In this document: piece after piece, positions 1-64,000 of the stretch
Layout: every line of letters starts with the position of its first letter
Position numbering within the stretch: the first letter of the stretch is position 1
Assembly (NCBI GenBank): GCA_048013815.1
Contig: CM106586.1
Coordinates: 4,092,001-4,156,000, forward strand
Source of the DNA: Setoptus koraiensis
Taxonomy: Eukaryota > Animalia > Arthropoda
DNA length: 64,000 nt
Direction: 5' to 3'
Notes under the pieces: model-generated
What the model was told of the DNA's origin: nothing
The model's database searches: none
What the model saw: the letters and a program-made list of their open reading frames with translations, nothing else
Program-made: the position numbers and the translations under genes

Positions 1-185
1 ATATTGAATGGATTAAATACGGATAGAGCTTTCTCTAGTCAACGAGATATACTAATAATAGAGTATCTGTGAGAGAATACAAAATAACGTTCATCTTGGC
101 TTTGTAACAGAATCATATAATTATATACTATCATATAATATCCATATATAAATCATATTATTAATACAATAATCAAGAGATTCAC

Positions 186-536
186 TCAGAATCCGTGGAC
201 CTTCAACTGGTCTGGTTTGGCAAGATTGATTTTGGTCAAGAATGCACAAATATTATTACGTTGATCTCCCTGCAATTGAATGACTTCGCCGTACTCGGGG
301 TGTTCCACAACTGTCCCGTTGCAAGCAAATTCTTTTTTGCATGCCTTGACAATTTTCTTCTTATCGTAATCGTCACTGATGCCCTGTACGGTGGTCAAAG
401 TTTTACGTCCGCTTCTCTGTTGTATCCTAATATGAATTAAACCGTCCTGTATGCCCTGGTCGTCGGCCTTGTTAGCATCTGCAAATGGGTCATACTTTTT
501 TAAATTTTGAATGCTACCGCCTTCTGGCTCTTTCAT
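186..536 (-). CDS. EIF1: Eukaryotic translation initiation factor 1 (SUI1), intronless, 116 aa, with a 7-aa N-terminal extension
   Basis: Diagnostic eIF1 sequence: SIQNL..DPFADA, IHIRIQQRSGRKTLTTVQGI, KKEFACNGTVVEHPEYGEVIQLQGDQR, C-terminal KVHGF. Confidence 0.98.
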   Translation of the reverse strand: MKEPEGGSIQNLKKYDPFADANKADDQGIQDGLIHIRIQQRSGRKTLTTVQGISDDYDKKKIVKACKKEFACNGTVVEHPEYGEVIQLQGDQRNNICAFLTKINLAKPDQLKVHGF

Positions 537-560
537 GTTTTTTTGGTGATGTAATTAATT

Positions 561-1237
561 ATTATAATTAATAATCAATTATAACAATAGCAGTTATGAG
601 TAATAATAATAAAGATGATCGTGGTGCTTCTAGTGCTAGTGCTAGTGGTGATGGTGGTAGTAATCGCTACAGCACTCTAATAATGACGAAAAAGATAATA
701 AATGTGATAGTAATAATAGTGATAATAATAATAATAATAGTAATAGTAATAATAGTAGTAATAATATATACTATCAAGACCTGATTTGCTTGACGATAAT
801 AAATATAAATTGTATACGTTGTATATATGTTATTGTTGTGTGTATCATGGTTACTTCTCTCTCTCTCTCTCCCTCTTTCTCTCTCTCGCTCTTTTTCCCT
901 CTTTCTCTCTCTACAGTGTGACAGCCATTCAGTGTCCGAAATGTCGATGTGAAAAAAATCCGCTAGGCGCGCTGTTGACTCTGCAAACGCACAACGAAGC
1001 CAGCAGTGTTTTGTTAAATGTTTCTCTTTCTTGATTTCGTGTTATAGCGGGAATAGAGACCAGTAGAAAGAGTAGGCGCGGTTCTTTGACGCGATGCGAG
1101 CATTGCTTGTTGTGCGGTTCGCTATTCTACACCAAGAGCTGTGCTTCTTTTGCAATTCATCGGGAAAGCATAGCAGCGCCGCCCTTGCGGAGTTCTTCGC
1201 GTTAATGTTTAGAACACTGTGGAGTGGGCATATAGTG
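561..1237. repeat. Left arm of a ~680-bp inverted duplication (partner 2677-3369)
   Basis: By-eye alignment to the reverse complement of 2677-3369 gives 6 substitutions (663, 1170, 1186, 1197, 1231, 1233) and a 16-bp difference in the (CT)n tract. Confidence 0.97.
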
Positions 1238-2163
1238 GCTGGTATGCGCATGTGGCCGCTTAGGGTCGTACTAATCTTGTGTACCCTAAAAGATTAGGGT
1301 ACGACTTTAGTGCGGCTAGTTTCTCAAATAGCACTAACCGCTGACTTGGATCGGTACGGCCTTTTGGCGGATTTTTCAAAACGGTCAATAATTTTTCGAT
1401 CGAAACAATCGAAAATAAGCGGCAATTTCGCAAGTACCAACAATCAAAAGAATGTTCAGGTAATAGCGGTGGTTCTTTGTTAATCAAATTTTCATCATTG
1501 CCGGTGATTTCCTCATTGAAAAACGAAGCCTATAAATTGATATTAGAAGACACTTCATTGACGGTCGAAATTTACCCTTCAACTACTATGAAAAGCGATT
1601 TCCCCACCATCATAGCTGATTTTGCGAAGGTTTCGATCTTCACAAAAACGGGCTTGCACAAACCATCTGATTGATTGCAGAGAAAATCTAGCTAAAATTG
1701 ATCCAACCCATCCACTCAAACTGCCGTTTCAGCCGCAAAAATTGGGCTCGAGAATGCACAGTTCAGACCAGAGCCTAGTGCAGCGGTTTTAGGGCGGCTC
1801 TTGGGGTTTGTTCGACTGTGAGAATCAAAAAAGTGCGAGTTGTGAATAATATTGTGCCTACAGTTCTACATGCGAATACTATAGCGGCTATAGTATAGCC
1901 GGCACATCTCTCCGTCTCTCTCTCTCTCTGCCTGTTTCCCTTCACTCATTTATTTATATAGGTGCAACTCATGGATATTAACGGGTATTTTGCGGATATT
2001 CACAGATCATCCGTCACATATTTTTTCGAGGGTTGGGGTCGGGTTTTACCCTAAATTTCCTTCCAAACGGGTCGGGTATCCGTCAAGAATGTCCGTGCCC
2101 ACCTCTAGTCGGTAGCCGTCAGTTCATTCGTTCGCTCACGCATTCGACGACACAACGTGTCAC

Positions 2164-2166
2164 ACA

Positions 2167-2205
<39 letters not shown>
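2164..2205. repeat. (CA)n microsatellite
   Basis: Direct reading. Confidence 0.95.
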
Positions 2206-2208
<3 letters not shown>

Positions 2209-2605
2209 TCTAAAATTCACACAAGCACTGCATACTGACACTGCTTGAAGCGGTTGACGAACGTGTATGTGTGTTTCTCTGTGTGAGTGATAGCATCAGA
2301 GATCAGACAGGATGGAAATATAGGGTGTACCAAATTATCGATCAGGCTATAAAACACACTGTGCTGCACACGAGCACAGGATTCTTCACTATATCCTCCA
2401 TGTGCGGCCTGTACCAGCGCTAATAATGCTTTGTGCGTGCATCTACCAGGCAGGAGTTATAAGCTTCTGCAATTGAATTCATTTACTGGTGGCTGTGCTG
2501 AAGCTTAAACTGTGCATCGGGAGCATTCGGCGTTTATTTTAAAATATGAACTGACGAACATACACACAATAATCAATGCTAGTTGGCAGTTCTGTTTGAT
2601 ACACC

Positions 2606-2616
2606 CTATATAAATA
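2606..2616 (+). promoter_or_regulatory. TATA-like element facing YTHDF, just upstream of the right arm
   Basis: CTATATAAATA. A second CTATAAAA lies at ~2347. Motif match only. Confidence 0.3.
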
Positions 2617-2676
2617 CATGAGTGAAGAGTAAGAGGTAGAGAGAGAGAGAGAAAGAGAGATATAGAAAGAGAGATG

Positions 2677-3038
2677 CACTGTGTGCCCACTCCACAGTGT
2701 TCTAAACATTAACGCGGAGAACTCCGCGAGGGCGGCGCTGCTACGCTTTCCCGATGAATTGCAAAAGAAGCACAGCTCTTGGTGTAGAATAGCGAACCGC
2801 ACAACAAGCAATGCTCGCATCGCGTCAAAGAACCGCGCCTACTCTTTCTACTGGTCTCTATTCCCGCTATAACACGAAATCAAGAAAGAGAAACATTTAA
2901 CAAAACACTGCTGGCTTCGTTGTGCGTTTGCAGAGTCAACAGCGCGCCTAGCGGATTTTTTTCACATCGACATTTCGGACACTGAATGGCTGTCACACTG
3001 TAGAGAGAGAAAGAGGGAAAAAGAGCGAGAGAGAGAAA

Positions 3039-3077
<39 letters not shown>

Positions 3078-3369
3078 AACCATGATACACACAACAATAA
3101 CATATATACAACGTATACAATTTATATTTATTATCGTCAAGCAAATCAGGTCTTGATAGTATATATTATTACTACTATTATTACTATTACTATTATTATT
3201 ATTATTATCACTATTATTACTATCACATTTATTATCTTTTTCGTCATTATTAGAGTGCTGTAGCGAATACTACCACCATCACCACTAGCACTAGCACTAG
3301 AAGCACCACGATCATCTTTATTATTATTACTCATAACTGCTATTGTTATAATTGATTATTAATTATAAT
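2677..3369. repeat. Right arm of the inverted duplication (partner 561-1237)
   Basis: Reverse complement of 561-1237. The ORF track shows mirrored ORFs (596..784 + vs 3146..3334 -; 1094..1297 + vs 2539..2820 -). Confidence 0.97.
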
Positions 3370-3382
3370 TAACAAGTTAGTC

Positions 3383-6300
3383 ATGAAAGATGACCCATCC
3401 TCCTACGACGCCCAATCGTCGTGGACCTCACGGACTTCGCATGCACAAAATGTCTATAATAATTCTAGTGCAGTACAATCATCAAGCAATGCTCGGGCTG
3501 GTCCCCCTCCATCTTCTTCGGCTGCCGCCGCTAATCTAGCTGGACAATATCATCAAATGCAATCTGCCGCAGCGGCAGCTCATAACTATTATCAATCACA
3601 TCTTTATTCTGCTTATCAGGGGCACCCTCCGGATCATCATGCTGCTGTCGCCGCTGCTGTTGCCGCCCAACATGCTCATCAACAATCCAACCCCCAAGCT
3701 ACAGCTACTTTGAATCACGGACCAGCAGGCTGGTCACCAAGTGGTGCACCTCCCCAACCTCATCATGCTGTTGTTACAGACCCCGCACTTGCATACATGG
3801 CTTATCAAAATCACACTACTACTGTCGCCGATCATCATCATCATCGCAACTCTAATGGACCTATGTCGGCGCAATCTTTATCCTCAGGCACAGGGCCTCA
3901 TGCTCCGCCACAGGCTTCGACTTATCCTGTAGATGCTATGTACAGCCAATCGGCAGCCGCTGCGTATGGTTATAATAATTACAATGCCTATTTTCAGCCG
4001 CCTAACAGCGGTCCACATAATCAAGCAGGTCACCCAAATCCGGCTGATGTTGCAACTCATCAATACTGGAATCACTCACAGTCGATAGCACAACAGCGGA
4101 CTGCTCACACTCAAGCGGTGGCCGTGTCAGCTACTGGGGCGACTGTTCAGCAAAGGCCATCCTTGAATAGCGAACAGGCTGCTAATTACTTGCATGACCC
4201 TCGAATGTATTACGGTAGGCCAGCAACAGGGTATCCTCACCAAAGCTTGCAAGCTTTTGGCCAGGCGCAGCATACTCAGCCTCAGCAGCAGCAAACCCAG
4301 CAATCTGAAATTATGCACCACCAAATATCCGCAATGTCGCAGCATCAGATGCAGCAGCACCAACAACAGCAGCAATTGCAGCAACAGCATCAAGTTGCAC
4401 AGGAGCACCAACAAATTCAGCAGCACCAACAACAGCACCAGACTCATCAGCAACATCAGCAACAACATCAACAACATCAGCAACAACATCAGCACCAACA
4501 ACAACAACAGCATCATCATCAGCGGCAGCAGCAACAGCAAATACAATTGCAATTGCACCAACAACAGAAACAACAAGAACAAGAGCAGCAGCAACAGGAG
4601 CAACACAAACACCAAGAGCAACACAAACACCAAGAGCAGCAAAAGCAACAAGAGCAACAGAAACAGCAAGAGCAACAGAATCAGCACGAACAACAGAAAC
4701 AGCAAGAGCAACAGAAACAGCAAGAGCAACAAAAACAAGAGCAACAGAAACAACAAGAGCAACAAAAACAACAGGAGCAACAAAAGCATCAGGAGCAACA
4801 GAAACAGCAAGATCAGCAGAAACAGTTACATCAACAAAAGGAGCAATTGAAACAACAACAAGATCAGCTGAAGCAACAACAAGTGCTCCAACAGCTGACC
4901 CAGCCTACAAGACCGAATTCTCAACAATCAGTGAAACTAGCTCAGAAGTTGCCTCAACTATCAGATCAGGATAATTCTAATAAAGATATAAGACAAAAAT
5001 CCCATGGGTCTACGCAACCTCAGTCTTTTGCTCCGACAATCGATGTCGTTCAGCAATCCCAACAAGATATCAAAAGTGTACCTAGGGTTGATGATCAAGA
5101 GGCAAATAAGGGCAGTAAAATGGATACAAGTATTTCCGCTCCAGGCACTAATGCAACCAAGCAAATACGTGAGATATCTTCGAATAGATCAAATGAACCA
5201 ACTCTAGACGGTCCAAATGTCGAGTTGCGTGAAGACGAGATTTCGCAACCTCAGTCTCTGCCAGCTAGATTGTCTAGCCCCCATCAAGCAACCAGACCGG
5301 TGCGTCAAGAAATCAATAGAAATCCTCCTCAACAATCTCATCAGCCGACTTTTTCTAGAAATCGAAACCATGTCAATGCTCAGGGAAGCATATTGGGCCC
5401 TATTGCTGGTAATACCAACTCTAATAGCCTTAGTAGCCCCAACAATTCGAAAGAGAGAGGAGCGAATAGGCCGTATGAGTCGACGTCATTCAATCGTCAG
5501 CAAACGCAGCCTGAGCCATATAACTCCAACAAACAGGACAAAAATTCTGTCATGGCCACTAAAACTGACATCTCATCCAACCTTAGTTCCATGAATATAA
5601 GCGTACCGCGCAAGACAACTTGGGCTTCAATAGCTGGTCAGCCTGCCAAAATGGCGCAGCCGAAGTCTTTGAAATCTAAAATAGCTGCTTCTAACTCAGT
5701 GCTTTCATCTGCAAAACATTTGGCCGCTGCTGCCATCGATTCGGTAGGACTCGACTCTAAAAATGGAATCAACCCAGCTATCAAGAATAGCGTCACCGCC
5801 GCAACAACTGTATCACGTCCATCTCTTCCACCGGTTGTGATGAATACAACTGTTGTCGTAAATAAAGAGACTGAAGCGGGGTCTTTGGGACCTTATGCAG
5901 ATTCTGTTGCGTCCAACATTTCTTGGCCAGCTGTGTCTGCGTCTATGGAGCAATCACAGAACTCATCACAGTCATCTGCTCAGTTCAATGCCTCAATCAG
6001 AAACGCTGCTTTTGGGCCGAACACAAGAAAAACGCCACCCACAACAGCTTCGGTAGTTGCTGGAAATTCCGGCTCTTATAACGCAACGATCAATTCAGCA
6101 ATTGGTACTACATCAAGCCAATTGAGAGGCTCCGACAATAACAAAGAGCTTGTTAAACGGAACAAAAATAGTGAACCTAGTAGCTACCACGATTTTCGTC
6201 GTGAGCAATCTGGTCCGAGAGATTTCTCTAGGAGTGATGATCGAACTTACAAAATCCTTCCGCATCGTGATCGTCAAACTAGGACTGACGCGGGTGATGG

Positions 6301-7789
6301 CCTACGTGATAGCATTTCTTCTGGAAAGAGTGGTGATTCCGGCCCCCTCCAAAGTCATGGAGTTAATAGACGCGATTCTGCTGAGGGACAAAGTGAAGTT
6401 GGGGACTCTTTACCCAAAACAAATGTAGGTGATTCGCGGCGGCTCGACGTGCGCGATTTGCGTGAACTAAAACAAACCAGTGAACTTGAGAGGCCATCTA
6501 TTAGTATTCAAAATCGTAATGATGATAGGTCCAAAGATATGGAATATATTGAGCCACGTGACTTCAGAAATCTCAGAACTGGCCCAAGGGATCACAATGA
6601 TAATCATGGGACAACTCTAAAATCTGGTTCTTACAACAAGTCTGTCACAAGTGATAGAGATTGGGATGGTGAAGGAAGGGATCAACATCATTATAGAGAA
6701 CCAAGAAGGGATGTACGCAATGATTACAATGCACCTCGCGACTTCAGATCTGGACCCGTGCGAAGTATTCAGTATCGTGACGATCAACATCACGATAGGG
6801 ATTACCCTAGCAATCGAATAAATTCTGATAGAAACAATGATGGTTACAATAACTCTAGGCACCCAAATAATAGAGTAGATCAAAAGAGAGACTACCATAC
6901 GTCTTCACACCACAATAGAAATGATTCATCGTTACCCGCAGGAGGGCCTCAGAATCATCACTACAACAGCGTGAGAGACGGGATTAGCGCGAGTAGCAAA
7001 TTACCACCAGCTATACTGTCATCTTACCCTCATTTGAATCCGATCAATTTCAATCCAGTGGAACTTGATCTCAATCCGAAGAACGCTAGATATTTCATCA
7101 TTAAATCTTACAGCGAAGATGATATACATCGATCTATCAAATATTCTATTTGGTGCTCAACCGAACGCGGCAATGAGCGTCTCGATGACGCCTATCGTGA
7201 GCAAAAAGCCAAGGCTGGTTCTGTTTTTTTGTACTTTTCTGTTAATGGTTCTGGACATTTCTGTGGTATGGCAAGAATGATGTCACCTGTAGATTTTAAT
7301 TCTTCTTCTGGTGTATGGGCACAAAGTAAATGGAAGGGAGAATTCAAAGTTAACTGGATATTCATTAAGGATGTTCCAAACAGTCAATTGCGTCACATAA
7401 AATTAGAGAATAATGAAAACAAACCAGTCACAAATTCCCGTGACACCCAAGAGGTTCCTAGTGAGAAAGGCAAAGCTGTTATGAAGATAATTCACCAATA
7501 TCAGCATTCGACATCTATTTTTGATGATTTTCCACATTATGAAAAACGCCAAGAAGTAGAAAGCTTGAGGAAAGCTGCACCTCAGCAGTCCATAAGTTCT
7601 TTGGCAACAACGAAGCCTCCCCCTCTCGTCATTTCATCATCAAATGTTGGTCAACAAAAGAATAACATGCATATTTCTAAAAGTAGTAACCCTATATCTT
7701 ATACAAGGGATTCTTCATTATCTCATAGAGATTCTATCATTTCAAGAGAGCGATCGAGTGGCAATTGGAATTCGTCCAGTAGGTATTAA
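3383..7789 (+). CDS. YTHDF: YTH domain family m6A reader (YTHDF-type), intronless, 1468 aa
   Basis: C-terminal YTH domain (~7085-7500): [70 protein letters not shown]. All three cage tryptophans are present. RKTTWASIA matches the conserved YTHDF mid-region motif. Long Q/H/P/Y-rich N-terminus. Confidence 0.96.
4270..4890 (+). repeat. Coding polyQ/QH tract with an 18-nt (QQKQQE-type) tandem unit at ~4600-4830
   Basis: Direct reading of DNA and translation. Confidence 0.9.
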
Positions 7790-8131
7790 GATTTTAAGTA
7801 AAGAAAAAAGTATTATAGTAATAATTTATGATCCAAATATTATAAATTTATCATAAATAAAAAAAAACTTACACATTTTTCAAGAGGCAATCATTGCAAT
7901 GAATATATTATTATTTATCTAAAATCATCTACAACGAGGTCCTACTGCAGATCATAATAAACTCATGAATATACACTTAAGTGTATGTATATATATAATG
8001 ATAATTCAACGTCTATATCAGGATGGACTGCAAAGCTTTGTCCGTAACATATTTTATTAGAATCTAACTAAAGACATGGATCATAAATGTACAAATTCTC
8101 GTGTGCGGAAATTTATCTACGAGATAAATAC

Positions 8132-9142
8132 TCAAGCAAAGTTTAATCGTTTTGCCACAGGTCCAACGGGGTCCGGATGAGGCCTTTTTGATGCAGTGGA
8201 TCTCTTTTCTATTTCGTCTTTGATTTCTTTAGGTAATGGTAATGACTCTGGGGGTGTTGGATATGGTTTATTGATGAAGTATGGCATTTTCAAAGCCTTT
8301 GTACAATCGCATCTATTCAATGGATATAACATAAGCATACTAGTCAGAAGATCGATAGCATCTTCGCCTATTGCCGTGAAAATTTCTCTGAGAGGTATTC
8401 CATTTTGAGGCATCCGAAATGCTACGTAATCGGGAAGATGTTTGACGCCTGGCCAGTTGGTATCATTTGGAGTTCCTAAGACTGACATGATCTTCTCTAA
8501 TTGCTCTAAATCTGACTCACCTGGCAAAAACGGTGCCCTGAGAAATAGTTCGGCTAGAATACAACCTACAGCCCAAATGTCCACTCCAGTGCCATACATT
8601 CTGGCACCGAACAACAGTTCTGGTGCACGATACCATCTAGTTACAACCTGATGAGTGTATATCCGTGTTGGTGATCCGAATGAGCGCGCAAGACCGAAAT
8701 CGGCAATTTTAAGAATATTATTACTATTAAGCAGTAAATTGTTTGGTTTGAGATCACGATGCAATATCCAATTGAGATGTAAGTATTCTAAGCCTTTTAG
8801 AGTCATTAATATATAAGACTTAATATGAGCTGGAGTGAGAACAATACTGTTGTCTCTGATTATAACCTCTAGATCTGTCTCCATGAATTCGAACACTAGA
8901 GATACACTAGACCTATGTCCATAGACGTCTAGTAAGGCTATGATATTTTCATGGCTGAGCTCCTGTAGTAGTTTGACCTCTCTCAAGGCAGTTCTATTGA
9001 CACCATCACGTGCTTCGTGCCGAGTGCCTAACTTGATCTTCTTTATTGCAACCAGGCTATCCGTTTCGGTATCCCTAGCTTTGTATACCCTAGCAAACTG
9101 ACCCTCCCCAATATATCCATCTTTGGCGTACCTAGAAGACAT
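8132..9142 (-). CDS. CDK7: Cyclin-dependent kinase 7 (CAK catalytic subunit), intronless, 336 aa from MSSRY
   Basis: GEGQFA P-loop, NRTALRE helix, [20 protein letters not shown]-loop [19 protein letters not shown]. Similarity starts at the Met at 9142; the upstream 48 codons of the track ORF are not kinase-like. Confidence 0.96.
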
Positions 9143-9429
9143 GATGTATTGATTGCTAAAATAATATATGCTCTGACAATGAAGAGAATACCTTCTAAAA
9201 GAATAAATAAATTTTATTTTGAACTGCGATAATTTTCTCTTTGATACACTTGTAATGCCAACTAGCACACTATCAATGAGCGGCAAATTTGAACACGTTT
9301 ATTCTAAAAAAGTGAAAAAATGGATTGTCCGACAGTGCCCCCTCTAGAATACCTTTGGATCGAAAACTCTCTCACGAACTGACCAGTAAAATAGAATACG
9401 GCTTTCGTGCATTCGATCGAGCCCGACTA

Positions 9430-9869
9430 TTAGAGGTCAATGCAATATTTTCTTGTATTTGTATATTGTTTGTAGACGCTCATCTGATATTTGCGAACTT
9501 CACCAACTGAAAATTTGACCTCTGATAGATCTAGGATTCCTTCGAGAGGGATTCTGACTCACCCCGCTTAAGATGATATTCATATTTCGCATTGGCCCTT
9601 ACAGTTGATTGAACATAGACAACTAACTGGGGCCTCAAAATGAACGTAGACTCGTCAAAATTCCCGTCTGTGACAAGTGCATTGTGACTGAAGAAACACG
9701 TTTGGACTGTCAGCCGACATTCACTGAATGGATTAAATGAGTGCGGTGCAATCTCATAGTCGTAGACTTGATGATGGATATCAGTAGATGGATAGGTTTC
9801 TTAAAAAAACTATCGTTTTGTTTTATAACCAGAGCAACCGACTTGGGGATTAATCATACTCGCCGCCAT
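9430..9869 (-). CDS. Candidate three-exon small gene, 107 aa, join(9869-9860, 9799-9563, 9506-9430), product unrecognised
   Basis: A 237-nt stop-free internal exon flanked by a 60-nt GTATGA...TTTTTTTAAG intron and a 56-nt GTGAGT...TTTTCAG intron, with compatible phases. No homology recognised. Confidence 0.3.
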
Positions 9870-10869
9870 AGGGCGCTACGGTTCGCTCGGATCTCCAAGA
9901 AATGAGTGAATGTGAGATCATTGATTGAACAAAATACCCATTAAGTTTTTTTTAACATGAGTTTGAATGAGAGTTACCGATTGTTCATCTCTATTAAGCT
10001 AGCCAAGTTAAATGGCCGCTGCTGAGTTTCCATCTGGCTGAATGATATTCGAATTCGTTATCGCCTAGACGATAAATTAAAATTTTGATAATTTACGATG
10101 AAGCAAGATAATTTCATCACCCTACTTATTGAGATCGTCGCTCCGATATTGGGTCAATTGATTCAGCAACTCTTGAGGTTTTTCGGTAAGTCAATCGATC
10201 GCTTAGTGGCAATGATCTAATTACTGTCTATTGCGTGTGTATGTTAGTCAATGCAAAATGGAAATGATTTATTGCCGTTCAATAGAGTAAGTAGACAGAC
10301 CGGATCGGGATTGGAATCAGAGCAAAACAGGAGACGGCATTGGAAAATGAAGCGAATAGTATTGAGTTGTTTTGGCTGCAAAAAGTAGTAAATGAGAGGT
10401 TTCAAAGCGAAAAACTCTCGCTGCTCGATTGGTGATGATGGATATGCGAGACAAAATTAAACATCTGACAGGCAGTGAAACTGATAGTAGACATACATTC
10501 GTACAAAGTATCCAATTTTTCAGCTAATTGAGTTATCGAGAGTATGTTAAATGCATTTTTTTTTTTGTATTTGAGCTGTTTGGCAGTTGTGTAAAATAAA
10601 GGTGGGACTTTGTCGTTGAGAGAAGGCAAGCAATGAAATAAGATCAATATGATTATATATGAGCAACTATTCGCCACATTATATGTCAGTCAACATTTTC
10701 AGCTGATTATGATTGATGTGGGTGATTGTTGTCAGGGAAATGAAACGTTTTTTGATATTCATCTGATGGAGCGAAATGGTGATAAAGTTTCCCTCTTTGA
10801 ATTGACGTTGCTGTTGTTGAAGCACGCAAGGTTCGAAAGGAAAAATCTACGAGCAAACTAAATAAATCG

Positions 10870-11000
10870 AACGAGACAAGACGATGGGATGAAACGACGA
10901 GATGCCAAGCAATGTGATGAGATGAGATGAGACGAGACAAAACGAGATGATGATATGCGATGGGGTGAGACGAGACGAGACAAGACGAGAAGCGACGAAG
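10870..11000. repeat. Degenerate pentanucleotide repeat (ACGAG/ATGAG)n
   Basis: Direct reading. Confidence 0.8.
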
Positions 11001-13000
11001 ATTCTTGTTTGGTTGGCTAACAAATCATCCATGATGAGTTTCGCTATTGCGCTCACTTTTCAGTGAATAATGGTTACATAATAATTTATGTTGATTAATT
11101 TGTAACAATTTCAATTTTGTTTGTGTCAGCCAACAACAAAAAAACAAGCATTTGGTGAGCCAAATAATGGCAACTTTCTTTTCAATTGAGACTCGCTTAT
11201 ATTGTTGAGGCATAAGAGATAATTATGGTGCCCGTTCGACTGCTGAACAGCGCAGTGCAGTATTCGAATGCTTTTAAATGGACAATTTTCATAAATTAGT
11301 CCCTCGGGGATGATGTAACTATCATCAGAGATTTCTCCGTGCTGCTAGTGGCGAGGAGAAAGAGAGCGAGAACCTGGGCGAGAGAGAGAGATAATTGAAG
11401 AACTAACGATGAGACGACACGAAAACAGTGATCATTCTCGCAAAAATTCATCCTCTGCCGGGTGCCGCATACTGACTCGAGATAATTTGCTCTTGCTAGG
11501 TATTTTTTAGCGAGAAAACTCAACTGGACTGCCGTTGCATATTTTGAGTTATCGTGGGGTTGAGTGGCGCAAATTCGGCACCAGTTGTGGCACCTGTTAG
11601 CTAATTTATGAGATGGTGTCCTTATGGACACTACACTATAATTCATGAGCGATGATATCCAGTAGCCAACTAGAGACCTACATGAAATCATTAGAGCTAA
11701 GCGAGAGATCGCCTTAATTGAGTGTGGGCCGATGAATAAGGAGATGCTACCGTGTGTGCCAAAGAAACGAAGAGCGGCCATTAGTTTGTGCAATGATAAG
11801 ACGGGACAGATATGTTGTTATTAATTCTTTGTAATAATAGTCGTCGTTTTAATCATTAATTAGCGCCAAATAAATCGTTTCACCTGGTGCCTGATTAACT
11901 TTTCAGTGGTGCTTGGCAGCTCGCTGGATAGCACTCGGATCTCACAGATACTTGGCCAAGATAAATGGACCCTTATATGCCTTATAGCGATATAGTAATA
12001 ATAATAATAGTAATAGTAATAATGATAGTGATTATCAGCAACAACTAGGCACAATGGGACAGGCCCATTGGTAAGGTTGCAAGCTGCAACTTGACTCAAT
12101 AAATTAGCTAACAACTAACAACAAAATGTTGCTACACATAACCATATCCAATTTGTTGTAAAAGAAGGAGGGAGATATATAAATTATTTTATTATTATCA
12201 CATTACTGTTTAAACTAATGATTCAACAGCAGCTACTGTGATTATGATGTTGCTAGCTCATGTGTATCTAGTTTAGTTTGGTCGTCACAGCACTATGACG
12301 ACCTTATATATTCATGATAATGGTAATGATGAGCCTGACGTTAATAGATGATGGAGAATAGACAATAACAACATGAGCGACAACAACAACAACAACAACA
12401 GCAGCAACAACAATCGCCTGGCAAGCTGCAACTTGAGATTGCAAACAAGTTAAAGTTGCTAGCCAGTTGAATTTATATCTAATGTAGCATGTCATTACAT
12501 TTGTCAGTTTAATGTTGTTTGTAATTAATTATCTTAAATTAGTAATTAATTCTCTCGCTAGCTGTCGTAGGCTCTGGCTGGTTGCGCTGACTTGATGATC
12601 TTTGTGTGTGTCGCATGTATAAGGGGCTGTCATGAGGCTGCGTTACCAGTTCTGGAGTGAATTATTACAGTCGTCAAGATGGTGTGATCAATTTACCTGT
12701 TGCATACACACACTCAAACGAAGGGGACACATTTGTTGGCTTGTTTCGCGAGCTTCAAGTCGAGCGATCGCAGTCAATGTGCCAATGGCTTGTCTTTGGC
12801 TGGCTGTCGGGCGAGTTAGGCGGGCCTAGCCACGATTCGAATGCCAAAACGAAGGGCCGGCTCCAGAGCGAATACTAATCAGTTAAATCACTCAAATGAT
12901 GATATAATAATGCGCCGTTTAGACGCACAGAGTTGTTTAATTTGTTATTTGTTGTTGTTGGCTGCAGGTGCCGTTGCTGTTGCTGTAGTTGTAGTTGTTG

Positions 13001-13035
<35 letters not shown>

Positions 13036-15300
13036 TTGTTGCTGTTGTGTGGTTGTTATGCTGTTGTCGTGTTGTTGTCGTGTTGTTGCTGCCGCTGTTG
13101 CGTTAGTGGCGGTCATTTGGAGCCAACGAGTTGTGTGACAGCCAGTGGCTTCTGGCTCTCGTACACTAGCCGACCGTTCATTAACATAGCCGAGCGGCTG
13201 ATAATCACTTGTTACACCATCAACGCACGGCCAACAACTATGGGCAACCATCGGCAACCATCGGCGACCATCGGCGACCGTCGGCAACCACCGGCAACAG
13301 CAGCCACCGACAGGTGAGCCCATTAGAACATTAGAACATGGCCGAGCGGCTACAAATCGACGAAGTCGGCCAGTTTGCTGTTGTGTTTTGGCCAGTTGAT
13401 TTAGCAATCAACAAACAAACGAGCCAGCGCACACAAACAACAAGTGGCGGCGGCGGCATATATGCTTGGCGTGTCGTTTAATTTGAAGTGGCCGTCGCTC
13501 AAACTGCTAAACTTATCCGACTGATTTATTGGCTTGTGTCCATCATTAGTCGTTAGTGGAGCCTGATGACGAGGGCCGCAGTTTGTTACGGCGACTGTTT
13601 ACGACCCATACAATACCCATACAATACCGAGAATCGAGCGCATATCGAGTATGTGAGCATAAGCGTCGAGCCAACGGGAGAGAGAGTGGCCTTTTATTTG
13701 ACGTCGGCGTCATACTTGACGGCTTCCATGTGTCGCTGATTGGGCCAATGTGATGCGAATTAAATTGCAAATTCTTCTCTCTTTGCACAATCTGTGTGTG
13801 TGCTGTCTACAATTATGCTCACTTAATGATAATCACTTTGCGAGCCTTTGCGACTCTCGGATATTGCCAGGCACACTCGCACTAATGTGATTATATCACT
13901 GGCTCACTGATTGCCATCAACTAGCAACTAGTTGATGGCCATAATCAGCCTCATCTGGCAAAACAAAAAGCGCCATCGAGAGCCAGCCAGCCAGAGAGAT
14001 TATGTAAGACGACAAGACATAAATAAGATGCTCACTGGCCGCCGGGATACGTCGGCGACGCAACCGTATGCCGCTTGTGAGACATGACTGAGATATGGTG
14101 CCTGTCAGTGGAACAGCAAACATGCTCGAAAACTGTTATGGCGCTACTGTTTGCCATTTGTGCGCCAGCCATTTAGTCACTCAGCCATTCGGCCGGCCAG
14201 CCAGCCATCGAGTCATTCAGCCGGCCAGCCATTGAGTCACTCAGCCGGCCAGCCAGCCATTTATCCATTTATATAAATGGATAAATCCGACATGCACACA
14301 GCAAGCTTATTAGCATCACTTGCCGCCATTCTATCACTTGTTACGTATTACTTATCACTTAATACTTAACACTTATTGCCTGCTATTCGCCGTCCGCCGT
14401 TCACCGTGTCATTCGTCGCTTGCCAGCGAACTGCCAGCGACTGCCAGCAACTGCCAGCAACTGCCGGCGAGCTGCCGCCGACTGATTGCCGAGCCTTAAT
14501 TGCTCTTATCTCTCGAGCTCATCATCTCATGACGCCTGTCACTCGGTGGCGCTCTATCGGTGGCTCGATCTCGACAGGCCCATTGCATTCCGCTACACAA
14601 ACATGATTTCCTATGTGTTGCGGCCGCTCATCAGTGGCGAATTCACTCGAATTCACATCACAGCGAATTGCCCATTTCGACAGGCGTCTCACCAACTCAA
14701 GCTCCGCTCGGCGTTGTGCAATTGCGCGCACTGTCGACACACTGCCGCGTCTGAATTTCTCGATTTGCTCTCGTTTTGGCGCCTCTGCAATCGTCGGCTC
14801 GCTCGTCGCCTCGCCAAAACGTCGACAAAATGTCCGATGAATGAGCGACAACAGTCCAGTGGCCGGAGTGGCCGGAGTGGCCGGAGTGCGGCCGGAGTGC
14901 GGCCGGAATGTGGCGGCCACATCGACGACACATTGAGCGTGGACACGTCAAATGCGGCGGCGGCGCATAATTAATTACTGCAAGGTCCAGTGGCCAGTTT
15001 CGCTGTGAGCGACACACACACACACACCGAGCGGCGAAACTCAAATTGAATTCGTGCCGTCGCCCCACACACGCCCGTCACATTTGGCCAGGGCCAGGCG
15101 TGACATTTGGCCAATCGCATTTGATTGTTGCGACTGTGACGACTATCTTACACACACACAGGTGAGTCGGCTCGGCTTGACAGCGGCGACAAGAGCTTGC
15201 AAGTGGCAAGTGATAGGTAGCGCGTCAATCAATCATCGCGCTGCCAGTCTATCATTTGCTGCTTGACGGCCGTCGCCATCGCTATCAACAAACGAGCAAC

Positions 15301-15373
15301 AACCGCACAACAACCGCACAACAACCGCGCAACAACCGCGCAACGACCGCACCACAGCCGCACAACAGCCGCA
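15301..15373. repeat. 11-bp tandem array x7 with an AACCGCA-like core
   Basis: Units start at 15301, 15312, 15323, 15334, 15345, 15356, 15367. Confidence 0.9.
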
Positions 15374-15956
15374 ATTCACCTGTGCCGGTGCGCTGACACC
15401 GATACACGCCGATCGCATGTCATGTGTGTATTGTTGTGTGTGTGTGTGTGTGCAAACTGACACATGACAGGTTGTTGCCACAAACGATCATCTGTAATCA
15501 ACGCCGCCGGCGCTGTCGTCGTCGCCAACAAAGACAGCGACGACGACGACGGCGACGACGCCGACGACGACGACGACGACGACATGACAGGTAAACAATG
15601 GGCATGTTGCGGCGCTGCAAGACTGGCAGCGCAAGTCCGGTTGTGTGTTGACGGGCAAGTGATTACTTAATTTGCATAATGACAAGCCTCTGTTGCGGCG
15701 GGCCGCTCGGTTGGTCAGTTGCGGCCAATTGCCGCAATTGCGGCGAATATCAATTTCTGTTTGCGTGATTGACAGATGACACAAGATGCAAAAATGATGC
15801 CGTCTGTTGCGAGAGTCATATCTCATAGTCACATCATCGCATGCCCGCCACTCTGACAATCTGACAGCGCCTGTCTAGCCAGCCGTATGATCGCCGTACA
15901 ATCTCAAAAGATCTCAACTGATCGGCCGTACGATCGCATACGATCGCACATGATTG

Positions 15957-16034
15957 GCCATATGATCGAGTGTCAGCGGCCATATGATCGAATGTCAGCG
16001 GCCATATGATCGAATGTGAGCGGCCATGTGATCG
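15957..16034. repeat. 22-bp tandem array x3.5 (GGCCATATGATCGA(A/G)TGTCAGC)
   Basis: Direct reading. Confidence 0.92.
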
Positions 16035-18633
16035 GGCGGCTTGGGATAGATAAATATGGGCTGTTGTCGCCGGTGGCGCGAGTGTCGGTTGCAGCGGCTC
16101 ACCTGAGCAGCGTGAGCCGCTGCCAATGTGACAGGCGACCGGCATTGGCTGTCACAGCCGCCGAGAGCAGCCGGTTTAGTGTCAGAGTGTGAGTGCCGGC
16201 AATGCGGTGCCGTTGATTGACATGTTGATTATGTGCATGCATTGGCGACCTTGAATCGGCCCGATCGGGCCGGCCCGACAGTGCGCGAGCGGCTTTAAAT
16301 TGGCGCTCCGTCGGGCCGATTGCAATTTTCGTCGTTGTTGAGCGCGACAACACTGTCGATACTTGTGATGAAATGAGATTTCCTTTGTGTGTGTACGGAG
16401 TGTGCGTGTGCGTAGTACAATACTGACAGCAGCAACAAACTGACAAGTCGCCAGATGAGTTGTCAGACGGTGACATGACAGTGTGGCGGCTCACTTGTCA
16501 CTTGTCATTCGTCAATCAGCCGTTTTAGCGCCTTGCGTCGGTGCTATGACGCCGGCCCGACAAGCCAGCGACCGATAAATTGCAAGCATGTGTGTGTGAC
16601 AACAACAAGTGACAATTTAAGTGTCGCTCTTGTTGTTGGCCGTGCCCATTAATGCCAACTACTTGACCAACAGCCGATGGCTAAATATAATCTCGCAACT
16701 GTCTTTGCAGGCACACTATTCAATGGTGACTATTGCAGCATCGGCTGTCACAGTTTGTGTCAGCGTCCGCTGCCAGACTCTGACAGTCGCACTCTGACAG
16801 CCAGTGCTAATCTACACGAGCCAGTCCACACATCAGCTGACAGTTGTCAAACTATTGACAGTCGATAGCAGCTGATGTCGTTGCTTTGATTTGCGCTATT
16901 TCTCGCTGCTGCTCACAACTGACAACTGACGGCCACAGCTGTCTCGCCGCTCGCTGTTACGCTTGGCTCGGCCTGGCTCGGCTCGGCTCGGCTCGGTTCC
17001 CCTAAATGCGACTGGCTCATATCATGTGAGCCATACAACTGGCTATAAATGGCCAGTGGATCACATGGCTGCAATTATTATCGGCCTGTCAATATTTGTT
17101 GTTGCACTGCGCTCGTCGGCACAACTTTCTCGCGCCATCCAGTCTGTGCGCTGCTGAGAAGCGCCCCCCTGCGCCACTGCGGGCCCCAACGACGAGCTGC
17201 CCACCGGGGCCAAATCGGGCCAATGCCGGGCTGACGGGACCCGCGCTCGGCCCCCAAGGCTCGGGTGGCCGCGCGACCGGAGCCTCGGGAAACGAAACGG
17301 GCCGGAGCTGGCCAAAGTTGGCCGAAACGGGCTGAAATGGGCCGAAATTGGCCGAAATTAGTGGCCAGTTTTAGTGGCCGGTGGCGCCAGTTTTAATTGG
17401 GTTTCAACGCTTGGGCAGCATCGCGCGGTGGTCCGCCGGTGGGTGGGGGGCCGCCCGCTTGCGCACTGCGGCGCCGATCGGCGGCCAAGCGATCGGTCGG
17501 GAGGCACGCATGTGATCCAATCAGCGCCTCGGAGACAAACATGGTGCGATATTGAGTGGCGCTGATTTCGGTTGGCGTGAAGTGGAGCGGAGTGGAGTGC
17601 AACTTTTGCAAAGTGTGTGGTTTTTTAGCGAGTGTGCGTGTGTGTGTGTGTGTCGTCGTCGTCGAGAGGAGACAACTGGAGCAAAAAAGGGCGACAGGCG
17701 AGACAGGCCGAAGAGGAACAAGACGACGACATGTCGCAGCCAGTCGAGAGCGTTGTCACTCAGAATTGAATTGAATTCTTTTTGGCCGCTCGCTCGCCTT
17801 CGAATGCCCGAATTGGCGTCGCTGGCTCTGTTTGCTGTTGGCTGTTTGCTCGTTGTGTCGGCTCGTCGTGTCGGCTCGTTGTGTCGGCTGCCGGTCGCGC
17901 CAGTTCGGTGCGTGGAGCTCGGAGGTGCTCGAGTTGCGCGAGTTCAATCAACAAAGCCATTGTTGTTGTTTGCTTGAGCAAACAGCATCCAGCGACAGCA
18001 ACAACGACGCCAACAACGACAGCTACAGCGACAACAACAGCGACAGCGACAACAACAACACAACTGCGACTGCCAGACAGCAATGATTGGCAGGTCAACA
18101 CGATGGATGGGCCGACTTTCATATTCGCGTTTGGCGCTCGTTGGCGCTGGGCCCGTCATCATCAACAACATGCCAGTTTTAAGACAACAACAACATTATT
18201 TGACAGTTGTCGTGCCATCTCATATTATGCCTGTCAAACGGGACAATTGCCAGTTGAGCTCGTCTGTCAAGTGAACAGTTGACAGGCAATCATTGTTGCC
18301 TGCAGACACGCCGGTCGGTGCCGGCCCGTCGGTGCCGGGCTGTCACTCGTTGGCTGTTGGTAGCCGGTCTGGCCGGCCGACGCGACATGAGCGACAGCCA
18401 GCGCAACAGCGACAGCCAGCGCAACAGCGACGGCACCACCGACAGCGACAACTATTAACGAGCCCGGTGAGCGGCACGCGATTTTTAACGGGCCCGCTCG
18501 CGTCATCGTGTCACTGGCGGGGCGACCCCGCTCAATTGCGCAGCGCACCCACTGACAGCGCGCTCACCAATCAAACGATTTTATCCGCTTATAACAACCA
18601 TCGCCGGCCAGCAACGAGCCGGCCCGAAATGAC

Positions 18634-18790
18634 GCCCGCTCCGATGTCGGCCGCTCCGATGTTGCCCGCACCGCCTGGTACCGGGCCCGAGCGACGGATG
18701 GCGCCACCGCCGGCAACATTCGCAGCGGGCAGCATCGGAGCGGGCAGCATCGGAGCGGGCAACGTCGGAGCGGCCGACACCGGAGCGGGC
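18634..18790. repeat. Foldback: 36-bp inverted arms (18634-18669 / 18755-18790) built from a 15-bp unit
   Basis: 34/36 complementary; one of the two mismatches is G-T. Confidence 0.9.
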
Positions 18791-20735
18791 AACATTTTGA
18801 GCCAGACAACTGGTCGGACTGGCAGCTTCGAACGCTGCTGCCGGCTTGTTGTGTTTTTTAATAAATACGCTGCTCGCAGGCAGAGCGGAAAGAGCGAGCG
18901 ATTCAACATGACTCAACATGATTTAGCGGCTAAATTCTGGGCAGGCCGACGAGCTGACGGCGACAATCATGAGCCAGAAGACCATTTAAAGAGTCACAAA
19001 GAGCCCGATGATAAATGTCCGTTGTGTGCGTGAGTTTTGTTTGTAGCGACAACGTTTGTTACATAACAAGCAGCAGCACTATTAAAAGGCTGGCAATGCG
19101 TGCAAATAATAATTTATGATATCTGGTCGTCGTTTTAAACTCACAACAAACTTAAACTGGCTGCTCCGCTGACAGCGACTCACTCGCCTGACAGCGCCGA
19201 CGACACGACACAACAGCGACGACACGACGACGACGACACGACGACGACGACACGACAACGACGACGACACGACAACAGCCACTTGGGCGACAATCGCAAC
19301 TTGTGACAAAATGGCAGCAAAAATAAAAATATTCTTGTCCGCTTGTTTGCGCGCTCGCTGCCAACAACTGTCATTACAACATGTTAATAATGGCCAACAT
19401 GACAATGACGACAACGCAATGAATGCCGTCGAACGCGAATTGATCATTAATTGAGGCCTCCGTTGGTCGGGCCAGAGATTTGCGGCGGCCAGACTCGCCC
19501 GCCAGACTCGCCCGCCAGACTCTGCCCACCAGAGGGAGAGCGGCCAGAGGCCAACGGGAGAAGAGGCAGAGCGGCAAAGAGGCCAACAGGCGAACAGGCG
19601 AAGAGGAGCGAATAAAAATATCCCCTGTGACAAGTTTGAAACAACAACAAATGGAGCATACAGTCGCCGTTGGACTCACTTTGAATAATGGTTGCGCGAC
19701 TGGATTTATTCGTTTCGATTCGTTTCGCCTTATTTTATTTTATTTCATTTCATTTTATTCCATTCTATTTTATTTCGTTTCGTTTCATTTTATTCAGGGT
19801 TTATTTCATTTTGGGCCCCTGCGCGCACCATGTTCCGTTTGGCGGGCCGCTGGCTGCCGAACGGCGCCCTTTGCGGCATGCAAATCGAGCGGCGCGGTGG
19901 CGCTTTTGCGCACCGCGCCGCTGCGCGCCATATCGCACGCCGTGAGCGTCGCCTGCCTAACCGGAGCGACAGGGCCGACGTGACCGGGCCAACGTGACGC
20001 GCCGCATCGATTCGGGGCACCAACGTCGGGCGCTCATCATACACACACACACGGTATGTGTGGGTATCACGGCTGGATGTATCAATAATGCGCAGCGAGC
20101 GAGCGGATAATGGAGTAACAATGTAATGGATCACTCGCGCAAATCGACTTGCATGTTGTCTAAACTCGACAGCGACAAGCGAAGAAAAATGGCCTTCGCG
20201 TCGCAGCCAATGCTCTCGCGAACATTAGCGCTGCCTATCGGTGGCCAACGAGGCGCCCAAAAATAACCATATATCACCGATATAACAAATGGCGCCGCAG
20301 CTATTACTTTTTTTGTAGCCGTTGTTGTTGCCGTGGTTGGTGTTGTTGTCGCTGTCGTTGTTGCCGTTGTCGTTGTTGCCGTTGTCGCTGTTGTTGTTGT
20401 CGCTGTTGTTGGTGTCGCTGTTGTTGTGGCAACAACCGCGTCCCTCTTTAACACTATCCACACTCAGTGCGCCCCATTGCTCGGCCGCCCAGCCTGTCTC
20501 GCCAAGCATGTATGAGCGGCGTTATCGTTGTCGTTACAAATTCTAAATTCTTTCTGTCGCAATTTATCACTGGCCCCCAATCTCGATGGGCCGGCTGGCG
20601 GGCGGCCCCGCATGCCAGCCAGCCAGCACGGCCCCCAAAAGGACAATGGCGGCCCTGGCGGCAATAATGAGAAATGGGCCCGGCGGCCGAGCATTCGCCG
20701 GGCCCGCGTCATTTTAATAGACTGCACACCGAAGC

Positions 20736-20892
<157 letters not shown>

Positions 20893-22711
20893 CACAAAGT
20901 GCAAGTAATGGCCGTTATGTAATAATAAATGTGAGTTATGATTTGATATCGACCGGCCAACCAGACCGAGGCTAATGATTTTATCATCAGTTCTCACAAC
21001 AGCATCAGCTGTTTGACAGCGCAAACGAGCGCGCCAAGGTTATTAATGACGGCGATCGTGTGCGCAATTGTCGCTGTCGTTGCTCCATTAATTTTGATTT
21101 CAATATTGCGCAATAATTGCGCAGCGACAACAGCGGCCACAATCGCTGTCGCTCAGGTCGGCCCAGGTTGTTGCGCAATCGACGGGTTGCTGTGACACAC
21201 AAAATGAGGGCCGTAAATCACGCGCTAAATCACTTCATGTCAACCTGTCTCATCACGTGCTGACGTGTCGCGTTGTCGGCCGTGACAAGCCGTTCGCCGG
21301 GCCGCTCACTTGACCGCCGCGCCCCTCTCGCCCCCCCCCCCATTTGTTGTCGCGCAGAGCCAGCCGGAGGCACGGCCAGCGTGGGCGGTTGTTGGCGGCC
21401 ATTGTGCCGGCCCGCTAATGACAGCTGCCGCTGGTGCAATTGGTCGCAGTGCAGCGGTTAATAAGTTGGTGGCCGTTACAAGTGGCACAGTCAGCTGACA
21501 AGTGCAAGCGCTTGTCAGTTGTGACGCAATTGTGTCATAACTGGCGCCGGTGTGTCGAGCTCGAGCTTGAGCTGATCGCTATTTGGCTAGTGGCCCATTA
21601 GTTGGCGGTGTCGCTGTTAGTGGGCGCTGCCAAGTGACAGCAATTTTCTCTCTCTCTGTCAGTCTCACAATGTTTTGAATCTGGCCGCCAGTCAGCTGCT
21701 GGCTTGTCAGTGGCGCTGTCACGTGGGAACTGACATTATGACGGCACGGAGTTGATGCGTTGTTCGTGTGCGCAAACTGGAGCGTCGTCTAACAAGTGGC
21801 GATCAATCATGATTGGATCTCGTTCTGTTTTTGGGCGACTCGTCTCTCGACCTGTTCGCCTATTGGCCGCGAGCGGCCGAGCCGCCGACGAGGCTGCCGG
21901 CGACGACGGCGACGCATTATCCGAATTGCTCGCTGTTGTTGTCGAGAGAGAGAGAGAGAGTGGAGTAGCCATCAGTTTGTTTGACACTTTGCAGCGCTTT
22001 GCCGGGCCTTCCGCCGGCTGCCGTGGAGCGGCCGACATTGGCGCTGGCGTTTTTCAGCCAGTCGGCGCTGTCAGTGACAAGCGCCATTGGATAATCTGAC
22101 AGCGAAATAAGATAAATGATGTCGGTTTGCATTTATTGCGCCAGCGCGGCCAGCCGGCGAACGCGAGCGCCACAGCAAACATTCGAAAGGGGATTATCCG
22201 CGAGTCTGGCGGCGCTAAGCCCACATCGCCAACAACCTCGCATGTCATCCCGTGCCGCGGCTCGCTGACAGGCGCTGTTGGCGTCGCTGTCGTTGTTGTT
22301 CAGTTGGTCGCTGTCGTGGTCGTTGTTGTTGCTGTTGTTGTTGCTGTTGTTGTTGCTGTTGTTGTTGCTGCTGCTGCCGGCGCAACTGCGGCCAGACGAG
22401 ATGACGGGATAAAATCAAATGATGAATCAAATATGATCATGATGGAGTGGCTAGGCACGATTGTGACGATTATTATGACGATGACGCCGCTGACACTGAC
22501 GGTCATGACGGCCACGACGACGACGACCAGTCAGCCGTCAAGAGGAGCCAACTTGCCGCTGATGCTGCCGCTGTCAGCTGACGGCGACGGTGACGTGCCC
22601 GCCGACGACGATGACCCGCCGCATGACGACGATGATCAAGGACATGATCATCATCATCAGCTGGTCGCGCAATCTGATGAAGATTGATGGCAGCAGCAAC
22701 AACAACAACGA

Positions 22712-22749
<38 letters not shown>

Positions 22750-23385
22750 ACTGAACAGCAACAACGACAACTCGCGAGAGGACATTGATTGATCAGCTGA
22801 TCAAATTCAAACAAAATGCCAGACTCTCTCTCTCTCTCTCTCACCAGAAAACAAAGTGATTGGCCGAAATTGATACCCGACACACACACGCACACGCACA
22901 CGCACTGCTGAAACCGCCTCAAAGTTTGAGGCTCACGCAGCCCCGGACGCCGCACACATACGCGCGCACTCATCGGTGCGGCCTACCCACGCGACGGGCC
23001 CGTCAGCCCGTTGCCAATTTACAAACCGAGCGCCCGCCTGACAGCGCCGTCTAAATTGTGCGACAGCCAGCGATGCGCCCCGTGTGATCAATCAACTAAC
23101 TTGTCTAATCAATCACACGCACGCACGTCCTCCATTTGTCTCTCGTACTACCAGTGTTTTGGGCCGCTTTTAATCATCAACCTTCACTAATCCATCAAAA
23201 TTGACTTGCCCGTGGCGTCGCCTCCCGCACCGTCACCTCGTTTCCCGTCCGCGCCGTTGCCGGTGCGGCCGCCGACCGGCCGGCCGGCCGGCTCCTATGG
23301 CCACTCGCCACTTCCGTCCGAACACTTTCTGTGCACTGTCAAGTGCGTATGCGCTGCGCAAGATTTCGCGCGTGCGCGCGCCGCC

Positions 23386-23433
23386 CCCGATGGTTGTGAA
23401 TATTGGCTTGAACCAATATTTACAACCATTGGG
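23386..23433 (+). ncRNA. Candidate small-RNA hairpin: 21-bp stem, 6-nt loop
   Basis: CCCGATGGTTGTGAATATTGG-CTTGAA-CCAATATTTACAACCATTGGG. Both non-Watson-Crick pairs are G-U on the + strand. It matches no miRNA I recognise. Confidence 0.3.
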
Positions 23434-24549
23434 CAGCAAAAATTACTTGTTGTTGCCCATAACTCACACGGGACATTCCGCGAACGAGCCACCGTTTTAT
23501 TCGGGCCGCTTTGATGTCGACGAATCGAGCCGAGTGTGACGCCAGGCGGTGCGCGCAGCAAACAGGAAGTGGCCGCCAAGTGATGTCATCCCGGCCGAGC
23601 TCAGCTGTATCGGCTCACCTGTATAATGTCAGGTAGTGTGTGTGTGCGTGCGTGTGCGTGTGGCGGGCCTTAATGGGGTCTAGACTTGATGTGCGTGTCA
23701 ATGGCCAACATTTCACTCGGTGGTTGATTGTTGTTGCTGCTAGTCAGGTGATCGATTAACGCACACAGCAAGCGTGTTGGTGCGTTTACAGTGCCAATCA
23801 AGTCGCTCCTCTTCATTGGCTTGCCAACGACGAGCACCGAGCCAGCAGCAACAACAGCAACAACAACAACAACAACGGCAACAACAACAGCATCAACAGC
23901 ATCCACAGCATCAACAATAGCAACAACAACAGCAACAACAGCAACAACAGCGTGAGTGGTGGCGCACAAAGTGGCCCATTACAACAATCGGTGGTCATCC
24001 ATCAATGTGCGGGCATGATGCGCGATTCTCTCGGTTAGTTAGTTAGTGATTGATCGATGCGATTTGATGCGATTTGACGCGACTTGATGCGACTTGACGC
24101 TTGACGGTTCCAGTTCTTGGCTGCTTCGTTAGTCCGCTTCGACAGGCCGCTCTGAGGCGTCGCTGTGACTGAGAGTCGGGCCAGCAAAATTGCGAATCGA
24201 ATGCGAATTTTGATTTGAATTTGCGATCTGCCAAGCGCCGATCTCGGCTCAGCCGGCTCACTGGAGCCAAGCCCAGCGGTTGTTGTGGTTATCGCGAGCT
24301 TCGCCAACGATGCGCCCAATCGAGCCAATGAACAACAACAGCAACAACTTGTGAGTTATAAACAGACCCAGCAGCCAGCAACAACAAATCAAGCGGCCCT
24401 AATTTATTCAATTTCACACACGCACACTCACACGGCCAACTTTTGGTCAGTTGACGAGCACAAACTTTTTCGCTCACGAGACCAGTCGGCACAGTTGCAC
24501 AGCTTTTGGGCCCTACTAACAAACTGAGCCTGGCCTAGGTCTGGCCACT

Positions 24550-24629
24550 GCTCACACTGACCAGTGTCTGCTCACGCTGACCAGTGTCGGCTCACACTGA
24601 CCAGTGTCTGCTCACACTAACCAGTGTCG
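24550..24629. repeat. 20-bp tandem array x4 with an internal palindrome ACACTG-AC-CAGTGT
   Basis: Direct reading. Unit ends alternate CT/CG, giving a 40-bp higher-order repeat. Confidence 0.92.
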
Positions 24630-27130
24630 GAGCACAGAAGCGACAAGTGCACAGCAAACAGGCAGCGCAAAAAGTGGCGCAATGGGCAGTCACAGCGCAC
24701 TTACAGGTTATGCTTACAAGTTTTACACAGGTAACTTGTAATTATGCTCCCATTTTGCTCGAAAGCAGCCCCGTCTCCATGGCAACCACCAACGTCAGTC
24801 GGCTGTCATAATCAATCAATGCTGCATTAGCATCTCCCCCATTAATGTGATGCCTTCTCGTCCCGTCCCGTCCCGTCCAGTCCCGACCCGTCCCGTCCCG
24901 TCCCATGCAAAGCCCGCCAGTCGCATGAAAAGCGGTCGCGCCAGCAACAAGACAGCCAACAACAATAAAATGGCTGATTATGATTGAGTGAGCGTGTCAA
25001 TCATCATTTGGGCACTGTTTTCATGGTCGCAATTGTCAGCACACTTGTCCATCACGACCCACGACATCGGCCCGTCGCAGCCGGCGCTCGCGCCGGAAGT
25101 CGGTGCGGCTTGGGTTCGTTTTGTCGCTCGCTCGTTGTTTGCGGGCTTCTTGGCTCCTGGCTGCAGACCGGATGACCTTGCTAACGCCACTCTGGCAGCG
25201 GCCAATTGCCCAATGCTGATTTCCAATACACTCGTCCGACTCGCCATTTGTCAACAACGAATGTCCGTTTTATCAATTACTGACCGCTGCAAATAATATT
25301 TAATATTTAGCGCTTTTTCTAGACAGCAACTGTACATGCGATCATAGACTGCAACTGTACCTGTTATTTTAGACAGCAACTGCACATGACTGTCTAGGCA
25401 GACTGATGTGATGAGCACGAGTTGCGTAACACAGTATTTGACGGACTGGCTGTGCAGATTGCGCACGGCAAAACGCGCTTTGGCGCCGGCACAGTGACCC
25501 GGTTCACTGTGCCGAAAGAAGAGTTATGTGCGCGCCTGTGCTGATAGTTTGATTCATTGGCATTAGGTGGAGATTGGCATTGTGTGTGCTGGCGCGATAT
25601 TACCGTTATTTACGGCCATTTACCGTTATTTATGGCCACACTCGCTTACCTGGCTGCAGTGGGCCGAACACATTTATTAGCTGGATCTCTGGTCAGCTGT
25701 TAAATTGAAATCGGCCCATTTGGGCAACTGTCAATAATGGGCAAACCGCTAACAAAGACAAGGTGTCAACGCGGTTAACAGACGCGTTGGCACCTCCCCG
25801 CTGGCCCGTTAATGTGTAATTGTGTGAGATTGGCCACCACCACCACCACCACAACCGCCGCAACCACTGCAACTACCGCAACCACCGCAGCCGCCGCAGC
25901 CGCCGCAGCCGCCGCAACCACCGCAACCACCACAACCACTGCAACAACCACAACCACCAAATGCTGCGTTAAAGTATGCGGCATCGCGGGCATTGGTTTG
26001 TTTGTATCTCCGGCTGACAGTGTGTTGTGTGCCGGGCCATTGTGTTGGCGGCGCTGGTTGTGGCATGGACACGACACACATGTCAGTGGTGTCAGCATTG
26101 TCAGAATTGTCAGAGTTGTCAGAATTGATCACATGATAAATGGCCATTCATGGATGATAGATGATAAATGATCGGCCGCGGCCGCGCCAACAACAAACCG
26201 TTGGGCGTCGCTCCGATCGAGCAGTCATGCCTCTTTTCGCCCATCTCGCCCTGCCGGCCGGTGCCCGCTCGACGCGCTCAGAACCGCTCAAAGCCGCTCA
26301 AATACCGCTCAAATACCCACGCTCGGGTAGCTCGGACAGCGCAAATAGCTCGGACAGCGCAAATAGCTCGGACAGCTCGGATGGCCGCCGCGGCGGCTCG
26401 GGACGCGTCAGCAACTGGCGCCGTTACACTTTGTGAGCTGTCGCTTTGTCGCTCGCTGTCCCCAGTCGCCGGTCGCCGGGCGCTAGTCGCCGGCGGAACA
26501 ACGAGAGCGAGAAATTCAATTTATAAACCTTACCTGTGCCGTGCCATGTACCTGTCAACTAACAACTGACAACTGGCCACTGGCCACTGCGCACACAAAA
26601 AGCTGATTCGTTTTAGCTGACAGTGTTAACCTGTCAGTGTCACAGTTTGTGAGGGGAGGGGGGCGCCGTCACACGGGCCAGCGGTTGGTCGCGGGCATGA
26701 TTGCTGAGCGCCGCACAGCGCATGCCCGCGATGGCGCCAATGGCTGTTTGTCGATGGCAAGCGATTGACATGAATACAATGGTTTCACCTCGCTCTGCTC
26801 GCGCCGCCCACTCCGCGCGACCGGGTCCGCGGCCGCTCAGCGGGCGCCCGCCGGGCGTCCCTATAAACCCGACACCCGTGACAACTGACAGCTGCACAGC
26901 TGATTATACACACCTTAGAACACAATCGACGATGGAATGTCGACTGGCGACCTGGCCAATATACCCTACTCTATTTATGAGTGTGGGTAGCCCGGCCAGC
27001 GGGTAGTGGCGCACGCGCGGTCGGACTACCCGACGAGTTGCCCGTTTTGGCAAATCGGGCCGATACACACACACTGACCGACACTGACCGTCATCTATCA
27101 GCTGTGTGTGATAGATGATCGTTGGGCACC

Positions 27131-27196
27131 TTGTGTCACAAGGCTTGTGTCACAGGCTTGTGTCACAGGATTGTGTCACAGGCTTGTGTGTGTCAG
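27131..27196. repeat. 13-bp tandem array of TTGTGTCACAGGC x4-5
   Basis: Direct reading. Confidence 0.9.
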
Positions 27197-28515
27197 TTGC
27201 AAAGCGCGCTCGGCGCGCTTGACCACAATTGTCTCACGCAATTGTCACGCAGATCATTGCCACTAGGCGGCGGGCGCCTAGCGGAGAGTGCGCCACAAGC
27301 CAGTGTCTGGCAGTGTCACATTATTTGGCCCCCAATCGCACACAATCTATTTATCATTTTGTGTCATTTTAGGCGTCGCGGGCCCGCGACAAACAGCGCA
27401 CACAAGGGCATAGGAGGCTGTCGAGTTGTTGCGGTGTGAGAGCCGGTTGAGCGAGTCAAATTGAATGGGGCCGTATTCAATCATCGAGCGATAATAGTTG
27501 AATATTTATGTCCGTCGACGGCGGCAGCAGCGGCATAATGAGTTGTGTTTTTGCGATGGTCAACAACAAACACAAATCACACAAATATTCTTTTGTGTGC
27601 TTCTTGTGGCTGCCCATTGAGAAATGGTGATAAATAATGGTCGTACTGGCGTGATCATTCATTTCGTTGGCCGTCGAACCAATCGGCGGCCATTTAATCA
27701 CTCGGACAGCGCCGGCCCAATGATGTGATTTGCGCCTGACGGCGGGCTCAGCGCGAAACAATTCCGATCACGCTTGTCGTTGCTGCTGCGGCTGGCCGAG
27801 CAACAACCGCCGACAACCGCCGACAACAACCACCGACGACCGGCCAATAACGACGACCAGTTGACGGTCAGCTGTCCGACAAGTTGCCGGCTGATTGGCA
27901 TCAGCGGGCACACAATGGCGCAAAGGCACATACGCTGCTCTTGCGCGCTCGTTTAGTAGGTGAGTCGCGCAATAAATTGCGTCATCATCGATCATCGGCT
28001 GTCGGATAATTGAGCCGGTCAAGCTGACGGGCTGCATTGGCTCAAGCTGCGCCGCATTGTGCCCGCCGATGTAGTGTAGTGGCCAGTGGCCAAGTGACAG
28101 TTTGATTTATTTGTCGACTGTTTGTCGTTGTTGTCGCGCCGTTGTCTGGCCGTCGGCCGCTGTTGGCCGGTTGTTGATGATCGACGCTCGATCGGTCACA
28201 AATCACACACAACAACAGCACAAGTCAGCAACACTGAGCAAACAATCCGCTGGCCATTATTGTAATCATCGCGCCACGTAATATAGGCGCATCGCCCAAT
28301 TAGCGCGGCCGCCAGGTACGGCGACGGCAGCATCATTGACAGTTGGCAACTTGACAGTTTGCCGGTTTCACAGTGCCGCCGCCGCCGCCGCGAACAGCTT
28401 TGCTTTTAAGCTCTTGGCATTTCACTTGGCTGTGGCATTTTTGCTTTGGCCCATCGTGCAGGCCAAAAGTGGCCCCATCGAGGAATGCAAACAAAGCGAC
28501 GGCAATTATCGCACG

Positions 28516-28553
28516 CCGGCCAATGGTTATAATGCGTTATAACCATTGGCCGG
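28516..28553. repeat. Perfect 17-bp inverted repeat with a 4-nt spacer
   Basis: CCGGCCAATGGTTATAA-TGCG-TTATAACCATTGGCCGG. Confidence 0.95.
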
Positions 28554-28952
28554 TTATAATGCTGCGCCGGCAATAATAATAATTTATTTCGTCGTCGTCA
28601 TAATTTTTCAATTCATTCAAATCAATCTTTTCTCGCAAACAACGGCAACAGCAACAGCAACAGCAACAGAAACAGCAACAGCAACAACAGCAACAACAGC
28701 AACAACAACGCCAACATAACTCACTAACTCATTAATTGTTTAACAGACAAACAAGAGCAATGGCAGCACCATTAGTGAGTTGCGCATCATTTGCATGAGC
28801 ATCATTTGCATCGGCAGCATCATTTGCATGGCCCATTATTAAATGATCAATCTTATCTCCGTCGCTGTGGCTGCATTAGCCGGCTCTGTCATGTTGCCAC
28901 CGACAACAACTGGCAACATCAGATTGATCATCGCCATTATCCATTAGTGCTC

Positions 28953-29095
28953 GCCAACAGCCAACAACCAACAACCGATAGCCAACAGCCAACAGCCAAC
29001 AGCCAACAGCCAACAGCCAACAGCCAACAGCCAACAGCCAACAGCCAACAGCCAACAGCCAACAACCGACAACCGACAACCAACAGCCAACAACC
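28953..29095. repeat. 7-bp (GCCAACA)n minisatellite
   Basis: Direct reading. Confidence 0.95.
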
Positions 29096-29847
29096 AATGC
29101 CAATACAATAATTACACTGCCAGCCGAACGCAGGCGGCCATATATATATATATGTATATATATAGTAGACAATAATAAATAAATGGCTTTTGTTGGCTGG
29201 CAGCATCTCGTGCCATGACACTCATTATCCATTAGGGTATTAATCTGTCGCGGGCCGACATGTTACGCTTACCCGGTGCGCAAAGTTGCCGCCAACAAAC
29301 ACACCCCCGTGCCCGGCCGGAGGTACCTGGCATTTGGGGCACCGGTGCGGCGGTGTGTGTGTGTGTGTGTGTGCTCCATTAAAACGGCCATGATTGATGG
29401 TGTAAAATGAACATAAATCATATCATTCATGCTGTCTAATTTATCATCAATCTATCTATCACTTACCCATTAACTTGTCCAAACTAACTAATACTGGCAC
29501 TGGCACAATGCCGGCCCCGACTCGCAGCCTGTCAGCTCGTGCAAACCGACACCGGCGACAACGGCACCAACAGCGACAACAGCCACGGTAGCACTATTCT
29601 GGCCTCGTTTAATTAGGTTAAAATCGGCTATTTTTGCGCCCCGAGCTCGATGGCTGCCAGCAAACAAGCGGCCAGCGTCAAGCTGCGTCAGACAGGGGGC
29701 GCCGTGGCGGAGCGACACAATTCAGATTGAGCTAGTTGGGCGATTAGCGACACTTTGACGACACACAAAACAATGATGACAACTAGCGACTAACAACGAC
29801 TGCCGCTCGCATGTTGATACTCTGCTGTCTTGCCGTCGCTGCCGCTG

Positions 29848-29883
<36 letters not shown>

Positions 29884-32800
29884 CAAACAACTAACGGCTA
29901 GACAGCTCGACAGCTAGACAGGCCAGTTGGACGGGGGAGCCAGCAGCAAAAGTGTGCCATGTCAACTGCAAAATCAAGCAGCCAAATCCCACCAAAATCC
30001 ATCTGCCATTTGCTGGCTGGGGATGTTTGTGTGGGTGTCTCACACAAACTGTGCCCGCTGTGCCTGCCTGCTCATCTGGCTAGGTGGCGCCACTTAGCTC
30101 AATGAGCGGGCCAATGTTCGGCCGACGCTGCGCGCCTAGCGGTCGTTGTCAGCAATCATTGTGAGCAAAATGTTGGACAGTCGCTTGGGGCGCCCTCACA
30201 AGTTGGTGGCTCAACTTCATATCGAGCATACGTAACTTACGTAACTTGTGTAAGCTCGATACATATGAAGTTTGCTGCCGCTTGATAATATTAATATATA
30301 CGCATTTGTATACAGAGCCTCGTCGCTGTATTGAGAGCCAGCCAGCCAAAGCGACAGGGACGCAGGGGGAGAGTGTGAGATTTGAGGGCGACAAAGACGA
30401 CAGTGACATGTCGCAGTCGACATCTACTTTAATAAACAACAACTGCAACAACAGCGCCAGTTGTTGTAACACAATCAGCTGGTGATAGATTAACGAGAAC
30501 GAGAGTACAAGATGGAGATGAGCACGAAGAACACCATTAGTGTCAAGATGCTAATACAATGAAATGATAAATGATTCATCATCAAGTCACCACTAGCTCG
30601 CTGCAATACGCTGTATGTAATGCTGCCAAAATGTAATAATGGCTGCCTGAATATTATTCACTGAATAATGAACCGCTCGCCATTTTCCGGCCCACAATTG
30701 TGAATTGGGTGAAAAATTTGGATTTGGATTTTGCAGTTTAGTTGAGTTGTTTGCGAGTCAAATTCCGACGATATGTTGCCAGTTGGCGAACATTGTCAGC
30801 ACGCGCCCAAACAACAACAGCGACAACAACAACAGCGACAGCGACAATATCGTCTGACGAAGCGACAAAGACTCGTCTATTTGCACAGATTTGCAACAGT
30901 TTCGTCAGCGCGAGCGATTTACTTTTTCTCTAAGCCACTCGCCGGCGTCGGCCGGCTCGTCGCAAGCGGCCGGCCCGTGTAACCGGTTGACAGAAGTGAC
31001 TTTGAGGGAGCGCTCAATGAATATTCATAATTTGCAGCCTCGCAGCGCCGCCCGACTGACGGCTTCGAGCGCAAGCCGACTTGCAACGTTGGCCGGTTAG
31101 CGGCTGCGAGGCGAGTGGAGAGCAAAATGATAAAATGATAAATATAATCCGCCATAAGTCATACTTATCGGTTGGCGTGAATGATGCCAGAGTAATTTAT
31201 TTATTTTTTAAGTGCGCTTACACACACACACATTCGTGCGTCTATTAGCTAATTTAATCGAGGCGTCGCCGGATTAGCCGCGCAAGACACCAGCTAAGCT
31301 TGGGCGCAGCTATAGCGACCGGCCTGGCCGCAGTGTGTCGCTATGCGCACACCGCGGGCCGCCGGGAGCCGCCGGGAGCCGCTCGGGCCGGTGGCGAGCG
31401 GGAGCCGAATGCGAGCGGCGGCGATGTGCGCGCCCGTCGACAAAGTGATATTAGATTAGCGATAATACGTATAAATATAAAGTATTTTAAGATGCTTATG
31501 TAAGACGTATTATGATTGTAGCACAATTACTGTGCCAGCTTTGACTAATGAATATATAAGCCCCGGCTGGCAATAAATCAACTTGGCGTGCCGTGTCTAA
31601 GTGTTTGAGCTGGCTGGCTGACGGGGCGCCGAGCATGGCGCGCGGATTGTTGCTGGCGCCGGCGGCTCATTCATTCAGCTTGTTGGTGTTGGCTGATGGC
31701 TCATGGCTCATGAATTGAATTATCTGTTTGCGTTGCGAAATTGCGCTGCTTCGGCCGTTCGCAGGCGAACGCATTAACGCCGCCATATAGCCCACAAACA
31801 TCACAAACAAGCGAACAGGCGAACTGAGACGATGATTAATTTTGACAAGTAGTTATGACATAATTAATCATCGCAGCCGCTCGCACACAAATGTTGCTCA
31901 TCGTCGCTGATTGATGACTCGACACACACACTGCAATATTTTGCTTGTGTGTAGTTATGGCAAAATGTTTATATTTTGACAATCGAGTCGACACACACAC
32001 ACACACATTAGTTGGTTGTTGCAATTATCGTGGTTGCGCAACATGCAGGCGGACGACGCCAAGACGCTGCGAGCCGGCCAAGGGATTCGCAGTTCGCGGT
32101 TCGCAGCTCACAACTCGCAATTCACGATTCGCAGTTCGCAGTTCGCAGTTCGCAATTTCCAATGACAATGTCGCACAATTTGAAACTGAACGACACAAAA
32201 CGCAATGGGCAATATTTCACATGGTGTCAGTTGACAATTTTGTTTCTCACTTTAAATTTTTGCGTAACCCCACACAAACCCACCCAAAGCGACTCATCTG
32301 AGACGACCAATCAGCTGACTAACTGACTAACCGACTGACTCAATTGATACTGTTAGTCGCTGTGGTGCCAATGACACACACGCACACACACTGTTACGTA
32401 ACAAGCGTCACACTGTTACGTAGCTAGCGTCACACCGGCCGAATCGGCCGGTTGTGACAGCAGCTAACGAATCGTAATAATAAATCGGGCATGATGTCAC
32501 AATTGTCATTGGTCGCTTGTCACAGCTCAGACTTGCGTCGCCTCTGCGCAGGCTCCCTGATCTGATTGGAATTCGAATTGGCGTCGGAATTCGAGTTCGA
32601 TCTGACTGTCGTCAGATTCTGACACCAGTTGTTCGTATGCCCGCATGCGCGTTAGCTGGAGGTTCGCTCCGGGCTCTCTTCGGGTCTTTTCGGGGTCCCT
32701 TCGGGCTCTCTTCGGGGTCTTTTCGAGGCACCTTCCGGGGTACGTCTGCCAGAAGTATGCCAGAGGTATGCCAGAGGTATGCCACGCGGTATGCCACGCG

Positions 32801-35800
32801 GTATGCAAATGAGGTGCCGGTCAACAGGTCGTGCTCGCACTGGCAATCGGGTGCTCGAGGGCACCCAATTGGCCGCTCGCTGGCGGGGTGCTGGTTGTGT
32901 CGTGCAGCAAACAATTACCGGCCAGCAAACAACAAAGCACAACGAGTGATAATGAATGGTGCTGCCACCAGACATAATGATAAGTTGTCGGGCAATAACA
33001 ATCAATCAAGGGCCCCTCGCAGAATTAATGATGACGCTGTCCAGTTGACAGTTGCAGTTCTTTGTGGTGCTGTTGTCGCTGTTGTCGCTGTTGTCGCTGT
33101 TGTCGCTGTTGTTGTTGTTGTCGTTGTGTCAAATTTGCTGTCATTATTATCAGCAGCAGCAGCAGCATCAGCATCACAGGCAGCAGCGCACAAAGGCAAC
33201 AACAACAAAGGACGGTCGCAGCTGATCGACAATTGGGCCAACAACAATCGTCGCTGCAACACAATTGGAGCAACAGCCAGCACAACAACAACAACAACGG
33301 CAACAACGACAACAGCAACACGCCAGCAATCACAAGCAGTGAGCAGCGACGGATAAGAAGTTTGTCAGCGCTGGCTGGCAGCGTCTGACAGTGTCTGGCA
33401 GCGGTAATTTATGGCCGCCAGCTAATGACAGCAGTTAATAGAAATGGATGCAAATTTACACTTGACGACACTGACAAATCGTCGCCGCTCCATCACTGTC
33501 AGGCGCCTGTGCAAACGCGCCAAAGCGTCCGTCCATCTGGCGGACCGGGCCGGCCCGGCCTGGCACATAATTGAGTTTGTGCGCCATCATTGGGGTACCG
33601 GCGGCACCCATGCGCCCATGTGATAGCCCAAATGAGATGGCCCGACAGAAACAGTTTTGCGGCCCGGCAAAACTGGTTGCTGCTGGGGCGCACAGGTGAG
33701 CGCGCCAGTGTCAGCTAGATACCGATTTATCGGACGGTGTCGATATGTGGCGCTCGTGTGCGCGCCAGCATGAGCAAACGCGTGCGCGCCGCGCCGGCAT
33801 GAGCAAATGCGTGCGCGCCGCGCCGGGACCCGAGCGGGCGAGTGGAGCGGGCGAGTGGAGCGGCCAAGCGTTGCAACGGTGGCCAGCTTAATGGTCAGTG
33901 GCATGTCGCGGACAGGATGCCGGTGAGGCGCAGCGGCGCACAAACTGTCAGTGGGCCATTTATCAGTGCAAAGTGTTTGTGTTTGCGCTATAAACAAGAT
34001 TAATGTCCAAATACTGTCCATTGTCATAATGGCCATAATTTACCTTTTATCTTGTTCGTGTCGCTGTTGTCGTTGTTGCTTGTTTTGTTTGCACTGCCGC
34101 TGCCATTTAGACGCACTCGCCACATTTACACACGCACTCTGCCGGCGGGGGCACCAACCAACCGGCCAGCATCCGCCGGCCAGCACCCGCCGGCCAACCG
34201 CCGAGCAACCGGTTAGGGCAACAAGCGCCCGGCGAGCCCGACACCGACCCGACCAACACCGACCAGCCAGACAAGCAGCAGCGCCACCTACGGCACGAGC
34301 GAACGCGGCTGTTATTGAATTTAATAACGGCGACCGACTTGAACTGACTGGCCCGACAACGGCCAATAATCATAGTCGTATAAATCATTGCTAATGAGCG
34401 GCCACCGCGGTCACCATGCCCGCGCCCGCTCGGCCAGCACGGGCCGGCCCGTGCTGGGCACGCCGCCAAACTGCATGCAAAACTTGAGTCAAACTTGAGT
34501 TAAACTTGCCCACACACCCGCACCAAACTGCCCCCAGGACTCACGGGCCAATATTGCACGGTCTTGCCGAGCGCCCACCGCCCCGGGAGCCCGCTCGATT
34601 CGCGAGAATACCCGTCCCATCTGCGAGAGTGCCCGAACGATTTTTGAGAGTACCCGTCAGATTGTTGAGAATACCAGGGGCCCTGGGCAGGCGATTGGGG
34701 GCGGCGGGCCGACGGGCGACGGAGGGACTCGGTTAGCGGGGGCGATAAATCAGTGGAGCGCGTCACGTTATTTCGCGTCGAGCCTTATTTATCTGCGTCG
34801 AGCGCTTTTTCTTGCTGCTGTTGTCGTTGTTGCTGCTGTTGTCGTTGTTGCTGCTGTTGTTGGCATCTTCTTTATTATTATTGTCGACAAGCAACAAGGG
34901 CGATTGTTGCGTTTAACTGCCATTTAACCATTTGCAACACCGACACCACTGACTCTGGCAACAGTGACCAGTGTCCGCTGCAAAACGGTGGCCATTTGCC
35001 ATTTAATAGTCGTTTGATTTCACGATAAATACCCCGGGCACAGGCTTGTGCTGCCCGTATCCAGGCAGCTCATTAGGTTTTGAGAATGCCAGAATGTTTT
35101 GGGAGCCTGCTCATAGTGTGCGCAATTGTGTTGGGGCCAGCGACAAAATCGCCCGCTCGCAAATAGCGCCTCGTAAACATAGAGGCGCTGCGAGCGGGGC
35201 ACAAATCACGCGCCGGCAATCGCACAAGCGAACGACGCCGGCCAGCAACAACAACAATTAAATTAACAAATCAAATAAAATACCCAAATAAAACGGCGAC
35301 GGTTGCCGCAGTCAGGTCGCGGGCGCTGTCGTTGTGGCTGTCGTTGGCGCAACGGCAACAACAACAACGACAACAGCAACAACAACGACAACGACAGCCG
35401 CGCTGACCAATTGCCGCGAATGTCGCTCGCGAGCGACGATATTTGACGGGCGAGGGCCATTTGTCGGTCATTTGTTGTAGATACACGATGGATGACCACT
35501 GATTAGCGGCGAATGCACGCTCCACTTGAGACACATAATACGAGCGGCCTCTGTATTATATACTCACAACTTGTAGAGGCGCTCGCAACGCCGGCCAAAC
35601 GAGCGCTCTCTTGCTGGCAATTGTTTTAGCACGACAGCGCAACGTGTTACGTAATTAGGCCTGTGTAATTTATTGGCTTTGTTAGTTTAATTTATTGGCA
35701 TCGGCTGCAAACTGCGCCACTGTGCCGCTGTGAGCACAAGCCGCAAACAGAGCAGCAAATAGCAAATCGCAAATTCAACAGCAACAACAGCAACAACAAC

Positions 35801-38153
35801 AACAGCAACAACAGCAACAACAACAACAACGACAACAACAAATAACATTTAACGAATGACGCGCCGGCGCCCACGCATCCAATGCGCCATTCGATGGACG
35901 AGCAGCAACAACCGCTTGTCTTGTGGTATTTGTGGCCTTATTTGGGTACCTCATGTATTGATTAATAGCTTATTATAATGTGCGCCAATTTAACAATTTA
36001 TTACAAAGTATAACGGTTGCACAGTAGGTGGCACTTTAAACCGTTTAAACTGACAGTTGCCAAACCCCAAATAGCGGCCTGATTGTATTGCTACAAACCG
36101 CCGGCCAGATTCGCGCAAATCAACGAATGCGACACGGATAAAAGAGAAAAAGATAAATATTATCGTCGTTATTGTTTAATGTCACTCTCGACTGGCCAGC
36201 CAGTGGCACAGCGACAGACTCGACAAATGGTCGTGTTGTTATTGTCTTATCTCTGACGGCTGCAACTATCAACTATCCGCTGGCACGACAATTAAATTTG
36301 AATTATCTGCCTCTTTTATGTCGCGTCCATTTTACACGATTTTACGACCAGCGACACACAGCACAAAATTGCCCCCTGCCCAAACATTTCGCCCGGCGGG
36401 CCCACTTCTTGCTGCTGCCAAACGCTCTTGTTGTCGCACTATCCGACTATCCGACCATCCGACTATCCGACTATCTGAGTATCTGAGTATCTGAGTGTAT
36501 CTCGGTGTATCCGTATATCCGTCTATCCGTGTATTGTCGTTAATGGCCGGGCAAGAGGGCCATTAACGAGCGCACACACAGTTGAATGGTCGGCCAAGAT
36601 GCACAGATTAACTCGCAACATTGACTCAACGCAACATTGATATCCCAATGTGCGATCCCATCAGTCCAGTTTAACGGGCCCCACTGTCGCCATATCGTGC
36701 CTACCAAACGAGGGCTCCCAATAATTGCCCGAATCGAGCGCTATCTGGACGCTGCATTCTGGCGCTCATCTGGGCCGCACACCCTGCCGGCACGCGGATC
36801 CGGTCCGGATCCGCGGATCACAAGTTGGTTCACAAACAGTCTGTCATCTGTTGAATTGGCATTGTCGGCCAGTGAGATCGGTGTGGCAGCGCTGACAGTT
36901 GTGAGCGGCCAGAACAAAATTAATTTGACGACAGCGACACCGTTAATTGATATTGCGATTGTCGTGTTATGTATTGTGTGCCAATTATCGATCAATTGAC
37001 ATGGACAGTTATGGCATTATGGCATTATGGCAATTATTACGGCTTAATGCAATAACTGCTCGCCTTGTACAACAGACTGTGCGACAAAATTGTCCGGCGC
37101 TGTGACGCAACTATGATGTAACTGTGATGTAACTGTGATACAAGGGTGATACAAGGGCGATGTAACTGCGATGTAACTGTTGGTGTGCAACGGAATGGCA
37201 ACACGACCAATGGGCAGGGGATAAATCTTTCGTGGGGCCTCCGTGTTTTGCAAGGGGGCCCTTCGGTGGGAGCCGCGCCAAGTAGCAGCTAAAATTGTGT
37301 GATTACGAGCGGCCTCTGATTAATGGCCTGACACTTCCTGGCTGCTGGTAGCTGGTCGTGTAACAAACGACAGCATAATACGACAGCATAAACGACAACG
37401 TAATACGACAACGTAATACGACAACGCAATGCGACGGCGCAATACGACGGCGCCCCTCATTGGGGCCCTCTGGTGCCCGTGTTATCTGTGTTAATCGATT
37501 GTTTGTATATTTGTAGCATGTTGGTGATATATGTCCGCCCAGAAGCATGCCAGTGCTCATGTGACGATGATTAATGTCGACCATTATACAGTCGAGTTGA
37601 GACAGCAACACAGTGACAGTGAGTGTCGTGCCCGAGTCATTTGTTTTGCGCCCCAACTGTCTCATTGGGAACCTTTAAATGGGCGCTGCAGCCATTCGTT
37701 ATTTGGATCGGTTGCCGGTCGGCAATTGCCAATCGCCAGTCGTCTCGCGCCAGTCGCCAATTGCCGATTTCACTGAATCCGAACATATCCAAAGGGGGGC
37801 CAATTTAATTTGGCGTCTTGCGCGACAACAACAACAACAACAGCAACGACACGTCCATTTGTCTGGACATGTGCGCACAACTGACAGCCAACGATGACAA
37901 CGACAACTTGCAAATGGGCCCACTAACAGTCCGCTCTGACATGACATTTCGGACACTCGCTCTCCAACAATGTGAGAGCCACTATTAATTAAGCCACCTC
38001 GGCGCCCCCGGCGCACCTCAGCGGCGGCGGCCGGGCGTCTGGCGGCGGGCGTCTGGGCCCGCATCTCTCGCGGCTCCCGTCTCCCGGCTGCCAGTAGCCA
38101 CTGGGCGACCAGAGCGGTGCACCGGTGGCACGTCCAGTCTTGGGCACACGGAG

Positions 38154-38225
38154 GGGAGAGCTCCAGCGCAGGGAGAGCTCCAGCGCAGGGAGAGCTCCAG
38201 CGCAGGGAGAGCTCCAGCGCAGGGA
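38154..38225. repeat. Perfect 17-bp tandem repeat x4 (GGGAGAGCTCCAGCGCA)
   Basis: Direct reading. Confidence 0.95.
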
Positions 38226-39989
38226 GGGTTGTTGCCAAAAAACAACTCTCCCTCCGAACAACTCAGAAACAAAATGAGTGACGCCGATTCCGACGGAATG
38301 CACGTCAGAGTTTGCACGAGAGTTTGTTGAAAAGTTTGACAGCGACCGTGTGAAGTGTGTGTGTGTGTGTGCAAATTTAAACAAACTTGTTCTCGGCTGT
38401 CGCTGGCGGGATTCGGGCCGGCGAGTCGCGTCGGTTTGCGCCATCGGCGCGTCTCTTGGCCACGGCAAATCACTAAAAAAAGCGAGAGAGAGCCACCAAT
38501 AATGATACCGCCGTCGCGATGATGATGATGATGATCATCATCATCATCATCGATCATTTATTCTCATGGATGAAAATTGATGATCATCGCCATTAATGAT
38601 CACGAACAACAACAACAACAACATCGACTACAACTACACGAAAAAATAAATCTTTCTGCATCGTTGCCGCCTGCCCGGTCGCTGCCAGCGGAGCCCTGCG
38701 AGATCGCGCCATTAGCAGTTGATTTTAAAGGCTGGCAATTTCGCCAGCTCCGCCAGCGCCAACCGGAGCGCCGCCGAGAGGCCGACGGTGGCCCAGTGGC
38801 CAAGTCGTGCCCGCCACCCAGCACTGGCCACTGGGTATTTTGCGAGCGTTTCGGCGGCATCTCGCGGGCATTTCGCTGGCATTTTGCGAGCTTTGGGCGC
38901 TCGCCGGGCACTCGGTGAGCATTTGCATTCCGCGCTCGCCAACCGTGCCCGCCGCTCCCCGGGCCCGAGCGCCGCCTCAAGTGGCCCGACCGGCCCAGTG
39001 CACACCAACCAACCAACACACCCCATAAACGTATCATGTGCGTGCGCGATACAGGCCGGCCAACGACGACAAATGTGGGCCCCGCTCGCTGGGGATTTAT
39101 CGCAGATTTCGGGTGCTCGTGACAGCGGCGAGCAGCACTTTGTTTGCACTACAAACGAGCCACGGCCAGGCCCCCTCGCAACGTCTCCATAAATCATCTG
39201 CGTGCTGTTAGTGCGTCAAAAGTGACAGTTTATGGCTATTATAGCCCGCTTGTCGGGCACACGAAAAACAATCAATTATTATCATTATTATTACTACAAC
39301 TATCACTGTTGCGCGCACTGCAGCTCGCACAATTTGAAAATGATTGAGGAGCCCGCCAAGCACCATCCATCAATCCTACCCTTACCCGGCCGCTCGCCCG
39401 GCCGCCGCCCGATGGCTTGCCCGACGGCTTGCCGGCCCGTATTTCGTGTTGGGCAGATGTCGGTATTTGGTGCTGTGGCTCTTGGTGGCTCTTGGTGGCT
39501 TGCTGCGGCTCGCTGCGGCTTTCTGCGGCTCGCTGCGGCTTTCTGCGGCTTATTGCGGAACAGTGCGGCCCCGAGCCGCTGCCAGGACAAAACGGGCCGG
39601 AATGCCCAGCAGCGGCAGTAATGGTTGTAGTGGTGCGGTGGTATGGGCGGTTGTAATGCGGGCATAATGAGTGTGTGCATTGAGCCAGTTTGTGATTGAG
39701 AGATAGCTCATTCATCATAATCAACAATGGTCGTCAGACAACAACGAGACCGTTTTAGCAATCAGGCAATAGCGCAATCGCACAAGGCACGCAGCCAAAA
39801 TGATTGATTGAGCACCCCCAATCACCTCTGTGTCACGCTCATACTTGTGGCCCGCTCATAGTCGGGCCCGCTCGCAGCGCGCCGTCGGCCGGCCCGTCAA
39901 ATGCGGGCCTTGATTGATTCGCCCATGAGTCGGCGGGCCGCTATGAGCCGTCTCATGAGTCGCCTATGATAGTTTGCTGCAAAATATCA

Positions 39990-40043
39990 TGGCCATATCT
40001 GGCCATATCTGGCCATATCTGGCCATATCTGGCTATATCTGGC
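39990..40043. repeat. 10-bp tandem array (TGGCCATATC) x5
   Basis: Four perfect copies plus one variant. Confidence 0.95.
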
Positions 40044-41570
40044 GCTGCCAATGTCGACAACATTGTATACCAATATATACAAGTTGGCATGGGAATGTGC
40101 GCGCGTTGCAGCGTCGCAACAGATGCCGTCGCCACGCCAACCGGCTCTCACTCTCGCAGCGCACATAAACAGCGATGCAAATCAAGGTGAGTGAGCCGCT
40201 AATTAAGATCAATGCGATCGCGATTGATTGATTGGTTATTGTGCGTGTGTGTTAAAAAGCGCAAAGTCGTCGGATCAACGGCGAGTTTGTTTGCTTGCTT
40301 ATATAAAAACGTATATATAAACGTATAATATGAAACGTATAATATAAAATGCGCAATATATAATTAGAGGGCCCGACGTTCGTCTGGCAGCGCCACAGCG
40401 TTTGTCAGCGTCTGTCAGTTGAGAGCTTTTTAGCAGCTGAGCCACAGTCAGCTGAGCGACAGTCAGCTGAGCGAGCTGTCACACGCATGCACTTGCACTT
40501 TGTCCGATTGCGCTCCACTACGCCCGTGTGTCACTGTCTGACACCTGTCAGACAATGCCAGTTTGACAGTTGGCGTCGTCGTTGGCGCTGTTGTTGTTGT
40601 TGCTGCCGCTGTTGCTGCTGTTGTTGGCGCTGTCGCTGCTGCTGCTGCTGCTGCTGCAAACTCAAACAGTTAGACGCGAACAGTTAGACGGCAACTGTCA
40701 GACTCGAACAGTTGGCGACCCATGCAGGCAGCAGCGAAAGGGGAGCAGCGATCACGGCGAGACAGTTAGACAGATAGGTGAGCGAAATGTCGAGTGTGCT
40801 GTGCTGGCGCCCATGATGAATCAAGAGCAAGTGCAACGTGAGTGACAGCCAACGACGACAGCGACAATGATACATTCTGGCTGTGCGCCGATCTGGCCAG
40901 AATAGCAGCCCAACAACAACACCAACAACAACAACAACAGCAACAACAGCAGCAACAACACCAACAACACCAACAACACCAGCAACAACGACAGCGGGCG
41001 AGTCGAGTCAAGATCGAGAGGCAGAGGGACAAGTTTACACTAGCTGTCTGTCTGTCTCAATGGCTCAGCGGCTATCTGACAGATGATTGATGACACTGTT
41101 GTGCTGATGATGAGCAAGAATTAATCGTTGCCACACAACACCAACAACAACACCGACGACGACGACGACACCAACAACAACGGCAACAGCAGCAACAGCG
41201 ACGGCAGCAGCAACCCCTGAAACTGAACACTGATTTGCGAGCGGCTCAAGTTATTATAATTATTATTATTAGTATTACCATTATTATTAGCATGAGCAAT
41301 TGGGCAGAGCGCGACGTCTAGACGTCGGGCCGGCGCAACGTTGGCCACTTGCTCATGATTCATAGCTCGTAGCCTAGCCACTGCATGATAACTTATGATA
41401 AGTTATGAATCATGAGTTATGAATGCGCAAATATGCGCACAATGAGCACAAATAGCGGCGGCGGCGGCGGCCCGAACAAATTGAATTGGGATGCATGATT
41501 AATGATTAATCTAATGACGATCATTAGATCATCTCGGCTAGCTGCGCTTGCGTTGGCCGCGACGTCAGCC

Positions 41571-41703
41571 ATGTCAGTGTTGCCAGTTTTGTTGTCAGTG
41601 TTGCCAGTTTGGTTGCCAGTTTTGTTGTCAGTTTGGTTGCCAGTTCTCGTCTGGCAGCGTTGCCAGCCATAACAGTGTTGCCAGCCATGTCAGTGTTGCC
41701 AGC
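41571..41703. repeat. Degenerate array of TGTCAG/TGCCAG-containing units
   Basis: Direct reading. Confidence 0.8.
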
Positions 41704-42792
41704 GTTGCGTGCCCGTCGCTGGCTGGCTGGCAAGCCGGCCGTGCCGAGACAGCCAGCAGTCAGTGAGTAATTAGCAGGCCCACCAACAGGTGAACCTGTT
41801 AACCTTACGCAATGTGGGTTTGTTTTGGATTAATTTCGTTGGTGCGCATGGCGAGCAACGGGCAATTGGTTAGTGATGATATGGCTCACTGACAGCCATA
41901 TCAAGAGTGTGTATTCCAACAGTGTGTGTGCCAAGAATTTGTGATTAATGAGCGGTGTCAGTTAGCATTTGCCGCCGTTGTCATATCATGATATTGCTAT
42001 TACAGTATCACACAGTATGGCGTTGTTGTGTTGTTGTGTTGTTGTGTTGTGGAAGCAGCAGTAGTTGCAGTTGTTGTCGTTGTTGTTGTTGTTGTTGCTG
42101 CCGCTTCTTCGCGGCGGCTTCTCGTCGGCTTCTCGTCGGCTGCCACTGCCGACTGCCGATTGCTGGCAAGCTGGCTAAAAAAGTAAAATACTAATTCGAA
42201 TCACACACACACAGCCCAATGAATAATAACACAACACAGCATCTTGTGGCAGCTCGACGAGCGACTCAGTCAACAAATTAACAGCCAGCGCTCATTGTGT
42301 GTCAAACGATAAATCAGGCGCGCAACAGCTGACGACACGACACCCCGACGCTGGCAAGTATGAGCCGCAATCGGGCCGCTCACCTGTCGCCCGTGTGTCG
42401 CTTATCAAGCCTTATAACGAGCATGAGCGAACGGATAAAAAAGGCACAAACAAATAGACACGGCAGAAACGGATAAACGCGCACACAATAAACGCACAAG
42501 CGACCAATAGACGGCGCCGGATAAATAAATAAACGGATGAATGAATGAGTGAATCTAATGACACGACAGCCAGTCAGGTGACTAAATGGCTGCGCTAAAC
42601 GGCTAAACGGCTACATTGGCCAACATGGCGCACGCCCACGCCAGTCGGCGAGACAGTTGCGAGCGGCGGTGCGCTAGTTGCCGGCAATCAATGGCAATCG
42701 TATTGATTAATGTGTGCCATTAATGAGCGCGTATCACACTCGCTTGTGTTTGCGTTTGTTTGCCATGTTTGTCAGTTTATTATAATGAGCGC

Positions 42793-42869
42793 TTTTTCCA
42801 TAGTTTTTCCATAGTTTTTCCATAGTTTTTCCATAGTTTTTCCACAGTTTTTCCATAGTTTTCCCATAG
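42793..42869. repeat. 11-bp tandem array (TTTTTCCATAG) x7
   Basis: Direct reading; two variant copies. Confidence 0.95.
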
Positions 42870-43856
42870 TTTTGTTTGGCTTGGTTCGATCGGATAATCG
42901 CACACTCGCTCGCAATAATGCATGTAATAACATGATACGATAGTCGCTGTTTTATCACGGTCTCGCAGTGAAGAGATCAATCATTCGGGCATCATGATTC
43001 ATGCGGCAGCCAATGAATTTGGCAATTAGTTTATCATTGCGATTAGCAAATTTGCATGTCAGCCGGCGAGCCGTTGTTGCCCAACCGCCACGACAATTCA
43101 TCACCGACTCTCTCTCATGACTGCTGCTCATGTTGTTGTCGTTGCTGTTGTTGCTGTCGTTGCTGTTGTTGTTGTTGCTGCTGTCGTTGCTGTCGCTGCT
43201 GTTGTTGCGCCGACGTTTATGCGATGGCCAGACCGTCGGTTTGCGGCATGTCATTAGTCGCAACACAGGCAAGCTCGCCGAGCGTGCATCATTTGCATAA
43301 TTAGGCCTGTTATTGGCGCCATTTGGCGTGCCGTTACGGTCAACGCTGAGCTATGGTCAAAACACTTGGCCCAGCCCGGCCAATTATTATTCAAATTCAA
43401 TTACCTGTGCCAGGCCGGCCGGCCAGATTAATCAGTTGAGAGAGCGACAAATATGCGCGCCAAATATTTAATCAGCTCTAGGGCGTAAGGTGCCGCTGTC
43501 AGCTGACACTGGTCAGCGCCGAATACACGTAAATGTATATAGCGAATCAGCTGAATAGTGGATATGGTGAATATGGCCCAGAGTGGCTATTGGCCGCGCA
43601 TTGGGTTTATCTGGCTTCATCGCTCGCGGCTGACATGGACTGCTTTTCAGGTTGCCGTTGACGTTGCCGCTGCCGATCACCAACAATTTATTGATGACGC
43701 AATAGTGATAACAACAACAACAACAACAAAAAGGAATTCTTGGCTTGTTGGTGCTGGCTTTACTCGACTGCCTGCTGTCTGGCGCATCTGTTGTCGGCCC
43801 ATCTGATGCTGCCGACTCGACAGTGTCGAGGGAGCATCAACGACAGCAGCAGCAAC

Positions 43857-44020
<164 letters not shown>

Positions 44021-45496
44021 CAGCCAGTATCACGTAAAAAAGCGATCACCTCATAGACACAATTTAATGACGCAATCGAAGAAGCGGTAGCGTTAATTCA
44101 TTCATCATGGGCGCAATGGTGCATCAGCGAGCGACATTAATGTATTGGCGCGCTGTTGTGCTGTTGTTGTGCTGTTGTCAATGTGGCTGGTGGCGCTGTC
44201 GTGGTCGTTGGTTGTTGTTGTTGTTGTCAGTTATGCTGGCATGTCGTTTCTGTCTGGCATGAGCGACGCGCGTGTCAAATTTGTCATCATCATCGGTCAT
44301 CATCAAGCTGCCTACTTTGGCGCTTTGCACGTTGCGCCGCGTACCGGCCGACAGCAGCATCGGCGGCGGCAGCAGCAACAACATCAGCGCCAACAACGCC
44401 AACAACGTCACCAACAACGCCAGCGACAACGCCAGTGACAGCGCCGGCGAAACGGGCAACAACAGCGCCAACAACAGCGCCAACAACAGCGAGCGAGCAG
44501 TCAGTGAGGCATTCAATTATTCAGTTGACAAGTTTGACCGTCCGCTTGTCAGCCACAGACAGAGCGGCCGCACCGCACCGCAGCCCGCACAGCCGCTGGC
44601 CGCGACGAAATGGGGGGGGGGGGCCCGGTGCAGTCGCCACAGCTGTGGTCGCCACAATATAATAGTTGTTGCGCAATGGCTGACTCACCTGCGCTGCGGA
44701 GCCGGGCGCAGCCGAGATTGCAGTGGCTGTTGGTTGCAGTGGCGGCGGTCGGCGCGGCGCGGCAAATTGCGGACAAACAATGCGAGGGGCCCGACGGCAG
44801 CAACCTAATGCGACTGCGGAGCGGGCATACGGCTCGGCCGAGCGAATGATTGATTGATGGCGAACGCAAGCTCTCTATTGATATGAATTGATTGATTCAA
44901 TGCGAAACGAAACGAATTAACTGCAACGCAATTGAACGAATTGCCAATTGGACGATTCAAATCAGCGTCAGCCAGCGCTGCAATCGCACGGCACAAAGTG
45001 GATAAAATAAAATTGATGCAATAGTTAGTGTGCCGGCCAGTGCTTTTGTTTTGTTTCCAGCGAGAATTTTCTTCTTTTTGAATCAACGGCCAGCGGGCGC
45101 TGCCAAATTCCCATTCTGTCTGTCGCTTGCTCGCTCGCTTTCGAACGCCGCTGCTGCTGTCGCTGAATGAGATGCAATTCGATTAAACTAAATTGCCGAG
45201 CAGCTAAATTTTGTCTGACAGTTGAACGCATGGAACACGGCTAATTAACGAGCCAGCGCGCCGGTCGCCGCAGACAGAGTGGGCCGACAACTGTGTATTT
45301 ATAGGCCATTGATTGATCGGTTGTAGCCCAGAGCGAGACCATTACAACCATTCAATCAATGATTGATCGATTGAAAAAATTTTATTTGTTTAAATTCGTT
45401 AGCGACAGCAAATCCGACAGGAGCCCCTCTCGCCGTCCATCTCCGAAGCGATTTCAGCGCCGTTTCGGAGCGCTTTCAGTGCGCTCGCAATGCCAT

Positions 45497-45585
45497 TTCA
45501 ACGCCATTTCAGTGCGATTTCAGTGCGATTCCAGTGCGATTTCGAAGCGATTTCGAAGCGACTTCGAAGCGATTTCGGAGCGATC
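45497..45585. repeat. 11-bp tandem array grading from GCGATTTCAGT to GCGATTTCGAA
   Basis: Direct reading. Confidence 0.85.
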
Positions 45586-46507
45586 TCAAGGCGATTGTAT
45601 CGGGCCATTTGTGCCATTTGTCTGGCTGGCATTCACGCTCAATATTTATGCGATTTGTGCCATTCACGCGACGCCCTGTCAGTGGCCGCCCTCCAACGAA
45701 ACCAATAACGTCGATCCCTTTCGACAAGTTCTCGCGAAACGTCGTCGGCTCACTGTCGCTGGCGCACGTGACATGATCCATCCTTGTGGCTTGTCCGCGT
45801 GTCTGACAACTCTTGCAAGTCTCATCAATTTATAAATTTAATTTATTAATAGACCAATTCAACAGACCACGCCAAATCCTACCGGCCACCCACTCTCTCT
45901 CTCGACACTGTCCGCGCCGCTCCGGAAATAATTTCAGTTTTCACTGGTATCGCTCTTTTGCGGCTGGTCGGGCTCAATCGAGTCACAATGCAGCGTTGCC
46001 CGATTGGGGCCACTCGTTACAAACCACTTGCCACTTTGGGGCCCGGCGACACAGAGTTCATGCCAGACAGTCTGTCCGGCTGAGATATTTCGATCAACGA
46101 AAACGGGCTGCTAAACGCGTCTAAAATTGGATTACTCGAATTTCTAAAGGCCACAGTGGTGCCAGCAAGCGATTGTGAGATACGGGATACGGCAAATAAT
46201 GACGGCGGACGCAACGATTCGTTCAAAAATTTTCAATCGGTTATTGTGCTATTTAGTGTGTTTTTATTATCATTAGTATCATTGGTAAATCGTGATGATT
46301 CTTCCACTAATTTGCTGACTATTAGACGCGATGCGATGCCAACAAACAAACTTTTGTAACAATCTTATGCAATAGATTATGCAATAATGCTCAAGATGGC
46401 TAAAAATGTTCAAGTTGACCACCAACGCAGACGAATGAATGAGTGAATGAATAAATAGTGAATAATAATATTAATAATATCTCAATCTAGACGCGACACG
46501 GGGCCTC

Positions 46508-48070
46508 CTAGGGCATCTGTTTAACATAGGCACAACTCCAACAGGTACAATGGGGCAGATGTCCGGCGGAGGCGGCCGCCGCAGCGGCGGCCACAGCCAT
46601 CAATTGCTGGTGCTGATTGTAGGCGGCCATCGCTGACGCGGCGGACGAATGGGTGGGCATTGAGGCCGCCATTGCGGCCAGGGCCGCCGAATGGTAGGCG
46701 CCCGCAGCGGCCGCAGCGGCCGCATTGGGTGAGCCGGTTCCGGCGCCGGCGGTTTGGGCCACGGCAAGCGCCGCAAGAGCGGCCGAATAGGAGCTCGGTG
46801 CGGTTGTTGCGGGCGACGTGGCAGCGTTCAGAGTGGACTGCTGGTGTTGTTGTTGTTGTTGTTGCTGGTGTAGTTGTTGATGGTGGTGCAGTTGGTGCTG
46901 GTGATGCTGTTGTTGCTGCTGAGCGGCCATCATGGCCATCAGGGCCTGCTGGTGCATACCCGCCGCCGTGTGCTGGTTGTGGGCCGGATGAGAGTGCATC
47001 TGGGCATAGGGATCCCTGAGATGCTGCTGGTGCAGCTGATGGTGCGGGTGCAACGGGGGCAACGAGGGGTGTGTCAGGGGGTGATGAGATTGTAGTTGGT
47101 GTAGCTGTTGGTTGTAGTGGCCGTTTGTGGCGGGCGGCGAGGTATTGCGCGGCTTTGAGAGGGCCGGCATCAAGTCGGACGTTAGTGGGGCGTTGCTGTT
47201 TGTTATGTAGGGGTTACTGTTGCGGTTATTGTGGTTGTTTGTTGTTGCACTGTTGTTGGTGTTGTTGATGGGGCCCGCAATGACATTGTTTGGCGATGAT
47301 TGCGACAACAGCAGCGACGGGTGGCCGCTTGCTGAGCTGAGCGGCAGGGTAGTGGAGCTGCTGGCCGACGAATCGGATGAATGTGAGTGTGAGGTCGATG
47401 TGAAAGACGATGCCGATGAGGGTCGCTGATTGTTGTTGTTGTTGCTGTTTTTGTTGTTGTTGCTGCTGCTGCTGTTTGATTGCGACAAAACTCGCTGCTG
47501 TTTGTGGTGTTTCCTGTGGTCGCGATGATCACGATGATCGCCGCGATGATGATTAATCAAATCTGGCGCCCCGCTTGCGCTGTTGACATAGTAGGGCGAG
47601 GTGTCTTCGTGGTGCCTTGACGTTTTTATTTTCAGATTAGTATTATTATTATTGTGTAAATCACTGGCGTTGTTGTTGTTGTTGGGTAACATTGATGCAC
47701 TTGTCGTTGACGATTTTGCGCAAGACGATGACGTAACATGGTGCCGGTGTTTGTGATGGGCGCTGCTGGGCGATCTTCTACTATTACTATTGTTGTTGCT
47801 GTTGCTGTTGTTGCTGTTGGTCTGGTGCTTGCTTGCGGGCGCCGTGGGCGACGTCGACGATCTTATGACCGTCTGATTGGGCTGATCAATGCCGATATTT
47901 GAGCATATCTGAGCTAGGTAAGTTAACGGAGAGGCACCATTGTGATTCATTAAATAGTTTCTGCTGCTGCTGTTGTTGTTGTGCGTTATTATGGCGTGAC
48001 GATTGCTGCTAGCCAGACCGGCCAAATTGGAGTCGTCTGAGGGCGCTGTCACTGCTTTGCTCACAGCCAT
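46508..48070 (-). CDS. NET family (NocA/Elbow/ZNF503-703-like) transcriptional co-regulator, intronless, 520 aa, no C2H2 finger in the ORF
   Basis: Sp box SPLTYLAQICSNIG (aa 47-60), NET-type RDPY motif, C-terminal btd-box-like CTCWSC, and N/H/Q/A homopolymers typical of developmental regulators. Separating NET from Sp family rests on RDPY and is inference. Confidence 0.75.
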   Translation of the reverse strand: MAVSKAVTAPSDDSNLAGLASSNRHAIITHNNNSSSRNYLMNHNGASPLTYLAQICSNIGIDQPNQTVIRSSTSPTAPASKHQTNSNNSNSNNNSNSRRSPSSAHHKHRHHVTSSSCAKSSTTSASMLPNNNNNASDLHNNNNTNLKIKTSRHHEDTSPYYVNSASGAPDLINHHRGDHRDHRDHRKHHKQQRVLSQSNSSSSNNNKNSNNNNNQRPSSASSFTSTSHSHSSDSSASSSTTLPLSSASGHPSLLLSQSSPNNVIAGPINNTNNSATTNNHNNRNSNPYITNSNAPLTSDLMPALSKPRNTSPPATNGHYNQQLHQLQSHHPLTHPSLPPLHPHHQLHQQHLRDPYAQMHSHPAHNQHTAAGMHQQALMAMMAAQQQQQHHQHQLHHHQQLHQQQQQQQHQQSTLNAATSPATTAPSSYSAALAALAVAQTAGAGTGSPNAAAAAAAGAYHSAALAAMAASMPTHSSAASAMAAYNQHQQLMAVAAAAAAASAGHLPHCTCWSCAYVKQMP

Positions 48071-48584
48071 AACTGATGATGCTCACTGATGAAAAATAAG
48101 TTTGCTTGCAAATTCAATCGGCGCTGGGCGATAATTTGTCGCTTTGGCTGTTGTTGTCGTCGATGTCGTCGTCGGTGTCGGTGTCGGTTGGATGTTGACG
48201 CGACCAAAGTCACTTTGCGAATGGCTCGACCAGCTCGAATCGTCGCTTCTTTTCGAACCGTCGTCGTTCCACCATAGCGTCTTATCCGTGCCTTCTTTTG
48301 AGCCCCTTCTGCGCATGACAGCCCCTTCGATCGAAAGTACACAGTAGACACTGACAAGCGGCACGGGGGGCAAGCGAAGGTAGCGAGGGCGAAAGTGATA
48401 CCCATTGCCGGCTCACTTCCTCTAGCTGGCGCCCTCTGTTGACCGCTAATTGAATCAATGTTTGCAACGCCATCTATTGGACACCGCTCGCTCAATTGGC
48501 TGGTTTCGTTGGCCCGCGACAGATGGCGCAACGAGGCAATCCGCACTTTGCTGACGCAACTTGTGTCACCTGTCGCCCGCTCAC

Positions 48585-48665
48585 CTGACAAAACCGACAA
48601 TACTGACAACACTGACAAAACCGACAACACTGACAAAACCGACAACACTGACAACACTGACAAAC
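48585..48665. repeat. 9-bp array x9 (CTGACAA../CCGACAA..) 515-595 bp upstream of the NET-like ATG
   Basis: Direct reading: six TGACA and three CCGACA units. Confidence 0.9.
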
Positions 48666-48998
48666 TTGTGACACAAACTGACCGATGAGTGAACCAGGTG
48701 AGACCAAGTGAGCATCCGGTTCATCGTGGTCGTCGAGGGTTGGGCTTCGAAATGTTTGAATCAAACGCTGGCAGATTGCCGGCAAACTGCAGCTAATTAC
48801 GGGGCACTCGATCGATAAAACAAACAACTGTTTATGGCAAAACTACTGGATAGTGGACTGTTACGATGTAACGAGACAGGGCAAAAACAGGGAGCGTTTG
48901 CGTGGGTTTGATGCGCTGGTGCCCATTGATGCGGCTTGCGTAAGCGCACAATGATAGTGGCGCGATAATATACGACGCGACCAAACAATTCCATCATA

Positions 48999-49072
48999 GC
49001 GGCCGGATCAATTAGCTCATCAGAGCGGTCGGATCAGTTAGCTCATCAGTGCGGCCGGATCAATTAGCTCAT
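48999..49072. repeat. 26-bp tandem array x3 (GCGGCCGGATCAATTAGCTCATCAG)
   Basis: Direct reading. Confidence 0.92.
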
Positions 49073-49619
49073 GAGACACCGTTAGAAGCCGGCCAGTGGT
49101 CGCTGCAACCCGTAGCGAGCGTGTGCGAGATGGGCCAATAATAAATAAATGATAGTCCCGTTCGCTCTAATAAGTCTTGTCCGGCGCATGCAATTACGCC
49201 ACTGCCGACGCCGATCGACGACTTGAATGCTCGACACACCGCGGCTCGACGCACTGCAGCTCGACACACTGCGACTCGACACACTGCGACTGGCAGTGTC
49301 AGTATACTGACCACTCAACAATATGTTGCATGCGACGCAAGTTGGCCAGTCCGACCAACTGTCCAGCCGACTGAGGATGCACGCAAATTAATGTATGGTC
49401 GTTAGCATGATGATGCTGATGAACTTTAGATAATGGCGACCTGTTCTGTTGCGTAACTGTTCTGTTGTGACGACGGCCCACGACGAATTGTGGCGCTTGT
49501 GTTGATTGTGTGGCTCACTTTTGGCCGAGCACGTCCGCCGCTTCGATGCGCCGCTCCGACGCTTTCGTGTGTCTGTTCGTTGTCTGACATGTTTGAATGA
49601 ATGTTGTCGATGGCGCATA

Positions 49620-49871
49620 CTATTCCAAGATTGCGGCACAATCGAGCTCTCTCGAGCGCTTATCCTGCCTTCTCAGCTGCTTGGCTGTATCATGTTGAAC
49701 TCTTCGGCCTAATTTCAAATAATTTCGTATTATAAAACTAACTAACCAATTGTAGCCGCTCTCCAACGATGTGTCCGTGTATCCAGTGGTGCCAGTGGGC
49801 GTCGGGGCAAGCGGCTTATCGTGCTCCGCTGGGCCGGATCCATATTGCACACTGATGGCACTGCCCGATTC
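49620..49871 (-). CDS. ARL13B: ARL13-like GTPase, exon 4 (last)
   Basis: ESGSAIS (G5)...SLESGYNWLVSFIIRNYLKLGRRVQHDTAKQLRRQDKRSRE parallels ARL13B EPCSAIS...[28 protein letters not shown]. Acceptor GCCAG at 49872-49876, phase 0. Confidence 0.8.
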   Translation of the reverse strand, partial: ESGSAISVQYGSGPAEHDKPLAPTPTGTTGYTDTSLESGYNWLVSFIIRNYLKLGRRVQHDTAKQLRRQDKRSRELDCAAILE

Positions 49872-50011
49872 CTGGCGCAACACATTACACAACAATGCAC
49901 AACAATACACAACAATATACAACAATGCATGCACAGTTAGTCACAACAATGAGATTACATAATACAAGTGAGCGCGAGAATATGAGCTAACATGCCAACA
50001 CAATCACTTAC

Positions 50012-50117
50012 TATTCGCGTCGGGCACCTGTATTTGCTGATCAGTTTGTCCAGTTGAAGCCGATGGCGTATCTCGAACTCGTCCTCCGAATCGGCCAGGT
50101 CTTGCTTGTTCATGAAA
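50012..50117 (-). CDS. ARL13B: ARL13-like GTPase, exon 3
   Basis: FMNKQD (G4)...LQLDKLISKYRCPTRI. CAG acceptor and GTAAGT donor (50011), phases 2 and 0. Confidence 0.88.
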
Positions 50118-50272
50118 CTGTGTGTGTTTGTGATTTGATATCAGTTGATATCAGTTAATATTAGTTCATCAGTTCATTAGTCGGTTCATTAGTCGGTTGT
50201 TGCGTCGCGTCGTCGCGTGTCGTCATTGGTCGGCGCCGGCGACAATGGGCGACAGTGGGCGACAATACTCAC

Positions 50273-50567
50273 ACTAGTAGCGGCTTGTTCTGGGCGCACT
50301 TTTGGCTCAACAGGTCGCGCAAGCACTTGCGTGCCTCCTCGAATCTTGAATGGTCGTTCGAGTCAACGACAAACATCAGTCCATGCACTCGGGCCAAACA
50401 GCCGCTAGGGCGCAACAAGTTGTTTGTTGGGCCCAATTCGCACAGTTCCACTTGGTACCTTTGGTGAATCAATTTTTTCATTTTGACCCTCGACACAGCC
50501 GGCCCGCCACAGCTAACGGTGGCGCCGACACTGGCCACGGCCGATTCGCAATCTCCCTGGATTGGCC
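50273..50567 (-). CDS. ARL13B: ARL13-like GTPase, exon 2
   Basis: VELCELG...VHGLMFVVDSNDHSRFEEARKCLRDLL...NKPLLV. CAG acceptor (50568-50570) and GTGAGT donor (50272), phases 1 and 2. Confidence 0.88.
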
Positions 50568-52050
50568 CTGATGTTGAACGAGATGCGACAATGAGATGAT
50601 GATTACAAAAATTGTTATTAGCGTTATTATTCGGTTTGTGTATGGCATTGACACAACTGTATGCATTTGAATTTCGCATTCTCACGGTAGCCGGAAATCA
50701 CATGTCGGCTGGCATGAGATTGCGCCGGCCCGGCAAGAGCCGGCCGAGATTGTCGTCGGCCGTGCCGCCAACAAGAATGAATGTCGCCACGCATGTATAT
50801 CGCATGAATGTCGCCTTTTGTTGTATAATTTTGTATAATGGCATCCATTGGAACTTTGGAATTTAAAGTTTGCAACTTCCAAAGAACTTCCATTATACGA
50901 GCTATACGAACAGCAGCACAGAAGCTGTGCTTGTTTCCTAGAATTACTTGCTTGCGCTTGCAATAGCGAGTAAAATCACATGATTGAAATCACTGTAAAT
51001 TTAGCGCATGCAGCAGCTATCTGTCGTGAATCTCCAATCGCATGCAGCTAGCGTATGGCACTGAAGGTCATCAAGCCGAAAACCTGTTCACGGCAGTGCC
51101 AATGAGTTTTAACTGGAGCTTGCGTCATCGTGCACCGCAACAACAGGTACATATGGGCCTTTTGGCGGTGATTTTGGTGGTCGTCATGCAGTGGCGGCAT
51201 CAGTCGAATGATGAATTGACACGATCGATCAGAAACAAACGGCCTGTGTGTGTGTGTGTGTGTGTGTTGACATTAGTGGCTGGCAGTCTCTCCAATCTCA
51301 AGGTTGTTTTGTTATTATTGCCATGGCCAACACAATTGCTTATTTTGCACATCGACACAACGGCACTGATTGTTGTGTTGCGCCAGCACAACAACCAATT
51401 TTGCAATCTTATATAATATGAGTTATATTGTCTGTCGCTGTTAGCGGATTCAATGGCCGTTCAATGGCTGCAACGATAGGCGTAGTTTGGGCAAACAAAG
51501 CCAGCTCGCCAAATCAATGTCATTCGGTTAGTGGCTCGCATCGTGTGTGTGCCTTATGCGTAAATGCTTGACCCGTTCAACGGCGAGCTCACCTGTTGTT
51601 GTTGTTGTTGTCGTTTATCGTGTGCCTGGCAGCTATTTGCAGCGACAACAGCGGCAGCAACGACAACAGCGGCAACAGTAGCAGTGTCAACTGTACAGAG
51701 TGGCATACAACACCCGTTCGTTGGCACCGTCGGTTGTTGGGCATTTACTTGCAACGACATGCTGTCACAGGTGAGGCAAAGTGCGCAACGGCCAAGTGCA
51801 TCAACTGACAACAGTTGCATCGTTCGTTTCATGCGCAATCTGTAATCCAGAATTAGAATTATCCCCGAGCCAGAGTTTATCGTTGTTGAACTTGCACAAC
51901 AACAAGTGCGCATTCGCAAGCTAAACCGATCATGACACAAAGTTTCCTGACTGTGCGCTGTTGTCGTCGGTTGTTGTTTCAGCGGGGTGATGTTGATGTT
52001 GTTGCGTCAGCCAGTTTGCATGCATGTTTGCTGTTCATCTCAGGTGACTT

Positions 52051-52051
<1 letters not shown>

Positions 52052-52113
<62 letters not shown>

Positions 52114-52119
52114 CACACA
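52052..52119. repeat. (CA)n microsatellite
   Basis: Direct reading. Confidence 0.95.
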
Positions 52120-53543
52120 CTGCTCACAGGGCGGCCATTGTGAGCAACAAACAGTAGCCAAACTAATTACAATGGCTCTAATAGATCTAATTAGGCAAAC
52201 AATAAGGAAGTTGGCCAACTATAGCAACGCCAGTGACACAACAGAACGTGGTGCGGACGTTTTGTCCAAAACAAAAACAGCCGCCGAATGGCGTCATGTC
52301 GAGTCATTGCCCAAGACAGGTAATTATAATTTGGCTGCCATGGGCACTCGCGCCGATCGTCTTTGCGCGGCTCACAGCACTTCATAAACTTATATATATA
52401 TATCTGGCTATAAACGAGTTTCATCCGGCTCTATGCTCCCTTGCCGGGCTTTCATTGTGCGTTTTCATGGGCGATTCTTGTGCGTCTCTGCCAGAGACTC
52501 TGTCAGAGACTCCCTGACAGCTATAAAACATTCGGGCTCAATAAGGCAACGTTCGCCGCTGGCCCCACATTGCTAGCATCGACATTCGCAACTGATCATA
52601 TCTCGTTCTCTCCGATCAACGCGTGCCTGCAGCATGTTTGTCAACTCGGTTGTTGTTGTCACCCCCCAGCGATAGTTTGAGCGTCGTTATTGTTTGTAAT
52701 AAAGCAATAATTAAATTTGAGCCAAGCCATAAACAGCAACGATTTACAATGTCAGCGAACAGCGTTGTGCAGCTGATGCGCTTGGCTCGCCAACCGCATG
52801 CCAGTAGGACAGTTGAAACAAAAGACAACTCAAGTACTGAATTTGTTTATCATTAGTGACACTCTTAATTATTGCCCTAGGTTTATAGCTAATGGCAACA
52901 AGCCATTGAATGCAGCGCAAAACTAAATACGACGCCAATAAGAAGAATATAATAAATGCGATAAGATTATAAATAGTGTGTATAATAGCCGGCCGTATAA
53001 TAGCAAAGGTATTCTGGTTGGCTCATTCGCTGGCTGGCTCGCTGGCTGGCTCGCTTCTAGAAGCTCGCCGTGATTGGAAACAACTCCGCGCCATGGGCGT
53101 ATCAAATAGCGGCTCAGCCCGACGAGTGAGCTTACAGGCAAACTTGCAAAGTTGACCAGTTGCTACAAGTTAACAGATGATAACAGACACTGACGTCTGG
53201 CCAGTTGATAGGCCGCTCTGCCGACTAACTGGTCATCTACTCTGACACTTGTGAGAGACAAAAGTTAGTTCATGTTTAAATGTAGAGGTGGCACCATTAG
53301 ACGGCGGCGGCGAGACCATCCCGTTCTTTGTAGACACAAGTTGTAGATGTTGCGGATTATTGTTGTTGTTGTTGTTGCGTTTGGCGTGCACAATCAAAGA
53401 TAGGGATAAGTTATCTTTGCGGAGCCACTGGCTCGCCAAGGCAAGTCGGCTGCGCGGTTGCGCCAACAAGTATTAAAGCTACGGGGCAACTTATACTACA
53501 ATTTACACTGATTTATCGGTTAGTGTGCCACAGTTTGCTGCGG

Positions 53544-53575
<32 letters not shown>

Positions 53576-56500
53576 GCAACAACAGCAACAACAACAGCAA
53601 CAACAACAGCAACGACAGAAACAAACGAACAACGTCATCATGTTTGCTGGTGCGCGCACTAGTGGTCGTATCCTACAATTGTGAGTGTGTGAGCCTTTGC
53701 AACCTTTCGGACTGTGCCTTGCCAATGATAACACTCACACAACTGCGAGCGTCACCAAGAGAGCAACGGTCGCCAGTGGACAATGAGCTAGGCAAATGAG
53801 CGAGCAAGGTAATTTTTTATTTTTATTGTGTTTCCCTAATGAGAGAAAGAGAACGACTACATTTTTTTATCATTTGTTGCCATCTGACTTGCCAGCAAAA
53901 TCCATGTCAGATGCACACAAATAAAGAGAAGACGACAGCAAATCAATGCAACGACAACATGTCATGCAGATGAGCAAATGGGCCGATTGCGAACCGCACT
54001 GACGCGCCGAGCTCATGGTGGCTCTTGTTGCAGTTGTTAGTTCCAGATACAGTTAGTTAGATTGGCAAATAAACACATACGACAACGAAGAACAAAAAGA
54101 AGAAGAATATTTTTTTTAATATTTTGTGGCTCGCTCGCAGCACCACAAAAGTTAAAGTTAAAGTTGGTCCGCTGACAACATTGTCGCGCACACACTTTGC
54201 ACACAACAACAACAGCAACGGCAGCGCACGCATCGCGACGCATGCCACGTTCATTCGAATTCATTGGAAACAAAAGAAAAATTCTTCAAGAACGACACTG
54301 GTCAGTGCAAGCAGATCATATGACGACACATTTATTTATACATTTAAATAGATAAATTATTATATTATATAATATTATATCATAGTATATTGATCAGATT
54401 ATTATATCAGACAGATTATATCAGCAGCTCATAAGCTACCACAATACGTAGGCAAATTGGTATCTGGAGTCACACAACAAGCCGTCGTGCCGCCTCGGTT
54501 TATTCCAGCTCATCATCAGATATCACCACGACATACAGCAGACGACGGAGACAATCATTTTGACTATTGTCAAAGGACATTATTATCACCACTAGTTCAT
54601 TATTATTATCATTATTATTGTTGCTAATATTATTATTATCATGGTTATTAGTAGAGATCAGCACTAATTGGCACCAATAGAGCTCAGGATCATTTTTCAG
54701 CTGTTCTCGTACACTCGTCACCCGACACACATTGAATATTCAATTCAATTATTCAAGAAAATTGTCAGTTCAACTACGTTGCAAATTTTTGCAATAATTC
54801 TTCTTCTACTACTCACTAACAAGTCTTGACTACAGCAAGACAACACACTAACAACAACAATTGTAATAATATTGTTTGCACAATATTATATCACACATGA
54901 ACCAAAAGGAAAGCTTATGACGACAGCCAACATTAGATTTGATTTTGCGACTTGTATGTTTGTCGCCATCATCATACTCATAGTCTAGTGGCAACATTAA
55001 TGTGACGCGTCTTATTGCACTCATACAGCAGTTATAATAATTTTATTCCATCCATACAAATAAGCAGCGCACACATTGAGCAAGTATCACAGTGATCAAA
55101 CTAGACAGTGTCATCATCATCTAGATCATATTCTACCACCAAGGAATCACCGAAAATTTATTAGGTGAGTATCATCAACTCGAGCTACCATCACTTTGCT
55201 TCATCTCTTAGTTATTTATTGTAGACATGGGCGCATCACAGCGACACAACAAACTCTATGATTATGCTCGAAACTTGTTAGACTTACACTTGTTAGTTAC
55301 ACTTGTAACTATTGTTATTAGCGTCTGACAAAATGACCATATGATCATTCTGGATGGCGTCGTTAATCATTTCGATGGTGACCAACATGATCATCATTCA
55401 TATGATCTCCAATGAGCTACCACTACATAACCAACTAGAGAATAACTAGAGAAGCGCTCATTGTTAACATCGTAATTGGTGTTGTTAGCGAAGGTGTCAT
55501 TCAACTACAATTGTAAACAACCACATTTACAACCGCTAATACATACATATCAACCTGGGTTATATACCCTAGTTGTGTTCCATAGGCTGTTACATTGTTG
55601 TTATTATAGCTGTTGTTGTCATGGCGTCGGACGCAACTTCTCCATGTACTAATTTAGCTAGACACTAATTCAATATCTCTCTGTCTAAGTATTAATGTAT
55701 TGAGTAATTACATAATGCTATAATAAGGGATCAGCAAATAATGAGAATGGAAAAAAAGAACGACTACCATCAAAGAATCACAAGATAGATAATAACACCA
55801 AGCAAAGACTTTCGTTTAGTGTACCATTTATAATAATACAACAATATATAGACTGAGAAAGCGAGTGTATATTTATCTGCGTTCTTAATATATGGTCCTA
55901 TGGTATTATATTTGACTGACTCACTAGATTGGATTGAAGGGACAAAAAGTGTTTACTTTCGCGCTGTCTTCTACAAACAACAACGACAACAACAATCGAT
56001 TGTACAGGCTAGTTTTATTTTGATCATCAATTTAAAACATTCTAGCTGTATAATTCAATACCCGCTACAATTACTATGTTTTGCTAACTTTATCATTACT
56101 ACCTCCAAAGAGACTAGATAATTCATATAACTGTCAATAGTTGTGTTCAATCATATTGTTGTACGGTTATCTCGTCGATTGACTACATACATCAACAATA
56201 ACTCACTGTTAAGATCAGAAGAGAGATTTCAAAGTTAACTAGAGCAGACATTAACAATACTGCTATTCAATTTGTTCTTTTTATTATTACTTTTTTATCA
56301 TCTACAACAGAACCGCAAAAAATTCCGTAGTCACTAAGGATGTTTCACAAACTACTAACATTGAAATATCACAATACAGTTTCAACTAAGAAACTCCATT
56401 GATGGCAAAGAAACCTAACAACTGACCGATTTGATCTCCATCCCATATCAGATCTTTGCATGGACGTAAAAATTGCTACCAGACAAATTTTCTATAATCG

Positions 56501-56738
56501 CTTATTTTAATCTCTACGCAAACACTGACATCTACACCACAACGTGAATGAATCCTCAACACGAGAAGAAGAAGGACCATGCTTCATAGCAACTGTAGAA
56601 AACAAAATCTCAATTGAACAAACATTTGGAAGTTCTCTAGCAGCTTTGAACTTTAACCTATTTATCTACAAATGCAGCTAAGGTTTACATGTGCTGAGTA
56701 TATTTATAATATTCGTTTGGGCGACAACTTTTTTCATT

Positions 56739-58051
56739 ATGAACACACTGCCATCATTAGTTTCTTCTGGATCCTCGTCGACATCAGAAGACACGTCATC
56801 AGCAAGTGTCGAGGTGGATAGTAACATTAGAGCCAGTCTGACTCTGCCAGGATTGGCTAACAATGGCCAACGATTAGTCAATCCACAACCAAATATTACT
56901 AGGCATCAAAACCGTCCACGTTTGATTTCTTCCAATCAACAGCAACCGGGTCGCCATATAAATCGAGCCGACCAGAATACATACATATCCAATGGACATC
57001 CGCAAGGCAACTACATTCATCATGGTGGTGATCCAAATTACGTTCACAAGTCGTCGGTAACATCAGAATGTAATCTATCGATTTGTTACTCCTATATGTT
57101 GGCTGCGATTAGTTCTATAATGGTTGTTGTCGGTATATATCTAGCACTCACAAGATTTAATTTGAACTATTTATACCTCTCGTTGGCCGGACTTATGCTG
57201 GTGGCACTAGGCTCTTGTCTCTATTGCATAGGTAGAATTCAATTAAACCGGAAGGCTCGTAGAAAACTGCGCCTCAGTGATGATGATCTCGAGGCTATGG
57301 ATCAACGAGGGTTAGCCGCCGCGGCCTCGCACATATTGAATACAAGAGGACTTGTACAGATAGGCAATAATAGTTTTAATTCAGTCAACCCGAGACATCT
57401 AACCAATCAGAACCTGGGTGCTTCATCAGATAATGGCACAGCTACAACTGACTCTCTTTTGGTAATGATAAATCCAAACAACGAAAACGGTCCTATATCC
57501 ATTCTATCCACTTCCGGTCAAAAACAATTCACGAAGGGGCCAATAGATAATTGTGATAGTCAAATGACAATGCAGCAACTAAATCACATCAGACCACGAC
57601 ACGCAGACACAGACGAAGCTTTTGGATCTACCACAGACACTAATGAGGTAGCCATGAGCCAGTTGTCGTTGAATATGATCCCTCAATATTTTTCTAATGG
57701 AGTTTCACTGAGACCCAATAAATTATGCCAACCAATCGGACCAGAGTCATCTAGTGTTATAAATCTAAATCCAGATGCTTTTGGTCCCAGCGAACCTACC
57801 AAAATCCACTCAGACACAACTGAGAAATCGTTGTTGGCCAAACCAACAACCTCTCGTCTGGATCGGACAGAAATGGATCTACCTAACACATCCATGGGAC
57901 CCCTCTCACATAGCCAGATTGTCAACGTCAACGGTCGTCAATTCCTTGTCTTGCCTTTAAATGATAATAAGCCCAATTCGGGAGCACCGAATTCTAACTA
58001 TGATGCACTTGCGTTGCAAGACGGCAATATCAATAGTTCCGAACTGCCCAG
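56739..58051 (+). CDS. Orphan two-TM membrane protein, exon 1, nested antisense in ARL13-like intron 1
   Basis: Long non-repetitive ORF with two adjacent hydrophobic helices (YMLAAISSIMVVVGIYLAL; YLYLSLAGLMLVALGSCLYCI) followed by a basic stop-transfer RKARRK. AG/GTAAGT donor at 58051/58052. First in-frame ATG at 56739. Confidence 0.8.
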
Positions 58052-58149
58052 GTAAGTTTCTATCTATGAACTCCAACCATCTTACATCAATTCTGCAATC
58101 AAGATCTTTTCAACTAAAATCAATCTGTACCTTACTTTTACAATTACAG

Positions 58150-58990
58150 ATCGTTGCCTAGTTCTAGCAATGTTCCTGAAAGTTCTCACCAAGAATCACC
58201 ATTTACTCAAGGGACGACTACAGAGGAGCTCATAGATAGAATTAGAACACTAACCATTGGTGATAGTAGAAGATTGTCAAACAATTCTCATGCTGAAACT
58301 GCGGAAACTGGCATTAAATCCTCACGGCCTCAACCTCTCAGACGAGAGAGCTCATTCACATTTAGCGCCTTTAAAACAAGAGGTTCTTCACATAGAGGTT
58401 TGAAACATTCACATAGCTTCAACGAAAAGTCTTTTATCCATAAACCAGTAGATAAAAGCGCAAATAAACTTTTAGCGAGCACATTCTGTGGAGAACAGGA
58501 GACGTTAGGATGCGACCAACCATGCTCATCAAATATGTCTCAATCTATTGAGCCACGAGACCAATCTATTATGAAAACTGAAACGGACAGATCTCTCATA
58601 GATGAGTCGGATAATTTAATTCAAAGTCGACAACCAGAAACACCAGAGATGTGCGAACCTCCTATAGCACCAAACAATGCTAACAACGTGGAACTTTTGC
58701 CAAACTTAGACAGTGCTATACAAAATCGCCAAATTGAAAGTTATTCTTCCGAGATGCAGCCATCAACATCCTCAGGGAGCAATCAAGATAACGATCGACC
58801 GAACAATCCCTCTTCCGACTCTCACTCTCACTCTCGTGCCTCAACCTCAAATGTTCACCATCGTACGACACTAATCATGGGACTTAGTGGTGAAGAAGAG
58901 CTCATTGAAATCAACGACGCAGACATAGATAAAATGTCCATGCTTCCTCCTTCCTACGAATCATTAATGGGTCAACCTAGTGACCCGTGA
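58150..58990 (+). CDS. Orphan two-TM membrane protein, exon 2, ending in a PPSY (PPxY) motif
   Basis: TTACAG acceptor closes a 98-nt intron in phase with exon 1 (joined product ~717 aa). Ser-rich tail with C-terminal LPPSYESL. Confidence 0.78.
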
Positions 58991-59182
58991 TTTCAAGTCA
59001 ATCAGTCAATACGAAATCATATTGTATATTTTAAAGTTTGTATCATAAACTGACAATAACAATCTTCCACCCAACTAGTTCTTATGATTGTTTAGACAAA
59101 GTCGATAGCGAGATTCTGTTCTCTCAACGGAAATAAATTTAGGCCAAATCAATTATCTATATAGCTTAAACTATTAGCTCAC

Positions 59183-60008
59183 CTCCATGAAGATATCTTA
59201 TGACTGATGTTTTACCGCTATCACTTAATCCAAAAATTAATACTCCTATCGGTTGAATAGATTTAGTCCTCATCCAATTTGACATGAGTAATGATTTAAG
59301 TGGCGACTTATGATTCACTTTTCCGGTATGATGTGGGGAGGCCTCATGCTCTCCCTCATACTTCGGCTTCTTACTGCCATTCAAGCTGGATACATTTTGC
59401 AAATTTTTAGAAATATCATCATCGTTAGAGTCATATTCGTGACATGGATGGACACTTGAAGGCCTCAATAACCAGCTTCTCTTGATTTTTTGAGTTCTGG
59501 ACCAATTCGATCTAGAGTTGTTATTTTCATTGTTGTTAAGCTCATTCTGGGAGGATTTGACAGCGTTAATAGTAGACGAGTCGCTAATTTTCGGGCCGCT
59601 AAAATTTTTTTCGTATTCAATCGATCTCTGAGTTTCTGGTATACAACTATCAGGACCAGGTTGATCACAGATTGATTTGTGATTTTCTGCAATTTGAACT
59701 CCGGGCAACTCTTCTTGTATGGCACTTGAAGTTTTTGCTGACTTGCATGAATTTTTGGCGTTATTGTCTTTAATGACTTCAAGAGTTTCCGAATGTTCAC
59801 CTTGAACTTGAAACCTTCCAAGATTATCATCTCCCTCTTGACTTGACTCACCAACACAAGATGGACACTTTACACAGATTGATTCAATTTGAAATATATT
59901 TAAATTGTGGCTGGATTTTGTGTTAGTGTTAGCTGGACTTGCTGTAGGAATTCGATGGCTCGCAGAGAGGGTATGCCCACAACACGGTGAACACAAGTTC
60001 AATCCCAT
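59183..60008 (-). CDS. ARL13B: ARL13-like GTPase, exon 1 (lipid-anchor motif, long linker, P-loop)
   Basis: MGLNLCSPCCG resembles ARL13B MFSLMASCCG. VLIFGLSDSGKT is the P-loop. The GTGAGC donor at 59182 is phase 1 and joins exon 2 in frame. An alternative ATG is at 60041. The link across 8.6 kb is inferred. Confidence 0.72.
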
Positions 60009-62362
60009 CTCTCTTGTTTCTTGTTGTTCCTCCATCGACAAAAAACAATGGGCGATGTAGGCTATTTATGTAGCATTATGATCAGACTAGAAGTTGTGTG
60101 AATGCATCACTTTCAATGTAATGAATAGTGAGTTGATATTTCAGAGATTATAACGATAGGCTGAACTTGCAGGAGCCCCAGCACGCACTAGTCGTTGACC
60201 AGAAAATAGTTTCAACTTTTGTTCAATGAACGTTTCAGTTGAACTTATAATGCGTGTGTCTATCTAAAGCCTCGCATTCGTTGGTGCATGATCGCAACTA
60301 CTTGTTAGATGAGGTCGTGTTGCGTTCAGTGAGAGATTACGTAACATAGCAACAGTGAAAATTGGAACAGGACAAGTCACACACACAAGCCAACCTAACA
60401 CGTGACTCCTGTGGCGAGGGCCAACCTCTTGTTTTGCGACATAGCGCTCAACTTTTACGCATGGAGAAGAATACACGATCTAGAAAAAGAGGCCAATGTT
60501 GCGAAAGTGCAGGAACTGTGCATGTGCAGTTATGTTGAGCCATTATGCAAAAAGAACTCACCTGCAAACATACCTTCTCTTGTGTCGTGCCGTAAAGCGA
60601 AAAGTAAACACCCCGGGCAGCGACGGTAATGCGTTGGAGTAAGTAAGCGGATCGCCACGAATTAAGGTTGAAGATACAGTAGGCGTTCAGAATGAATGTA
60701 TATACTGAGAAGTGAGCAAATGCCGAATCTAAGGCACAGACAAATTTGCCTTTTTCAAAACAAACAAGTGAGCCCGTGCCCAACAATTAACAACGTACGC
60801 CGATTATTGTTGACAATGTTCGAGAAATCATGCTCATTGCAAAGGCTCTGAATTATCCGCCGATACAACTGTGTCTTGTCTAGGCGACACGAAGGATGTG
60901 TCTCATTTTCGCTGGATAAAACGAAGAAATCCAACCATTTGACAGGGACAGGTGCATGGCGTAGTTCAACAGACCTACACCAGACGGCGTGCCACACCCC
61001 CGATACTTGAGGTGCCACGCCCTCTTTTTCCAAAATTTTTCCCGTCTCACATCTTGTCAGTGTTGCAGTGGTAACATTAACAACCGTAAACCCATGGTGT
61101 CACCAACTGTCATGTCCGGCCACTTCCGACCGAAACTAGCTGAAAAAGTCGAAACTGCCACTTTCAGCAACTTACGTCCATGATAGAAACGAGGATACAA
61201 GAAAAGAGGCCAGACGCTCTCTCGTGTGTTGATTTCATTTTTGTGCTGCCAACAAAGCCATACTCTGCAATGGGACAATCACTGTTATTATTTGCCTCTC
61301 GCTCCGGGTCCCTAGGAATGTTATTATCTTTATAATTTCGAGATTATCGGCATGATAATAGTCTTGGACAGCTCTTCATGATTTGTGGTTGGATGAGGAT
61401 GATGCGACACAACCGCTAAGCGCCGAACAGTCTCCCCGAGTGTGGAATGCGATTCTCTGGGAACGGCCTCCGGCCTGGGCCGCTCGCTGGATTTTATTCG
61501 GGCACTTGATAAATCAGGTTCATGGCAGACAGTGTTGATCTTCTATTTTTTTTTTTTTTTTCCTGCTTCAAAAAAAAATATACGAATAATGTAGGCAACG
61601 ATAGATAAGTTGATAAGTCCAATCGCATGTGGCCAGGATGGCTGATCAAAGTGCCCATCGATCGTGTGTATATGTGCAGTACGAATTTCATCCGCCAGGT
61701 CGCGACCTTAATTGGTGAGTGCAGATTACAATGCACTTTGTTGATGATGCCAACACTAGGGGAGGGAGGGAGGGAGAGAGAGAGATCGCTCGATCGGGGG
61801 TGCACAGAATTGAGTTGCAAGTTGCTGCGCCAAACAAGTTTTCTTACAGTGGAAAGAAAAGGGCGGAAAATTGAATATGCACTGAGCAAGTTGCAGGGGA
61901 AAAACTGTGAACGGAGCAGACAAAAGAGAGCGAGAGAGAACAGCGGACAAAAGTGGGCGAAGAGTTGGGCGCGCACACCGCCATACTGTGTGACCATTTT
62001 ACAATGGCCCTACAACTGGTTCAGCAAACATCCGACAGGGCCGCGCTACTGGCTCCCTTCATACGCGCAGAGAAAGCTACGGGCGCCGCCCTCTCGGCGG
62101 CGAATCAAACTGACAGTGGGTCACTGAAAATAGCGCACACAGTACACGTACGCTCGAGCACACTAGCGCACATTGTAGGCTCTGCGATGTGCAGCGACTG
62201 AATAAAAAGAGAGAAGGGTGTGTACGCTTTTGGCCAAACGCAGACACACCTATCAGTGTATTATTATTATTGTATTATTATTATTTTTTATTTTTGCCTT
62301 AAATTAAAGATCTTATTAATATCATCATCATTCGGCATTATTGGACGGCAAAAGGATGAAGC

Positions 62363-62501
62363 ATGGATGGTAATAACGGAAACAATAATAATAACGGTAG
62401 CGGTGGTCAAAGATTGCAGAAGTATGTTTGTGATTTTGAAGGTTGCAATAAATCATATGGGAAACGCTCTCACTTGACATGCCATTGGAGAACTCATACG
62501 G
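62363..62501 (+). CDS. Kruppel-like factor (KLF9/13/10/11-cabut-like group), exon 1
   Basis: ZF1 CDFEGCNKSYGKRSHLTCHWRTHT, then a G/GTAAGT donor. An in-frame TGA lies two codons upstream of the ATG. Confidence 0.85.
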
Positions 62502-62608
62502 GTAAGTCAGTTTTTTTTCTTTCTACTCAAGACACTATCGACAATCTCATCTATGTATGGCACTAATTTTGATTTTATATATATATATATATTTCTTTAA
62601 TCACTTAG

Positions 62609-63039
62609 GTGAAAGACCATTTGAGTGCCATTGTGGTAAGAGGTTTACTCGATCCGATGAATTAGCACGCCATTTCAGAACTCACACAGGAGAAAAAAAA
62701 TTTGCTTGCCCCTATTGCCCTAAAAGATTTATGCGTAGTGATCACCTTACTAAACATGCCAAAAGGCATCCTGAATTCTCTCAAAATGAATTTATGAGCG
62801 CTAGAAAAAGGCAATCAAACGACGTAATAGATTGCGACTCTATGCTGCATCAAGTGCAAGTTCAGATCACCCCACAACAACCGCCTCAGAAGAGCAAGAT
62901 TTTCTTGCCTACCAACGATTCAAATCTTAAGCACGAATTGTCTGCGACATCGCTTTTGGCTTGGTCTCCTAAAACCTATTCCAATAATAGCAAAAAAACA
63001 TCATCGTCTTTGGAGGCTTCTGTACCTATCACCAGTTGA
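62609..63039 (+). CDS. Kruppel-like factor, exon 2 (ZF2, ZF3, tail)
   Basis: TTAG acceptor after a 107-nt intron. [57 protein letters not shown]. Confidence 0.92.
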
Positions 63040-64000
63040 CTAATAGATTCTGTGATTTAGGTATCGAGTGGAAGTTGGTGTATAAATGTCTATCAGTTAA
63101 ATCATTAAAAAGTCCCAAATCATGATAAATATCGCTCGTCTTCTGATAATCCACTGTTAATTGTTTCACACCGTCATATAAGCTCTGGGCTGTCCGCAGA
63201 AGGTCTTTATCTACGTTTATTTGTGTACGTGATTGAGCTCCACCATTTATACAGCCTGATGGGCATGCCATCACCTCAACGTAGTCGTATTTCAAACCAT
63301 TTCGTTTGAACCTCTGAACGAGAGTCTGTATATTCCTGAATCCGTTGACGACAGCAAATCTAAGAAGAGGTTTCTCGGACGCTGACTGAGAATTGAATAA
63401 TTCCAACTCAACAAAGTCGCTGTTTCGACAAATAGTGCGTCTGATGTCAGGTATAACGTCAGGAAATAGTATTTGAGCTGCACAAGTTAGTATATTTTGT
63501 GCGTAACCACCCGAGCTTGATCCCGGGTGAGATGTTAATGATGACATTTCTTTCAGTAAGGCCAGAGGATGGGGGAGAGTGTCAAGTTTTCTTCTATTTA
63601 GGCTCATCAATGTCACCTCTTCTCTTTCCATTATTGATTCTATTTCGATAGGAGTAAGGACTAGATCCACATCTTTAGATCCATCTTGAGAATCTTGGAA
63701 ATCTTCTCTAGATGCCTCGAGCTTTTTATCAAAGCAAGGCATGATCGTTACGTGATAAATCTTCTTCGCATTAGTAATTATTTGGTCTGGCATGGGCAAA
63801 CGTTTGAGGAGGCTGGCCATAATTTGTTGAGGGCTTTTAACACGGCTCAATTTTGGAATAAGCAGCTCACCATGAGTCTTCTCCACATAACAGACCCAAC
63901 CAGGACAGGTAGAGTTAAGAACTGGCAGGTTGTTTTCTTTGAATTTATCAACAAATTCTCTAGTCGACTCTAATAGACTTATGTGTCGAGCTAGATTTAT
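63029..64000 (-). CDS. CIAO3: Cytosolic Fe-S assembly component 3 (NAR1/NARFL/IOP1, hydrogenase-like), 5'-truncated by the window edge
   Basis: [56 protein letters not shown]. The frame is open to position 64000. Confidence 0.95.

What the first reader, a model, noticed from the sequence alone, without database searches (positions are those of the whole stretch)
536..3383. eIF1 and YTHDF share a copied ~680-bp leader/promoter as an inverted repeat around a potentially invertible 1.44-kb spacer
Seen: 561-1237 and 2677-3369 are near-identical inverted arms. Their outer ends lie 24 bp from the eIF1 ATG and 13 bp from the YTHDF ATG, so both divergent genes are preceded by essentially the same sequence in sense orientation. 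Established: eIF1 sets start-codon stringency and YTHDF proteins read m6A on mRNA; long near-identical inverted repeats are recombination substrates. Inference: (a) the two translation regulators are co-regulated through a duplicated promoter/5' UTR; (b) crossover between the arms would flip the spacer 1238-2676, whose TATA-like boxes (~2347, 2606) face one way, making a possible orientation switch or polymorphism; (c) if both transcripts include the arm, they carry the same leader. A transposon with long terminal repeats fits poorly, because removing it would leave two ATGs about 40 bp apart.
Basis: partly seen in the sequence, partly recalled or inferred. Interest (0 to 1): 0.85.

Follow-up and report, generated by a model that had tools for sequence, protein, structure and literature searches.

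The report
Mirror-copied promoter region between two genes
Two unrelated genes that control translation (eIF1 and a YTHDF-type m6A reader) sit head-to-head in a mite-like genome and are each preceded by the same ~0.68-kb sequence, a real two-copy inverted duplication made by a local rearrangement and apparently kept identical by gene conversion; whether it makes the genes co-regulated or flips is untested.

Summary
Window 561-1237 and 2677-3369 are inverted copies (677 and 693 nt). They differ by 6 substitutions and one 16-nt (TC)8 indel, and end 24 nt and 13 nt from the start codons of eIF1/SUI1 (186-536, minus) and a YTHDF-type gene (3383-7789, plus).

Contigs from a public run show the eIF1-arm, arm-spacer and arm-YTH junctions. 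Arm depth is about twice that of the flanks and the spacer is single-copy. So this is neither an assembly artefact nor a multi-copy transposon.

New points:
- The palindrome once reached further in. A remnant (1905-1962 / 2605-2663) is only 85-88% identical and is cut off on the left by a 667-nt indel (1238-1904).
- Five of the six arm differences lie at the inner edge, an identity gradient typical of gene conversion.
- In eight to eleven related contigs eIF1 never neighbours YTH, so the adjacency is a lineage-specific local rearrangement.
- eIF1 has a derived N-terminus (MKEP...) resembling the native YTH start (MKDDP...). This hints that YTH's leader and start were copied onto eIF1.

No RNA data could be obtained. 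Shared promoter or leader use stays inferred, and spacer flipping stays untested.

This is a new variant of a known kind, of moderate interest.

The parts
186..536 (-). eIF1/SUI1 coding sequence, single exon, 116 aa. Its N-terminus MKEPEGG is derived compared with relatives (MS.IQNL).
   Evidence: ORF; Pfam SUI1; relatives' N-termini
537..560 (-). 24-nt eIF1-specific stretch between the start codon and the arm. It cannot be aligned with the YTH side.
561..1237 (-). Left arm (677 nt), in sense orientation for eIF1. The outer ~340 nt are AT-rich with (TAA)n and (TC)n; the inner ~335 nt have about 47% GC.
   Evidence: X1 contigs 345-590 and 903-1230 at about 2x depth
1238..1904 (.). 667-nt segment present only on the left side: an insertion into the left arm or a deletion from the right. 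It is single-copy, has no clean TSD, and has only a weak 14-nt terminal inverted match (1242-1255 / 1867-1880).
   Evidence: alignment; fold; depth 128; no Pfam
1905..1962 (-). Inner remnant of the left arm, 85-88% identical to 2605-2663. It holds a TATA-like box (1960-1951, minus strand) facing eIF1.
1963..2604 (.). Unique central core of the palindrome (642 nt), with a (CA)n microsatellite at 2160-2205 and a TATA-like box at 2348 (+).
   Evidence: single-copy depth
2605..2676 (+). Inner remnant of the right arm, with a TATA-like box at 2607-2616 (+) facing YTH and a (GA)n tract. It runs straight into the right arm.
2677..3369 (+). Right arm (693 nt), in sense orientation for YTH.
   Evidence: X1 contigs 3227-3369 (depth 230) and 3340-4200
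3085..3382 (+). ATG-free sense zone: a candidate shared 5' leader with a sense TATA-like box at 3160. The mirror zone on the eIF1 side is 537-847, with its box at 770 (minus strand).
   Evidence: 0 ATG against 3.3 expected, P = 0.026; 6 ATG on the antisense strand
3370..3382 (+). 13-nt YTH-specific stretch between the arm and the start codon.
3383..7789 (+). YTHDF-type m6A-reader gene, single exon, 1468 aa. It has a long Q-rich N-terminal region and a YTH domain at residues 1235-1371. Its start, MKDDPSSYD, is conserved in relatives.
8132..9286 (-). CDK7-like kinase, used as a synteny marker. In relatives it lies just beyond the LRR gene downstream of eIF1; here it lies beyond YTH, on the upstream side of eIF1.

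Best explanation
This is a genuine two-copy inverted segmental duplication (a small palindrome) of the 5'-flanking region, lying between head-to-head eIF1 and YTHDF genes.

A local rearrangement specific to this lineage brought the two genes together. In that event, about 0.74 kb of one gene's upstream region was copied in inverted orientation in front of the other. The donor was probably YTHDF, and the copy may have included the start codon. The mechanism would be a staggered-break micro-inversion or a fold-back/template-switch repair.

Later, a 667-nt indel split the left arm. Outside that indel the arms are kept over 99% identical by intrachromosomal gene conversion. Inside it the remnant has drifted to 85-88%.

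Consequence (inferred): in a genome whose divergent promoters fit into about 0.3 kb, both genes now use the same proximal promoter and the same uATG-free leader. Only the last 13-24 nt, the start-codon context, are gene-specific. Recombination between the arms can invert the spacer, but this is probably neutral.

Shown: the structure, the copy number, the identity gradient, the non-conserved adjacency, and the derived eIF1 N-terminus. Inferred: the mechanism of origin, the conversion, and the promoter and leader use.
For: Structure.

Real and two-copy: X1 contigs cover the unique junctions 345-590, 1201-2154 and 3340-4200. They break about 30 nt into each arm. Depths are 230-282 for the arms against 101-181 for the flanks and 128-140 for the spacer.

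Rearrangement: in L002-L009 the order is eIF1(+) LRR(-) CDK7(+). L010-L012 show eIF1(+) LRR(-) followed by a different kinase. The genes upstream of eIF1 vary and are never YTH. Here CDK7 stays within 8 kb but on the other side, behind YTH.

Conversion-like pattern:
- There are 6 differences in 677 nt in the arms against 5 in 33 in the non-microsatellite part of the inner remnant (Fisher p = 6e-5), and 5 of the 6 arm differences lie in the innermost 68 nt.
- A second sample (L001) is 2.3% diverged in the eIF1 CDS, all synonymous. It differs by 13% from our arm in the outer 47 nt, where our two arms are identical. Its contig ends 48 nt into the arm, as expected at a repeat.

Donor hint: YTH orthologues start MKDT..SYD and eIF1 relatives start MS.IQNL. 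Here eIF1 starts MKEP and shares ATGAAAGA(n)CCA with YTH.

Promoter plausibility: the ATG-free 298 nt and sense TATA-like box; LRR-CDK7 divergent spacers of 233-412 nt in relatives against 2846 nt here.

Mechanistic precedent: inverted duplications of 46 bp to 1.9 kb of non-repetitive DNA at 59% of Drosophila inversion breakpoints (PMC1885836); fold-back priming (PMC10622511).
Against: - No transcript data: the RNA runs laid gave zero reads. Start sites, shared leader use and co-regulation are unproven.
- Physical linkage of the two halves across the (CA)n tract at 2155-2216, and the spacer orientation, rest on the assembly alone.
- The high arm identity could simply mean a very recent duplication rather than conversion. 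The other arm of the L001 sample could not be recovered.
- The 13-24 nt next to the ATGs cannot be aligned. This sits awkwardly with a duplication that included the start codon, and ATGAAAGA could be chance (roughly 1%).
- In the classical staggered-break model the copies flank the whole inverted segment. Here that segment would be only non-coding DNA, so it does not by itself explain the gene-order change.
- A third partial copy of the inner arm (about 80 nt) exists elsewhere in X1 and is unexplained.
Confidence: 0.6

Rival explanations
1. The arms and spacer form an orientation switch or polymorphism. Recombination between the arms flips 1238-2676. This exchanges which gene lies next to the close TATA box (2607) and which lies behind the 667-nt insert, and so changes expression of eIF1 and YTHDF.
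For: The arms are 677-693 nt and over 99% identical, an adequate substrate for non-allelic homologous recombination. Human inversions between inverted repeats are recurrent (PMC3961182, listed). The spacer is asymmetric: the 667-nt segment is on one side only and the TATA-like boxes are placed unequally.
Against: No read evidence exists for a second orientation, because k=31 contigs cannot span the arms. The spacer has no gene, Pfam domain or Rfam RNA. Transcripts from the 2607 box would carry 6 upstream ATGs, so these boxes are unlikely to be the working promoters. The arms themselves do not move on inversion, so the proximal 0.68 kb of both genes is unchanged.
Confidence: 0.1
2. The unit is a non-autonomous DNA transposon with long terminal inverted repeats (Foldback-like or a long-TIR MITE), inserted between the two genes.
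For: Long terminal inverted repeats enclose an unrelated core. The arms contain simple-sequence tracts. A partial third copy of about 80 nt of the inner arm exists elsewhere in the genome.
Against: Arm depth is only about 2x and the core is 1x. There is no other copy in 64 kb, no target-site duplication at 560/561 and 3369/3370, and no transposase-like ORF. Excision would leave the two ATGs 37 nt apart with no promoter for either gene. The arms lack the tandem sub-repeat structure of Foldback elements.
Confidence: 0.07
3. It is an assembly artefact: a collapsed or chimeric join, or an unsplit or chimeric long read producing a false palindrome.
For: An earlier, unchecked scan note reports an unsplit-PacBio-read palindrome elsewhere in this assembly (s1-321323). 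X1 may be the same sample as the assembly, so it may not be independent. Continuity across the (CA)n tract at 2155-2216 and the (GA)n tract at 2623-2674 is not covered by contigs.
Against: - The arms are flanked by two different genes, and both unique outer junctions and the left inner junction are present in k-mer contigs, with 2x arm depth.
- Six runs under two organism labels hold 55-88% of the words.
- The arms differ by an indel and 6 substitutions, and the centre is asymmetric, unlike a read folded on itself.
- eIF1 and CDK7 stay neighbours as in relatives.
- A different sample (L001) also carries arm sequence next to eIF1.
Confidence: 0.05
4. It is a neutral, very recent inverted duplication with no role in expression. 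The working promoters lie elsewhere, and the identity reflects youth rather than conversion.
For: No expression data are available. Inverted duplications at breakpoints are usually by-products (PMC1885836).
Against: With only 13 and 24 nt of private sequence before each ATG, at least one gene must draw its promoter from an arm or from the spacer beyond it. The inner remnant at 85-88% identity shows the duplication is not very young. eIF1's derived start and its adjoining arm sequence are already shared with a sample about 2-3% diverged, although that sample's second arm was not recovered.
Confidence: 0.15

Closest known systems
Inverted duplications at inversion breakpoints (staggered-break model; Ranz et al. 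2007, PMC1885836)
   Same: Non-repetitive DNA of a few hundred bp is duplicated in inverted orientation (46 bp to 1.9 kb in Drosophila). It lies where gene order differs from relatives, and no transposon is involved.
   Different: The copies here lie only 1.4 kb apart around non-coding DNA. They are over 99% identical, against about 88% on average in Drosophila. They abut the start codons of two unrelated genes. The inversion they would delimit does not explain the change in gene order.
Arm-to-arm gene conversion in palindromes (for example human Y-chromosome palindromes P1-P8; from my own knowledge, not tested here)
   Same: Near-identical inverted arms surround a unique spacer. Identity decays at the arm boundary, and the arms are more alike within a genome than between close relatives.
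   Different: The scale is 0.7 kb rather than 9 kb to 1.4 Mb. The arms hold promoter and leader sequence rather than whole genes. Conversion is inferred from pattern only.
Fold-back inversions / inverted duplication by fold-back priming (PMC10622511)
   Same: The product is an inverted duplication with a short unique spacer, formed during break repair or replication.
   Different: Those events are usually large, terminal and unstable. Here the duplication is small, internal and fixed between two intact genes.
Inversion polymorphisms mediated by inverted repeats (PMC3961182)
   Same: The inverted arms flank a segment that can flip by homologous recombination.
   Different: No second orientation has been observed here, and the segment holds no gene.
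Bidirectional promoters of head-to-head gene pairs (PMC2688522)
   Same: Two divergent genes are probably co-regulated from the DNA between them.
   Different: This is not one shared promoter but two mirror copies 1.4 kb apart. The intergenic distance (2846 nt) is about 9 times the divergent spacers seen in relatives.
Foldback / long-TIR DNA transposons
   Same: Long terminal inverted repeats surround an unrelated core.
   Different: Only one unit is present (arms at 2x depth). There is no target-site duplication, no tandem sub-repeats and no transposase.

Membership tests
Inverted segmental duplication at a rearrangement breakpoint | Two copies only, in inverted orientation, of otherwise unique sequence | tested here: met
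   blastn. X1 word depth is 230-282 in the arms against 101-181 in the flanks.
Inverted segmental duplication at a rearrangement breakpoint | Lies at a point where gene order differs from related genomes | tested here: met
   Relatives L002-L009 show eIF1-LRR-CDK7, L010-L012 show eIF1-LRR followed by a different kinase, and none has YTH upstream of eIF1. Here CDK7 lies beyond YTH on the upstream side.
Inverted segmental duplication at a rearrangement breakpoint | The copies delimit the inverted segment, and the ancestral single-copy state is identified in an outgroup | tested here: inconclusive
   No non-coding similarity to relatives was found. The ancestral arrangement could not be reconstructed, and the YTH-side contigs of close relatives were not recovered.
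Gene-conversion-maintained palindrome | Arm-to-arm identity far above that of neighbouring homologous sequence, with decay at the boundaries | tested here: met
   99.1% in the arms against 85-88% in the inner remnant, Fisher p = 6e-5. Five of the six differences lie in the innermost 68 nt.
Gene-conversion-maintained palindrome | Concerted evolution: the arms within a genome are closer to each other than to their orthologues | tested here: inconclusive
   Our arms are identical over the outer 47 nt, where L001 differs by 13%. Only one arm of L001 is available, and only 47 nt of it.
Long-TIR / Foldback DNA transposon | Multiple genomic copies | tested here: not met
   Arms at 2x and core at 1x depth; no other copy in the window. 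Only an 80-nt partial third match was seen.
Long-TIR / Foldback DNA transposon | Target-site duplication flanking the termini | tested here: not met
   The flanks at 548-560 and 3370-3382 share no direct repeat.
Long-TIR / Foldback DNA transposon | Transposase ORF, or tandem sub-repeats in the TIRs | tested here: not met
   Pfam gives nothing below E 1e-3 except low-complexity hits. The arms hold only microsatellites.
Invertible (flip-flop) segment | Both orientations present in a population or in reads | not testable with these tools
   Only k=31 contigs were available, and the arms are longer than k.
Shared promoter / 5' leader | Transcription start sites of both genes inside the arms | not testable with these tools
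Indirect support only: the ATG-free 298 nt and a sense TATA-like box.

The most novel reading that the evidence does not exclude
In this intron-poor, strongly rearranged mite genome, breaks that fall right at start codons are survived because repair copies the neighbour's promoter, leader and even its first codons in mirror image. This creates head-to-head pairs of unrelated genes that run on identical, conversion-maintained promoter copies.

The eIF1-YTHDF pair would be one instance of a recurrent, genome-wide process. It would be a notable one, because it would link the factor that sets start-codon stringency to an m6A reader through one shared leader and a chimeric eIF1 start. Earlier unchecked notes list at least five similar loci in the same genome.
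Probability: 0.25. Interest if true: 0.7.

Novelty: new variant of a known kind. Interest (0 to 1): 0.42.

Why it matters
If the arms are the working promoters and leaders, a core translation-initiation factor and an m6A reader are transcribed and scanned from identical sequence. Only the last 13-24 nt set their start-codon context. That would be a natural experiment in promoter and leader sharing, and in how eIF1's self-regulating start context is rebuilt after a rearrangement.

More generally, it would show how a very compact genome with little conserved gene order can tolerate breakpoints inside tiny intergenic regions: by duplicating the promoter in mirror image. Gene conversion would then hold the two genes' regulation together.

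If the arms are not used, this is an ordinary by-product of a micro-rearrangement.

Tried and rejected
- RNA evidence. Read laying with two 2026 poly(A)/oligo-dT runs carrying the label of 'organism C' gave zero reads, and the X8 contigs of that label hold only a 268-nt piece of the eIF1 CDS. The label is probably a host or a mixed sample, so this is no test.
- Recovering the YTH-side arm from other samples. The exact YTH protein is not on record. A search with the first 330 residues gave nothing. Junction-spanning ORFs are not on record.
- Donor polarity from non-coding conservation. Sensitive blastn of both leaders against 2 kb upstream of eIF1 in 9 relatives and of YTH in 3 relatives gave no hit.
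- Two metagenome scans with arm 25- and 30-mers were blank.
- Rfam on 1-6000 gave only chance microsatellite hits. Pfam on the spacer and arm ORFs gave nothing credible.
- The 667-nt segment as a MITE. It has only a weak, off-set 14-nt terminal inverted match, no target-site duplication and single-copy depth, so this was not adopted.
- YTH synteny. L013 shows kinase-COX5A-YTH, but that kinase is a different CDK (35-38% identity) and the 239-aa neighbour is not the LRR gene, so nothing was built on it.
- A hairpin-RNA locus was considered and rejected. Both flanking genes point outward, so no evident transcript crosses both arms.

Full report
**1. Observation**

The repeat finder reports arms 856-1237/2677-3058 (99%) and 542-908/3022-3388 (95%); these two pieces are offset only by a microsatellite length difference. 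blastn joins them into one match, 561-1237 against 3369-2677, at 96.8% over 693 columns. It is the only long repeat in the 64-kb window. A global alignment gives 677 against 693 nt, six substitutions and one 16-nt (TC)8 indel.

The flanking ORFs are:
- eIF1/SUI1 at 186-536 on the minus strand (Pfam SUI1, E 2e-27).
- A 1468-aa protein at 3383-7789 on the plus strand, with a C-terminal YTH domain (E 6e-51).

The YTH domain matches solved YTHDF1-3 structures at E about 1e-80, against 1e-14 for YTHDC1, so 'YTHDF' is right. The arms stop 24 nt and 13 nt from the two ATGs, and those stubs cannot be aligned with each other.

**2. Is it an artefact or a transposon?**

Logan contigs of run X1 contain the unique junctions:
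- eIF1 to arm (345-590)
- arm to spacer (1201-2154)
- arm to YTH (3340-4200)

Each contig stops about 30 nt inside an arm, as a k=31 graph must at a repeat. Word depth is 230-282 in the arms, 101-181 in the flanks and 128-140 in the spacer. So the arm sequence exists twice, once beside each gene, and the spacer exists once.

Six runs under two organism labels hold 55-88% of the words. A contig from a different sample (L001) has an eIF1 CDS that is 2.3% diverged with all changes synonymous. It also carries arm sequence next to eIF1 and ends 48 nt into it.

Several results argue against a long-TIR or Foldback transposon:
- No target-site duplication and no further copy.
- No transposase-like ORF and no Rfam family.
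- Removing the unit would leave the ATGs 37 nt apart.

Two things rest on the assembly alone: continuity across the (CA)n tract at 2155-2216, and the spacer's orientation. However, eIF1 and the CDK7-like kinase (8132-9286) remain neighbours as in relatives. This speaks against a misjoin.

**3.

The palindrome continues inward. Positions 1905-1962 pair with 2663-2605 at 88% (85% outside the CT microsatellite). They are collinear with the arms, but on the left side they are separated from the arm by 667 nt (1238-1904). On the right side the two parts are contiguous. So the original arms were about 0.74 kb around a 642-nt core (1963-2604), and an indel later split the left arm.

That 667-nt segment is single-copy. 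It has only a weak, off-set 14-nt terminal inverted match and no target-site duplication.

Identity is two-tiered:
- 6 differences in 677 nt in the arms, against 5 in 33 in the non-microsatellite part of the remnant (Fisher p = 6e-5).
- Five of the six arm differences lie in the innermost 68 nt, and all five are transitions.

The conserved heart of the remnant is a TATA-like box with about 12 nt downstream. It lies at 2607-2616 (+) facing YTH, and at 1960-1951 (-) facing eIF1.

**4. Context in relatives**

The closest named eIF1 sequences are from acariform mites and ticks. The genes here are intronless and the genome has at least two large pieces. This fits an intron-poor mite such as an eriophyoid (PMC7738191, PMC11879100). 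That is an inference; the organism was not identified.

In eight contigs carrying a 94%-identical eIF1, the order is eIF1(+) LRR(-) CDK7(+). In three contigs carrying a 90%-identical eIF1, the order is eIF1(+) LRR(-) followed by a different kinase. The genes upstream of eIF1 vary (a GPCR, a short-chain dehydrogenase, eIF3h) and are never YTH. In the window, read in eIF1 sense, the order is CDK7(+) YTH(-) [palindrome] eIF1(+) LRR(-). The eIF1-YTH adjacency is therefore a local rearrangement specific to this lineage, with a breakpoint immediately upstream of eIF1.

Divergent LRR-CDK7 spacers in the relatives measure 233-412 nt. A 677-nt arm can thus hold a complete promoter plus leader. Reported eriophyoid genomes show very little conserved gene order (10.64898/2026.08.24.746826).

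**5. Which gene gave the sequence?**

No non-coding similarity to relatives survives. The coding ends give a hint:
- YTH orthologues start MKDT..SYD, like MKDDPSSYD here, so the YTH start is native.
- eIF1 relatives start MS(N/G)IQNL.
- eIF1 here and in L001 starts MKEPEGGSIQNL.
- The two genes here share ATGAAAGA and, after a 3-nt gap, CCA.

This suggests that the YTH leader, start codon and first few codons were copied onto eIF1, and that the edge next to the ATG later decayed or was reshaped. I put this at about 35%. The unalignable 13-24 nt stubs and a chance probability near 1% keep it a lead.

**6. How it most likely works**

*Origin (inferred).* An inverted duplication arose during break repair, either by staggered breaks or by fold-back/template switching. 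Staggered breaks leave inverted copies of 46 bp to 1.9 kb at 59% of Drosophila inversion breakpoints (PMC1885836). Fold-back priming is described in PMC10622511.

*Maintenance (inferred from pattern).* Arm-to-arm gene conversion up to the heterology at 1237/1238. Three observations fit:
- The identity gradient (section 3).
- Our arms are identical where L001 differs by 13%, although the flanks differ by only 2.3%.
- In X1 the inner 328 nt of both arms collapse into one contig at 2x depth.

*Function (inferred).* Both genes take their proximal promoter and leader from the arms.
- The last 298 nt of each arm have no ATG in sense orientation. Shuffles expect 3.3 (P = 0.026), and the antisense strand has six.
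- These 298 nt hold a sense TATA-like box 223-234 nt before the ATGs.
- A transcript from the 2607 box would carry six upstream ATGs.

*Flipping.* Inversion of the spacer by recombination is expected from the arm length and identity (compare PMC3961182). It would leave the proximal 0.68 kb of both genes unchanged, so I rate a regulatory switch at about 10%.

**7. What could not be done**

No transcript evidence was obtained. The only raw RNA runs offered belong to a label whose DNA contigs hold just a fragment of eIF1, and they gave zero reads. The YTH-side arm of the L001 sample could not be fetched. Metagenome scans were blank.

One point remains unexplained. A single-copy-depth contig in X1 joins arm positions about 940-985 to 1158-1191 and runs into unrelated DNA on both sides. 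This is a third, partial copy somewhere else in the genome.

**8. Verdict**

- The transposon rejection is right.
- A shared promoter and leader is plausible but untested.
- The switch idea is weak.

The closest known things are breakpoint-associated inverted duplications and conversion-maintained palindromes. This is a small variant of those, in which the arms are the 5' flanks of two unrelated translation-control genes.

Earlier unchecked notes from the same genome describe at least five similar 'promoter capture by inverted duplication' loci. If that recurrence is real, the phenomenon is worth more than this single case. Interest 0.42.

Noticed in passing
window 186-536 (minus strand), first 12 codons; L001:72-110: eIF1 here and in sample L001 starts MKEPEGGSIQNL, whereas all close relatives start MS(N/G)IQNL. 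The new start shares ATGAAAGA(n)CCA with the neighbouring YTH gene (MKDDP), whose own start is conserved in relatives. It may be a chimeric start codon.
   Followed up: partly
window ~940-985 and ~1158-1191 (arm), seen in run X1: A contig at single-copy depth (167) joins these two arm blocks directly and continues into unrelated sequence on both sides. This is a third, partial copy of the GC-rich inner arm elsewhere in the genome.
   Followed up: no
window 1170, 1186, 1197, 1231, 1233 vs 2744, 2728, 2717, 2683, 2681: All five inner-edge differences between the arms are transitions, with A or T in the left arm and G or C in the right. In X1 the stretch 903-1230 forms one contig at 2x depth that matches the left-arm version except at 1173. 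Some window differences may therefore be allelic or polishing effects.
   Followed up: partly
window 8132-9286 and L002-L009: The conserved trio eIF1-LRR-CDK7 of relatives is broken here. CDK7 lies beyond YTH on the upstream side of eIF1, still within 8 kb, which indicates a very local block move or nested inversions.
   Followed up: partly
window 4300-4900: The YTHDF N-terminal region holds about 200 residues of Q/H/E/K repeats (QQEQQK-like units). A CAG/CAA-rich tract at about 43.83-44.0 kb cross-matches it at 70-73%.
   Followed up: no
window 547-588 and 3342-3368: The outer boundary of each arm lies in a short AT-rich, self-complementary stretch (31-40 nt, 75-84% self-pairing). This may be a fragile or hairpin-prone site at the duplication edge.
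   Followed up: no
runs X7-X11, X29-X34 ('organism C'): DNA contigs of this label hold only a fragment of the eIF1 CDS with an Illumina adapter at its end, and its RNA runs hold nothing. The label is probably a host or a mixed sample rather than the mite.
   Followed up: partly
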